Assembly: GCA_963704655.1 (NCBI GenBank)
Contig: OY969927.1
Coordinates: 465,192 to 497,191 of the forward strand
Origin: an uncultured Candidatus Babeliaceae bacterium
GTDB lineage: Bacteria; Babelota; Babeliae; Babelales; Babelaceae
Direction of reading: 5' to 3'
Length of the DNA stretch: 32,000 bases
This document shows, piece by piece, positions 1-32,000 of this stretch. The notes beneath the pieces were generated by a model, which saw only the letters and a program-made list of their open reading frames with translations, ran no database searches and was not told the DNA's origin. How positions within the stretch are numbered: the stretch's first letter is position 1; the number at the start of each line of letters is the position of its first letter. Position numbers and translations under genes: made by a program.

Positions 1-407
1 CGTTGCATCCGAACTTCGGTATAACGCATAGCCGCTGCAGCATCACCATCAACAGAGCCCCAGTTTCCTTGGCCGTCTAAAAATGGATACCGTTTTGAAA
101 AGTCTTGAACCATGCCGACCATGGTATTATACACAGCGCTGTCTCCGTGTGGGTGGTACTTACCAAGCACTTCACCGACAACACGCACCGATTTATGGTA
201 TGGTCTGTTATAATGGAAACCAAGTTGATTCATGGTATATAAAACACGGCGATGAACCGGTTTAAGACCATCACGCACGTCAGGAATCGCACGGCTTACA
301 ATAACCGACATCGCATAATCGAGGAACGACTGCTGCAACTCATCTTCGATCAAGACCGGCTTAATACCCGATTTAAATACTTTTTCTTCTGACTGTCCTG
401 ATTCCAT
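1..407 (-). CDS. gyrA: DNA gyrase subunit A, N-terminal ~135 codons (gene continues past the window start)
   Basis: My reverse-strand translation from the ATG at 407-405 gives [60 protein letters not shown]...[16 protein letters not shown]...[26 protein letters not shown]. This is the canonical GyrA N-terminus. It is absent from the ORF track because no stop lies in the window. Confidence 0.9.
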
Positions 408-607
408 ACTATGAACCTTCCGTTATACCAATTTCGCGGCATTTAGTTAATTTTTAGATTGTATCTAGTATATCTTAAAACAAGATAATACTAAAGAAAT
501 AGAACAAGGCCCAAGAGATCATGTATAGTTAAAAGCTCTGCTTTATAATTATAGAGTTGTGGTATAATAATTATTCAATTAATCAAACTTTAACAACATA
601 AAATTTC

Positions 608-1066
608 ATGAAAAAAATTTTTTTTACACTTTTGGCCATTTCACTCTGCGCTACACAATTGTTACAAGCTTTTGAAGAGTCAGATGCGCAAGATCACACA
701 ATTAAACTAACTGCAAATGGCAAAGTTTTTAACCCTCTTTATATTGCATGTATTATTAATAAAGATGGAAAACTTACCCCAGAAGATACGTGTCAGTACG
801 ATAGACAGCTCAATGAGAATTCATATTATTATTTCCATAAGCCCTTAGGTACAGAGTATCTTCTTATATCAACTTCAGAATTTACGTTGGAAGGTGACTT
901 TAGCCTTGAAAAAATACGCTCAAATAAAAATCTTCTTATACATAAAATTATGAATAGCCAATTTACAGAATTCGAAGCAATAATCTCGATGCAAGAAGAA
1001 AATGGTCAAATAAATCTTACACTCTATCCATTAACTATTCCTGCGCATAATCACCAAAACCGCTGA
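608..1066 (+). CDS. hypothetical secreted protein
   Basis: 152-aa ORF with an N-terminal signal-like segment MKKIFFTLLAISLCATQLLQA. No recognisable family. Confidence 0.55.
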   Translation: MKKIFFTLLAISLCATQLLQAFEESDAQDHTIKLTANGKVFNPLYIACIINKDGKLTPEDTCQYDRQLNENSYYYFHKPLGTEYLLISTSEFTLEGDFSLEKIRSNKNLLIHKIMNSQFTEFEAIISMQEENGQINLTLYPLTIPAHNHQNR

Positions 1067-1654
1067 ACTGATAAGTGCGGCAAAAAAGCACCAGACCGAT
1101 ACAAAATAAACCGTATAAAAAAGATATGCTATCAGGCACGAGCTGCCTATCAAGACACCCATGATTTTCATATATGGACGCGATGAAATGAAAAATGGCA
1201 AAATCGTTGCCGCGCAATATCCGCCTGCTAGAGCCACCCATAAAAACCCATAGGCAAACAATCCTCGCGCTGCGTCATATACTATATGGCAATCTTGTAC
1301 ATAAAAAGACAGGTCAGAGCTTACTAAGCCAAATAGTAAACATACCGATACTCCCAAACCGATAATGGTTAAGGCATAGAGCCAACCCTTCCTGGCATTA
1401 TCAGACTCGACCATCAGGCATGAAAAAGGGATATAAAAGGGCCAAACTATAAATGCAAAAAAGAGAAAGGTCAGAGCGGCTATAGGCCACTTATAGACCC
1501 ACACAAGCCCTTCAGCAAACTGCTGAATAGCAAAAAATACCGGTATAAGCGCCATGACAAACCATTTTCGGTCTTTTACCGACATTACACTCAATAACCC
1601 AATAACACCTAATACGCCACTGGCAATAAAACTTGCTGATGCTGAAAAACACAT
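1031..1654 (-). CDS. hypothetical polytopic inner-membrane protein
   Basis: 207-aa ORF made almost entirely of hydrophobic helices (about 6-7 TM segments). Its 3' end overlaps the convergent ORF 608..1066 by 36 nt. Confidence 0.6.
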   Translation of the reverse strand: MCFSASASFIASGVLGVIGLLSVMSVKDRKWFVMALIPVFFAIQQFAEGLVWVYKWPIAALTFLFFAFIVWPFYIPFSCLMVESDNARKGWLYALTIIGLGVSVCLLFGLVSSDLSFYVQDCHIVYDAARGLFAYGFLWVALAGGYCAATILPFFISSRPYMKIMGVLIGSSCLIAYLFYTVYFVSVWCFFAALISSAVLVIMRRNS

Positions 1655-1673
1655 TTTTAACCCCTTTTTTTAA

Positions 1674-1823
1674 CCGCTTAATACTTCGACTAGCTCAGTA
1701 TGAGCGGTTTTTTTGTGATTTTTACGTCCAAGTCGCTCATCCTGATACTTCGACTACCTCAGTACCAGGGGCCCGCCTGCCCGCCGAAGCTTTACGCGAA
1801 GGCTGGGTCGAAGGGTTGGCGAC
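1674..1823. repeat. ORF-less cluster of GC-rich palindromic repeat modules, same family as the GIY-YIG element arms
   Basis: Contains ccgcttaatacttcgactagctcagtatgagcgg. Also contains gtcgctcatcctgatacttcgactacctcagtaccaggggcccgcctgcccgccg...gtcgaagggttggcgac. It shares catcctgatacttcgac and cagtaccaggggcc.gcccgccg with the arms at 17148-17393 and 23474-23640. Confidence 0.7.
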
Positions 1824-1973
1824 TATCTAAGATCTTTGTTTTAAATGTAAAAACTATTCTACTTACACCTTAATATAGTAATACTAATTAACTCAATACT
1901 CTGCCGAAATTGACAATTTGCCATTATTGCCTATAATTAAAGATAACTTAACGTTCGTAAATCTGGAAAATAT

Positions 1974-2879
1974 ATGAAATTAAAAAGCTTTTTTGGCATA
2001 CTTTTTTGCGGTTCACTGCTCTTTTTTGGCTATTGTCTCTGGGTATTTGGTGCATTAACCACAATAGACCAGCAGTTTGAGATAAACACCCGTTTTAAAG
2101 ATAATGACCTGCATAACTGGCTCGCGCCACAGCGTAAACAAAACTTACTTTCACGTTTTAGTGAAAACCGCGCCTCGGAGACAGAACCACACTATATTAA
2201 GCCTTCTGTTCTGCAAGAATGCATACTTTCAGACAAACCCTGCGTTGATATGCTAGCTTCAATAGCGCCGCAACGCATTTTCTGGAAAACTGCAGCAGAT
2301 ATCTATCTTGAAAAAGAGCAGATACAAAAAGAGCTTTTTAAAGCATTAAAATCGGGCAAAATCAAAGACCGCTTTGGAAAAAAGATTCAATGCAAAACGC
2401 TTGCTGTTACTGCATTACAGGAAGAACAAATTTTGCTCACCGCTGCGCTTACAAAGTTGCCGTACCATTACAAATATTTTGGTGGATTATACAACGTGTG
2501 GAACTATTCACCCGTTACCTTCTTTACCTTTTTACACTATTCTCGCTTTATATCCGGCCTTCCAGAATGGATCAAAAGCCCACTTAATAGCCTTGCTTCA
2601 TGGTACATGACGTCTAAATATCCAGAAATTAAGCACGAAACAAAAAAAATTATTAAAAAGAAAACCTTTTGGTTCTTTCACTGGGTGGTTGAATCACGCG
2701 TAGAAAAAACGTTTGATAAGATTCAAAGTAAAGCGGAAAAACATTCGTATATTCACGACTATTCACCGTACTATCATAAGCTTCAATACGATTTCGATCT
2801 TGAAGCAAAAAATATTTATAGCGAACTCGTTCGCTTGATTGAGCGCAACAAAGCGTTACAAGAAATTTTACTCAGTTAA
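1974..2879 (+). CDS. hypothetical protein with N-terminal membrane anchor
   Basis: 301-aa ORF with an N-terminal hydrophobic segment FFGILFCGSLLFFGYCLWVFGAL. No family recognised. Confidence 0.55.
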   Translation: MKLKSFFGILFCGSLLFFGYCLWVFGALTTIDQQFEINTRFKDNDLHNWLAPQRKQNLLSRFSENRASETEPHYIKPSVLQECILSDKPCVDMLASIAPQRIFWKTAADIYLEKEQIQKELFKALKSGKIKDRFGKKIQCKTLAVTALQEEQILLTAALTKLPYHYKYFGGLYNVWNYSPVTFFTFLHYSRFISGLPEWIKSPLNSLASWYMTSKYPEIKHETKKIIKKKTFWFFHWVVESRVEKTFDKIQSKAEKHSYIHDYSPYYHKLQYDFDLEAKNIYSELVRLIERNKALQEILLS

Positions 2880-2915
2880 TTTAAAAATAATTAAGAATTA
2901 TATTTAGGGACAAAT

Positions 2916-3887
2916 ATGATTAAAAAGACAGTATTTATACTTATTACATTGTTATGTGTATCACAAGATACGCATGCAGCTGGCTTTTTTAATAAAGCCG
3001 CACGCGGATTATACCATACCACTAAATGGGGCCTTATAACTGCACCTTTTGTAACTGCCGGAGTGGGTTTTGCAGGCTATAAATATATAGAGCATAAGAA
3101 CCCTGAATTGCACTTAGCGTTACAATCAGATCTAGGCTTTGGATTTGCGCTTGATAAAAATACCTTACAAAACTTAATTGAATCATCTTCTGATGAAGAA
3201 GCGGCAAAGTTACGTAACATACATAACTACGTCAGAGAAAAGGCTTCAAAACAGTTGGGCGTCCCCCAAGAAAATATTATTGTAAAGGCTGACTCTAGCC
3301 GCCCTACGGGTTATCGCACGTTTAAAAAGAATAATAACACGTATCATATTATTAATTTAGACTTGAACAATAATGATGGCCTGAATTTACAAGAAAGTTT
3401 TTCTAGATATCTTGAAAATAATGAATCTACGCCTGCACCATGGATAATAAGTCACGAAATCGGGCATGGATTATTCCAGCATGGTAAATATTCAAAATAT
3501 CTTGGATTAGGTTCACTTATAACATCATATGTTGCAGGATGCTTGCTTTTAAAAAAGGGTAATGCACTTTCTATAAACAAAAACAGCTCAACTTTTTCAA
3601 TTTTAGCCAAAACTGTCACAGCTACAACATTAGCACCAACCACAATTGCAGTTGCTTATCATGTAAAGACGAAGATAAGTAGAAAAAACGAATGGCAAGC
3701 AGACAACTATGCTATTAATGATTTAAAAGATCCAGATATTTTTGAAGCCACCGCTGTTATGTTTGATAAGTACCATGAAACCATGCAAAATTCTGGAGCT
3801 ATGGACCCTTTACACCCAGAGCCTAAAGATCGCGCACAAAATCTAAGAATTGCTGCAGCAAAACTGCGTAAAGAACAAGCGAAATAA
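2916..3887 (+). CDS. M48-like zinc metalloprotease, signal peptide plus TM segments
   Basis: Carries the HExxH motif (WIISHEIGHGLFQH) and a downstream E-x3-AD-type motif (NEWQADNYAI), as in M48/HtpX-Ste24-type peptidases. N-terminal signal is MIKKTVFILITLLCVSQDTHA. Confidence 0.65.
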   Translation: MIKKTVFILITLLCVSQDTHAAGFFNKAARGLYHTTKWGLITAPFVTAGVGFAGYKYIEHKNPELHLALQSDLGFGFALDKNTLQNLIESSSDEEAAKLRNIHNYVREKASKQLGVPQENIIVKADSSRPTGYRTFKKNNNTYHIINLDLNNNDGLNLQESFSRYLENNESTPAPWIISHEIGHGLFQHGKYSKYLGLGSLITSYVAGCLLLKKGNALSINKNSSTFSILAKTVTATTLAPTTIAVAYHVKTKISRKNEWQADNYAINDLKDPDIFEATAVMFDKYHETMQNSGAMDPLHPEPKDRAQNLRIAAAKLRKEQAK

Positions 3888-3895
3888 TTATAATA

Positions 3896-3955
3896 CCCGC
3901 CCCTTTTGTTACATTCTTCTTCGCCACAGGCTCGAAGAATATTCAGGGTGCACGG
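3896..3955 (+). repeat. solo hairpin repeat unit, same type as the units flanking the GIY-YIG gene at 9389-9709
   Basis: cccgccccttttgttacattc-[ttcttcg ccacaggct cgaagaa]-tattcagggtgcacgg. The flanks match CATTC...YTCAGGRTGCACGG of units 9294-9340, 9361-9420 and 9731-9781, but the 7-bp stem sequence is different. Confidence 0.6.
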
Positions 3956-4012
3956 TATATAAAATTAAGTTAATTTAGAAATAATTAAAAATTATAACTG
4001 GGAGGTTATACC

Positions 4013-4927
4013 ATGAAAAAGCATTCAATACTTTTACTACTTACTTTAGTAACGCGCGTATGGGGTTACCAAATAACATCATCACATATCACCCCTATCG
4101 CAGATTTTGATGCGCTTAAGCAACAGATTATCGCGCAACCAGAACAAATAGTTACCACAACGCATACTCTTTCACATCAAGCAAAAGCTATCAAAAACGC
4201 TTCTGCATTCCAAGATTGGATTAATGCAAACGAACCGAATTGCCCAATAGCATTGTTAAGTGAATGCACCGGCACAGGCTGTGGGTTATCGCGCCTTGAT
4301 GCTCATCGCCACAAAAGAAATAAGTTCGATGAATACGCTGCAACACGTTTGGCAGAAACAAAAACTGCTACGGGTATCGTAAACTATGTAAGCTTTGCTG
4401 CAGGCGGCGGATTTACCGACTTACGGATTATAACACTTGCTCATGAATTAGGCTTAAAAAGCGTTACTATTCACTTAATAGATCTTACCTATGCATCATG
4501 CATTACTAAGCTCAAATCACTTCATACTCATGATATCATGGCTGTTGCCAAGACAAGCTCGGTCTATCGTGGACACAGCATGAAAGAGTTTATCACCTAT
4601 GTTACGCACCTTTTTGGCGCTGATAATGTCCAGGTGCATATCTATGGCTCGGGGCAAGAATATTTAGATACCATAAAGACATTGGGTGCATACTCGCCAG
4701 ATCTTATTATTGGTATTGATTTTGACCCGTCAACAAAGATCTATAAAGCGTGTATACATGACTTTGTTAAAATCATAGAAAATGGATCATCCCAGGCGCT
4801 GCATTTACATGGTAATGGTATATTCCATATCGCACCAAAAGGTTTGCCCATCAAACTCGATTTTCCGCGCGATTTAATAAAAAATCGATATAGTAAGAAC
4901 TTAATCAACCACTGTATATTATTTTAA
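4013..4927 (+). CDS. hypothetical secreted protein, possible Rossmann-like glycine-rich motif
   Basis: 304-aa ORF with signal-like MKKHSILLLLTLVTRVWG. The segment VNYVSFAAGGGFTDL...IHLIDL weakly resembles methyltransferase motif I and the acidic end of beta-2. This is not decisive. Confidence 0.5.
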   Translation: MKKHSILLLLTLVTRVWGYQITSSHITPIADFDALKQQIIAQPEQIVTTTHTLSHQAKAIKNASAFQDWINANEPNCPIALLSECTGTGCGLSRLDAHRHKRNKFDEYAATRLAETKTATGIVNYVSFAAGGGFTDLRIITLAHELGLKSVTIHLIDLTYASCITKLKSLHTHDIMAVAKTSSVYRGHSMKEFITYVTHLFGADNVQVHIYGSGQEYLDTIKTLGAYSPDLIIGIDFDPSTKIYKACIHDFVKIIENGSSQALHLHGNGIFHIAPKGLPIKLDFPRDLIKNRYSKNLINHCILF

Positions 4928-4966
4928 AAAATTCCCCTATAATAATCACGTAAAAACAGATCCATT

Positions 4967-5536
4967 ATGCATATTACTAGGGGATTCATGAAAAATGTTA
5001 CAATAAACTATAAAAGTTATTTCTTTATAGTTCTTGTATCCAGCTTAATTCAAACATCGCGTATCGTAACTAAACCTATCGTTGCAACTGACTGCACAGC
5101 ACGCTTTCGACAAATCACGGGTTTTAATAACGCTGATTACACTATTGAATCAAGCTATTACCCAGATCATAAAATTACTGAAGTAGAGGTATTTCAAAAT
5201 AACCCCAAAATGCTGGTTGCAGAGGTAATAACAGAAGAAAAAACATTTGAAGATACGCCTTATGGATATATAAGCAATTTAAGAGTTTCCAATAAGCATA
5301 ATACTATGGGTATAGACAAAGCCCTTATTAAATACTTGCTCGCTATCAATCGTAAAAAAAGACTAAAATGCACCCTAGTTGTTGCCGAACAGCCCCAACA
5401 TGCGTTTTACAAAAATATCGGGTTTGAACTTTATGGAACTGAAGACGGATTCAGCACTTTAAGATATATACATGCTCGATATGCATTTATTGAAAAAATT
5501 TACAATTCACGGTTGCTTCAGTATGCTTTAAGATAA
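4967..5536 (+). CDS. GNAT-like acetyltransferase with N-terminal hydrophobic anchor (start more likely at 4988)
   Basis: ISNLRVSNKHNTMGIDKALIKYLL...FYKNIGFELYG resembles GNAT motif A and the C-terminal FY..GF. The ATG at 4988 is preceded by agggga. The ATG at 4967 has no SD. Confidence 0.5.
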   Translation: MHITRGFMKNVTINYKSYFFIVLVSSLIQTSRIVTKPIVATDCTARFRQITGFNNADYTIESSYYPDHKITEVEVFQNNPKMLVAEVITEEKTFEDTPYGYISNLRVSNKHNTMGIDKALIKYLLAINRKKRLKCTLVVAEQPQHAFYKNIGFELYGTEDGFSTLRYIHARYAFIEKIYNSRLLQYALR

Positions 5537-5587
5537 ACAAACTTTATAAAGCTTATTAGTGCATTAACGCAGCACGCATCAGGAATC

Positions 5588-7426
5588 ATGGACCTAAAAA
5601 AAATTAATCTTAAAGATTTTACACCCGATAGAATTAGAAACTTTTCTGTAATCGCACATATCGATCATGGCAAATCAACGCTGTGTGACAGGCTTCTAGA
5701 AATTACCGGCACCCTTTCAACCCGTAACAAGAATGAACAGTTTCTTGATAAACTGCAAGTTGAAAAAGAGCGCGGGATTACCGTTAAAGCACAATCTGCT
5801 TCAATGTTTTATGAGTATAAGGGCCAAACTTACCTTTTAAACTTAATCGATACCCCCGGCCACGTTGATTTCAACTACGAAGTTTCTCGTTCATTATACG
5901 CCTGCCAAGGGGCATTATTGCTCGTCGATGCTAGCCAAGGCGTGCAAGCACAAACTATGGCAAACTTTTATTTAGCCTTTGACCAAGATTTAACGATTAT
6001 CCCGGTTATTAATAAAATCGATATGGCCCACGCCGAACCAGAACGCGTAGAAGAAGAGCTTAAAACGCTTTTTGATTTTGATAAATCACAAGTATTACGC
6101 GCATCAGCTAAAGCCGGTATTGGGGTTCATGAAATCTTAGCCGCTATTATTGAGCGCATCCCCGCACCCGTAAGCAAGACAGAAGAGCCCCTTAAAGCGC
6201 TTCTTTTTGATTCATGGTATGACGAATACAAAGGGGTAATCTGTTTAATAGCTGTTAAAAATGGCGCCATTAAAAAAGGCGACCAAATTACTCTTGCTTC
6301 TACTGATAAACAATACGAAGTTTTAGAAATCGGGCTCATGTACCCGGACCAAATGCCCACTGATGCATTATATGCAGGGCAAGTTGGTTATGTTATTACG
6401 GGCATGAAGACCGTACGTGAAGCGCGCGTTGGTGATACGATATTTAACGCCCGACTACAAAAGCAACTACACCAAATGCCCGAACCTGGCTTTAAGCCGT
6501 CAAAACCGATGGTTTTTGCAGGTATTTACCCTGTTGAAGCATCAGATTTTGAATTATTACAAGATGCGATAGAAAAATTAACGCTTAACGACGCCAGTGT
6601 TAAAGTTGAAAAGAAAAGTTCGATTGCATTGGGCCTTGGTTTTCGGTGTGGATTTTTAGGATTGTTGCATATGGATGTCTTTAAGCAGCGTCTTGAGCAA
6701 GAATATAATATGAACGTTATTGCAACGGCACCAAGCGTACTTTTCAAAATTGTTATGAAGTACACCAATGAAACGGTTACCATTGAAAGCCCTTCAGATT
6801 TTCCTGATGTTCAACAAATTGATCATGTATTAGAACCGATTATCGATGCAACTATTTTAGTACCCAAAGAATATCTTGGCGCTATTTTAGCCTTGTGTGA
6901 AGAAAAACGCGGCATTCAAAAAGAACTTTCTTACTTAAATGAACAGCGTATTATTTTACGGTACCGGTTACCACTTAATGAAGTTGCCACTGATTTTTAT
7001 GATCAATTAAAATCACTCAGCTCCGGTTATGCAAGTTTAGATTATGAAGAAGCTGGCTATCAACCGGCAGATTTAGTTAAAATGGATATCTTGCTTAATG
7101 GAAAAGCGGTTGACGCCCTTTCAAGCATTGTTCATGAAGAAAGTGCTCAACGTGTTGGGCGTGAAATTGCAGAACAATTACGAAAAGCGATCCCGCGCCA
7201 GATGTATGAGGTTGCTATTCAGGCTGCTATTGGTGCAAAAGTTATTGCACGTGAATCGATTTCTGCATTACGCAAAAACGTTATAGCAAAGTGTTACGGT
7301 GGTGATATAACCCGAAAACGTAAACTGTTAGAAAAACAAAAAGAAGGTAAGAAAAAAATGAAGCAAGTGGGCAACGTAGAAGTTCCACAAGAAGCTTTCT
7401 TATCGATATTAAAAAAAGAGAGTTAA
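5588..7426 (+). CDS. lepA: translation elongation factor 4 (LepA)
   Basis: 612 aa with G-domain motifs AHIDHGKST, DTPGH and NKID. The LepA-specific C-terminus is present (YGGDITRKRKLLEKQKEGKKKMK). Confidence 0.95.
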   Translation: MDLKKINLKDFTPDRIRNFSVIAHIDHGKSTLCDRLLEITGTLSTRNKNEQFLDKLQVEKERGITVKAQSASMFYEYKGQTYLLNLIDTPGHVDFNYEVSRSLYACQGALLLVDASQGVQAQTMANFYLAFDQDLTIIPVINKIDMAHAEPERVEEELKTLFDFDKSQVLRASAKAGIGVHEILAAIIERIPAPVSKTEEPLKALLFDSWYDEYKGVICLIAVKNGAIKKGDQITLASTDKQYEVLEIGLMYPDQMPTDALYAGQVGYVITGMKTVREARVGDTIFNARLQKQLHQMPEPGFKPSKPMVFAGIYPVEASDFELLQDAIEKLTLNDASVKVEKKSSIALGLGFRCGFLGLLHMDVFKQRLEQEYNMNVIATAPSVLFKIVMKYTNETVTIESPSDFPDVQQIDHVLEPIIDATILVPKEYLGAILALCEEKRGIQKELSYLNEQRIILRYRLPLNEVATDFYDQLKSLSSGYASLDYEEAGYQPADLVKMDILLNGKAVDALSSIVHEESAQRVGREIAEQLRKAIPRQMYEVAIQAAIGAKVIARESISALRKNVIAKCYGGDITRKRKLLEKQKEGKKKMKQVGNVEVPQEAFLSILKKES

Positions 7427-7431
7427 TAGTT

Positions 7432-8487
7432 ATGGTCAACGAACAATTCAATGGTAATATCGTTATCTTTCAGGCATTTGATGTGGGTGACGATATCAAC
7501 TTCTCAAAAGTTCTTAATGAAAAAATGCTCCCGGTTTTACCGTCCCAGTATTCAAAATACTTTAAGAACTATCATATCCCGTTAACGGTGGCGCCTTCGT
7601 TACTTGACCCAAAAATTACCTGCAATAACGCCAAGTTGCATAATTTTGGTGTTATTACGCTCAGATATCAGATCCCTTTTAGTTCGACCTTTGAAGATTT
7701 AAAATCAGAAATTACTGCTATCGATACGCGTTATGAAACACAAAGTTTAAATGACGCGTTCTTTATTTTTAATAAAATTAAGGGCGCCGTTAAACAATCA
7801 AACTTTTTCCACTTACGTAAGTCGTATACGGTAATCCAAGTTAACCCACAACAAAAATATGATGTGGTAAATTTTAAAGATACGTTTGGCAGTATTATCG
7901 CCTCAACACTGCGCTTTGAAACAGAGACACTGTCTGAATACCAAAAAAATGAGATCTTAGCATCTGCTTTTGGCTATTACCGTGGTGATCTTATTATTGT
8001 CGATACAGAAGCGGCATGCGTATATGACGACGAATATGAAGACATTTTGGAGCTCTTTGAGTTTGCCAATATGCAGCAGCTTGAATTACAGTATTTTGAC
8101 CGCGTATTGGATAAACAGCTCAATACCGTGTATGAACGTCAAGTTAAAGCCCCGCCATTTCGGTCATATCTGCCCTTTATCTCTGCTACAGAAGGCGACC
8201 CAATTGGCGACCTTGAAAAACTTAAAGTAGATATTTCAGTTATTACTGAAAGGCTTGAAAACAGTATCAAAGTTGCCGGCGAAGCTTATTATTCTGAACT
8301 GTACCAGCTTTTAACTGAAAAGCTTGATCTGCAAAATTGGAAAGAGTCTATTAACCGCAAGCTGTATATTATTCAGGATATTGCTACGGTGTACCAAAAC
8401 AAAATTGACGCCGTGCGTGGTGATATTTTATCAGTTGCGATTATTATCTTAATCGCCCTTGAACTGGTTATTTTGATTATTAAGTAA
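7432..8487 (+). CDS. hypothetical C-terminally membrane-anchored protein (possibly RMD1/DUF155-like)
   Basis: 351-aa ORF starting 5 nt after the lepA stop. It has a single C-terminal TM segment (ILSVAIIILIALELVILII). The family assignment comes from memory of architecture only. Confidence 0.55.
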   Translation: MVNEQFNGNIVIFQAFDVGDDINFSKVLNEKMLPVLPSQYSKYFKNYHIPLTVAPSLLDPKITCNNAKLHNFGVITLRYQIPFSSTFEDLKSEITAIDTRYETQSLNDAFFIFNKIKGAVKQSNFFHLRKSYTVIQVNPQQKYDVVNFKDTFGSIIASTLRFETETLSEYQKNEILASAFGYYRGDLIIVDTEAACVYDDEYEDILELFEFANMQQLELQYFDRVLDKQLNTVYERQVKAPPFRSYLPFISATEGDPIGDLEKLKVDISVITERLENSIKVAGEAYYSELYQLLTEKLDLQNWKESINRKLYIIQDIATVYQNKIDAVRGDILSVAIIILIALELVILIIK

Positions 8488-8509
8488 ATAATGCGCTTTG
8501 GCGCACCAC

Positions 8510-8545
8510 AAAAAAAGGGCCCTGAAGTTTCAGGGCCCCTTTTAT
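8510..8545. terminator. bidirectional intrinsic terminator between convergent genes
   Basis: aaaaaaa-gggccctgaa-gt-ttcagggccc-ctttta. This is a 9-10 bp GC-rich stem flanked by an A-run and a T-run. Confidence 0.7.
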
Positions 8546-8566
8546 CAATATCTATCTTCTTTACTA

Positions 8567-9106
8567 TTACTTCTTCTCGCACGTAAAAACTAAATGTCCC
8601 GGATAACCGCCTGAAAAGAATGGTTTAATTTTCTCATCGGTATAAAGTTTTGCATTCAGTGTCCCGCAAGCTTGACTTGCTAAAATATTAATCAAGCCTT
8701 CATTTTTTTTATCTATACCAGGCTTTAAAGGTTCTTGTGTAATAGCATAGAATTTATCAGCCACAGGCTGTATTACCCAGTTTATAGTTGAATCATTCGG
8801 ATTGCTTGTCCAACGCGCAACTTTTAATTTTTGAAGCGGCTTTGCGGTAACCTTATTAGCAGAATCAATGCTTACCAATCCAGCACCAAATTGCGCACAG
8901 AGTGCACGCGCATCAGCTTCGGCCATATTTGGCTCCACCACATCAGACTTACTAAGCATCTTTACATGTGTATGATCGACTGTGATAGTAAACTGATCTC
9001 CTAACTGGGGCTGGAAATAATAATCTGCATTGTATACATCAGGCATACCACCAGCCTGCAAACCTACAGCTGCAAACGAACAGAGTAATAAAAATAACTT
9101 TTTCAC
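8567..9106 (-). CDS. hypothetical secreted protein (GTG start)
   Basis: 179-aa ORF with signal MKKLFLLLCSFAAVGLQA. AGGAGA lies 5 nt upstream of the GTG at 9106. Confidence 0.6.
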   Translation of the reverse strand: MKKLFLLLCSFAAVGLQAGGMPDVYNADYYFQPQLGDQFTITVDHTHVKMLSKSDVVEPNMAEADARALCAQFGAGLVSIDSANKVTAKPLQKLKVARWTSNPNDSTINWVIQPVADKFYAITQEPLKPGIDKKNEGLINILASQACGTLNAKLYTDEKIKPFFSGGYPGHLVFTCEKK

Positions 9107-9242
9107 AACATTCTCCTGAATTTATAAAATTAACACTATATATCTATAAATTCAGGTTAACAAAGAATATCGATAAAAATCAAGAGTTTTAATATAAGAG
9201 ATAATTGATTTTATATTAAAAACTTAAACAAAATTATTATAT

Positions 9243-9287
9243 TTACTCATAAACAGCGACTTTTGCCGGGCGGAGGATCACTGTCCC
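9243..9287 (-). pseudogene. orphan duplicate of the last 14 codons plus stop of grpE
   Basis: The minus strand reads GGG ACA GTG ATC CTC CGC CCG GCA AAA GTC GCT GTT TAT GAG TAA, which is GTVILRPAKVAVYE*. This is identical in protein to the real grpE end at 9794-9838. The two differ at 5 nt, all synonymous third positions. Confidence 0.8.
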
Positions 9288-9293
9288 CTCAAT

Positions 9294-9340
9294 CCGTGCA
9301 CCCTGAGTGTTCACCGCAGGTGAATGTATCGAAGGGTCGG
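9294..9340 (-). repeat. hairpin repeat unit U1 (inverted orientation)
   Basis: Its reverse complement is ccgacccttcgatacattc-acc tgc ggt-gaacactcagggtgcacgg. Confidence 0.75.
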
Positions 9341-9360
9341 CATTTAATTTTATATGACTT

Positions 9361-9420
9361 CCGCTATCCTTCGATACATTCTACTTCGCTAAAGCTTCGT
9401 AGAACACTCAGGATGCACGG
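9361..9420 (+). repeat. hairpin repeat unit U2
   Basis: ccgctatccttcgatacattc-tac ttcgctaaagcttc gta-gaacactcaggatgcacgg. It overlaps the last ~11 codons of the GIY-YIG ORF. Confidence 0.75.
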
Positions 9421-9709
9421 GATCACAGAATTTCTTTTTGGCGTACTCCGTAAGCAACTTAAAATCCCCTGTAATAAGTGCTTCTTTTTTCTTTCGGGTC
9501 CACCCTTTTAATTTTTGCTCAAGCTTAAAAGCTTCAGTGCGCTCTTCTAACGCTGCATGAAAAACTAATGTAACAGGCAATCTTGTTGAGGTATATCCGC
9601 AAATCATCTTATTTTGATGGTCTATAACACGCTTTTCAAGATCATCAGTTTGTCCAACATAATAAGAATCATCACTGCACTTTAAAATATAAACATAAAA
9701 ATATTTCAT
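9389..9709 (-). CDS. small GIY-YIG nuclease family protein (COG2827/UPF0213 type)
   Basis: MKYFYVYILKCSDDSYYVGQTDDLEKRVIDHQN...EQKLKGWTRKKKEAL carries the GIY/YIG motifs, the conserved R/H and the Glu. It is a paralog of 17468-17764 and 23175-23480. Confidence 0.85.
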   Translation of the reverse strand: MKYFYVYILKCSDDSYYVGQTDDLEKRVIDHQNKMICGYTSTRLPVTLVFHAALEERTEAFKLEQKLKGWTRKKKEALITGDFKLLTEYAKKKFCDPVHPECSTKL

Positions 9710-9730
9710 ATAACTTGTTAGACATTAATA

Positions 9731-9781
9731 ATCGCTATCCTTCGATACATTCCCCCGCTGGGGGAACACTCAGGATGCACG
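9731..9781 (+). repeat. hairpin repeat unit U3
   Basis: tcgctatccttcgatacattc-cccc gct gggg-gaacactcaggatgcacgg. Confidence 0.75.
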
Positions 9782-9793
9782 GGGATGGGGAAT

Positions 9794-10243
9794 TTATTCA
9801 TAAACAGCGACTTTAGCAGGGCGCAGGATAACTGTCCCCATGCGATAGCCTTTTTGCAATACCTGTGCAATAGCGCCAGAAACAGCCCCTTCAACTAACG
9901 GCGTTTGCATAATCGCTTCATGTAAATTTGGGTCAAACTGGGTATTTTCGGTAATTTCAGTAACATTAAAGCGACTAAGTACCTTTTTAAATGCTTTATA
10001 GATAAGCTCAAATGCCGGGTTTGATATATCATGCTGTGCACGGTCAAAATCATCAACAATGTCGATCAATTGCGTCAAAACATCTGCTTGTGCAGCCTGT
10101 GACCACTGGCCACGTTGAGCTTCCATGCGCTTTCTATAGTTATCAAAATCAGCCTGCAAATAGGCATATTGTTGCCTACAGCGCACTAATTCGTCGTTAT
10201 CGCGCACAACTGTTTCTTGGTTAAGATTATTATTTTCTTCCAT
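9794..10243 (-). CDS. grpE: nucleotide exchange factor GrpE (short form)
   Basis: 149 aa with LQADFDNYRKRMEAQ and a C-terminal GYRMGTVILRPAKVAVYE, both typical of GrpE. Confidence 0.9.
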   Translation of the reverse strand: MEENNNLNQETVVRDNDELVRCRQQYAYLQADFDNYRKRMEAQRGQWSQAAQADVLTQLIDIVDDFDRAQHDISNPAFELIYKAFKKVLSRFNVTEITENTQFDPNLHEAIMQTPLVEGAVSGAIAQVLQKGYRMGTVILRPAKVAVYE

Positions 10244-10310
10244 TAAAGACCTTTATTATGTATGATTTATCAACAATATTTTTATTAGTTTAACAAAAAT
10301 ATGAAAAGTA

Positions 10311-11192
10311 ATGAAAAAGTATCTATATCTTCTTATTATTGTATGCAGCTGGGCCGCACTGTATAGTTTTAATATCCCTAAGTTTTATCACGGCAGAATA
10401 TTTTTAGATGAACCCCGCTTTTCTGAAAAAGGGCTTTTTACTGCCGACATAACCGTAGCAGGCGGAACCAAGCATTTTAGGGCCAGGGGCTACAAAGGCC
10501 ATTTAGAATTTGCTGAAGCGATTTTACAAGGGTACCTGAATTTTAATAAAGGGATTTTTATTCATGCCTATATCCCCATCAGCTGGGTACGCATGAACGA
10601 TGTCGAACGGTATGATCTTTCGGTTAAACCGCTGCCCCATTGCATCAAAAAAACTGATATCTATAGCCCGGGAATTTTTGCCGGCTGGACGGTAAACTAT
10701 GAAGATACAAAATATCTTGACTATCTGGATGCAACATTTGAGCTGGGCATGCTTTTAAATACACCGAGACATGCCATAAATATACCCCTTTTTCCTATCG
10801 GCTATACAACGCAACCTGGCTTTGCAGGAGCTGGTTATTTCTCGATGGGTGCCTATGAATGGCTCACGCTTGGAGCGTATACGCAGGCTATCAGTTTTCA
10901 ACCTGCAACCATCTGGAGCGCAGGAAGCTATCTTAAACTCGATCACCTGATACCTAAATTGTCTTTTATGGTAGCAGTATGCGGCGATGGGCAAAATAAA
11001 CAGATTGAATCTATAAGTCCGTGGCAGATGCTTTCAGTATACCTATCTTTTGAGGTTGACTTGGCCACCGATGATCGCCCTTGGTTGCCGCGCTTTAAAG
11101 CGCTCTATAGCAAGCCGGTTGCCGGGTATAATATCTTAAAGGCGGGGATGGGCGGTTTCACCGTTGGCGTCGACGCTCAAATCATTTTTTAA
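10311..11192 (+). CDS. hypothetical secreted protein, possible outer-membrane beta-barrel
   Basis: 293 aa with an N-terminal signal, alternating aromatic/glycine-rich segments and a C-terminal Phe (..VDAQIIF), as in many OMPs. Confidence 0.5.
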   Translation: MKKYLYLLIIVCSWAALYSFNIPKFYHGRIFLDEPRFSEKGLFTADITVAGGTKHFRARGYKGHLEFAEAILQGYLNFNKGIFIHAYIPISWVRMNDVERYDLSVKPLPHCIKKTDIYSPGIFAGWTVNYEDTKYLDYLDATFELGMLLNTPRHAINIPLFPIGYTTQPGFAGAGYFSMGAYEWLTLGAYTQAISFQPATIWSAGSYLKLDHLIPKLSFMVAVCGDGQNKQIESISPWQMLSVYLSFEVDLATDDRPWLPRFKALYSKPVAGYNILKAGMGGFTVGVDAQIIF

Positions 11193-11603
11193 AAAATAAT
11201 TGGTATATTCCAAGATAACATCAATTGCGTGCGTATACCGCGGATCTTTCTCGAAAAACTCTGGCAATGCTCTAAACCGCGTGTGTAAATGGTTAAAAAG
11301 TTGTCCAAAACAGTTTATTTGTCTTTCTGCAAGCTGGTACCCACTCTCTTTAAGCTGCTGTACCTCTTTACATAATTTTAAAGTAGCTTGACACAGCTCA
11401 TCATAAAAAAGGGCATGGTCCGTGATATGCTCATGCTCAGCCAATTCTAACAGTGACCAAACAGCAAGCGCTTCGTTGCTGACCTGTTTACTTATTACAT
11501 CGGTGATATCGCATAAAGAAAATAAAAAATTTCCCGAGATGAACACTAAAAATAGCGTTGAATGCTTAAAAAAAATTCCTATTAAAAAAACATACCTATT
11601 CAT
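11136..11603 (-). CDS. hypothetical protein with N-terminal hydrophobic segment
   Basis: 155-aa ORF. Its 3' end overlaps the convergent ORF 10311..11192 by 57 nt. Confidence 0.45.
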   Translation of the reverse strand: MNRYVFLIGIFFKHSTLFLVFISGNFLFSLCDITDVISKQVSNEALAVWSLLELAEHEHITDHALFYDELCQATLKLCKEVQQLKESGYQLAERQINCFGQLFNHLHTRFRALPEFFEKDPRYTHAIDVILEYTNYFLKNDLSVDANGETAHPRL

Positions 11604-11723
11604 ATTTTTCTCATTTTTATATAAGTTATTACTTTCAGTATCGCCGAAAAATATTTAAATAGTCAATCAAACAAAGACTATTGCGGCGCAATGCCCTATT
11701 GTGTTATTTTGTATAGTAACAAA

Positions 11724-11754
11724 TAAAAAGGCCCGGAAATTCCGGGCCTTTTTA
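11724..11754. terminator. intrinsic terminator downstream of ssb, usable in both directions
   Basis: aaaaa-ggcccggaa-a-ttccgggcc-ttttt. This is a perfect 9-bp GC stem with flanking A and T runs. Confidence 0.75.
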
Positions 11755-11796
11755 AGTTTTTAAGAATTAAAGAAGCTAACATCACTTTCAATTCCC

Positions 11797-11826
11797 AACC
11801 CTTCGACTACGCTCAGGGCGAGCGGT
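11797..11826 (+). repeat. solo repeat module (CCCTTCGAC-TACG-CTCAGGGCGAGCGG)
   Basis: aacccttcgactacgctcagggcgagcgg closely matches cgctaacccttcgacaagctcaggatgagcg of the GIY-YIG element arms. Confidence 0.55.
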
Positions 11827-11864
11827 ACTAGGAGGTCGTGAGTTATCAACAAGAAATTATGTAA

Positions 11865-12323
11865 CTAAAATGGTAATTCGTCATCAAATGGTGGTTCGTC
11901 TTTAAAGACAGCGGCACCTTTAGTAGTTGCTCCAGTTGTTGGTGCAGAAGCATCAGAAAAACCTTCCATAGAAGTTGTCTCTGCTGCTTGTCCAGTACTA
12001 AGAAAGACAACATTTTCAGCCATAATAGAATGTTTGCTGCGCATTTTGCCATCGGTAGCATCTTTCCAAGAATCAAACTTCAATCTGCCTTCGATAAGTA
12101 CCGGTCTGCCTTTTTGCAAATACTGCGCACAGTTGTCTGCTTGAGGTCCCCAGACTACGATATCAACGTAACAAACTTCTTGAACAACGGCACCTGTTTG
12201 TCTGTTTTTATATTGACGGTTAGATGCCAAGCTCATGCGGCACACATTTGCAGCGCCAACTTGTTTTAATTCTGGGTCACGGGTTAAGTTACCCACCATA
12301 ACTACTTTATTATATCCTGCCAT
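11865..12323 (-). CDS. ssb: single-stranded DNA-binding protein
   Basis: N-terminus YNKVVMVGNLTRDPE, an OB-fold, a disordered tail and an acidic C-terminal tip DDELPF. Confidence 0.92.
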   Translation of the reverse strand: MAGYNKVVMVGNLTRDPELKQVGAANVCRMSLASNRQYKNRQTGAVVQEVCYVDIVVWGPQADNCAQYLQKGRPVLIEGRLKFDSWKDATDGKMRSKHSIMAENVVFLSTGQAAETTSMEGFSDASAPTTGATTKGAAVFKDEPPFDDELPF

Positions 12324-12325
12324 GC

Positions 12326-12700
12326 TTATGTTCCTTTTAAAAAGTTAAGAAGTTTTGTTAGATGATTTAAATTTTTTTGCGCTTCTGCCACCATGGCATG
12401 AGCCTCTTGCACACTTTGCTGTAATGCCTTGTGCGTAGCGCCAGAAAAAGAGCCTTTGGTGTCACCGTCAACAAGTTCCCGCATGCGATGCAAAAGCTGC
12501 TGCTGCGCCTGGGCCAAAAGCTGAATCTGCTCGGTGATTAAGTGCGCCAACTCTTCAAGTAAAACTCCAAGTTCTTCTTTAAGATGCCCAGAAGTCTTAT
12601 GATACAAGGATTTTTTAGAAACCACAAAAGTTTCTTCAGAATTTATCGGCATGCAAGAAAACATGGTGATAATAATTGCAAAATTAGTTACACGATTCAT
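12326..12700 (-). CDS. hypothetical secreted coiled-coil protein
   Basis: 124-aa ORF with a hydrophobic N-terminus, followed by Q/L/E-rich heptad-like sequence. It ends 2 nt before the ssb start. Confidence 0.5.
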   Translation of the reverse strand: MNRVTNFAIIITMFSCMPINSEETFVVSKKSLYHKTSGHLKEELGVLLEELAHLITEQIQLLAQAQQQLLHRMRELVDGDTKGSFSGATHKALQQSVQEAHAMVAEAQKNLNHLTKLLNFLKGT

Positions 12701-12714
12701 GATAATTATAAGAT

Positions 12715-13266
12715 TTACGGTTTATACACAATACGATATCCAACTTTAACATAATCGATAAGTGCATACAATGTAACCAGAGTTACTAGTATGGGCACAG
12801 CCGTTAAAAAAGTGGGAATCTGTAGTTCAGTATACCGCGTAAAAAAAAGAAGCAAACAGTAAAATACTTGAAATACCATGGCAACTTTGCCAGAAATGCG
12901 TGCCGCCGACGGTTTATAATTGCACCAGGCCATTATAGTTGCACCAACAAACATAAGTATCTCTTTTGCCCAGAGAAAAATAATAAACCATGCAGGAACA
13001 ATACCAGCATACTTATACCAAAGCACCGTAAACGTACTCAGTATAAATAGTTTATCGGCTACCGGGTCAAGTAGCGCACCAAGAGCAGACTCTTGGTTAA
13101 ACTTACGGGCAATATAGCCGTCAAGCACATCCGAAAATGCAGCTACGGCCGCCACGAAAGCCGCCAATAAAAAATAATTATTAAGTAATAGATAGATAAT
13201 AGGCACAACTAAAATAATGCGCGCGATAGTTATATACGTTGCAAAAGTTATTACAGGAAGCTTCAT
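12715..13266 (-). CDS. pgsA: CDP-diacylglycerol--glycerol-3-phosphate 3-phosphatidyltransferase (CDP-alcohol phosphatidyltransferase family)
   Basis: Signature D-x2-DG-x2-AR-x8-G-x3-D-x3-D is present (DVLDGYIARKFNQESALGALLDPVADK). The protein has multiple TM helices. There is an ATGA start/stop overlap with mnmA. Confidence 0.8.
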   Translation of the reverse strand: MKLPVITFATYITIARIILVVPIIYLLLNNYFLLAAFVAAVAAFSDVLDGYIARKFNQESALGALLDPVADKLFILSTFTVLWYKYAGIVPAWFIIFLWAKEILMFVGATIMAWCNYKPSAARISGKVAMVFQVFYCLLLFFTRYTELQIPTFLTAVPILVTLVTLYALIDYVKVGYRIVYKP

Positions 13267-14312
13267 GAAATTATTCCAGAAGCAACACAGCGGTCACCAG
13301 AATAAAGCACGGCAAACTGCCCTGCTGCGATACCTTGGTCCTGCTCACTTAAAACTATATGTGCACGATTATCCGGAAGATAGGTAATAGTTGCCGGAAT
13401 TTTTTTTGGCCCATGACGTAACTTTACCAAGAACTCTGACTTTTTATCTTCACCTGAAAGCCAGGCAAGATCTTCAACCTCAAACGTGTCCCGCTGCTTA
13501 TCGGGCTCATAATATTTTTTAGAGATATACACCGTATGGGTAGCCAAATCTTTTGACACAACATACCAAGGTCCACCAGCAAGCCCAATTCCCTGGCGCT
13601 GGCCAACTGTATAAAACCAAGCACCCTTATGTTTGCCCAAAATCGATTCTGTTTCAAATTCAACTAATTTTCCAGGATGCTCTCCAAGATGAAATTGCAC
13701 AAACTCAGAAAATTTAAGTTTGCCTAAAAAACAGATCCCTTGAGAATCCTTACGGGCCTTATTGGGTAAATCAGCAGCATGCGCATAGTCGCGCAACTCG
13801 GGTTTTGTCATACCCCCGATAGGGAAAAGCGCTTTTTGTAACTGTTTTTGTGAAAGACGGGCAAGGAAATAGGTCTGATCTTTTACTGCATCGGGTGACT
13901 GGTACAAATAAGTAACCCCGTCAACTACCTGGGTTTGCGCATAATGGCCGGTAGCTATGGCATCAAATTGATCCGCAAACAGCTCATAAAAAGCACCAAA
14001 TTTTACTTGCTGATTACACATGATATCTGGGTTTGGGGTTCGCCCCTTTTTTATCTCAGAAAGAGTATAAGAGACCACTCTGTCCCAATACTGTTTTTGA
14101 AAAGAAACAACTTCAAGTTTAACATTAAGTTTTTCGCAGACAGCACGAACATAAACAAGATCTTCTTCCCAGGGACAAGTTCCCAGGAAAGCAAGTTCAT
14201 CTTCTAACCAGATTTTAAGGTAAAAGGCGGTAACGGTATGCCCCTGCTGCACGAGCTTGTGCAAAGCAACAGAGCTATCCACCCCACCAGATATAAGCAT
14301 TGCGATATTCAT
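13263..14312 (-). CDS. mnmA: tRNA-specific 2-thiouridylase MnmA
   Basis: PP-loop SGGVDSSV directly follows MNIAML, and conserved NPDIMCN and GICF motifs are present. I place the start at 14312. The 21-codon upstream extension to 14375 in the ORF track has no homology-like features. Confidence 0.9.
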   Translation of the reverse strand: MNIAMLISGGVDSSVALHKLVQQGHTVTAFYLKIWLEDELAFLGTCPWEEDLVYVRAVCEKLNVKLEVVSFQKQYWDRVVSYTLSEIKKGRTPNPDIMCNQQVKFGAFYELFADQFDAIATGHYAQTQVVDGVTYLYQSPDAVKDQTYFLARLSQKQLQKALFPIGGMTKPELRDYAHAADLPNKARKDSQGICFLGKLKFSEFVQFHLGEHPGKLVEFETESILGKHKGAWFYTVGQRQGIGLAGGPWYVVSKDLATHTVYISKKYYEPDKQRDTFEVEDLAWLSGEDKKSEFLVKLRHGPKKIPATITYLPDNRAHIVLSEQDQGIAAGQFAVLYSGDRCVASGIIS

Positions 14313-14440
14313 AGTGCTTTTAGTATAGCAGATTATGCAAAAAAGACGAACCACGACATAATTGAAGTATTGCAAATAGAAATTTATATAAACTATACTT
14401 AAAGTAAATAGTTAATTATAAAAACAAAAGGGGCACTCAT

Positions 14441-15202
14441 ATGATAAATTGGCACCATTTAATTACTCTGGGTTTATTGTTAATGCCCCTGCTGCAAGCA
14501 ATCGAAGTCCCCATTGTGCCGGATATTAATTATCTGCATCAAAGTAAGGATATGGTAAATAATGCATTATTAAACAAGCAACCGGTACCATCTGAAAAAG
14601 AACTTGCAGATTTACGTGACTACCTGGTTAAAATTGCATTTCATATGACGCCTGCAACCCAAAATGATCGAAAAATACTCAATCTAGCAAAATATATGTT
14701 AGCGTTCATGATGATAAATGGCTTGGGTGGCCCTCTATATCCTGATGATGCAGTTACCATGCTAGAAGAGATTCTTAACAGCTATTCTCATAATCCAAAC
14801 GATTTTGATGACTACCTACAAGAGAATTTCCTAAAAAAGGGCATCGCTCATCTTACTCATGCAATTGAATTTCATGTGGTGGACAATTGGTATGCGGCAC
14901 GTCTAACTTTAGCACACTTCCTGATGAAAAGAGGCTTACCTGAAGACATTGAAAATGCAATAATAGCATTAAACGATATCATTATGCCCCTTCCAGAAAA
15001 AGAAATAGACATAGCACTTATCAACAGGGCAAAAATCGATCTCGCAGATATATATCTCAGATTATTAAAAAATCCAACCAATCATCAAAAATGGGAAGGC
15101 TACTCAAACGCTCAATTTGTAAAAAATTACTATGAGCATAACCGTAGCGGCGTTTACGAAGATGATTACCAAAAAGCGCTTCAGTTCTTGGATGCCATAT
15201 AA
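14441..15202 (+). CDS. hypothetical secreted helical protein
   Basis: 253-aa ORF with signal-like LITLGLLLMPLLQA. The helical-repeat-like composition is not assignable to a family. Confidence 0.55.
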   Translation: MINWHHLITLGLLLMPLLQAIEVPIVPDINYLHQSKDMVNNALLNKQPVPSEKELADLRDYLVKIAFHMTPATQNDRKILNLAKYMLAFMMINGLGGPLYPDDAVTMLEEILNSYSHNPNDFDDYLQENFLKKGIAHLTHAIEFHVVDNWYAARLTLAHFLMKRGLPEDIENAIIALNDIIMPLPEKEIDIALINRAKIDLADIYLRLLKNPTNHQKWEGYSNAQFVKNYYEHNRSGVYEDDYQKALQFLDAI

Positions 15203-15229
15203 AAGCAAAGCTCCACGTAAAAATAATTA

Positions 15230-15258
15230 TTGCAATTTGAAATATTTAAATATATAAT
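15230..15258 (+). promoter_or_regulatory. sigma70-type promoter candidate
   Basis: TTGCAA (15230-15235), a 17-nt spacer, then TATAAT (15253-15258). Confidence 0.5.
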
Positions 15259-15286
15259 AAAAATTAGATATTAGATTTTGTTCCCG

Positions 15287-15358
15287 ACTAAGAAAGGGTC
15301 AGATTCAGACGTACTCACTGAATCTATTTTAACAACCAAGCCCTTTCTTAGTTTTTTA
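15287..15358 (+). promoter_or_regulatory. long stem-loop plus U-tract, either an argS leader attenuator or a small RNA 3' end
   Basis: A 12-bp outer stem pairs actaagaaaggg (15287-15298) with ccctttcttagt (15341-15352). An inner 8-bp hairpin pairs agattcag with ctgaatct. The structure is followed by tttttt. Confidence 0.45.
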
Positions 15359-15453
15359 TATCTCCACATGGACAGTTTTTCATCTTCATGCTACTTTTTA
15401 ATAAACAGTTTTTTTAAAAAAATAATGCGCGTAAGCGCACCAAAAGTAATTTC

Positions 15454-17094
15454 ATGAACAGTCTCAATATTCTTATTCAAGCATTTAAAAATCATATTAT
15501 TCAGTTATACCCAAGCGTAAGCATTGCCTGCGACGTTACCCTTAATGTTGATCCACAACGTCAACAATTTGGTGATCTTTCTTGTAATGCAGCAATGCTT
15601 TATGCAAAAGAGCTTAAAGCAAATCCACGCGCTATTGCACAACAGATAATTCAAGATTTTAAACACCCATTAGTAAAAAATGTCGAAATCGCAGGCCCCG
15701 GTTTTATTAATATCACCGTTACCGATAGTTTCTTTCCCCAACTTCTTACGGAACTGCAAACGCAGGGTGACAATTTTTTTAAACTCGATAAAGATTATTC
15801 TTTTAAAAAATTTAATATAGAGTTTGTCAGCGCAAACCCAACGGGCCCTTTACATCTCGGGCATGGCCGCGGTGGCATTATTGGCGATGTTCTTGGTACC
15901 ATTTTACGCTTTCTGGGCCATACCGTTACTAAAGAGTTTTATATCAATGACGCGGGTAACCAAATAGAAAAACTCGGAGCATCATTTAAAATTCGCTGCC
16001 AACAAGAGCTTGGATATTCTGTAGAAATTCCTGAAGATGGTTACCATGGTGAATATCTTAAAGAACTGGCACAACAGGCTCATGCTGAACTCGGCGATAA
16101 ACTGGCAACACAACCAGATTCTTTTTATGCTATCTACGCAAAAGAATATTTATTACAAAAAATCAAAGAAACTCTTGCAGCCTATGGCATCGTTTTTGAT
16201 GTCTGGTTCTCAGAAAAAACATTACACAATTCTGGCGCAATTACCAAAGGATTAGAGATTATCAAAAAAAATGGTTATCTCTATGAAAAAGATGGTGCCG
16301 AATGGCTGAAGTCAACTGAATTTGGCGATGACAAAGACCGTGTCTTAAAAAAGGCTACTGGCGAGCTGACCTATGTTGCTGCAGATGTTGCTTATTTAGA
16401 AAATAAAATTGAACGCGGCGCAGATAAACTCATCATAATTTTAGGACAAGACCATCACAGTTATGTAGTACGTCTTAAAGCCGTATTACAAGCGCTTGGC
16501 AAAGATCCGAATATGCTTGATGTTATTTTATATCAACTTGTTACCATTAAAGAATCTGGCCAACAAGTGCGCCTTTCAAAGCGTGCAGGCAAAATAGTTT
16601 CACTTGAAGATATTACTGAAAATGTCGGCAAAGATGTGGCACGCTTTTTTTACTTACACAGAAAAGCTGATGCACATTTAGAATTTGATATTGCCCTTGC
16701 ACTTTCACGCACAGAAGAAAACCCGGTGTATTATATTCAATATGCCTATGTTCGCACACTCAGTATGCTTGAAAAAGCAGAATCACTTTCTATTAAAGAT
16801 ATCACGTGCGCAGATGCGGAACATATTACAGAAAAAGAAGCACTCTTAATTAAAAAAATAGTAGCATTAAAACTGTTACTTGAAGATATTTCTCAGCATT
16901 ATCAAACGCATTTATTAACCTATTATGTTCATGATCTTGCACAACTGTTTTCAACCTATTATGGCAGCACCAAAGTTATCGATACCAATAATATTCCCGT
17001 AACCCGCGCACGGCTTTTAGTTGTTATGCAATTACGTGATACCTTTAATCTCTGCCTACGCCTTCTTGGCGTTGGAACACCTGACAAGATGTAG
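15454..17094 (+). CDS. argS: arginine--tRNA ligase
   Basis: 546 aa with the class I HIGH region SANPTGPLHLGHGRG. The ArgRS anticodon-binding C-terminus is present (YIQYAYVR...). Confidence 0.95.
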   Translation: MNSLNILIQAFKNHIIQLYPSVSIACDVTLNVDPQRQQFGDLSCNAAMLYAKELKANPRAIAQQIIQDFKHPLVKNVEIAGPGFINITVTDSFFPQLLTELQTQGDNFFKLDKDYSFKKFNIEFVSANPTGPLHLGHGRGGIIGDVLGTILRFLGHTVTKEFYINDAGNQIEKLGASFKIRCQQELGYSVEIPEDGYHGEYLKELAQQAHAELGDKLATQPDSFYAIYAKEYLLQKIKETLAAYGIVFDVWFSEKTLHNSGAITKGLEIIKKNGYLYEKDGAEWLKSTEFGDDKDRVLKKATGELTYVAADVAYLENKIERGADKLIIILGQDHHSYVVRLKAVLQALGKDPNMLDVILYQLVTIKESGQQVRLSKRAGKIVSLEDITENVGKDVARFFYLHRKADAHLEFDIALALSRTEENPVYYIQYAYVRTLSMLEKAESLSIKDITCADAEHITEKEALLIKKIVALKLLLEDISQHYQTHLLTYYVHDLAQLFSTYYGSTKVIDTNNIPVTRARLLVVMQLRDTFNLCLRLLGVGTPDKM

Positions 17095-17147
17095 TCAAGA
17101 GCAAAATAATATTAACGAAATATAACTAAGCTTTCATCCTCAAAAGT

Positions 17148-17393
17148 GTGTCACCCTGATACTTCGACTGGTGTGTAAACGCACTATTTTTGCTTAGTAC
17201 TAAAGACCAGTTGAACTTGCCTGCCTGCCGCCGTTTCATTCTTATGCTTCGACTTGCCTTTAGTATTGAGCTTGTCGAAATATCAGCACGTGGGTTTACT
17301 CCTGAGCCTGACGAAGGGCTCGCTCATCCTGATACTTCGACTAACGCTCAGCAGTAAAGGCTCGCTCATCCTGAGCTTGTCGAAGGGTTAGCG
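17148..17393. repeat. left arm, a mosaic of GC-rich palindromic modules
   Basis: 17236-17332 matches 22984-23080 with 2 mismatches in 97 nt. The outer part is homologous to the reverse complement of 23560-23640. Confidence 0.75.
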
Positions 17394-17424
17394 CGAATAT
17401 TTAAATTATATTTAATAATAAAAA

Positions 17425-17433
17425 TGTTATAAT
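17425..17433 (+). promoter_or_regulatory. extended -10 promoter element (TGtTATAAT) for the GIY-YIG ORF
   Basis: tgttataat lies 35 nt upstream of the ATG. The same element sits at the same offset in the paralogous element (23125-23133). Confidence 0.4.
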
Positions 17434-17467
17434 TAATCTAAGTTTAAATTTTATAAAGTGTAAGAAA

Positions 17468-17764
17468 ATGTCGGATCAAGTTTTTTATTTATATATCCTA
17501 CAATGTAACGACCAATCATATTATGTTGGCCATACTGATGATATCGAAAAGCGTATTGCTGATCATGCTGCCGGTCTGTGTGGTTATACTTCAAAAAGAT
17601 TACCTGTAAAATTAATTCATATTGATCAATTTCAAGCGCGGGACGAAGCATTTATTGCTGAACATAAAATAAAAGGCTGGACTAGAAAGAAGAAAGAGGC
17701 TTTTATGCAAAAAAAATTTGATGAATTAATTAGGTTATCTAATTTTAAAAAAGAAATTATTTAA
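17468..17764 (+). CDS. small GIY-YIG nuclease family protein (COG2827/UPF0213 type)
   Basis: FYLYILQCNDQSYYVGHTDDIEKRIADHAAG...EHKIKGWTRKKKEAF. About three quarters of residues are identical to 23175-23480. Confidence 0.9.
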   Translation: MSDQVFYLYILQCNDQSYYVGHTDDIEKRIADHAAGLCGYTSKRLPVKLIHIDQFQARDEAFIAEHKIKGWTRKKKEAFMQKKFDELIRLSNFKKEII

Positions 17765-17785
17765 ACTATATACTTTACGCTAATT

Positions 17786-17857
17786 CGCTAACCCTTCGAC
17801 AAGCTCAGGATGAGCGAGCCTTTAGTACTGAGTTTATCGAAGTATCAGGGTGACACC
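17786..17857. repeat. right arm of the element
   Basis: cgctaacccttcgacaagctcaggatgagcgagcc...tcgaagtatcagggtgacac is the reverse complement of left-arm modules. Confidence 0.75.
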
Positions 17858-17924
17858 TTTAGCGCCACAAGAGCTTAGTACTCCCTACATAAACAAATGG
17901 GGTTCTATAATACTTTTTTATTAA

Positions 17925-19286
17925 CTAGTTTTGCTGAGTATGATCAAATACTTTTACTGGCTGATATTCACCATGCATTCCGCATAATGCGTGATAAAAA
18001 TGCGCAACATAGAGTATTGGAACCTGCCACTGAATAGCACGGTAGCGAGCGCACATAAGCATTTGATAGCGCATATAATCACGCTTGAGCCAACTATCGT
18101 TACAGAATGCAATTATAGAAGTATTCTGCTGAAGTTCGTGGTCTGGGTAAGTATTAAAAAACAGTTCTGAGCAAATATAGGGCACTATTTTTAAATTTTT
18201 GGTAATCTGCCAAAAGGGGCGCCTGCGGGTGCTTGGGTGTATGCCGATAAAATTTTTAAAAAAATATGCATGTGCCCCACGTTCAGTAAGTGCCATTGCA
18301 TGCCGTTTATCAAATAAATCAATCAAAACACCATCATGAATCCAATAAACGGTATTTCGATATTTGCCATTATCCCATCTAAAGCCGCCAGTAAGTATGG
18401 TAACCGACTTACCAAGCTGTTCTTGGTTTAAAAGAGCAACAACCTGTGGCTCACCGGGTAAAATCGGACACCGAATGGCAGTTTCATGAAAAAGAATCAT
18501 ATCACTTTCAGGGTACTGCTTTAAAAGCGCTTTACAATAATCACGAATCGCTCTTCCTGTATGCATAACAGAATCATGAGCATTAAAATATTCACGCCCA
18601 CAGGCAATAGTAGTATGGTTAATAATATGCGCTCTATGCGTATGCGAAATTATGATACCCATAAGCCACACGCCCACAAAAAACAGAACTGCTAGCCAGT
18701 AATATCTTCCCCAGCAAATGGCAGCGCTTATAAACGCCTGGGTAGCGATAAAAATAAATAATAATAAACTTGAACCGATTTTAGGCAACCAAAACAACAT
18801 GCCAGAATATTCTACTAAGGGGACCAGTGGGTTAAAAAGTAGATACCCTTCAACTGCGCCAAGCATAAACAAAGACCCTCGTTCAAGAAACAAGAAAAAT
18901 AACCAGGTAAAAATAGCAGCGCAAAATAAACGTACACCTGGTGATTGCGTAATAAAGCGTAGCGATATAAGCAAAAAAAACCAGCTCAAGCCATAACAAT
19001 AGGCTACGAGTAAAACCAATACCGGTGGAATAAGTTTAAAAAAAATATTACCAGATCCGCAGCAATAAAGTCCCTCTGCAATAGCCCAAAACTGCAAAGA
19101 AAAAGCAATGCCAGACCAAATTACTCCATGGAAAATCGTTACTTTATCATGAATGATAAGATAAAAAAGTGGGATTAAAAAAATGCATGCGGCCCACCAA
19201 AAAAATTGTGGCCATAAAAAGGGCATGATATAAAGACACGAGCTTATACAACACAAGTAAAAACCATCTGCATTACAATATTTCAT
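17925..19286 (-). CDS. lnt: apolipoprotein N-acyltransferase
   Basis: The N-terminal half is polytopic membrane. The C-terminal half is a carbon-nitrogen hydrolase domain with E/K/C triad contexts (ILFHETAI, FDKRHAM, VPYICSELFF). Confidence 0.75.
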   Translation of the reverse strand: MKYCNADGFYLCCISSCLYIMPFLWPQFFWWAACIFLIPLFYLIIHDKVTIFHGVIWSGIAFSLQFWAIAEGLYCCGSGNIFFKLIPPVLVLLVAYCYGLSWFFLLISLRFITQSPGVRLFCAAIFTWLFFLFLERGSLFMLGAVEGYLLFNPLVPLVEYSGMLFWLPKIGSSLLLFIFIATQAFISAAICWGRYYWLAVLFFVGVWLMGIIISHTHRAHIINHTTIACGREYFNAHDSVMHTGRAIRDYCKALLKQYPESDMILFHETAIRCPILPGEPQVVALLNQEQLGKSVTILTGGFRWDNGKYRNTVYWIHDGVLIDLFDKRHAMALTERGAHAYFFKNFIGIHPSTRRRPFWQITKNLKIVPYICSELFFNTYPDHELQQNTSIIAFCNDSWLKRDYMRYQMLMCARYRAIQWQVPILYVAHFYHALCGMHGEYQPVKVFDHTQQN

Positions 19287-19293
19287 GGTAATT

Positions 19294-19328
19294 AAAAAAA
19301 AAGGGTAGAGAAATTGATTTCTCTACCC
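19294..19328 (-). terminator. intrinsic terminator of the secreted-protein operon
   Basis: The minus strand reads gggtagagaaa-tcaa-tttctctaccc followed by ttttttttt. Confidence 0.7.
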
Positions 19329-19367
19329 TACCAAATTGAGTACTATTAATTAAATAAAATTCTTTTT

Positions 19368-20021
19368 TTATTTAACATCGGTCCATTTCCACAAGTCTTT
19401 ATTTGATTCATCCTGTAAAACTAAAGCCCCATTTGCAACTGTCAAAAGTATATTCATAGAGTTACACGCAATGCCAGAACCTCCAAGACCAAAGCTATGG
19501 TAATAGGTTTTAGTGGTCTTAGTTGCAGGCCGAGTACTATACGCATTACCGCCTAAAGTGGTAGTATATTTAAACTCAATACGCTTAAAACATACTGGGT
19601 AACCCAACTGCGAATTAAGGGCAGCTTTGGTAACTTCTTCTGGAATAAGGCCCTCTGATAGTTCCTTCATGCCTTTTCCTAACACTTCACCAGCTGCCTC
19701 AACGGACATCTTTGATATCATACCTAAACGATCTTTTACCGCACAGCTATGGAGTACCAAGAGATTCCCTTTAGGAATTTCAAAATCAACTTTTTGGTCA
19801 TCATATCCTGCTAAAGCAAGATATACTGTCCCACCAATAGCTTGATCTGAAGTATTACGAATGGACATTTGCCATCCCTTATTATCACTATCTTGGCAAG
19901 GTTCCATCGCATCTATGTAATAACCATCTTTAGTTTTTAACATATTTGCTTCTGCATGCAAAATTTCGCATGAAGCGCTTAAAAGTAGTATTAATAATAC
20001 ATAAAAATTATAGTTTTTCAT
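19368..20021 (-). CDS. hypothetical secreted protein
   Basis: 217 aa with signal MKNYNFYVLLILLLSASCEILHA. Its start overlaps the upstream stop (TAATG). Confidence 0.6.
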   Translation of the reverse strand: MKNYNFYVLLILLLSASCEILHAEANMLKTKDGYYIDAMEPCQDSDNKGWQMSIRNTSDQAIGGTVYLALAGYDDQKVDFEIPKGNLLVLHSCAVKDRLGMISKMSVEAAGEVLGKGMKELSEGLIPEEVTKAALNSQLGYPVCFKRIEFKYTTTLGGNAYSTRPATKTTKTYYHSFGLGGSGIACNSMNILLTVANGALVLQDESNKDLWKWTDVK

Positions 20022-20404
20022 TAATGCTTCCCTTCAACTAATTTAAACTGTTTACTGTTACCAGATGCTGGAAAAATCGTTCCTTGGTAATCTCCACATA
20101 ACATAGAAAAACCTGTACTTGGTAATGAAACCTCACCTACTGTATCACCAGAGTTGACAGAAACTTCATAAACATATTCACCAGCTTTAATGGTTAGCTT
20201 ATTCACACAACAAGCACCGGTCTGAAATGTAAAAGAAGCGTTCGGTGCAATGGCACCAGAAGGTTGCACATTAGAGCAAACAAATTTAGAAATCTCTAAA
20301 AATATCGTGCCAGGGGTTTTATTATAAAAAGTATAACTATACCCAACTATCTCTGTTGCCATGCCACAAAAGAGCATGAGTAGAGAAATTATTATTTTTT
20401 TCAT
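20021..20404 (-). CDS. hypothetical small secreted Cys-containing protein
   Basis: 127 aa with a signal peptide. The mature N-terminus is YSYTFYNK. Confidence 0.6.
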   Translation of the reverse strand: MKKIIISLLMLFCGMATEIVGYSYTFYNKTPGTIFLEISKFVCSNVQPSGAIAPNASFTFQTGACCVNKLTIKAGEYVYEVSVNSGDTVGEVSLPSTGFSMLCGDYQGTIFPASGNSKQFKLVEGKH

Positions 20405-20428
20405 TTTTTTACTCCTTAATTTAAATAA

Positions 20429-20794
20429 TTATTCAACTAATAAAATTATGAGACCATTTTCATCATATTGTGCCGTTATGTTAAGATCCCTACAAGCCAA
20501 ATCAGCACCTGTTGTAGGAATATTACTCCACCCTGGTTTAGTAGCTATTTTACCCAACCTAGCTGTGGTCATTTCAAAACCATCCAAACAATAGATCCCA
20601 GTGCCCCATTCAATAGTTTTGCCTGGAGCGATATTATCTTGCGAATTCTTTCCAGACCATGCCGCTGACATGGTTACATTTTTTATTGTTTCCTTGAGCC
20701 CATTTTTAAATTTATAGTTATAAGCTTGGGTATGCGCACCCATCATAAGAGCACATAAGACCACAAAAGCCTTAACTTGACGGTTATTTAACAT
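20429..20794 (-). CDS. hypothetical small secreted protein (start moved to an internal ATG)
   Basis: AAGGAG lies 6 nt upstream of the ATG at 20794 and gives MLNNRQVKAFVVLCALMMGAHTQA-YNYKFKNG. The 24-codon extension in the ORF track lacks an SD. Confidence 0.6.
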   Translation of the reverse strand: MLNNRQVKAFVVLCALMMGAHTQAYNYKFKNGLKETIKNVTMSAAWSGKNSQDNIAPGKTIEWGTGIYCLDGFEMTTARLGKIATKPGWSNIPTTGADLACRDLNITAQYDENGLIILLVE

Positions 20795-21053
20795 AAAACT
20801 CTCCTTGTTTTTTAATAAAAACTTATTTTTCCTGTAGTACCATGAGTACCATGTCATTTTAAGCATATATATAAATATTTATATTAGTCAATATATATTA
20901 AATAAATACATCTTTTATAAGCCCCTTTAAGGTGAAAATACAGGTTTGCGCATTAAATTTATTGACAAATCAGATTAAAATATAGGATCCTGATAATGTA
21001 TAGGTTTAATATAATTAAAATAATTAAAGTAAAAAAAATAAAGGAAATATGGT

Positions 21054-21530
21054 ATGAAAAATACTATTTTACTCAAAGGTGCGCTCGCACTTACTATTAT
21101 AACAACAGGTTTGTTACACGCTGGCGCTACGACACAATTAATAGTTAATAAAGCTATTGATCTTGGTACGGCACCTGCTGTAAAAGTTGTATGTGATGCA
21201 TATGGCAAACAAGGTGTTCAGGTAGCTAAAGGTATGAATTCAACGGTAACTGGATTAAAAGATACTGCTAAAAAAGTCTGTTGCCGATTCTCGGGTTTCA
21301 GAAAAGATCATCCAAATGTTACAAGAGATGTATTTGATGGCTGTAAGGGTATTGAAATTGACAATGCACCTTCTGAAGAAGACGCATGTGCATTTGTTGC
21401 GATAGGTGGAAGCTTACTTACCAATTTACCTAAAGCTGTTAAATCAACCTTAGGCGATCGCTGTTGCATATATGAAGATGTAATGTCAGAAAATCCTAAA
21501 GCTGCAAAATCGCTCGGATGCGAAATATAA
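21054..21530 (+). CDS. secreted protein with two 4-Cys modules (paralog 1)
   Basis: Signal peptide, followed by modules ending CCRFSGFRKDHPNVTRDVFDGC and CCIYEDVMSENPKAAKSLGC. Confidence 0.65.
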   Translation: MKNTILLKGALALTIITTGLLHAGATTQLIVNKAIDLGTAPAVKVVCDAYGKQGVQVAKGMNSTVTGLKDTAKKVCCRFSGFRKDHPNVTRDVFDGCKGIEIDNAPSEEDACAFVAIGGSLLTNLPKAVKSTLGDRCCIYEDVMSENPKAAKSLGCEI

Positions 21531-21550
21531 TAGATTAATTTATGGCATTA

Positions 21551-21580
21551 TTGACAAATTGAATTAATTTGTGCGATACT
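21551..21580 (+). promoter_or_regulatory. sigma70-type promoter candidate
   Basis: TTGACA, an 18-nt spacer, then GATACT. The 12-mer ttattgacaaat is also present at 20959-20970 upstream of paralog 1. Confidence 0.4.
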
Positions 21581-21630
21581 AAAATTAGATAGTATAATAA
21601 CTAATATAATATAATAAAAAGGAGATCGTA

Positions 21631-22194
21631 ATGAAATTACGTAAAATACAATTAACTCTTGCACTGCTTGTTGCAGCATTAGGCTCACAAGCTCTTTTTG
21701 CAGCCACAGAACCGGCAAATAAAAGTATTATCGATACTTATGCTAAAGGTGTTGAAAATGCACTTAAAGTCGCTGCTGCTAAACCTGAAACTGGTTGTAA
21801 CGTTATGGGTACACTTGCTGGTAGATATTTAAAAACAGCTCTTGTAACTCCAGATAACGTTGCATTGGCACAAGTTTATTGCTGTGAAGATGCTAAATTT
21901 AAAGATAAACATCCTAAAGCTTATGAATCATTGTGCCTTGGTACTTCAACTAATAAAGTTGTAGAAGGTTTAATCGGTAAAGTAGGTGTAGCACCTGCTA
22001 AAACTTGCCCAGTTATCGGTAAACTTGGTAGAACTTTAAATAGTTTAACTGAAGACCAAAAAACAACATTATGTGTAACTTGCGGTGATTTATGGAAAGA
22101 TAAACACCCTAAAGCTCGTGAAGTAGTTTGTTCACATATGCAAGAATCAGCTGAAGACGTATTGTCTGAAGAAGATGTTATAGAAGCTGAGTAA
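21631..22194 (+). CDS. secreted protein with two 4-Cys modules and an acidic tail (paralog 2)
   Basis: Strong SD (aaggag) and a signal peptide. Modules are TGC..x..CCEDAKFKDKHPKAYESLC and TC..x..CVTCGDLWKDKHPKAREVVC. Confidence 0.7.
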   Translation: MKLRKIQLTLALLVAALGSQALFAATEPANKSIIDTYAKGVENALKVAAAKPETGCNVMGTLAGRYLKTALVTPDNVALAQVYCCEDAKFKDKHPKAYESLCLGTSTNKVVEGLIGKVGVAPAKTCPVIGKLGRTLNSLTEDQKTTLCVTCGDLWKDKHPKAREVVCSHMQESAEDVLSEEDVIEAE

Positions 22195-22209
22195 TATTCG
22201 TTATCTTAA

Positions 22210-22242
22210 AAAAGTGGGGGGGTAAAACCCCTCACTTTTTAT
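22210..22242 (+). terminator. intrinsic terminator
   Basis: agtgggggg-taaaa-cccctcact (one bulge) followed by ttttt. Confidence 0.6.
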
Positions 22243-22266
22243 TATATAAGATCAGAGAGTCACTTT

Positions 22267-22896
22267 ATGAAAAACAAATTCTTATTAAAAAAAATTTTAT
22301 CTATCCTGCCACTCATAGCAATTACCAGCATGTCTATTACAGAAATTATGGCAGATGCAGGAATCCCCGCAACGACCCTTAAAAAAGCACTGAATCTAAC
22401 TGGAGTTGACGAAACAACAGGCTGTACATTACTCAGTTCAGCAGGTGAGCTTCTGAAACCGCTCAGTTCAAGTGAAAAAGGTCGCGCATGTGTTACCTGC
22501 GGTGACAATTGGGCAAAAGATGAGAAAAATAATGGTAAAGCACTTACCGTAGTTTGTGGAAAAACAGGATCCCCAACAGACAAACAAAAAGAAATTTTAA
22601 CCAGGGCCCTTACTGATTGTGAACAATTAGCTTTGCTCTATCGCCGCTTTGATTTACTTTCTAAAGATCAACGAGTTCAAGCAGTATCAACCTGCTTTGG
22701 TAAATGGGACCAACACCCTAAAGCTCGAAACGCTCTTATGAAACAACCAGTTGATCTGGATGAATCAAAAGAAGTAAAAGGTGATTTGCCAACATGGCAG
22801 GAAGTCTCACAAATGCAAATTCTTGCTAAGGCTGATGCCAAAGGGCAAGTTACGCAAGAGATTACCGAAGAACAATTTAAAGCAGTTATTAAGTAA
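22267..22896 (+). CDS. secreted protein with two 4-Cys-type modules (paralog 3)
   Basis: Signal/anchor segment. Modules are TGC..x..CVTCGDNWAKDEKNNGKALTVVC and DC..x..TCFGKWDQHPKARNAL. Confidence 0.65.
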   Translation: MKNKFLLKKILSILPLIAITSMSITEIMADAGIPATTLKKALNLTGVDETTGCTLLSSAGELLKPLSSSEKGRACVTCGDNWAKDEKNNGKALTVVCGKTGSPTDKQKEILTRALTDCEQLALLYRRFDLLSKDQRVQAVSTCFGKWDQHPKARNALMKQPVDLDESKEVKGDLPTWQEVSQMQILAKADAKGQVTQEITEEQFKAVIK

Positions 22897-22980
22897 TACG
22901 TTAATTTAATTACAACGTATGCTATCATTCTTGCGACAGCCTCGCACGTCTGAAAATAAAAAAAAGTTGATCTTGTCGCC

Positions 22981-23101
22981 GTGTCATCCTTATGCTTCGA
23001 CTTGCCTTTAGTATTGAGCTTGTCGAAATATCAGCACGTGGGTTTACTCCTGAGCCTGACGAATGGCTCGCTCATCCTGAGCCTGTCGAAGGGTTAGCGA
23101 G
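22981..23101. repeat. left arm of the element
   Basis: Near-identical to 17236-17332. It also contains the inner IR module. Confidence 0.75.
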
Positions 23102-23124
23102 CGCTATTAAATTTATTACTAAAA

Positions 23125-23133
23125 TGATATAAT
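23125..23133 (+). promoter_or_regulatory. extended -10 promoter element (TGaTATAAT)
   Basis: tgatataat lies within the AT-rich core, upstream of the GIY-YIG ATG. Confidence 0.4.
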
Positions 23134-23174
23134 ATGTTGATATGTTTAATTTTAAATTTTAATTTTTATCTCGA

Positions 23175-23480
23175 ATGTTAAACCAGAATTTTTTTGTTTA
23201 TATACTTGAATGCAAAGATAAATCCTATTATGTTGGACATACTGATAATATTGAAAAACGTATTGCAGAACACGCTGAGGGTATGTGCGGATACACATTA
23301 AAGCAGCTACCGGTAAAATTAATTTATATTGAGCAATTTCAAACTCGAGATGAAGCATTTATTGCTGAACATAAAATAAAAGGCTGGACTAGAAAGAAGA
23401 AAGAAGCGTTAATGCAGAAGAGATTTGATGAGTTAATTATATTATCAAATTTCAAAAAAAAATTTCCTGAAACTCGCTAA
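23175..23480 (+). CDS. small GIY-YIG nuclease family protein (COG2827/UPF0213 type)
   Basis: FFVYILECKDKSYYVGHTDNIEKRIAEHAEG...EHKIKGWTRKKKEAL. The stop codon lies inside the right-arm IR. Confidence 0.9.
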   Translation: MLNQNFFVYILECKDKSYYVGHTDNIEKRIAEHAEGMCGYTLKQLPVKLIYIEQFQTRDEAFIAEHKIKGWTRKKKEALMQKRFDELIILSNFKKKFPETR

Positions 23481-23640
23481 CCCTTCGACAAGCTCAGGAT
23501 GAGCGAGCATTTAGTGCTGATATTTCGACAAGCTCAATACTAAAGGCAAATCGAAGCATCAGGATGAGCGGCGGCGGGCAGGCCCCTGGTACTGAGCAAA
23601 ATAGTGCGTTTACGCACCAGTCGAAGTATCAGGATGACAC
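23474..23640. repeat. right arm of the element
   Basis: Its modules mirror the left arm. An additional outer part is homologous to 17148-17235 and 1732-1790 (cagtaccaggggcctgcccgccg; gtgcgtttacgcac hairpin). Confidence 0.75.
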
Positions 23641-23691
23641 CCTTTGCAGAAAAGTTTTTTTCTTAAATATATTTCATCGAACTTATGTTAC

Positions 23692-26214
23692 TTATAACTC
23701 TTTTAATTTACATAAAATTTCATATGCCTGCCGCGGCGAGACCGTATCCAAATCAAGTTCATCAAGCAACTGTAACTTTTTATTATACATAACACTTTGA
23801 TCACTTTGTGCAGCTATAAATGGCTTTTGCACAAAATGTGCTGGCGCATGTGCATATTGTGCAAGCAATACCCGCGCGCGCTCTATAACCGTTTTTGGCA
23901 AATGCGCTGCACGCGCAACTTGAATACCAAAACTTCCTTGTGCAACACCCGGCATAATTTTATGTAACAAAATAACCGTATCACCAACAGCTTTACTTGC
24001 TGCATGGTAACAAATAATACCCGGCATAGTTGCTGATAATGTTGTTAGCTCATGGTAATGCGTGGCAAACAAACAAAATGGTTTAATCTCTTGATGCAGA
24101 TATTCAACAATTGCTTGTGCAAGAGCAAGCCCATCATAGGTGCTTGTTCCACGACCAACTTCATCTAATATAACCAAACTATTTTCTGTCGCATCACGGC
24201 AAATAAGCGCCGTCTCTTCCATCTCAACTAAAAAGGTACTTTTACCTTCAGCAAGATGGTCACCTGCACCGATTCGCGTAAAAATGCGATCAAGCAACGG
24301 CAATGTTGCACATGCTGCAGGAACAAATGAACCCACTTGTGCCAAAATTTGTATAAGAGCCACTTGGCGCAAATAGGTAGATTTACCGCCCATATTAGGA
24401 CCCGTAATAATCCATGTCTTTTCACCAATACCCAACTGCGTATTATTGGGGACAAAAGAAATGGCCTGCGCCGAGCAGCGCATGCGCTTTTCAACAACCG
24501 GGTGCCTGCCATCAACAATTACCATCTGGTGCTTACCAGTAAATTCTGGGCGCACCCACTGATTATTCAACGCAACGTGCGCTAAACACGAAAATACATC
24601 AAGCTCTGCAAGCTCTTGTGCTAATATTCGCAATAAAGACAGGTACTGTTCAACATCACGAACTAACGCAGCAAAGAGTTGATTTTCAAGCTCTGTGCTA
24701 CTACTTTCTGCACGATTAATATCATATTCAAGGTCTTTGAGTTCTTGCGTCGTAAAACGATCTCTATTGGTTAAGCTCTGTATTTTAATATAAGAAGGAG
24801 GCAATGCCTGGCTTTGTGCTTTTGAAACTTCAATGGCATAACCCGCTGCTTGAGAGTACCGAATTTTAAGCGTATTAATACCACTTTTTTGTTGTTCTTG
24901 ACGTTCGAGTTCAAAGATTGCTTGCATCCCTTGTGTTGAAAGCAAGCGTAAACGATCAAGTTCAGAATGATACCCAGATGCAATTTTCCATTCGTGGTGC
25001 TGGTCAGTATTAATTGCACGGGTTAAGAGTGTATATAAACTGGTAAGTAATTGCATATCACATGAAATAAATTTCTGTAATGCAGGAATATCGACAATAC
25101 TTTCCATTAAAAAACGGTAATCGATAAACGTTGCACGGCGCAATGCCATGCGCCCAAGTATTCGTTCAAGGTCACCAATTTTTTTTAAATGGGTACGTAC
25201 TAAATTTCTATCAAAAGAATTTTTTACAAAAAATTCAACTCGATCTATCCGTTTTTCAATCGATGCTCTATCGACTAATGGTCGAATGAGCCACTTTTTC
25301 AAAAGACGTGAACCCATGCCCGTAATAGCTTCATCAAGTACTTCAAAAAGCGTATGCTTGCAAGATCCGTCATGCGCGTTACTTATGAGTTCTAAATTTT
25401 TTTGAGTTGCGGCATCAAGCTGTAAAAAATCCTGTGCTTGGTAAATCAGCAAACTTTTTTGCGCTTCAAATGAATGGGGCGCATTTTTTTTTATATACCC
25501 ACCAAGAAGTTGTAATACGTTTTTTGCAATAGGCGTAACAGAATTTTCTTCACCCGAAAAACGGCCCATAGTCTGCAACCATTGTTGAAGATCGTTGTAC
25601 ACAAGTTGCTCATTAGTGAGTGTTGTAATAAATGCCCGCTGCCTACAAAACTGCTCTAACTGTTTACCACTTGGACTTGGCTCTAAAAGAATTTCTTGGG
25701 GAATAAATGCTGCAAGTTCTGCGTCGATTTTTTTTTCATCATACTCAAACTGGGTAAGGTAAAGTGCGCCTGCTAACATCTCGTAAAAGACCATTGCGAC
25801 CGTGCCATCAACAACCACTAATGCGGCTATATAATGTGACGATTTACTATCAAGCAGTTTACTATCAACCAGTGTTCCGGGCGTAAAAACCTGCGTAACA
25901 CCCCGCTCAACTATTTTGCCCGGTTGTGGTGCTTCAAGCTGATCACAGATAACCACGCGAAAACCACCCTTTACCAGTTTTACTAAATAATGCTCAACCG
26001 TATGGCGCGGCACGCCGCATAGCGGAATCGGCTCATCGCCCATGGTTCCCCGTTGCGTAAGAACAATTCCCAAAAAAGCAGCAGCTTTACGTGCATCATC
26101 AAAGAAAAGTTCATAAAAATCCCCCACCTGAAAGAGAAGAAGGGCATCAGGAAACTGATTTTTAATATCAAAATACTGCCGCATCAGCGGAGTTAATACA
26201 ACGTCTTGGGCCAT
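23692..26214 (-). CDS. mutS: DNA mismatch repair protein MutS
   Basis: 840 aa with N-terminus TPLMRQYFDIKNQFPDALLLFQVGDFYELFFDDA. Walker A GPNMGGKST and the motif DEVGRGTSTYDG are present. Confidence 0.95.
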   Translation of the reverse strand: MAQDVVLTPLMRQYFDIKNQFPDALLLFQVGDFYELFFDDARKAAAFLGIVLTQRGTMGDEPIPLCGVPRHTVEHYLVKLVKGGFRVVICDQLEAPQPGKIVERGVTQVFTPGTLVDSKLLDSKSSHYIAALVVVDGTVAMVFYEMLAGALYLTQFEYDEKKIDAELAAFIPQEILLEPSPSGKQLEQFCRQRAFITTLTNEQLVYNDLQQWLQTMGRFSGEENSVTPIAKNVLQLLGGYIKKNAPHSFEAQKSLLIYQAQDFLQLDAATQKNLELISNAHDGSCKHTLFEVLDEAITGMGSRLLKKWLIRPLVDRASIEKRIDRVEFFVKNSFDRNLVRTHLKKIGDLERILGRMALRRATFIDYRFLMESIVDIPALQKFISCDMQLLTSLYTLLTRAINTDQHHEWKIASGYHSELDRLRLLSTQGMQAIFELERQEQQKSGINTLKIRYSQAAGYAIEVSKAQSQALPPSYIKIQSLTNRDRFTTQELKDLEYDINRAESSSTELENQLFAALVRDVEQYLSLLRILAQELAELDVFSCLAHVALNNQWVRPEFTGKHQMVIVDGRHPVVEKRMRCSAQAISFVPNNTQLGIGEKTWIITGPNMGGKSTYLRQVALIQILAQVGSFVPAACATLPLLDRIFTRIGAGDHLAEGKSTFLVEMEETALICRDATENSLVILDEVGRGTSTYDGLALAQAIVEYLHQEIKPFCLFATHYHELTTLSATMPGIICYHAASKAVGDTVILLHKIMPGVAQGSFGIQVARAAHLPKTVIERARVLLAQYAHAPAHFVQKPFIAAQSDQSVMYNKKLQLLDELDLDTVSPRQAYEILCKLKEL

Positions 26215-26227
26215 AATCTTTTCTTGC

Positions 26228-26295
26228 GTGTCACCTGGATTTAGTTCAGGGTCTTTTTGTTATTGTAAGAGATGCTGAACCACGTTCAGCATGAC
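26228..26295. repeat. two short palindromic repeat modules between mutS and the upstream gene
   Basis: gtgtcacctggatttagttcagggtc shares the GTGTCAYC terminus motif. gagatgctgaac-cac-gttcagcatgac is a perfect 9-bp hairpin. Confidence 0.5.
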
Positions 26296-26316
26296 ATACG
26301 ACAGTATACCGTAAAA

Positions 26317-27153
26317 CTAGATTATTGAATACGCAGGTAACGTGCGTAATTCGCGCACGTAATTCTTAAACGCTTCAAGCATTTGCTCATCAAAAATCTT
26401 ATTATGCGCTTCAGAAACCATAGATTCTGTGGTATCTGCTAATGCATCATAAATTTTTTGCAATGCGTGTTTTTGATAGATATAACGCGTTTCATACTCT
26501 TTTATAAAAACAATATGGCTCAAAACCACCCGGGCAGAATCTTTTATAAGGTCTACATCATGGTTCTTATAGGCAAACTCGAGAGATTCAATCTGCATAA
26601 TACATTCAAAAAACTCTTGAGTTATCTCAACTTTTTTGTTTTGAGCTTCTTCAGGTACACCTTGATACTGTTCTGCTAAAAACCATGACCGAGTAACGGG
26701 AACAGTGACCTTTGACGAGAAATAACTTTGAATATTCTTATAAACTGGCTGTAACGCTTGAAAGACCATAGATTGCAAAACCAGTGACCCGGTAAACTTC
26801 ACAAACCCACCAAACGTTGAGTTCGTCCACGTATTTTCATGTGTGGCATACTGTTCAATCGCTTTTTTTATCATCCCAGGTGATTGCTTAAATTCCTGTA
26901 CAAGCTCTTCAGACAAGTTAAAGGTAACCGCATGGTTATTTTGTGTATATAAACAGTAGCCGCAATATACAAGATATCCGCACAATGCCGCTGCACCAAC
27001 TTTTGCAGCAGTTTCATACATCTGCTGTTTTTTAACCTGCGCTTCTTTCATGCTCTGTGCTTGCGCAGAGATTGCTGCATGATCAACAGCATCATGAGTT
27101 TGCAAACAGCCAAGTGATAAAAGTACTAAACCCAAGAATATTTTATAATTCAT
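26317..27153 (-). CDS. hypothetical secreted/membrane protein
   Basis: 278-aa ORF with signal MNYKIFLGLVLLSLGCLQTHDA plus one internal hydrophobic helix. Confidence 0.55.
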   Translation of the reverse strand: MNYKIFLGLVLLSLGCLQTHDAVDHAAISAQAQSMKEAQVKKQQMYETAAKVGAAALCGYLVYCGYCLYTQNNHAVTFNLSEELVQEFKQSPGMIKKAIEQYATHENTWTNSTFGGFVKFTGSLVLQSMVFQALQPVYKNIQSYFSSKVTVPVTRSWFLAEQYQGVPEEAQNKKVEITQEFFECIMQIESLEFAYKNHDVDLIKDSARVVLSHIVFIKEYETRYIYQKHALQKIYDALADTTESMVSEAHNKIFDEQMLEAFKNYVRELRTLPAYSII

Positions 27154-27169
27154 ATTTGCTCCAAAAAAA

Positions 27170-27226
27170 GTGTCATCTCGGACAGGATCCGGGATCTTAT
27201 GCGTTAATAAAGAGACCCTGAGACAC
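27170..27226. repeat. degenerate palindromic repeat module(s)
   Basis: gtgtcatctcggacaggatccgggatc ... gagaccctgagacac. It has GTGTC/GACAC inverted ends and a GC-rich patch in AT-rich spacer DNA. Confidence 0.35.
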
Positions 27227-27243
27227 GCTCGTTCATAATTTTT

Positions 27244-29811
27244 TTAATTCAGTAAAGGCTTAACAAGCAGTGGCTTAAGATACGCGCCCGTATAACTCTC
27301 TTTACATGCAGCAACTTCAGCCGGGGTTCCATACGCAACAATGGTTCCACCCTTGTCACCACCCTCTGGGCCAAGATCAATAATATAATCTGAAACTTTT
27401 AAAACATCTAAATTATGTTCAATAACAATAAGTGAGTTACCTTTTTCTAATAAACGCTCAAATACGCCAAGTAGACGCTTAATATCATGCGCATGCAACC
27501 CCGTTGTCGGCTCATCAAGAATATATAATGTCTTTGAACCGCGCTTTGCTAGCTCATCAACAAGTTTAATGCGCTGCGCTTCACCACCAGATAATGTCGT
27601 TGAAGATTGCCCAAGCGCAAGATAATCTAACCCAACATCACACATAAGTTTAATACGTTTTGCAATACTGGTATGCGCAGCAAAAAAATCAAGCGCTTCT
27701 ATGGCCGTCATATCCAAAATATCGGCAATCGATTTGCCCTTATACAGTATCTCAAGAACAGATTTAGTATACCGTTTGCCTTTGCAACGGGTACATTCCA
27801 TCACCACATCGGGCAAAAAGTGCATAGAAACGGTTATGGTACCTTCGCCAGAACACTCAGCACAACGGCCAGCGCCCACATTAAAACTAAAGTGACCCAT
27901 GGTGTACCCACGCGCATTACTTTCTGGCATGCTCGCATATAATTTTCTAATATCATCAAATATACCAAGATAGGTTGCCGGATTTGACCGCGATGTGCGC
28001 CCTATCGGTTTTTGATCGATAACAATTAAATTTTCTAATTGATTGACACCCTCTATTTTATCAACTTCAAAAGAAGGGCGCTTATTGCGTGATAACGTTT
28101 TTTGTAATGCGGGAACCAGTTCGTCCATAATTAAACTCGATTTACCTGAACCCGAAACGCCAGAAATTCCGCATAAAACCCCTAAAGGAAATGCAACAGA
28201 TACATTTTTTAAATTATGCATAGTGGCATCATGCAATGTGATAAACCCGGTCGGCTTACGTAATGGCACAATACGCTCGATCGTTTCTCTTCCAGAAAGA
28301 TAGGCACCACTCAGTGATTTTTTATTTTTTATGATTTCTGCAGGCGTACCAACTGCAACAACTTCGCCACCAAACTTTCCTGCAGATGGGCCCATATCGA
28401 TAATATAATCTGCCGCCTTCATAGTATCGCTGTCATGTTCAACAACAACAACGGTGTTGCCTTGGTCACGTAATTTAAGCAGCATATGAATAAGTTTGTC
28501 ATTATCCCGTTGATGTAAACCGATGCTCGGCTCATCCAAGACATAGACCACGCCACTAAGTGCTGAACCGATTTGCGTTGCTAACCGGATTCGCTGCCCT
28601 TCACCGCCAGAAAGTGTTCGTGCCGTTCTATTAAGCGTTAAATAACTTAAACCAACATCAAATAAAAATTGATAACGCTGCACAATTTCATGTAACAAGC
28701 GTTTTGAAACGTTAACCTGAAATTCAGAAAGCTTTACGGTATTAAAAAAATGTAATGCATCAACAACAGAAAGTTCACCTACTTGAAAGATATTTTTGCC
28801 ACCAATAGTCACGGCTAATGCCAATTGATTTAAACGTTCACCTTTACAGGCTGAACACGTAATCTCCTGGTACACACCCATTTTATCGGCAAACTCCAAA
28901 CCTGCCATAGTTGAATTTTTAGCGTTCCAGGGGACAATAATCTCTGCACCCAAACCATGGCATTTTTTACAAGCACCGATAGGTGAATTAAAAGAAAAAA
29001 GACGTGGCTCAAGTTCAGGAATAGAGCTATTACAGGGCACACACATACGTGAAGAAGAGTAAGTAAACGTATTTTCACCAACAATAATCTTTACCTGGCC
29101 GGCAGTAAGTGAAAATGCTTTCTCTAAACTTTCTTGAATACGGTTAGTCTCGTCTAGCGAGACTTCTAGAGTATCAAGAGCAATATCTATCGTATGCTTA
29201 AAGGTTTTTTTAAGATTCAAAAGTTGAATTTCGTCTATAGAACGAAAGTTTACGCGCTCACCATCGATAATAAAGCGATAAAAGCCCTCTTTAAAATATT
29301 TTTCTAGTTCCGCTACAAAGCTGCCCTTTTTTTCATTAACAAGCGGCGCAACAATACTTACGGTTAATCCGGCAAACTCGCGCACAAGTCGTTCGGCAAT
29401 CTGGTCCGCAGACGCGGCCTGAATCGGGTTATAACAACTTGGGCAATGAATTTCGCCAATACGCGCAAAAAGAACCCGCAAATAATCATAGAGTTCAGTG
29501 ATGGTGCCAACGGTAGAACGTGGGTTTGCGCCGACTGTTTTTTGCTCGATAGCAATAGCAGGGCAGAGCCCTTCTATAGAATCAACATCGGGTTTTTTTG
29601 GCATACCCAAAAATTGCCGCGCATACGAAGAGAGAGATTCCATATAGCGACGCTGCCCTTCTGCATACAGGACATCCAAAGCCAGAGTGGACTTACCTGA
29701 GCCCGAAGGACCGGTAACCACGGTTAGTGACTCTTTTGGAATCTCTACGGTAATATTTTTTAAATTATGCTCGCGTGCACCGATGATCTTTATAGAACGA
29801 ACTGCTTTCAT
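27244..29811 (-). CDS. uvrA: excinuclease ABC subunit A, short form lacking the insertion domain
   Basis: 855 aa with two ABC modules (GPSGSGKST; GVSGSGKSS; LSGGEGQR / LSGGEAQR). Zinc-module CxxC pairs lie at residues 123, 257, 281 and 319. Only 34 aa separate CKKC and CSAC. Confidence 0.9.
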   Translation of the reverse strand: MKAVRSIKIIGAREHNLKNITVEIPKESLTVVTGPSGSGKSTLALDVLYAEGQRRYMESLSSYARQFLGMPKKPDVDSIEGLCPAIAIEQKTVGANPRSTVGTITELYDYLRVLFARIGEIHCPSCYNPIQAASADQIAERLVREFAGLTVSIVAPLVNEKKGSFVAELEKYFKEGFYRFIIDGERVNFRSIDEIQLLNLKKTFKHTIDIALDTLEVSLDETNRIQESLEKAFSLTAGQVKIIVGENTFTYSSSRMCVPCNSSIPELEPRLFSFNSPIGACKKCHGLGAEIIVPWNAKNSTMAGLEFADKMGVYQEITCSACKGERLNQLALAVTIGGKNIFQVGELSVVDALHFFNTVKLSEFQVNVSKRLLHEIVQRYQFLFDVGLSYLTLNRTARTLSGGEGQRIRLATQIGSALSGVVYVLDEPSIGLHQRDNDKLIHMLLKLRDQGNTVVVVEHDSDTMKAADYIIDMGPSAGKFGGEVVAVGTPAEIIKNKKSLSGAYLSGRETIERIVPLRKPTGFITLHDATMHNLKNVSVAFPLGVLCGISGVSGSGKSSLIMDELVPALQKTLSRNKRPSFEVDKIEGVNQLENLIVIDQKPIGRTSRSNPATYLGIFDDIRKLYASMPESNARGYTMGHFSFNVGAGRCAECSGEGTITVSMHFLPDVVMECTRCKGKRYTKSVLEILYKGKSIADILDMTAIEALDFFAAHTSIAKRIKLMCDVGLDYLALGQSSTTLSGGEAQRIKLVDELAKRGSKTLYILDEPTTGLHAHDIKRLLGVFERLLEKGNSLIVIEHNLDVLKVSDYIIDLGPEGGDKGGTIVAYGTPAEVAACKESYTGAYLKPLLVKPLLN

Positions 29812-29963
29812 GTCGGCTCCCTATGATTTAGTATTTGTATATTTTAGCACAAATTCGCCTACTCGTCGACCCACGGGCAGTCCAAAGGCATTAAAAATTG
29901 ACAGTTTTAATTATAAATTTAGAATTAAAAGTATAATCTATAATTAAAAGCTCAAGGTTTACC

Positions 29964-30779
29964 ATGAAAAAAACTCTATTTTTAGCACTATGCTCAGCGA
30001 TGAGCGTCACATTAGTTCGCGCCGAAACCACAACACCTCAAAGCGCACCAAAGTTCTTTATGCCTGCAAAACCGGTACAAACACCTAAAATTCCAACTAT
30101 CACAGCCGGCTGGCTTGATATCACTGACACAATTACCGAGTTTGAAAAAATACTTGTGCCTCTTACGCAGCTTGTAGAAGACCCTACTATCGATATAATT
30201 ATTATCCGCATAAATTCAACAGGCGGTTCACCAGCAGATTCTCAAATTATTGCCGATAATATTCAATCTGCAAAAGCGTTCAAGCCAATTATCGCATTTA
30301 TCTCCAGAATCGGAGCATCCGGAGCTTACTGGATTGCATCAGCTTGCAGCTATATTATCTGCCCAGCAGCTGCAGAAGTTGGAAGCATTGGCGCAGCATC
30401 TCAATATGTTTTTGATAAAGATAAACAATATTACTATATAGCATCTGGGATATTTAAGGGCCCAACTATTAACCAGCATTATGAAATTGACCCTCAATTT
30501 TTAGAACAACAAAAAAAGACGGGAATGGAATTAGCTCAGATTTTTGCTCAGAACATCAGCACATACCGCGGCATTCCGACTGAGACGATTTTATCATGGC
30601 AAGCGGCATTATTCACTGGTGCAACGGCCTTTAAGCTTGGCCTAGTCGATCAACTTGGCACCATGCAGGACCTTCTTGAAAAAACAGTTCAACTTGCAAG
30701 TGAAAAAAACAACACCGAATATCAGCAACTCAAGCTTGTTAATACCGAAAATACAGTAATTAAAACATACCAAATTTAA
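29964..30779 (+). CDS. sppA: signal peptide peptidase SppA (S49 family, 36K type)
   Basis: Signal peptide, then INSTGGSPADSQ...IAFISRIGASGAYWIASACSYIICPAAAEVGSIG, typical of S49 peptidases. Confidence 0.8.
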   Translation: MKKTLFLALCSAMSVTLVRAETTTPQSAPKFFMPAKPVQTPKIPTITAGWLDITDTITEFEKILVPLTQLVEDPTIDIIIIRINSTGGSPADSQIIADNIQSAKAFKPIIAFISRIGASGAYWIASACSYIICPAAAEVGSIGAASQYVFDKDKQYYYIASGIFKGPTINQHYEIDPQFLEQQKKTGMELAQIFAQNISTYRGIPTETILSWQAALFTGATAFKLGLVDQLGTMQDLLEKTVQLASEKNNTEYQQLKLVNTENTVIKTYQI

Positions 30780-30785
30780 ATAATT

Positions 30786-30813
30786 AAAAGGGCCCGGATT
30801 TCGGGCCCCTTTT
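30786..30813. terminator. bidirectional intrinsic terminator between convergent genes
   Basis: aaaa-gggcccg-gattt-cgggccc-ctttt. Confidence 0.7.
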
Positions 30814-31165
30814 AATTAGAATCTTGATTTTTTTTCAACCCAGCTTCTCTCTTTTTCTTTTCTAAATTTCTTTGAAATATAAGAAGTGCACTATTTAAAT
30901 TAAATTCATCAAATTGTTTAATGGTCATATAACCCCGTTCTCTTGGGGTATACTTTGAGGCGAAAGCATCAACAAATGCTTCTATAAGTTGATTTCCATA
31001 CGAAGGGCGTCTTCTTAAAATATAATTTATTGTTTCCGTTCTAAAAGTCGAATTATTTGCATGCGTAGATACATGAGCATTTTGAATATCAACTTGCTTA
31101 GGACAGAACAAATCTGTTGATACACATGCAGCTGTCACTAAAAAAAATAGTTTTTTGTAATTCAT
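30812..31165 (-). CDS. hypothetical small secreted protein (paralog A)
   Basis: 117 aa with signal MNYKKLFFLVTAACVSTDLFC. The 5' end and upstream region are duplicated at 31471-31558. Confidence 0.6.
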   Translation of the reverse strand: MNYKKLFFLVTAACVSTDLFCPKQVDIQNAHVSTHANNSTFRTETINYILRRRPSYGNQLIEAFVDAFASKYTPRERGYMTIKQFDEFNLNSALLIFQRNLEKKKREAGLKKNQDSN

Positions 31166-31207
31166 ACAATACCTTTTACCGTAATAGTTAAAATTTTTGA
31201 ATCATAT
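31121..31207. repeat. ~87-bp duplicated block (5' coding end plus upstream region), copy 1
   Basis: Near-identical to 31471-31558 (gcagctg.cac.aaaaaaaatagttttttgtaattcatacaata.ccttttaccgtaatagttaaaa..tttgaatcata). Confidence 0.8.
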
Positions 31208-31227
31208 TATAAAGGGCTCGGAATTAT

Positions 31228-31515
31228 TTAAAGATTATCAATTATAGAGGATCCAAGACAATTCCGACATTCACCCATTAAATCGGCCTTTTGCATTTTA
31301 CAAAAACTAACATATCTTTCTTTTTGCCCGCGTGCAAAGCTATCAACCACAATAGCAGCCTGATCAATATTAAGAGGTATATTTCTTGCCAACCATCTAA
31401 TAGCTTTAGCTCTATTAACACTATCAACTGTAGGTGCAGCCGTATCTTCGACGCACAACACATGGGTTGTTATACACGCAGCTGCCACCAAAAAAAATAG
31501 TTTTTTGTAATTCAT
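31228..31515 (-). CDS. hypothetical small secreted protein (paralog B)
   Basis: 95 aa with signal MNYKKLFFLVAAACITTHVLC. Confidence 0.6.
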   Translation of the reverse strand: MNYKKLFFLVAAACITTHVLCVEDTAAPTVDSVNRAKAIRWLARNIPLNIDQAAIVVDSFARGQKERYVSFCKMQKADLMGECRNCLGSSIIDNL

Positions 31516-31558
31516 ACAATAACCTTTTACCGTAATAGTTAAAAAATTTGAATCATAG
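31471..31558. repeat. ~87-bp duplicated block, copy 2
   Basis: See 31121-31207. Confidence 0.8.
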
Positions 31559-31681
31559 TATTAATAAAATTAAGTATACATAACGCAATAAAATAGTACA
31601 TTTAAAGCTCCTATTGCTCTTATGCAATTTTACTACTATAGTAAAATTTACAGAAAATAGTATGTAAAAAAAAGGGCTACG

Positions 31682-32000
31682 ATGAAAAACTATCTAATTA
31701 TTTTGATATGCTTACTATACAGCGTGTATGTAACCGCTGATGTGCAACTACTCAGAAGCGACTACCAAAGACCTGAAGCAATTAATATCGGTTATCTTTC
31801 ACTTACCGATACCATTACCGATTTTAATGAGACGGTTAAAAAGCTTAAAACTCTTGCCGAAGACCCAACAATTGATATCATCGTTTTAAATATCAACTCC
31901 CCAGGGGGGTCGCCAGGAAGCAGCCAAATTATTTCCGATTTTATTACCTGGGTAAAACAGATAAAACCGGTCATAGCCTTTATCTCTGATTACGGCACTT
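31682..32000 (+). CDS. second SppA-like S49 peptidase, N-terminal part (continues past the window end)
   Basis: My translation is MKNYLIILICLLYSVYVTADVQ...IGYLSLTDTITDFNETVKKLKTLAEDPTIDIIVLNINSPGGSPGSSQIISDFITWVKQIKPVIAFISDYGT. It is collinear with SppA at 29964-30779. It is absent from the ORF track because no stop lies in the window. Confidence 0.8.
   Translation, partial: MKNYLIILICLLYSVYVTADVQLLRSDYQRPEAINIGYLSLTDTITDFNETVKKLKTLAEDPTIDIIVLNINSPGGSPGSSQIISDFITWVKQIKPVIAFISDYGT

Follow-up and report, generated by a model that had tools for sequence, protein, structure and literature searches.

A duplicated grpE 3' end beside a small GIY-YIG element in a Babeliaceae chromosome and its possible origin by recombination between diverged alleles

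Introduction

Gene hybrids formed with "mobile ORFs" (mORFs) are found in fungal mitochondria, where they involve atp6 of Allomyces macrogynus, atp6, atp9, cox2, and nad3 of Glomus sp. (PMC3630166), and atp9 of Rhizopus and cox2 of Mortierella (PMC3630166 and its ref. 48). In these hybrids the core gene is followed by an in-frame foreign C-terminus with its stop codon, an endonuclease ORF of the LAGLIDADG or GIY-YIG type, and an orphan native C-terminus; the copies differ largely at synonymous sites, the Glomus atp9 endonuclease is a GIY-YIG enzyme, and the published reading is endonuclease-driven transfer between related genomes (PMC3630166). By analogy of architecture, the mORF hybrid is the closest precedent for the locus described here, in which a GIY-YIG gene lies between two copies of the grpE 3' end. 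The likeness extends to the order of parts, the mostly synonymous differences, and the presence of relatives with an uninterrupted gene. Our locus differs, however, in lying on a bacterial chromosome (Dependentiae) rather than in an organelle, in encoding an Slx1/UPF0213-type catalytic domain of ~100 aa that has no DNA-binding domain instead of an I-TevI- or LAGLIDADG-type homing enzyme, in having its ORF bounded by structured inverted arms, and in occupying a hotspot that also has tail duplications around non-nuclease cargo. Although such gene-end recombination scars are well known in fungal mitochondria, we found no description of one for bacterial chromosomes.

Three other systems share parts of this architecture. 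Homology-facilitated illegitimate recombination, a process of naturally transformable bacteria, inserts foreign DNA beside a conserved gene by homologous pairing at one end and joining at a microhomology at the other; the event that we propose for grpE would share these features. As a rule this process removes recipient sequence instead of duplicating it, involves no nuclease element and, to our knowledge, is not described as recurring at a single gene end. Phage 21 and e14 (at icd) and ICEs (at tRNA or ribosomal-protein genes) are directed to the 3' ends of genes and bring a substitute end with them; there, as here, a duplicated 3' end flanks the insert, the gene is intact, and the copies differ by silent changes. 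Such integrative elements and prophages span kilobases and carry a gene for a tyrosine or serine integrase, however, whereas the element behind grpE measures 0.5 kb and lacks a recombinase. A previous sequence-only reading of this DNA had likened it to integrative islands; no integrase is present, and we rejected an integrase-mediated element with att duplication because no tyrosine or serine recombinase is encoded in the 506-nt insert. REP/RAYT "REPtrons" and REPINs place a small gene between inverted structured repeats and have dispersed solo copies (PMC2817692, PMC3116915). The window element likewise has a single small gene in inverted repeats, with solo repeats that are intergenic and often just after gene ends. 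REPtrons use a Y1 (HUH) transposase, whereas the window enzyme is GIY-YIG, its arms are composite stem-loops of 45-60 nt, and its mobility is putative; a REPtron was therefore rejected, the architecture alone being analogous. Literature searches on arm-derived peptides, on mobility of UPF0213/YhbQ/COG2827 proteins, and on GIY-YIG genes with TIRs or MITEs returned nothing relevant.

Results

Anatomy of the duplicated grpE tail

All coordinates refer to the window, by which we mean the whole 32,000-nt stretch of Candidatus Babeliaceae DNA that was analysed. The host bacterium (Babeliaceae) is amoeba-associated, and grpE is an essential chaperone gene. The features of the locus are:

9794-10243, minus strand: grpE, 149 aa, complete (Pfam PF01025, E = 8e-31)
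9792-9839, minus strand: tail copy B, the in-frame last 14 grpE codons plus TAA and AT, abutting the left arm (sequence, repeat finder)
9733-9791, minus strand: arm F1, left terminal structured repeat composed of TCCCCATCCCCGTGCATCCTGAGTG, a stem-loop, and GTATCGAAGGATAGCG (inverted repeat with 9294-9344)
9389-9709, minus strand: GIY-YIG nuclease ORF, 106 aa, catalytic domain only, UPF0213/prokaryotic Slx1 branch (PF01541)
9362-9420, minus strand: arm F2, internal arm copy overlapping the final codons of the nuclease ORF (direct repeats with 9733-9798)
9289-9341, minus strand: arm R1, right terminal arm plus ATTGA, inverted relative to F1 and F2 (inverted repeats, repeat finder)
9241-9288, minus strand: tail copy A, orphan grpE 3' end, fused at a GGG(G) microhomology to the end of the element (sequence, repeat finder)

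Sequence reading and a repeat finder give a 48-nt direct repeat (9241-9288 and 9792-9839) with 43/48 identical positions and a start-to-start spacing of 551 nt, comprising the last 14 grpE codons, TAA, and AT. The sequence-only reading had described 45-nt copies with five synonymous third-position differences around an insert of ~506 bp, and our analysis agrees while extending the repeat to 48 nt. The minus-strand sequence of either copy is GGG ACA GTN ATC CTN CGC CCN GCN AAA GTC GCT GTT TAT GAR TAA, then AT, and encodes GTVILRPAKVAVYE*. The five mismatches (GTT/GTG, CTG/CTC, CCT/CCG, GCT/GCA, and GAA/GAG) are without exception third-position and synonymous. Both copies have sharp ends in the repeat finder (GGGGACA ... 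TAAAT), and a 17-nt identical core, AAAGTCGCTGTTTATGA, lies inside the duplication. The 506-nt insert between the copies (9288-9793) is a mini-element directly 3' of the grpE stop, in which three structured arms (F1 ... F2/R1, inverted) surround the GIY-YIG gene. At its far junction, GGG(G) is common to the element end (ATTGnGGG in the related loci L037 and L038) and to grpE (ATGGGGACA).

This arrangement is not an assembly artefact because a 1.3-Mb ENA contig runs across all of it and separate short-read contigs agree, L002 and L003 from grpE to the hairpin and L034-L036 from the hairpin through the orphan to the downstream ORF179, with zero mismatches; the centre of the palindrome, 9335, is where the short-read assemblies are interrupted. 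The tail-element-tail sequence is also identical in assemblies of five samples. We also rejected an assembly chimera: only 3-4 nt are shared at the junction, which independent assemblies, the long contig among them, reproduce identically. There is no same-species empty-site allele among the contigs found, and every contig bearing ORF179 has the same arrangement.

The GIY-YIG element and its paralogues

The nuclease matches PF01541 over residues 4-75 with 54.9 bits against a cutoff of 22.6, and its closest solved relatives are PDB 1zg2 (BH0048, E = 8e-12) and 1ywl (EF2693, E = 2.5e-10), both assigned to the Slx1 family (PMC1564403). It is a single domain with no auxiliary domain, at lengths of 94-106 aa across the homologues compared, and it belongs to the minimal-domain GIY-YIG branch, prokaryotic Slx1/UPF0213 (COG2827), the Slx1 enzymes being structure-selective (PMC1564403). 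Residues Y7, Y16/Y17, G19, R27, H31, and E64 are invariant in the three window paralogues, and the predicted catalytic Tyr...Tyr-x-Gly...Arg...Glu positions are kept. Profile searches (Pfam, NCBIfam) found no DNA-binding domain in the 106-aa protein, which makes sequence-specific homing doubtful. A classical homing endonuclease (I-TevI/Seg/Mob type), which needs a C-terminal DNA-binding region, was rejected on this protein length and on a score of 16 bits against TIGR01453 (group I intron endonuclease; cutoff 56). No tyrosine or serine recombinase was found in or near the element, the GIY-YIG gene being the only ORF of the insert and the neighbouring ORFs having no recombinase domain, and a viral-contig scan gave no match to the nuclease.

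Arms F2 and R1 together form a long palindrome, and the DNA fold of 9286-9428 has an energy of -37.4 kcal/mol (z = -8.3). The arm alignment, F1 included, contains compensatory changes, and the arm structure is conserved; ATTG directly follows R1 in the window, L037, and L038. The arm motif (...CCTGAG-stem-TCGAAGG...) translates as LRQAQDD, FDSAQPD, and the like at the ends of homologues in other lineages. Rfam searches of the whole window with gathering thresholds, and of 9200-9860 with permissive E-values, returned nothing credible. Two paralogous elements are present:

17143-17863, plus strand: GIY-YIG element 2, ORF 17468-17764 (98 aa), nested inverted arms
22974-23647, plus strand: GIY-YIG element 3, ORF 23175-23480 (101 aa), 54-nt inverted arms that are 96% complementary

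Besides these three GIY-YIG elements, several solo arms occur in the window. Three paralogues with inverted arms in 32 kb, the solo arms, and the conserved arm structure make the element look mobile. Flank duplications were not found at elements 2 and 3 or at the solo-arm sites of the 32-kb window.

Differences between the tail copies

Five random substitutions would all be synonymous with P = 0.001-0.002, and under a fairer null, in which the in-frame copy is under purifying selection and the orphan drifts, with P = 0.016. The signal is real and is based on five sites, with three more in the statistics as a whole. The orphan has no non-synonymous changes, no indels, and an intact TAA at a third-position divergence of ~36%. 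Together with the duplication in L038 described below, the P values support the proposal of the sequence-only reading that the copies represent two functional grpE alleles and not a decayed target-site duplication. It is nevertheless conceivable that a staggered cut or replication slippage at insertion duplicated the tail, so that the copies were first identical and diverged later, with an orphan not yet decayed and an in-frame copy that changed synonymously only or was replaced by allelic recombination. The value of 0.016 is low yet not negligible, and in L037 an 11-nt exact direct repeat, GAGTAAATATT, surrounds a solo-arm insertion and resembles a target-site duplication. The intact coding state of the orphan at this divergence, the lack of any duplication at the other two elements, and the fact that the L038 tails bracket a different gene nevertheless make such an origin quite improbable. 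GIY-YIG enzymes leave 2-nt overhangs, and we know of no 48-57-nt target-site duplications for them.

The orphan uses G/C at 4/5 variable third positions and the in-frame copy at 1/5, as had been counted earlier from the sequence, but CCG, GCA, and GAG are ordinary states in the functional tails of relatives and so give no hint of a foreign orphan. The codons of copy B are ~9-fold more typical of this genome than those of copy A, which weakly suggests that B is the resident copy. The 45-mers of A and B agree at 40/45 positions, while comparison with the tails of ten relatives gives 31-37/45 for copy A and 31-40/45 for copy B; the two are thus nearer to each other than to nearly any relative, the sole tie being copy B with L031 (40/45). 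Homologues of grpE in Candidatus Babeliaceae MAGs have 68-89% identity, and the nearest relatives are only ~84% identical over grpE. A sliding comparison with 12 relatives gave no signal of a co-conversion tract along grpE. Upstream of the orphan there is no grpE sequence: tblastn and blastn of the window match residues 136-149 only, at 9246-9287, which rules out a larger grpE pseudogene as the source of the orphan, a possibility that the sequence-only reading had itself raised.

Related loci and the hotspot behind grpE

Downstream of the orphan the window contains:

9107-9240, minus strand: AT-rich spacer (17-21% GC) in which promoter-like sites occur and a perfect inverted repeat of 12 nt lies at the ribosome-binding site of ORF179
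8567-9106, minus strand: ORF179, a lineage-specific ORFan with a signal-peptide-like N-terminus (no Pfam/NCBIfam match)
7432-8487, plus strand: convergent MJ0711_N-like gene, conserved, which closes the variable hotspot on the side away from grpE

Eleven related Babeliaceae lineages have no nuclease gene and a single grpE tail. An extra tail or remnant is present in 3/3 lineages with the GIY-YIG gene and in 0/11 without it (Fisher p = 0.0027, the 14 lineages being not fully independent). The insertion model of the sequence-only reading had depended on element-free alleles in related genomes, and these exist: L006, L026, L028, L007/L027, L031, L042, and L044 are among the element-free, single-tail loci with an uninterrupted gene. 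In L006, L026, L028, and L042 the hotspot is empty, with grpE, a terminator, and then the MJ0711_N-like gene; in other relatives unrelated cargo occupies it (a 223-aa ORF in L029, ankyrin genes in L032), and a metagenome scan with the grpE alignment added only two loci, both empty sites. The 506-nt insert is probably a small selfish element in a variable hotspot between grpE and the convergent MJ0711_N-like gene.

In L038/L039 the order is grpE (tail 1), spacer, ORF215, orphan tail 2 (NYSMGTTILRPAKVAVYE*), F1, GIY-YIG, F2, R1, terminator, and MJ0711_N, with a nuclease 82% identical (aa) to that of the window. Between tails 1 and 2 there are two synonymous differences and a single V/I replacement, both residues being present in working grpE genes of relatives. 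They enclose ORF215, an unrelated secreted-protein gene, and the orphan stands directly upstream of the GIY element, with no tail-like sequence after the right arm; the repeated tail is thus no target-site duplication of this element. In L037 the order is tail, solo arm, ~40 nt, remnant ATGAGTAAAT, F1, and GIY-YIG (92% aa identity). The orphan lengths of 48 nt (window), ~57 nt (L038), and ~10 nt (L037) indicate three independent events, with break positions (-10, -48, and -57) that are near one another and not identical. A transposon with target-site duplication was rejected on these lengths, on the lack of flank repeats at elements 2 and 3, and on the all-synonymous differences. Bracketing by gene ends, which the sequence-only reading had taken as a trait of the GIY-YIG element, is likewise not borne out, given that the L038 tails bracket ORF215 and that elements 2 and 3 of the window have no duplication.

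A Campbell-type single crossover or site-specific integration, in which a circle with the element and ~48 nt of grpE tail recombined within the tail, would make both copies hybrids of two alleles, as in integrative islands and prophages at 3' gene ends. The sharp ends of both copies and the 17-nt identical core are what such an event might leave, and attL/attR sites at gene 3' ends have a similar architecture. We nevertheless consider it very unlikely, given the missing tyrosine or serine recombinase, the varying orphan lengths, the L038 case in which the bracketed DNA is not the element, and the paralogous elements without such repeats.

A grpE tail is directly upstream of F1 in 3/3 lineages, as a full gene (window), a 57-nt orphan (L038), or a 10-11-nt remnant (L037), so that the element-linked copy is the in-frame one, contrary to the suggestion of the sequence-only reading that the orphan had travelled with the element. 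Between the window and L038 the element is 83.5% and grpE 82.3% identical (nt); the element is thus as diverged as grpE, with no sign of recent transfer between these lineages. This linkage and divergence are consistent with vertical residence of copy B and the element, in which case copy A, the spacer, and ORF179 would be the imported piece, a fragment from another Babeliaceae genome with ORF179 behind grpE, broken ~48 nt before the grpE stop. The join would then use homology on the right (the MJ0711_N-like gene) and be illegitimate at the right end of the element, as in homology-facilitated illegitimate recombination anchored on the other side. The more host-typical codons of copy B and a junction exactly at the end of arm R1 agree with this reading, as does ORF179, an ORFan absent from all relatives compared, as imported cargo should be. 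The 3' end of the MJ0711_N-like gene, however, has no anomalous nearest neighbour and no exceptional affinity to any relative, and no homologue, donor, or grpE-ORF179 locus was found in a search of 5.8 billion proteins, in which ORF179 matches only itself (it is also unrelated to ORF215 of L038). L038 and L037 would moreover need the element itself as the imported piece each time. We know of no documented precedent for this orientation, and we consider import of copy A unlikely.

Discussion

Our preferred reading, to which we give a probability of about 0.42, is that the duplicated tail is the scar of recurrent recombination between diverged alleles within the last ~60 nt of grpE, by which the window gained copy B and the element. 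The scar would reflect repair or recombination in which only one of the two sides was homologous. After a break or join within the last ~60 nt, the grpE side would recombine homologously with a diverged Babeliaceae grpE allele, copying its tail and the DNA behind it, and the other side would be sealed illegitimately at a 3-4-nt microhomology (GGGG), leaving the resident tail as an out-of-context orphan. Only products that restore the complete grpE frame would persist because grpE is essential, and such recombination between alleles, with restoration of the frame, would make the differences between copies inter-allelic, that is, synonymous. In the window, copy B and the element (9289-9839) would have entered a genome that already held copy A, the spacer, and ORF179, a homing-like gain that would match the mitochondrial mORF hybrid, with copy B as the imported copy; in the element-bearing relatives the same process may have caught other cargo, namely ORF215 (L038) and a solo arm (L037). 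The parts of the locus, the allele-like differences, the recurrence at independent junctions, and the ties of the tail duplications to the element are observed; a role of the nuclease or of its cruciform-forming arms in making the breaks, like the import of copy B, is our inference.

A broader view, which we hold to be doubtful, is that minimal Slx1/UPF0213-type GIY-YIG genes in stem-loop arms are widespread, undescribed selfish elements. The structure-selective enzyme would work on the cruciform arms of its own element, and the 3' ends of neighbouring essential genes would thereby become recombination hotspots, with allele replacement, gene-end duplication, and cargo capture to follow, perhaps as a bacterial counterpart of mitochondrial mORF homing.

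The nuclease element is the only feature that tracks the repeated, independent 3'-end duplications of an essential gene. For annotation, orphan gene tails become recognisable, as do spurious ORFs running through such arms. Many bacteria encode UPF0213/YhbQ-type GIY-YIG proteins, on whose function there is no agreement; were the link causal, these proteins would serve as nucleases of selfish elements, and the mechanism by which an endonuclease carries a replacement gene end would extend from fungal mitochondria to bacterial chromosomes. It would also provide a route for allele exchange and the gain of secreted-protein genes at a fixed hotspot in intracellular bacteria that share amoebal hosts.

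Duplication of the grpE tail in the window

Direct reading and a repeat finder both place a second copy of the last 48 nt of grpE at 9241-9288 (copy A), 551 nt downstream of the in-frame end (copy B) and with five mismatches to it. On the minus strand the gene ends in ...ATG GGG ACA GTT ATC CTG CGC CCT GCT AAA GTC GCT GTT TAT GAA TAA AT; all five differences fall at third codon positions, all five are synonymous, and the TAA and following AT are kept in both copies. For five random substitutions, the probability of all being silent is P = 0.001-0.002; with constraint on the in-frame copy and drift in the orphan it is P = 0.016. An ENA contig of 1.3 Mb has the identical tail/element/orphan arrangement, and short-read contigs from further samples carry it in two halves, broken at the palindrome centre (9335). 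The duplicated tail, which the sequence-only reading had described together with its five silent differences, is thereby confirmed as a real feature, and the proposal that its copies come from two grpE alleles holds. Moreover, the gene and the orphan are the only traces of grpE in the window, which excludes a larger pseudogene ending in the orphan, an origin that the same reading had considered.

Features of the grpE locus
9794-10243, minus strand: grpE, 149 aa, PF01025
9733-9791: left arm F1
9389-9709: GIY-YIG ORF, 106 aa
9362-9420: second arm F2, overlapping the last codons of the GIY-YIG ORF
9289-9341: inverted arm R1

The 506 nt between the copies comprise four parts: F1, the GIY-YIG ORF, F2 and R1. 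R1 and F2 form a long palindrome (DNA fold -37 kcal/mol, z = -8.3), and R1 serves with F1 as a terminal inverted repeat. In an alignment of 11 arms from the window and relatives (A3), conserved flanks, CCGTGCAYCCTGAGTG ... GTATCGAAGGRT, enclose an inner stem that varies in sequence with pairing kept, double changes being present in 7 of 15 pairs. The encoded protein is a GIY-YIG catalytic domain only. Among solved structures it is closest to the UPF0213 proteins 1zg2 and 1ywl, which have been assigned to the Slx1 family of structure-selective nucleases (PMC1564403). Its score against a model of intron-type homing endonucleases is far under threshold, and domain architecture rules out the classical homing-endonuclease family.

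Recurrence beside the same element

The closest homologues of the window nuclease were traced to their contigs, L037 and L038 (identical to L039). In L038 (nuclease 82% identical in amino acids to that of the window) the order is grpE with tail1, spacer, ORF215, 18 nt, an orphan tail2 of about 57 nt (NYSMGTTILRPAKVAVYE*), 20 nt, F1, GIY-YIG, F2, R1, terminator and a convergent MJ0711_N-like gene. ORF215 is a signal-peptide protein unrelated to ORF179, the gene past the orphan in the window, and between the two tails there are two synonymous changes plus one V/I swap, both residues being found in functional relatives. In L037 (92% identity) the order is tail, solo arm, ~40 nt, a remnant (ATGAGTAAAT), F1, GIY-YIG and F2. 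Since a grpE tail stands directly upstream of F1 in the window, L038 and L037 alike, it is the upstream copy that is linked to the element, and the earlier assignment of the orphan to the element fails. The junctions also differ, at -48 in the window, about -57 in L038 and about -10 in L037; recurrence of the duplication with varied junctions and different enclosed DNA rules out a target-site duplication made by the element itself. Transposon target-site duplication in general fails on variable repeat length, repeat-free paralogous elements and synonymous-only differences, and integrase-type integration is dismissed for lack of a recombinase.

Relatives of grpE come from MAGs of Candidatus Babeliaceae (Dependentiae), with conserved synteny upstream of grpE and, downstream, the MJ0711_N-like gene and lepA. 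Between grpE and the MJ0711_N-like gene lies a cargo hotspot.

Content behind grpE in relatives that each have one grpE tail and no GIY-YIG gene
L006, L026, L028, L042: empty (terminator alone, or overlapping stops)
L007/L027, L031, L044: terminator, then non-syntenic or truncated downstream sequence; single tail, without element
L008, L029, L032: unrelated genes
L005 (3370-3430), L041 (1966-2018): one solo arm
L040: other hairpins

An extra tail or remnant is seen in 3/3 lineages with the nuclease gene versus 0/11 without it (Fisher p = 0.0027).

The tightest empty form is L042, in which grpE, its usual stop lost, ends in ...VAVYEYLI* and extends into the stop region of the convergent gene (3476-3483). 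Where the hotspot is filled (window 8488-9793; L005, L008, L029, L032, L038), the genes differ and are lineage-specific, and several have signal-peptide-like N-termini (ORF179, ORF215, a 223-aa ORF) or ankyrin repeats, a profile typical of effector-like genes of amoeba-associated bacteria. ORF179 (8567-9106) is an ORFan; a perfect 12-nt inverted repeat (CCTGAATTTATA / TATAAATTCAGG, 9115-9156) overlaps its ribosome-binding site just upstream of the GTG start and could be an operator or translational hairpin. Beyond the hotspot, lepA is one intact 612-aa ORF in the window (5588-7426); the 1.3-Mb contig (L001 8820-10662) has it split into four calls (109, 115, 87 and 202 aa), probably reflecting frameshift errors of that long-read assembly, not biology.

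Origin of the duplication

The duplication is best explained by one-sided-homology recombination between diverged alleles. The grpE side would recombine homologously, importing the tail of the partner together with the sequence behind it, the other side would be sealed at microhomology within the resident tail, leaving that tail as an orphan, and selection for intact grpE would retain in-frame products only. In the window the element-orphan junction lies at GGG(G), which is found both in grpE (ATGGGGACA) and at the end of the element (ATTGnGGG in L037 and L038). A single rule, insertion of incoming DNA between the core of the gene and the tail already present, would account for all three loci (window, L038, L037). 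The window would then represent a gain of copy B and the element in a genome already holding copy A, the spacer and ORF179. The mirror image, import of copy A and ORF179 beside a resident element, is a less likely but plausible alternative, weakly favored by the codons of copy B, about 9-fold more host-typical, and by the similar window-L038 divergence of the element (83.5%) and grpE (82.3%). From the association with the element we infer that the nuclease or its cruciform-forming arms may cause the breaks.

The grpE-element-orphan layout is that seen in mORF gene hybrids of mitochondria, where a foreign in-frame C-terminus arrives with a LAGLIDADG or GIY-YIG ORF and displaces the native one (PMC3630166). 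Neither this element type nor such gene-end duplications in bacterial chromosomes were found described in the searchable literature, although absence there is not proof of novelty.

Paralogous elements and solo arms

With the grpE copy included, three GIY-YIG mini-elements lie within 32 kb.

Other elements and arms in the window
17143-17863: GIY-YIG element 2, ORF of 98 aa between nested inverted arms
22974-23647: GIY-YIG element 3, ORF of 101 aa between nested inverted arms
1672-1850, 3900-3955, 11798-11830: solo or clustered arms without a nuclease gene

The nucleases of elements 2 and 3 are 54-55% identical in amino acids to the grpE-side protein, their ORFs are 80% identical to each other in nucleotides, and their inverted arms reach 54 nt with 96% complementarity; neither has flank repeats. 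Left-end modules of element 2 recur inverted at the right end of element 3. Elsewhere in the window, adjacent minus-strand ORFs of 117 and 95 aa (30812-31165 and 31228-31515), whose 5' ends and upstream regions are 85-91% identical at 350-nt spacing (repeats 31104-31213 / 31454-31564), are a local tandem gene duplication.

Solo arms usually lie less than ~50 nt past a stop codon (M48 peptidase, ssb; grpE in relatives) and share the core motif CCCTTCGAC...GCTCAGG / CCTGAG...TCGAAGG. A gene between inverted arms together with dispersed solo arms recalls REP/RAYT, but the enzyme differs. In other lineages, GIY-YIG homologues (P0130, P0166, P0178, P0215, P0223, P0225, P0238, P0241) end in LRQAQDD, FDSAQPD/FDSAQGD, STSSGRT or LRLGSGRT. 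The first of these strings is translated CTTCGACAAGCTCAGGATGA, the arm core of elements 2 and 3, and the others probably derive from similar arm-like repeats. Judged from these C-termini, the association between nuclease gene and arms seems to be widespread, and it seems to yield spurious ORF extensions.

What the first reader, a model, noticed from the sequence alone, without database searches (positions are those of the whole stretch)
9294..9781. Repeat units with conserved flanks and covarying central hairpins
Seen in sequence: four units share the flanks CCTTCGATACATTC ... GAAYAYTCAGGRTGCACGG. These are 9294-9340 (inverted), 9361-9420, 9731-9781 and the solo unit 3896-3955.

The central stem differs in every copy yet always pairs:
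- ttcacc/ggtgaa
- ttctac/gtagaa (14-nt loop)
- ttccccc/gggggaa
- ttcttcg/cgaagaa

Inference: compensatory variation means the hairpin itself is under selection, as ssDNA, cruciform or RNA. It may be the recognition structure for the adjacent nuclease. This would be analogous to REP hairpins and RAYT, or to IS200/IS605 ends and TnpA. Variable stems could encode target or identity specificity.
Basis: partly seen in the sequence, partly recalled or inferred. Interest (0 to 1): 0.65.

Follow-up and report, generated by a model that had tools for sequence, protein, structure and literature searches.

The report
Hairpin repeats flanking mini GIY-YIG nuclease
The four units are copies of a hairpin-forming DNA repeat that travels, in several bacterial phyla, with a tiny GIY-YIG nuclease gene. 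This closely resembles the Ssn single-strand nuclease and repeat system described in 2025, but it has a different motif and a different branch of the protein family.

Summary
**Observation confirmed.** All four units exist, and the central hairpin covaries strongly. Of 67 distinct units harvested by their flanks alone, 51 have at least 4 Watson-Crick pairs abutting the flanks, against about 0.7% of shuffled centres. There are 33 different stems.

**Anatomy.** Each unit has:
- an outer 5-bp helix, P1, which also covaries;
- a conserved unpaired core, TTCGAYA…CACTCA;

**Context.**
- The window is from a Babeliaceae (Dependentiae) genome.
- It holds at least 15 such units and three paralogous 98-106-aa GIY-YIG genes, each flanked by inverted units.
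- The same core flanks homologous genes in marine, Ignavibacteriota, Sphingomonas and high-GC contigs.
- A related genome has an empty site, so the 503-bp cassette is an insertion.

**Closest known.** The Ssn nucleases with their NTS/SRM hairpins (Chenal 2025) bind the hairpin as ssDNA. These units fail the published SRM pattern. The protein forms its own group, nearer to UPF0213 than to NTS-flanked Ssn.

**DNA rather than RNA.**
- Non-Watson-Crick pairs show no wobble bias.
- 31 of 37 triloops read C-GNA-G on the complementary strand.
- Units occur in both orientations and inside one ORF.

**Stem specificity.** The idea that stems encode specificity is not supported, because P2 is swapped between orthologous sites.

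The parts
9294..9340 (-). CCTTCGATACA | TTCACC tgc GGTGAA | CACTCAGGGTGCACGG. It is the distal downstream unit of the cassette.
   Evidence: Covariance-model hit at 9289-9346, minus strand, 74.5 bits, E 1e-14.
9361..9420 (+). Unit B, long form. Stem TTCTAC/GTAGAA with the 14-nt loop ttcgctaaagcttc, which itself contains a small GC/GC pairing. It overlaps the last 10 codons of the nuclease ORF.
   Evidence: Model hit at 9357-9425, plus strand, 57.3 bits. Predicted folds.
9731..9782 (+). Unit C, long form. Stem TTCCCCC/GGGGGAA, loop gct. It lies 22 bp upstream of the nuclease start codon and 11 bp from the grpE stop codon.
   Evidence: Model hit at 9728-9787, plus strand, 59.6 bits.
3896..3955 (+). 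Unit D, a solo and degraded long-form copy. Its 5' core is TTTGTTACA instead of TTCGATACA. Stem TTCTTCG/CGAAGAA. It lies between a Peptidase_M48 gene and the next gene.
   Evidence: Model hit at 3891-3960, 29.7 bits, E 5e-5. No unit was found in the syntenic genome L184.
9389..9709 (-). 106-aa single-domain GIY-YIG nuclease gene. The residues Y5/Y7, Y17, R27, H31 and E64 are present. The last 10 codons (DPVHPECSTKL) come from reading into unit B.
   Evidence: Pfam PF01541, E 1e-14. Alignments. The orthologue in L051 stops at 94 aa, before the unit.
9289..9791 (.). 503-bp cassette of unit A, unit B, the nuclease gene and unit C. It is an insertion relative to a related genome.
   Evidence: In L184 (LepA 88% identical) the 351-aa gene and grpE stop 5 bp apart, with no cassette.
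9241..9288 (-). Remnant copy of the last 14 codons, stop codon and 3 further nt of grpE. It forms a direct repeat with 9792-9839. The two copies are 90% identical, and all 5 differences are synonymous.
   Evidence: Family D12 and the alignment. I read the two copies in frame; both encode GTVILRPAKVAVYE*.
9792..9839 (-). The functional 3' end of grpE (gene 9794..10243, minus strand). It is the other copy of the 48-bp direct repeat that brackets the cassette.
   Evidence: (PF01025 GrpE).
17143..17856 (+). Second cassette. A 98-aa GIY-YIG paralogue (17468..17764, plus strand) lies between composite inverted repeat arrays at 17143-17397 and 17782-17856. The arrays are built of short units such as CGCTAACCCTTCGACAAGCTCAGGATGAGCG, at 17357-17397 (minus) and 17782-17822 (plus).
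   Evidence: Inverted repeat I8 has 47-nt arms that are 96% complementary.
22974..23645 (+). Third cassette. A 101-aa GIY-YIG paralogue (23175..23480, plus strand) lies between composite inverted arrays at 22974-23113 and 23471-23645. It has short units at 23063-23103 (minus) and 23471-23511 (plus). A long variant with stem GTGCG/CGCAC lies at 23589-23629 (minus).
   Evidence: Inverted repeats I3, I5 and I7.
1672..1771 (+). Two solo short units with different P1 helices: ATACTTCGACTAGCTCAGTAT and ATACTTCGACTACCTCAGTAC.
11789..11830 (+). A solo short unit, ACCCTTCGACTACGCTCAGGGC.

Best explanation
The units are copies of a dispersed, hairpin-forming DNA repeat that is the cognate site of the small single-domain GIY-YIG nuclease encoded between them.

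**Anatomy of a unit**
- P1: an outer 5-bp helix, A-N-C-C-T pairing with A-G-G-N'-T. Its sequence is free but stays paired.
- A conserved, largely unpaired core: T-TCGA-(T)ACA on the 5' side and CAC-TCA on the 3' side.
It is usually 6-7 bp of any sequence, closed by C:G and capped by a triloop.

**Proposed mechanism, by analogy with the Ssn nucleases and their NTS/SRM hairpins**
- When the DNA is single-stranded (replication, repair or DNA uptake), one strand folds.
- The nuclease reads the conserved core held between the helices and nicks nearby.
- P2 acts as a sequence-neutral folding clamp at the tip of the hairpin. That would explain why it can take any sequence as long as it pairs, and why short units without it also exist.
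- The gene-plus-units cassette and the solo units behave as a selfish, mobile or recombinogenic element, in the way REPIN/RAYT systems do.

**Shown here:** the anatomy, the covariation of P1 and P2, the linkage of motif and gene across phyla, and the insertion polymorphism.

**Inferred:** ssDNA binding and cleavage by this protein, which strand is used, the role of P2, and the mode of spread.
For: **Structure**
- P2 is 97.9% paired, with 6 of 6 pairs changed on both sides. P1 is 93.7% paired, with 4 of 5 pairs changed on both sides, including CC/GG to GG/CC swaps.
- P1 variants across loci include ATAC/GTAT, ACCC/GGGT, ATCC/GGAT, ATGG/CCAT, ACAC/GTGT, GGAC/GTCT and GGGC/GCCT.
- The unbiased, flank-only harvest gives the same picture.

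**Linkage to the nuclease**
- Three paralogous genes in the window each lie between inverted units.
- The same core flanks homologues in:
  - L008, marine, 60% identical;
  - L019, L035 and L051;
  - L058, high GC, between leuC and leuD;
  - L059;
  - L060, Melioribacteraceae;
  - L061, Sphingomonas.
- In these 20-kb loci, 5 of 5, 1 of 1, 2 of 2 and 3 of 4 motif hits lie within 400 bp of the gene.
- The window contains no transposase.

**Favouring DNA over RNA**
- Non-Watson-Crick pairs are 20 G.T against 19 A.C, so there is no wobble bias. P2 has only 2 G.T in about 440 pairs.
- 31 of 37 triloops are TNC closed by C:G (64 of 73 closing pairs). On the complementary strand this reads C-GNA-G. 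From my own knowledge, that is the very stable DNA mini-hairpin motif.
- One unit lies in frame inside gpmI.
- Units occur in both orientations.

**Precedent.** Nm SsnA is a 94-aa single-domain GIY-YIG protein. It binds its flanking hairpin repeat only as ssDNA, not as dsDNA, RNA or the reverse strand. It cuts a few nt upstream (PMC11893778).

**Insertion.** The site is empty in L184, and three related genomes have no units in 39 kb.
Against: - There is no biochemical evidence for this protein.
- The units do not match the published SRM search pattern. There are 0 hits, and fuzzy matches are no better than shuffles.
- The protein is only 27-36% identical to the NTS-flanked Ssn proteins recovered here. 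It scores higher against UPF0213 proteins, at 64 against 42 mean bits. Transferring the Ssn mechanism is therefore an extrapolation across subfamilies.
- For Nm SsnA, changing the palindrome sequence while keeping the hairpin abolished activity. Here the stems vary freely.
- Single-sequence folding as ssDNA is only modestly better than shuffles, with z from -0.4 to -2.7.
- Most units on metagenome contigs have no nuclease gene on the same, often short, contig. Only 3 of 45 loci do.
- No excision or empty-site reads were seen in the low-coverage runs examined.
Confidence: 0.6

Rival explanations
1. The units are structured RNAs, such as a small RNA, a cis-regulatory element or a small ribozyme. 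The conserved internal loop would be the functional centre and P1 and P2 the supporting helices. The nuclease gene would only be a neighbour or a regulated target.
For: The nested helices with a conserved asymmetric internal loop, and covariation in both helices, are what an RNA motif looks like. Unit C lies just upstream of the nuclease start codon, and units B and D lie at gene ends.
Against: - No Rfam family matches at the gathering threshold, or at E up to 5.
- G.U-type pairs are no more frequent than A.C pairs, 20 against 19, and P2 has only 2.
- Units occur in both orientations around one gene and inside a coding region.
- The loop bias TNC/GNA with a C:G closing pair fits DNA mini-hairpins, not RNA tetraloops.
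- SsnA does not bind RNA.
- No RNA runs were available to test for transcripts.
Confidence: 0.07
2. The perfect pairing of the central hairpin is a by-product of DNA mechanics rather than of selection on a function. Quasi-palindrome template switching corrects one arm against the other. Gene conversion between units with identical flanks swaps whole centres. The covariation would then say little about recognition.
For: - Pairing is almost exclusively Watson-Crick, with no wobble intermediates.
- Orthologous sites show whole-hairpin replacement rather than stepwise change. Unit C is TTCCCCC/GGGGGAA in the window but CTCACC/GGTGAG in L188 and L051. Unit B is identical in the window and L188 but AAATTCC/GGAATTT in L051.
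- Short units without P2 flank intact nuclease genes, so P2 is dispensable.
Against: - P2 always sits at exactly the same place, ACA|CAC.
- It has a preferred length. 42 of 67 stems are 6-7 bp.
- It has a conserved C:G closing pair and a biased triloop. Pure mechanics would not impose these.
- P1 covaries too, although its arms are 25-60 nt apart.
Confidence: 0.15
3. The GIY-YIG protein is a free-standing homing endonuclease that cuts double-stranded or cruciform DNA. The units are its target or homology arms. The cassette spreads by double-strand-break repair into unit-containing sites.
For: - GIY-YIG homing endonucleases are well known.
- Cassettes sit beside or inside essential, conserved genes: grpE, leuC/leuD, and after leuS and valS.
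- Two cassettes are bracketed by duplications of about 50 bp of the target gene's end.
- A related genome has an empty site.
Against: - The protein has no DNA-binding domain beyond the roughly 80-aa catalytic core.
- The two conserved flanks are 2 to more than 45 nt apart in different units. A duplex site would therefore not be constant unless the centre is extruded.
- P1 covariation shows intrastrand pairing.
- Solo units are numerous and dispersed.
- The nearest characterised relatives cut ssDNA only.
Confidence: 0.1
4. The units are ordinary miniature transposable elements (MITE or REP type) moved by an unrelated transposase encoded elsewhere. The GIY-YIG genes are passengers or insertion hot spots.
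For: Units are dispersed, can be nested inside each other, and occur inside one ORF.
Against: - No transposase or Y1 (RAYT-type) gene occurs in the 32-kb window or on the cassettes.
- The motif co-occurs with this one nuclease group across phyla, with nuclease identity down to 40%.
- Units have no terminal inverted repeats or short target duplications of their own.
Confidence: 0.05

Closest known systems
Ssn site-specific ssDNA endonucleases with NTS/SRM hairpin repeats (Chenal et al., Nat Commun 2025, PMC11893778)
   Same: - The protein is a single-domain GIY-YIG of about 94-106 aa with the same catalytic positions (Y6, Y17 and E64 in Nm numbering). It shares the C-terminal K-x-W-(S/T/N)-R...LI...(W/F)..L tail.
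- The gene is flanked on both sides by hairpin repeats, with many solo copies. This is the 'NTS-ssnA-NTS' architecture.
- The conserved nucleotides lie immediately beside the palindrome.
- The G-first loop is closed by C:G on one strand.
- The system is enriched in symbiont-type genomes.
   Different: - The motif differs (TTCGAY...CTCA) and fails the published SRM pattern.
- The conserved part is the unpaired core, while both helices vary freely. In NTS the palindrome sequence itself is conserved and required.
- There is an extra apical hairpin of variable sequence and length.
- The protein forms a separate group. It is 34% identical to NTS-flanked Ssn, against 52% within the group.
- The host phylum, Dependentiae, is not mentioned in the main text of that paper.
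UPF0213 proteins (B. subtilis YazA, E. coli YhbQ; PDB 1ZG2 BH0048, 1YWL EF2693)
   Same: These are the best matches among solved structures, with E 8e-12 and 2.5e-10. Pairwise scores are higher than against canonical Ssn, at 41% identity and 64 bits. They are also single-domain proteins of about 100 aa.
   Different: - In the one yazA locus fetched, the gene is fixed between housekeeping genes and no units were found.
- UPF0213 proteins lack the W-containing C-terminal tail.
- Their function is unknown.
REP / REPIN elements with RAYT transposases
   Same: - A single nuclease gene lies between inverted hairpin repeats.
- Solo and paired copies are dispersed in intergenic regions.
- The hairpin is thought to be recognised as ssDNA.
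- The hairpin stem varies while its structure is conserved.
   Different: - The enzyme is a GIY-YIG nuclease, not an HUH/Y1 transposase.
- There is no GTAG or CGTC tag.
- The unit has two helices around a conserved internal loop.
IS200/IS605 ends with TnpA
   Same: A small enzyme recognises ssDNA hairpins at the element's ends.
   Different: - There is no Y1 transposase.
- The units flanking the gene are inverted, not on the same strand.
- No guide-tetranucleotide logic was detected.
Rickettsia palindromic elements (RPE). This comparison is from memory and was not tested here.
   Same: These are palindromic repeats in a reduced intracellular genome that can sit in frame inside protein-coding genes, as the unit in L006 gpmI does. 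The Ssn paper lists Rickettsia among SRM-rich genera.
   Different: No sequence comparison with RPE families was made here. RPEs are longer, at about 100-150 bp.

Membership tests
Ssn / SRM system (PMC11893778) | A single-domain GIY-YIG protein of about 94 aa with intact catalytic Tyr, Tyr and Glu | tested here: met
   PF01541 is the only domain, in proteins of 98-106 aa. Y5/Y7, Y17, R27, H31 and E64 are present.
Ssn / SRM system (PMC11893778) | The protein belongs to CDD cd10448, or is a homologue of Nm SsnA at E below 1e-10 | tested here: inconclusive
   No CDD search is on hand. Against five NTS-flanked Ssn proteins recovered from IMG/VR, identity is 27-36%, and the best E is 3e-10 in a database of only 1 Mb. 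Mean score is 42 bits, against 64 bits to UPF0213 and 99 bits within its own group.
Ssn / SRM system (PMC11893778) | The gene is flanked 5' and 3' by hairpin repeats that also occur as dispersed copies | tested here: met
   All three genes in the window lie between inverted units. The window has 15 core motifs, against 0.36 expected.
Ssn / SRM system (PMC11893778) | The repeats match the SRM search sequence HGTCWYN(0-2)YYVSBRHN(0-5)WNVSBRGN(0-2)RNCYNB | tested here: not met
   There are 0 matches in the window and in eight loci carrying homologous nuclease genes, while the NTS control matches. The best fuzzy matches have 3-5 mismatches, no better than shuffles.
Ssn / SRM system (PMC11893778) | The nuclease binds the hairpin as ssDNA only and cleaves a few nt upstream | not testable with these tools
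   This needs purified protein and labelled oligonucleotides.
REP/RAYT (REPIN) system | The associated gene is an HUH/Y1 tyrosine transposase (RAYT) | tested here: not met
   The flanked genes are GIY-YIG. No Y1_Tnp hit appears among the window's genes.
REP/RAYT (REPIN) system | A gene between inverted palindromic repeats, with solo and paired copies elsewhere | tested here: met
IS200/IS605 | A TnpA Y1 transposase, with left and right end hairpins on the same strand | tested here: not met
   There is no Y1 transposase. The flanking units are inverted relative to each other.
Any described structured RNA family (Rfam 15) | A match to a covariance model at the gathering score | tested here: not met
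   There are 0 matches in the whole window. Only chance-level hits appear at E up to 5 across 9230-9850.
UPF0213 (YazA/YhbQ) | Sequence similarity to solved UPF0213 proteins, and a conserved single-copy housekeeping context without repeats | tested here: inconclusive
   Similarity is met, with E 8e-12 to 1ZG2. Context is not met: there are multiple paralogues, flanking repeats, and presence/absence between related genomes.

The most novel reading that the evidence does not exclude
This may be a previously unrecognised second lineage of mini GIY-YIG nucleases, nearer to UPF0213 than to canonical Ssn, with its own hairpin site (P1, then the TTCGAY...CTCA core, then an optional P2) found in several phyla. 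It would be an actively mobile element in which a GIY-YIG ssDNA nuclease takes the place of a transposase. It would insert into or beside essential genes and leave duplications of about 50 bp of the gene's end, which keep the gene intact.
Probability: 0.3. Interest if true: 0.8.

Novelty: new variant of a known kind. Interest (0 to 1): 0.55.

Why it matters
- **Wider reach of the nuclease-plus-hairpin partnership.** If the inference holds, the partnership described in 2025 for Ssn is not limited to the cd10448/NTS-type motif. It would extend to a sister group with a different, strongly conserved site found in Dependentiae, Ignavibacteriota, Alphaproteobacteria and others.
- **A natural mutational scan.** The 77 distinct natural variants show which positions must be fixed (the unpaired core) and which need only pair (P1 and P2). 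This is a direct guide for biochemical work. It may also offer a new specificity for ssDNA-cutting tools.
- **A route for genome change in small genomes.** The repeats mark insertions and rearrangements next to essential genes in a 1.3-Mb symbiont-type genome.
- **Annotation.** The repeats create spurious or extended ORFs (…PVHPECS…) and in-frame insertions.

Tried and rejected
- **Rfam.** I searched at the gathering threshold on the whole window and at E up to 5 on 9230-9850. Nothing relevant came up.
- **Known small RNA motifs.** I checked by eye for hammerhead, twister, pistol and K-turn signatures in the conserved core and found none. This is inference only.
- **Literature search for the motif strings.** It returned only primer coincidences. 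Searches pairing GIY-YIG with REP/RAYT or Dependentiae terms found nothing on bacterial repeats. A search on UPF0213, YhbQ and YazA was uninformative.
- **The published SRM pattern.** The match failed. My position-by-position alignment of the reverse strand to NTS (GTCAT / GTGCAT...) is therefore only a loose resemblance, and I do not rely on it.
- **NCBIfam.** It gave only a sub-threshold group I intron endonuclease hit.
- **Public runs.** Only low-coverage metagenome contigs were available. They showed no joints that would indicate excision. No RNA runs were listed.
- **Strand bias of wobble pairs.** I counted them to pick the functional strand, but the counts were symmetric at 20 against 19. 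The loop bias (GNA) was informative instead.
- **A general target duplication of about 50 bp.** It is seen at the window cassette and in L058, but not in L059 or L061. I therefore do not claim it as a defining feature.
- **The 48-bp repeat as a simple target-site duplication of the cassette.** This is doubtful. In L186 a different insertion, a 215-aa ORF, is also bracketed by a grpE-end remnant.
Full report
**1. The observation**

The four units are present as described.
- The 3' flank TCAGGRTGCACGG occurs four times exactly. With up to 2 mismatches there are 5 matches, against 0.43 expected.
- The 5' flank is exact in units A to C and has three mismatches in unit D.
- Small corrections: unit C ends at 9782, and unit D is a degraded copy.

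**2. What surrounds the units**
- Units A (minus), B (plus) and C (plus) bracket a 106-aa ORF at 9389..9709 on the minus strand. Its only Pfam domain is GIY-YIG. Unit B overlaps its last ten codons.
- The window holds two paralogues, at 17468..17764 and 23175..23480, which are 54-55% identical to it.
- Each paralogue lies between long inverted repeats (I3 and I8). These are built from a short relative of the unit, CGCTAACCCTTCGACAAGCTCAGGATGAGCG, which has no central hairpin.
- A search for the generic form (N4-TTCGAY-2..60 nt-CTCA-N4', with complementary N4) finds 15 copies in the window, against 0.36 in shuffles.
- No transposase is encoded in the window.
- The organism is a member of Babeliaceae (Dependentiae). 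Its LepA is 77-80% identical to named MAG proteins of that group. The source is a 1.3-Mb metagenomic contig.

**3. Covariation on a larger sample**

*Collecting units*
- An exact-flank scan found 3 loci in species-representative genomes, all TM6/Babeliaceae-type or unclassified MAGs.
- The same kind of scan found 45 loci in JGI metagenomes.
- Harvesting by flanks only, with no condition on the centre, gave 67 distinct units.

*Pairing in the centre*
- 51 of the 67 have at least 4 consecutive Watson-Crick pairs beginning directly at both flanks. Only about 0.7% of shuffled centres do.
- There are 33 different stems. Pair counts are 327 WC, 1 G.T and 2 mismatches.
- 59 of 67 have a perfect stem of at least 4 bp somewhere in the centre. 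Only two or three lack a convincing hairpin.

*Covariance model*
- I built a model from 17 gap-free units. That seed was chosen for having stems, so its own pair count is biased.
- The model retrieved 86 units, 77 of them distinct.
- P2 is 97.9% paired and all six pairs change on both sides.
- P1, the helix formed by the flanks themselves (A-Y-C-C-T with A-G-G-R-T), is 93.7% paired with four of five pairs changing on both sides.
- The two conserved G-A/T-C pairs never vary.
- 0 of 500 shuffles reach the observed score, and slid partners drop to 22-43% paired. This alignment is fitted to the model, which leans towards the structure. The flank-only count does not have that bias.

*Resulting picture.* The unit is one long hairpin: P1, then a conserved asymmetric internal loop (TC-GA-TACA on one side, CAC-TC on the other), then P2.

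**4. Linkage to the nuclease beyond this genome**

Homologues of the nuclease were looked up in their contigs. The same core flanks the gene in each of these loci:

| Locus | Background | Evidence |
|---|---|---|
| L008 | Marine contig, 60% identical; five long units, all within 400 bp of the gene | |
| L019, L035, L051 | Metagenome contigs | |
| L058 | High-GC 2.4-Mb contig; gene sits between leuC and leuD; short unit ATGGTTCGACAGGCTCACCAT | |
| L059 | Short unit GTCATCCTTCGACAAGCTCAGGATGAC | |
| L060 | Melioribacteraceae MAG; GGACTTCGATACG-TTTCGC-tcc-GCGAAA-CTACTCAGTCT | |
| L061 | Sphingomonas chromid; GCCCTTCGACTTCGCTCAGGGC | |

P1 differs in almost every case but always pairs. The core sequence and this group of proteins therefore travel together across phyla.

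**5. The cassette is an insertion**
- In L184, a related genome with LepA 88% identical, the 351-aa gene and grpE end 5 bp apart. There is no cassette.
- The model finds no unit in 39 kb of three related genomes.
- In the window the 503-bp cassette (9289-9791) lies between two 48-bp direct repeats. Both encode the last 14 codons of GrpE, and they differ at five synonymous positions.

**6. How the central hairpin evolves**

| Unit | Window | L188 (nuclease 92% identical) | L051 (77% identical) |
|---|---|---|---|
| C | TTCCCCC/GGGGGAA | CTCACC/GGTGAG | CTCACC/GGTGAG |
| B | TTCTAC/GTAGAA | same as window | AAATTCC-tgc-GGAATTT |

- The 20-30 nt on either side of these hairpins are identical or nearly so.
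- Centres are therefore exchanged as whole modules, probably by conversion between units that share flanks.
- On several peat-metagenome contigs the P2 position of one unit is occupied by a complete second unit in reverse orientation.
- Together with the short units that lack P2, this shows that the P2 position accepts any stable hairpin. It also shows that stem sequence is not matched to the nuclease.

**7. DNA or RNA, and which strand**
- Non-Watson-Crick pairs are 20 G.T against 19 A.C, so there is no wobble bias.
- 31 of 37 triloops are TNC and the closing pair is C:G in 64 of 73 units. On the complementary strand this reads C-GNA-G.
- From my own knowledge, d(C-GNA-G) is the unusually stable DNA mini-hairpin motif. 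The NTS apex (C-GMAV-G) on the strand that SsnA cuts is of the same kind.
- This points to a DNA hairpin. It also points to the strand 5'-CCGTGCAYCCTGAGTG...TGTATCGAAGG as the one that folds.
- Units occur in both orientations. In L006 one unit lies in frame inside gpmI, adding about 21 residues relative to a solved homologue.
- Predicted ssDNA folds reproduce P1 and P2, but their stability is only modestly above shuffles.
- No RNA data were available.

**8. Comparison with what is known**

*The precedent.* Chenal et al. (2025; PMC11893778) described Ssn, single-domain GIY-YIG proteins of about 94 aa (CDD cd10448).
- Their genes are flanked by hairpin repeats: NTS in Neisseria and SRM in general.
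- Nm SsnA binds the repeat only as ssDNA and cuts a few nucleotides upstream.
- The authors note the resemblance to insertion sequences and to REP/RAYT.

*Similarities.* The architecture and the size of the protein are the same.

*Differences.*
- The published SRM pattern finds nothing in the window or in any of the related loci. Near-matches are at chance level.
- I recovered genuine NTS-flanked Ssn genes from IMG/VR; in L112 the gene has an NTS on each side.
- In an all-against-all comparison, the proteins linked to the TTCGAY...CTCA motif form their own group, with mean identity of 52%. They are 34% identical (42 bits) to NTS-type Ssn and 41% identical (64 bits) to UPF0213 proteins such as YazA, 1ZG2 and 1YWL.
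- In NTS the palindrome sequence is conserved and needed for activity. Here both helices vary and the unpaired core is conserved.

*Conclusion.* This is best described as working like Ssn/SRM. Strict membership is unproven, and the one motif criterion I could test was not met.

**9. Verdict**
- The idea that the stems carry specificity is not supported.
- The system is a new variant of a kind known since 2025.

Noticed in passing
window 9241-9288 and 9792-9839; L186 400-460 and L051 830-890; L058 10001-10054 and 10446-10498: Insertions next to the units are bracketed by duplications of about 50-60 bp of the end of the neighbouring essential gene. In the window, 48 bp of the grpE 3' end flank the nuclease cassette, and all 5 differences are synonymous. 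In the L186/L051 lineage, a roughly 60-nt grpE-end remnant lies next to unit C, and a 215-aa ORF separates it from the intact grpE. In L058, about 54 bp of the leuD 5' end are duplicated on either side of the cassette. No such duplication is seen in L059 or L061.
   Followed up: partly
window 17143-17856 and 22974-23645: Two further nuclease cassettes lie 5.7 kb apart. Their arrays of several different repeat modules form composite inverted repeats of about 120 nt. The left array of one is up to 94-96% complementary to the right array of the other (I5 to I9).
   Followed up: partly
L006 6478-6580: A long unit and a second related module lie in frame inside a gpmI (phosphoglycerate mutase) coding sequence. 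They add about 21 residues at a position that is a gap in PDB 5VPU. This recalls Rickettsia palindromic elements. The same gene also seems to carry a frameshift near position 6290.
   Followed up: partly
L013 2560-2651; also L018, L038, L040, L043 and L047: These are nested units. A complete unit in reverse orientation sits exactly at the ACA|CAC position of an outer unit whose P1 is ATGGT/ACCAT. Copies on different contigs differ only in the innermost tetraloop (tacc, aaga, tagc).
   Followed up: partly
window 9383-9396 (loop of unit B); L019, L042, L008, L029: The long apical loops are not random. They follow T(T/A)CGC-NNNN-AGC-T(T/A)C, with a 2-3 bp inner pairing. They start and end with CTTCG-like strings, which resemble the conserved 5' core CTTCGA. 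The stem TTCTAC/GTAGAA occurs with both a TTC triloop (L049) and this long loop.
   Followed up: no
window 9263..9511 (+), 9718..9894 (-), 9389..9709 (-): The repeats generate or extend open reading frames containing ...PVHPECS.... Gene callers are likely to report these as spurious small proteins or as C-terminal extensions.
   Followed up: no
window 8567..9106 (-): A 179-aa ORF with a signal-peptide-like N-terminus and no Pfam hit lies between the 351-aa gene and the grpE remnant. It is absent from the syntenic site in L184 and in L051.
   Followed up: no
window 30812..31165 and 31228..31515 (both minus strand); repeats 31104-31177 / 31454-31527: Two adjacent small ORFs of 117 and 95 aa share duplicated 5' regions and upstream sequence that are 85-91% identical over about 110 nt. 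This looks like a local tandem gene duplication.
   Followed up: no
L001 12820-14662 compared with window 5588..7426: In the ENA copy of the same region, lepA is called as four fragments (109, 115, 87 and 202 aa). In the window it is one intact 612-aa ORF. This suggests frameshift errors in that assembly rather than a pseudogene.
   Followed up: no

Follow-up and report, generated by a model that had tools for sequence, protein, structure and literature searches.

A Stand-Alone GIY-YIG Nuclease Gene Framed by Inverted CTGAG/TCGAAG Repeats in a Babeliaceae Genome: A Putative Nuclease-Repeat Module Resembling Ssn/NTS

Introduction

The closest described system to the locus reported here is that of SsnA from Neisseria meningitidis, a stand-alone GIY-YIG protein of 94 residues (CDD family cd10448) that binds the hairpin repeat NTS and cuts beside the repeat only in single-stranded DNA (PMC11893778). 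SsnA requires the conserved 5' flank of the repeat and tolerates any loop, added extensions included, and its homologues from several bacteria cut the SRM repeats that flank their own genes (PMC11893778). The arrangement NTS-ssnA-NTS was likened to an insertion sequence or to a REP/RAYT pair by Chenal et al. 2025 (PMC11893778). The original prediction for the present locus, that of a nuclease inserted together with its cognate repeats, stated that no such system had been described mechanistically and that COG2827 proteins lack a characterized role; both statements are outdated by this work (PMC11893778), the second of them for the Ssn branch.

REP/REPIN-RAYT systems (PMC2817692, PMC3116915) likewise comprise a small nuclease gene flanked by inverted copies of a presumed target palindrome, with repeats that also form dimers or mosaics at convergent 3' ends and with vertical inheritance in some lineages, all of which have parallels here. 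RAYTs are, however, HUH/Y1 transposases that cut and rejoin DNA, whereas the protein encoded at this locus is a GIY-YIG hydrolase and the tag of its repeats is not GTAG. The CGTC-tagged REPs (dRS3, RPE-4/6), for which no dedicated enzyme was known in 2013 (Di Nocera et al. 2013, PMC3733652), are comparable to the repeats described here in that they are tagged, oriented palindromes found mostly as head-to-head dimers, but differ in having perfect 8–9 bp stems that start with AT and loops of 4–5 nt (PMC3733652). These REPs are of the NTS/SRM type and do not represent the CTGAG/TCGAAG motif. Finally, GIY-YIG homing endonucleases of the I-TevI type share the catalytic domain and the link to gene mobility; their C-terminal DNA-binding domain, their double-stranded cuts and their residence in introns or phage genomes have no counterpart at this locus.

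Organization of the locus

The window, that is, the whole 32,000-nt stretch of DNA analyzed, is placed by its ArgS relatives in Candidatus Babeliaceae (phylum Dependentiae) and contains three GIY-YIG genes framed by related repeats (9389-9709, 17468-17764 and 23175-23480) as well as gene-less repeats. The locus under study, copy 2, lies between the convergent 3' ends of argS (15454-17094, + strand; three ArgRS Pfam domains) and an lnt-like gene (17925-19286, − strand; CN_hydrolase match), as predicted. The intervening spacer (17095-17924, 830 bp), which is absent in relatives, holds the expected 297-nt GIY-YIG ORF (17468-17764, + strand), encoding a protein of 98 residues that matches Pfam PF01541 (E 2.3e-14).

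Covariance-model matches and repeat alignment show that the left arm (17148-17397, + strand) is a mosaic of five repeat units: an outer unit (17148-17190), three intermediate units at 17254-17292 (24.1 bits), 17300-17318 (partial) and 17320-17350, and an inner unit next to the gene (17359-17397; 44.2 bits, E 9e-9). The right arm (17782-17856) has its inner unit on the − strand, head to head with the outer unit on the + strand; the covariance model gives 43.0 bits for the former (17782-17820) and 30.6 bits for the latter (17816-17854). Both arms, 246 nt long on the left and 71 nt on the right, are thus built from several units of alternating orientation. The nested inverted repeats that had been reported are present. 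The perfect 35-nt pair (17359-17393 and 17786-17820) forms the core of a longer inner pair of 47 nt (17347-17393 and 17786-17832) that is 96% complementary. The outer 20-nt pair is also perfect, although its left arm, GTGTCACCCTGATACTTCGA (17148-17167, + strand), is complementary to 17837-17856 and not, as predicted, to 17838-17857. The outer end of copy 2 matches the outer end of copy 3 (23598-23645) at 94% over 48 nt. A terminator-like hairpin followed by a T-run, facing argS, is contained in the left arm (17169-17196, + strand), and the same module recurs in the right arm of copy 3, where it faces mutS. Searches of the whole window for the repeat cores with up to three mismatches gave 5 and 7 matches, against 0.00 and 0.03 expected from shuffles.

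The extended −10-like motif TGTTATAAT, of the TGnTATAAT form (17425-17433, + strand), is located between the inner unit and the ATG, 35 nt before the latter. It goes unreported by a consensus promoter scan because a −35 hexamer is missing; the promoter region attributed to the gene is, therefore, retained as a motif that marks a candidate promoter. The description of the locus as a minimal element needs a similar adjustment: the gene is indeed framed by arms, but these are multi-unit mosaics, and the entire 830-bp spacer is new with respect to relatives. Integration at a tRNA gene was ruled out, since the window contains no tRNA genes.

Related copies and gene-less repeats

Copy 3 is the closest relative of copy 2 in the window. 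Its gene (23175-23480, + strand; 101 residues; PF01541, E 4.4e-17) shares 77% amino-acid and 80% nucleotide identity with that of copy 2, and is preceded by TGATATAAT (23125-23133), the counterpart of TGTTATAAT. The left arm of copy 3 (22982-23103, + strand; model matches 23002-23040 and 23065-23103) is 96% identical to 17226-17332, and the modules of its right arm (23471-23645, − strand; model matches 23471-23509 and 23511-23549) align with the left arm of copy 2. Overall, arm modules of the two copies are 93–96% identical.

Copy 1 (9289-9791, − strand) is more distant. It carries a GIY-YIG gene (9389-9709, − strand; PF01541, E 1.1e-14) for a protein of 106 residues that is 51% identical, and its repeat unit differs by a hairpin inserted between CTGAG and TCGAAG. 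Three such long-form units, which read CTGAG-[inserted hairpin]-TCGAAGG, are found at 9739-9790 (− strand), 9364-9418 (− strand) and 9294-9345 (+ strand). Protein similarity and arm type therefore go together in the window, with common modules in copies 2 and 3 and a different unit in copy 1.

The arms are mosaics of common modules, of which each arm retains a different subset; the gene-proximal module CTCGCTCATCCTGAGCYTGTCGAAGGGTTAGCG is retained in every arm. As the units alternate in orientation, each arm contains head-to-head dimers. Repeats are also found in the window apart from any GIY-YIG gene, namely a cluster at 1672-1830 that aligns with the arm modules (model matches 1672-1710, − strand, 36.8 bits, and 1736-1774, − strand, 31.2 bits) and a solo unit, ACCGCTCGCCCTGAGCGTAGTCGAAGGGTT, just 3' of an ssb-like gene (11789-11828, − strand; 27.2 bits, E 1.5e-4). 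Beyond the window, an exact 30-mer identifies solo units or arms in six metagenome contigs whose flanks contain no GIY-YIG gene. One exact 30-mer match sits in a contig of 59% GC.

Empty sites in relatives

The three loci were compared with those of the nearest independent relatives, whose ArgS proteins are 83–88% identical to that of the window. The distance between argS and lnt, 830 bp in the window, is 0 bp in two relatives (L099, L102) and about 75 bp in a third (L101), and the two genes overlap in a fourth (L100). At the copy 1 locus, a 351-aa gene and grpE are separated by 1306 bp in the window versus 50–58 bp in two relatives (L103, L104), and at the copy 3 locus the distance between a 156-aa gene and mutS is 2161 bp versus 71 bp (L103). 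All three sites are empty wherever the contig of a relative reaches them (four relatives at argS-lnt, two at grpE and one at mutS), from which it follows that the three copies of the window are lineage-specific insertions. Over the genes they share with the window, two loci from relatives (21.6 and 14.7 kb) are collinear with it, and they contain zero copies of the motif and zero GIY-YIG genes. A further contig (L001) was considered as a related strain that keeps copy 3, and was rejected; its genes and arms are 100% identical to those of the window, so it represents the same organism and provides no independent evidence.

The ends of the element are left undefined, given that the whole 830-bp spacer, including DNA outside the outer inverted repeat, has no counterpart in relatives. 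Copies 2 and 3 lack a flanking direct repeat longer than 8 nt, a finding that we count against the explanation favored below. On either side of copy 1 lies one segment of a 48-nt direct repeat (9241-9288 and 9792-9839), the first segment being a displaced duplicate of the 3' end of grpE. The two segments agree at 43 of 48 positions and both encode GTVILRPAKVAVYE*; all 5 differences are synonymous third positions (probability by chance ~0.002), and relative L103 matches the displaced copy at the few positions compared. This duplicate fits, as a single case, the trace expected if a diverged donor, itself already in possession of the element, had taken part in recombination.

Coupling of gene and motif across phyla

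Representative genomes were scanned and gave at least 580 relatives. The best 80 loci were kept, and 83 loci were analyzed in all, drawn from Dependentiae, Proteobacteria, Chloroflexota, Nitrospirota, Binatia and other groups; clustering at 50% identity splits the family into more than 150 clusters. A common motif, CCGYTCRY-CTGAG-loop-TCGAAG, flanks the gene in inverted orientation at these homologous loci. Cores of the TCGAAG type are present within about 330 bp upstream of the gene in 61 of 83 loci, in the inverse orientation downstream in 68, and on both sides in 50, mostly as the full motif. Upstream motifs are predominantly forward (46:14) and downstream motifs predominantly reverse (47:18). 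The density of the short form falls from 3.9 per kb within 150 bp of the gene to ~0.03 per kb beyond 1 kb, a difference of about 130-fold. Twelve of the 80 loci classified lack a motif within 160 bp of the gene, which again counts against the favored explanation. Many loci have a longer hairpin in place of the 4-nt loop, and the choice between short and long loop forms shows no significant link to protein similarity across loci (permutation p = 0.075).

These data, together with the empty sites in four relatives, bear out the proposal that the nuclease and its repeats form an insertable unit. The proposal had been set against a distribution of the arms as species-wide repeats independent of the gene, which agrees neither with the ~130-fold enrichment nor with the fixed inverted orientation. 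Mobility is not evident throughout the family. Six Sphingomonadales loci all have the gene between nrdR and a methyltransferase gene, and in Herbaspirillum it likewise lies in conserved synteny; in both groups the gene looks vertically inherited and not mobile. The synteny in Sphingomonadales thus points to vertical inheritance in some lineages, as with RAYTs.

The arms might alternatively constitute an independent REP- or MITE-like family that is moved by another enzyme or by recombination, the GIY-YIG ORF being a passenger or a frequent neighbor. Such independence would account for the repeats that stand apart from the gene (three model matches in the window and the six metagenome contigs) and for the arms of copies 2 and 3 being more alike than their genes. 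It does not explain, however, why the same core motif, inverted and strongly concentrated beside the gene, flanks one protein family across unrelated phyla; no transposase was found in the elements of the window, and the two collinear loci of relatives lack gene and repeats alike. We regard this alternative as improbable.

Structure of the motif

The consensus derived from 146 distinct short-form instances is CCGYTCRYC-CTGAG-CYTG-TCGAAG-GRY. Its 5' tag shows sequence conservation, with CGCTCAT as the version found in the window. The two pairs adjoining the core, 11-29 and 12-28, are 97% paired in the 146 instances, with 72 and 25 double changes, respectively. The covariation score of 0.280 exceeds both the 0.146 obtained with shuffles, of which 0 of 500 reached the observed score, and the 0.07–0.13 obtained with slid partners. 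When folded with DNA energy parameters, single units are no more stable than shuffles: among eight sequences, six have z-scores between −0.64 and +0.65, one of −1.31 and one of −2.68. The hairpin therefore rests on the two or three covarying pairs. A scan of the whole window at Rfam gathering thresholds detected no known RNA family.

The protein family

The three proteins of the window, of 98, 101 and 106 residues, score 53.9, 62.6 and 54.9 bits against PF01541 (cut-off 22.6). This is their sole Pfam match, which shows that they do not have the HUH/Y1 transposase fold of RAYTs. The match covers residues 6–76 or 4–75, so that each protein consists of a single domain with no DNA-binding extension, as in Ssn proteins. 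Residues Y9, Y19, R29 and E65 are invariant across 17 members of the family. The closest solved structures are the UPF0213 proteins 1ywl and 1zg2 (E ~3e-14; 2.5e-14 for 1ywl), and no SsnA structure was found in a PDB sequence search. In a small distance tree that included three Ssn-type and six UPF0213-type proteins, the window family forms a clade of its own, cleanly apart from both groups; identities range from 22 to 42% with Ssn-type proteins and from 25 to 47% with UPF0213 proteins.

The window proteins resemble UPF0213 proteins of the Bacillus subtilis YazA and E. coli YhbQ type in size, GIY-YIG core and nearest solved structures, and the protein analyzed is 39–47% identical to the products of Bacillus and Listeria genes. 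They depart from them in two signature segments, where G-x-G-A-K-Y-T-R is replaced by G-Y-T-S-x-R-L-P and K-K-L-x-R by K-G-W-T-R. The separate clade, a mean identity of 35% and the replaced signature segment place the family outside UPF0213, in line with a family profile that scores at least 113 bits with its own members and 50–77 bits with UPF0213 proteins. The genomic context differs as well: in Bacillus and Enterococcus records the UPF0213 gene overlaps an annotated tRNA methyltransferase gene, and the five UPF0213-type loci examined have no flanking repeat pair, the one marginal upstream model match (L095) falling inside an annotated ORF.

These comparisons bear on a second alternative, in which the protein is a housekeeping repair nuclease similar to UPF0213 and the repeats, instead of being DNA substrates, act as RNA (terminators, mRNA stabilizers or an autoregulatory structure). 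The protein is indeed nearer to UPF0213 proteins YazA, EF2693 and BH0048 than to Ssn, its gene keeps long-range synteny in Sphingomonadales, the arms contain a terminator-like hairpin, and covariation alone does not distinguish RNA from single-stranded DNA. Yet in copies 2 and 3 the promoter-like TGnTATAAT motif separates the inner unit from the ATG, which would put the upstream unit outside the mRNA, and the downstream copy is the reverse complement and hence would be a different RNA. Together with the UPF0213-type loci that lack a repeat pair and the negative Rfam scan, the presence of three lineage-specific insertions within 32 kb, a poor fit for a housekeeping gene, makes this explanation unlikely too.

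Comparison with the Ssn/NTS system

The similarities to Ssn/NTS extend to both partners. The protein is a stand-alone GIY-YIG domain of ~95–100 residues, and its gene is framed by inverted, oriented repeats, each composed of a 5' tag and a hairpin and often dimeric on both sides. The loop varies, and solo repeats are scattered in intergenic DNA. The tags are also alike (CGTCAT in Ssn, CG[Y]TCRY here), and the outer unit of the present arms starts with TGTCAY, which fits the SRM tag. Moreover, the tolerance of Ssn for any loop matches the short and long loop forms of the motif in the window family. The hairpins, by contrast, are different: Ssn repeats have a perfect 7-bp GC stem, whereas the motif described here is built around a CTGAG/TCGAAG core that is invariant and includes non-Watson-Crick positions.

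The published SRM consensus, HGTCWYN(0-2)YYVSBRHN(0-5)WNVSBRGN(0-2)RNCYNB, gave 0 matches in the window and 5 in the 83 loci, none of them beside the gene. As a control, the same consensus gave 6, 2 and 4 matches around the reference Ssn genes of N. gonorrhoeae, Aeromonas caviae and Azospirillum lipoferum, respectively, which were recovered with a probe sequence used as bait only. Conversely, the covariance model of the CTGAG/TCGAAG motif had no match in these three NTS-flanked loci. Ssn proteins are defined by blastp to SsnA CAX49033.1 (E < 1e-10, at least 75% query cover). With the NTS-flanked N. gonorrhoeae orthologue (L096) as a proxy for CAX49033.1 and a search space of 1 Mb, the window proteins reached E values of 3e-8, 8e-5 and 7e-3, short of the threshold, and 4 of 83 family members passed it. 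With the window protein as query, tblastn gave no match at E <= 1e-3 in two complete N. gonorrhoeae chromosomes, and six regions around solo NTS matches in plasmids contained no GIY-YIG gene. Five weak tblastn matches were rejected as Ssn genes, being of the UPF0213 type and without repeats.

By the SRM, BLAST and tree tests, the window system is not a member of Ssn; as judged from its sequence, it is predicted to work like Ssn/NTS. The motif string had no match in the literature searched, and the CTGAG/TCGAAG motif, which differs from NTS and SRM, is apparently undescribed.

Proposed mode of action

Taken together, we consider that the locus is probably one of three copies of a nuclease and cognate-repeat module, arranged like NTS-ssnA-NTS and belonging to a separate branch, in which a hairpin-specific single-stranded DNA nuclease would spread its own gene and the arms. 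The 98-residue protein would act as a stand-alone GIY-YIG catalytic domain with the flanking motif as its putative substrate. This substrate would comprise the CCGYTCRY tag followed by a hairpin, in which two or three covarying pairs close the CTGAG/TCGAAG core around a loop that may have any length. On the model of SsnA, we infer that the protein may bind the motif only when the DNA is single-stranded, as in replication, repair or DNA uptake, and that it would place a nick a few bases 5' of the hairpin, on that strand. Because the flanking copies are inverted, each strand would offer one correctly oriented site, outside the gene.

Nicks at flanking or solo sites would then be followed by recombinational repair from a gene-carrying copy, with the consequent spread and homogenization of gene and arms, in a manner that we infer to resemble homing and not cut-and-paste transposition. 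A GIY-YIG hydrolase cannot rejoin DNA; host functions would therefore be needed, and recombinational copying induced by nicks is favored over transposition. In a broader and more tentative reading, which we regard as possible but doubtful, the system would be a third phylum-spanning nuclease-repeat partnership after RAYT/REP and Ssn/NTS. A GIY-YIG protein of ~100 residues would be the sole protein of a self-propagating element with a universal single-stranded hairpin core (CTGAG/TCGAAG with the CCGYTCRY tag) and homing-like spread induced by nicks, and the 48-nt grpE duplicate would be a co-conversion scar.

The least probable of the explanations considered is a free-standing gene for a homing endonuclease with a double-stranded target in host DNA, the repeats being remnants of repeated homing: GIY-YIG domains do drive homing in phage and in organellar introns, and the grpE-end duplicate of copy 1, with its synonymous-only differences, resembles co-conversion from a diverged donor, but the proteins stop shortly after the catalytic domain, have no DNA-binding domain and score 16–20 bits against TIGR01453 (group I intron endonuclease; cut-off 56), no target is common to the three insertion sites, and no relatives were found in the viral contigs searched and no match in PHROGs. 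A PADLOC search returned nothing useful.

The comparison suggests that the Ssn principle, a GIY-YIG nuclease with its own repeats, also holds for a second branch, whose motif is a different one and is conserved across many phyla. The filled and empty sites provide direct evidence of the unit inserting anew, here in the reduced genome of an intracellular bacterium. For specialists in mobile DNA and nucleases, the interest lies mainly in this direct evidence of insertion and in a distinct, highly conserved motif. If the biochemistry holds, single-stranded DNA tools would gain from the motif a second recognition sequence that is sharply defined. The proposed coupling, if true, would also explain a repeat that is apparently widespread in bacterial intergenic DNA. 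Spurious peptides such as PFDKLRMS presumably often stem from mistranslation of this repeat.

Sequences associated with the GIY-YIG elements

A 48-nt stretch from the 3' end of grpE is directly repeated on either side of GIY-YIG copy 1 (9241-9288 and 9792-9839), and both repeats encode the same 14 residues followed by a stop codon. The repeats differ at five positions, all five of which are synonymous third positions, and one of the relatives carrying an empty grpE site (L103) agrees with the displaced copy at the few positions that were compared. The lineage-specific block of copy 1 additionally contains a 179-aa ORF (8567-9106, minus strand) that two relatives lack at the syntenic site and that has no match in Pfam, PADLOC or PHROGs. 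Next to copy 3 lie a 187-aa and a 209-aa ORF (21631-22896, plus strand), both missing at the syntenic site of L103; a Pfam search with the 209-aa protein returned no match. The two ORFs may have arrived together with the copy 3 element, or separately.

Inside the outer arm module (17169-17196 and 23598-23625) lies a terminator-like hairpin with a T-run behind it, in an orientation that would stop transcription coming in from the host neighbour, argS or mutS, respectively. An exact solo copy of the 30-nt inner unit of the Babeliaceae element was found on the metagenome contig JAAUYH010062408.1 (2220-2249), directly upstream of a cysS-like gene. This unrelated contig has a high GC content of 59%, whereas the Babeliaceae element is AT-rich.

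Annotation of related loci

Annotated family members often do not stop after the nuclease domain but continue into the repeat downstream, with tails such as ALRLRSGRTRE (e.g., 1195-1515 in locus L089). Many representative proteins are 120-180 aa long, a length that is probably the result of this read-through. Two homologous loci, L006 and L009, have both GIY-YIG gene flanks in common, although the genome bins they come from carry the labels Rhizobium sp. and Candidatus Kuenenia stuttgartiensis; this points to faulty binning or labelling of one of the two.

The Neisseria gonorrhoeae locus taken as the Ssn reference corresponds to NZ_CP119142.1, 1881119-1882573. The ssnA orthologue of this strain lacks an in-frame ATG where its start is expected and may therefore use an alternative start codon or be a pseudogene. 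PLSDB files two complete N. gonorrhoeae chromosomes as plasmids.

Direct repeats near the end of the window

The regions 31104-31213 and 31454-31564, 350 bp apart, share two direct repeats (74 nt and 43 nt, with 85-91% identity) that extend over two small minus-strand ORFs (30812-31165 and 31228-31515). This arrangement suggests a tandem gene duplication.
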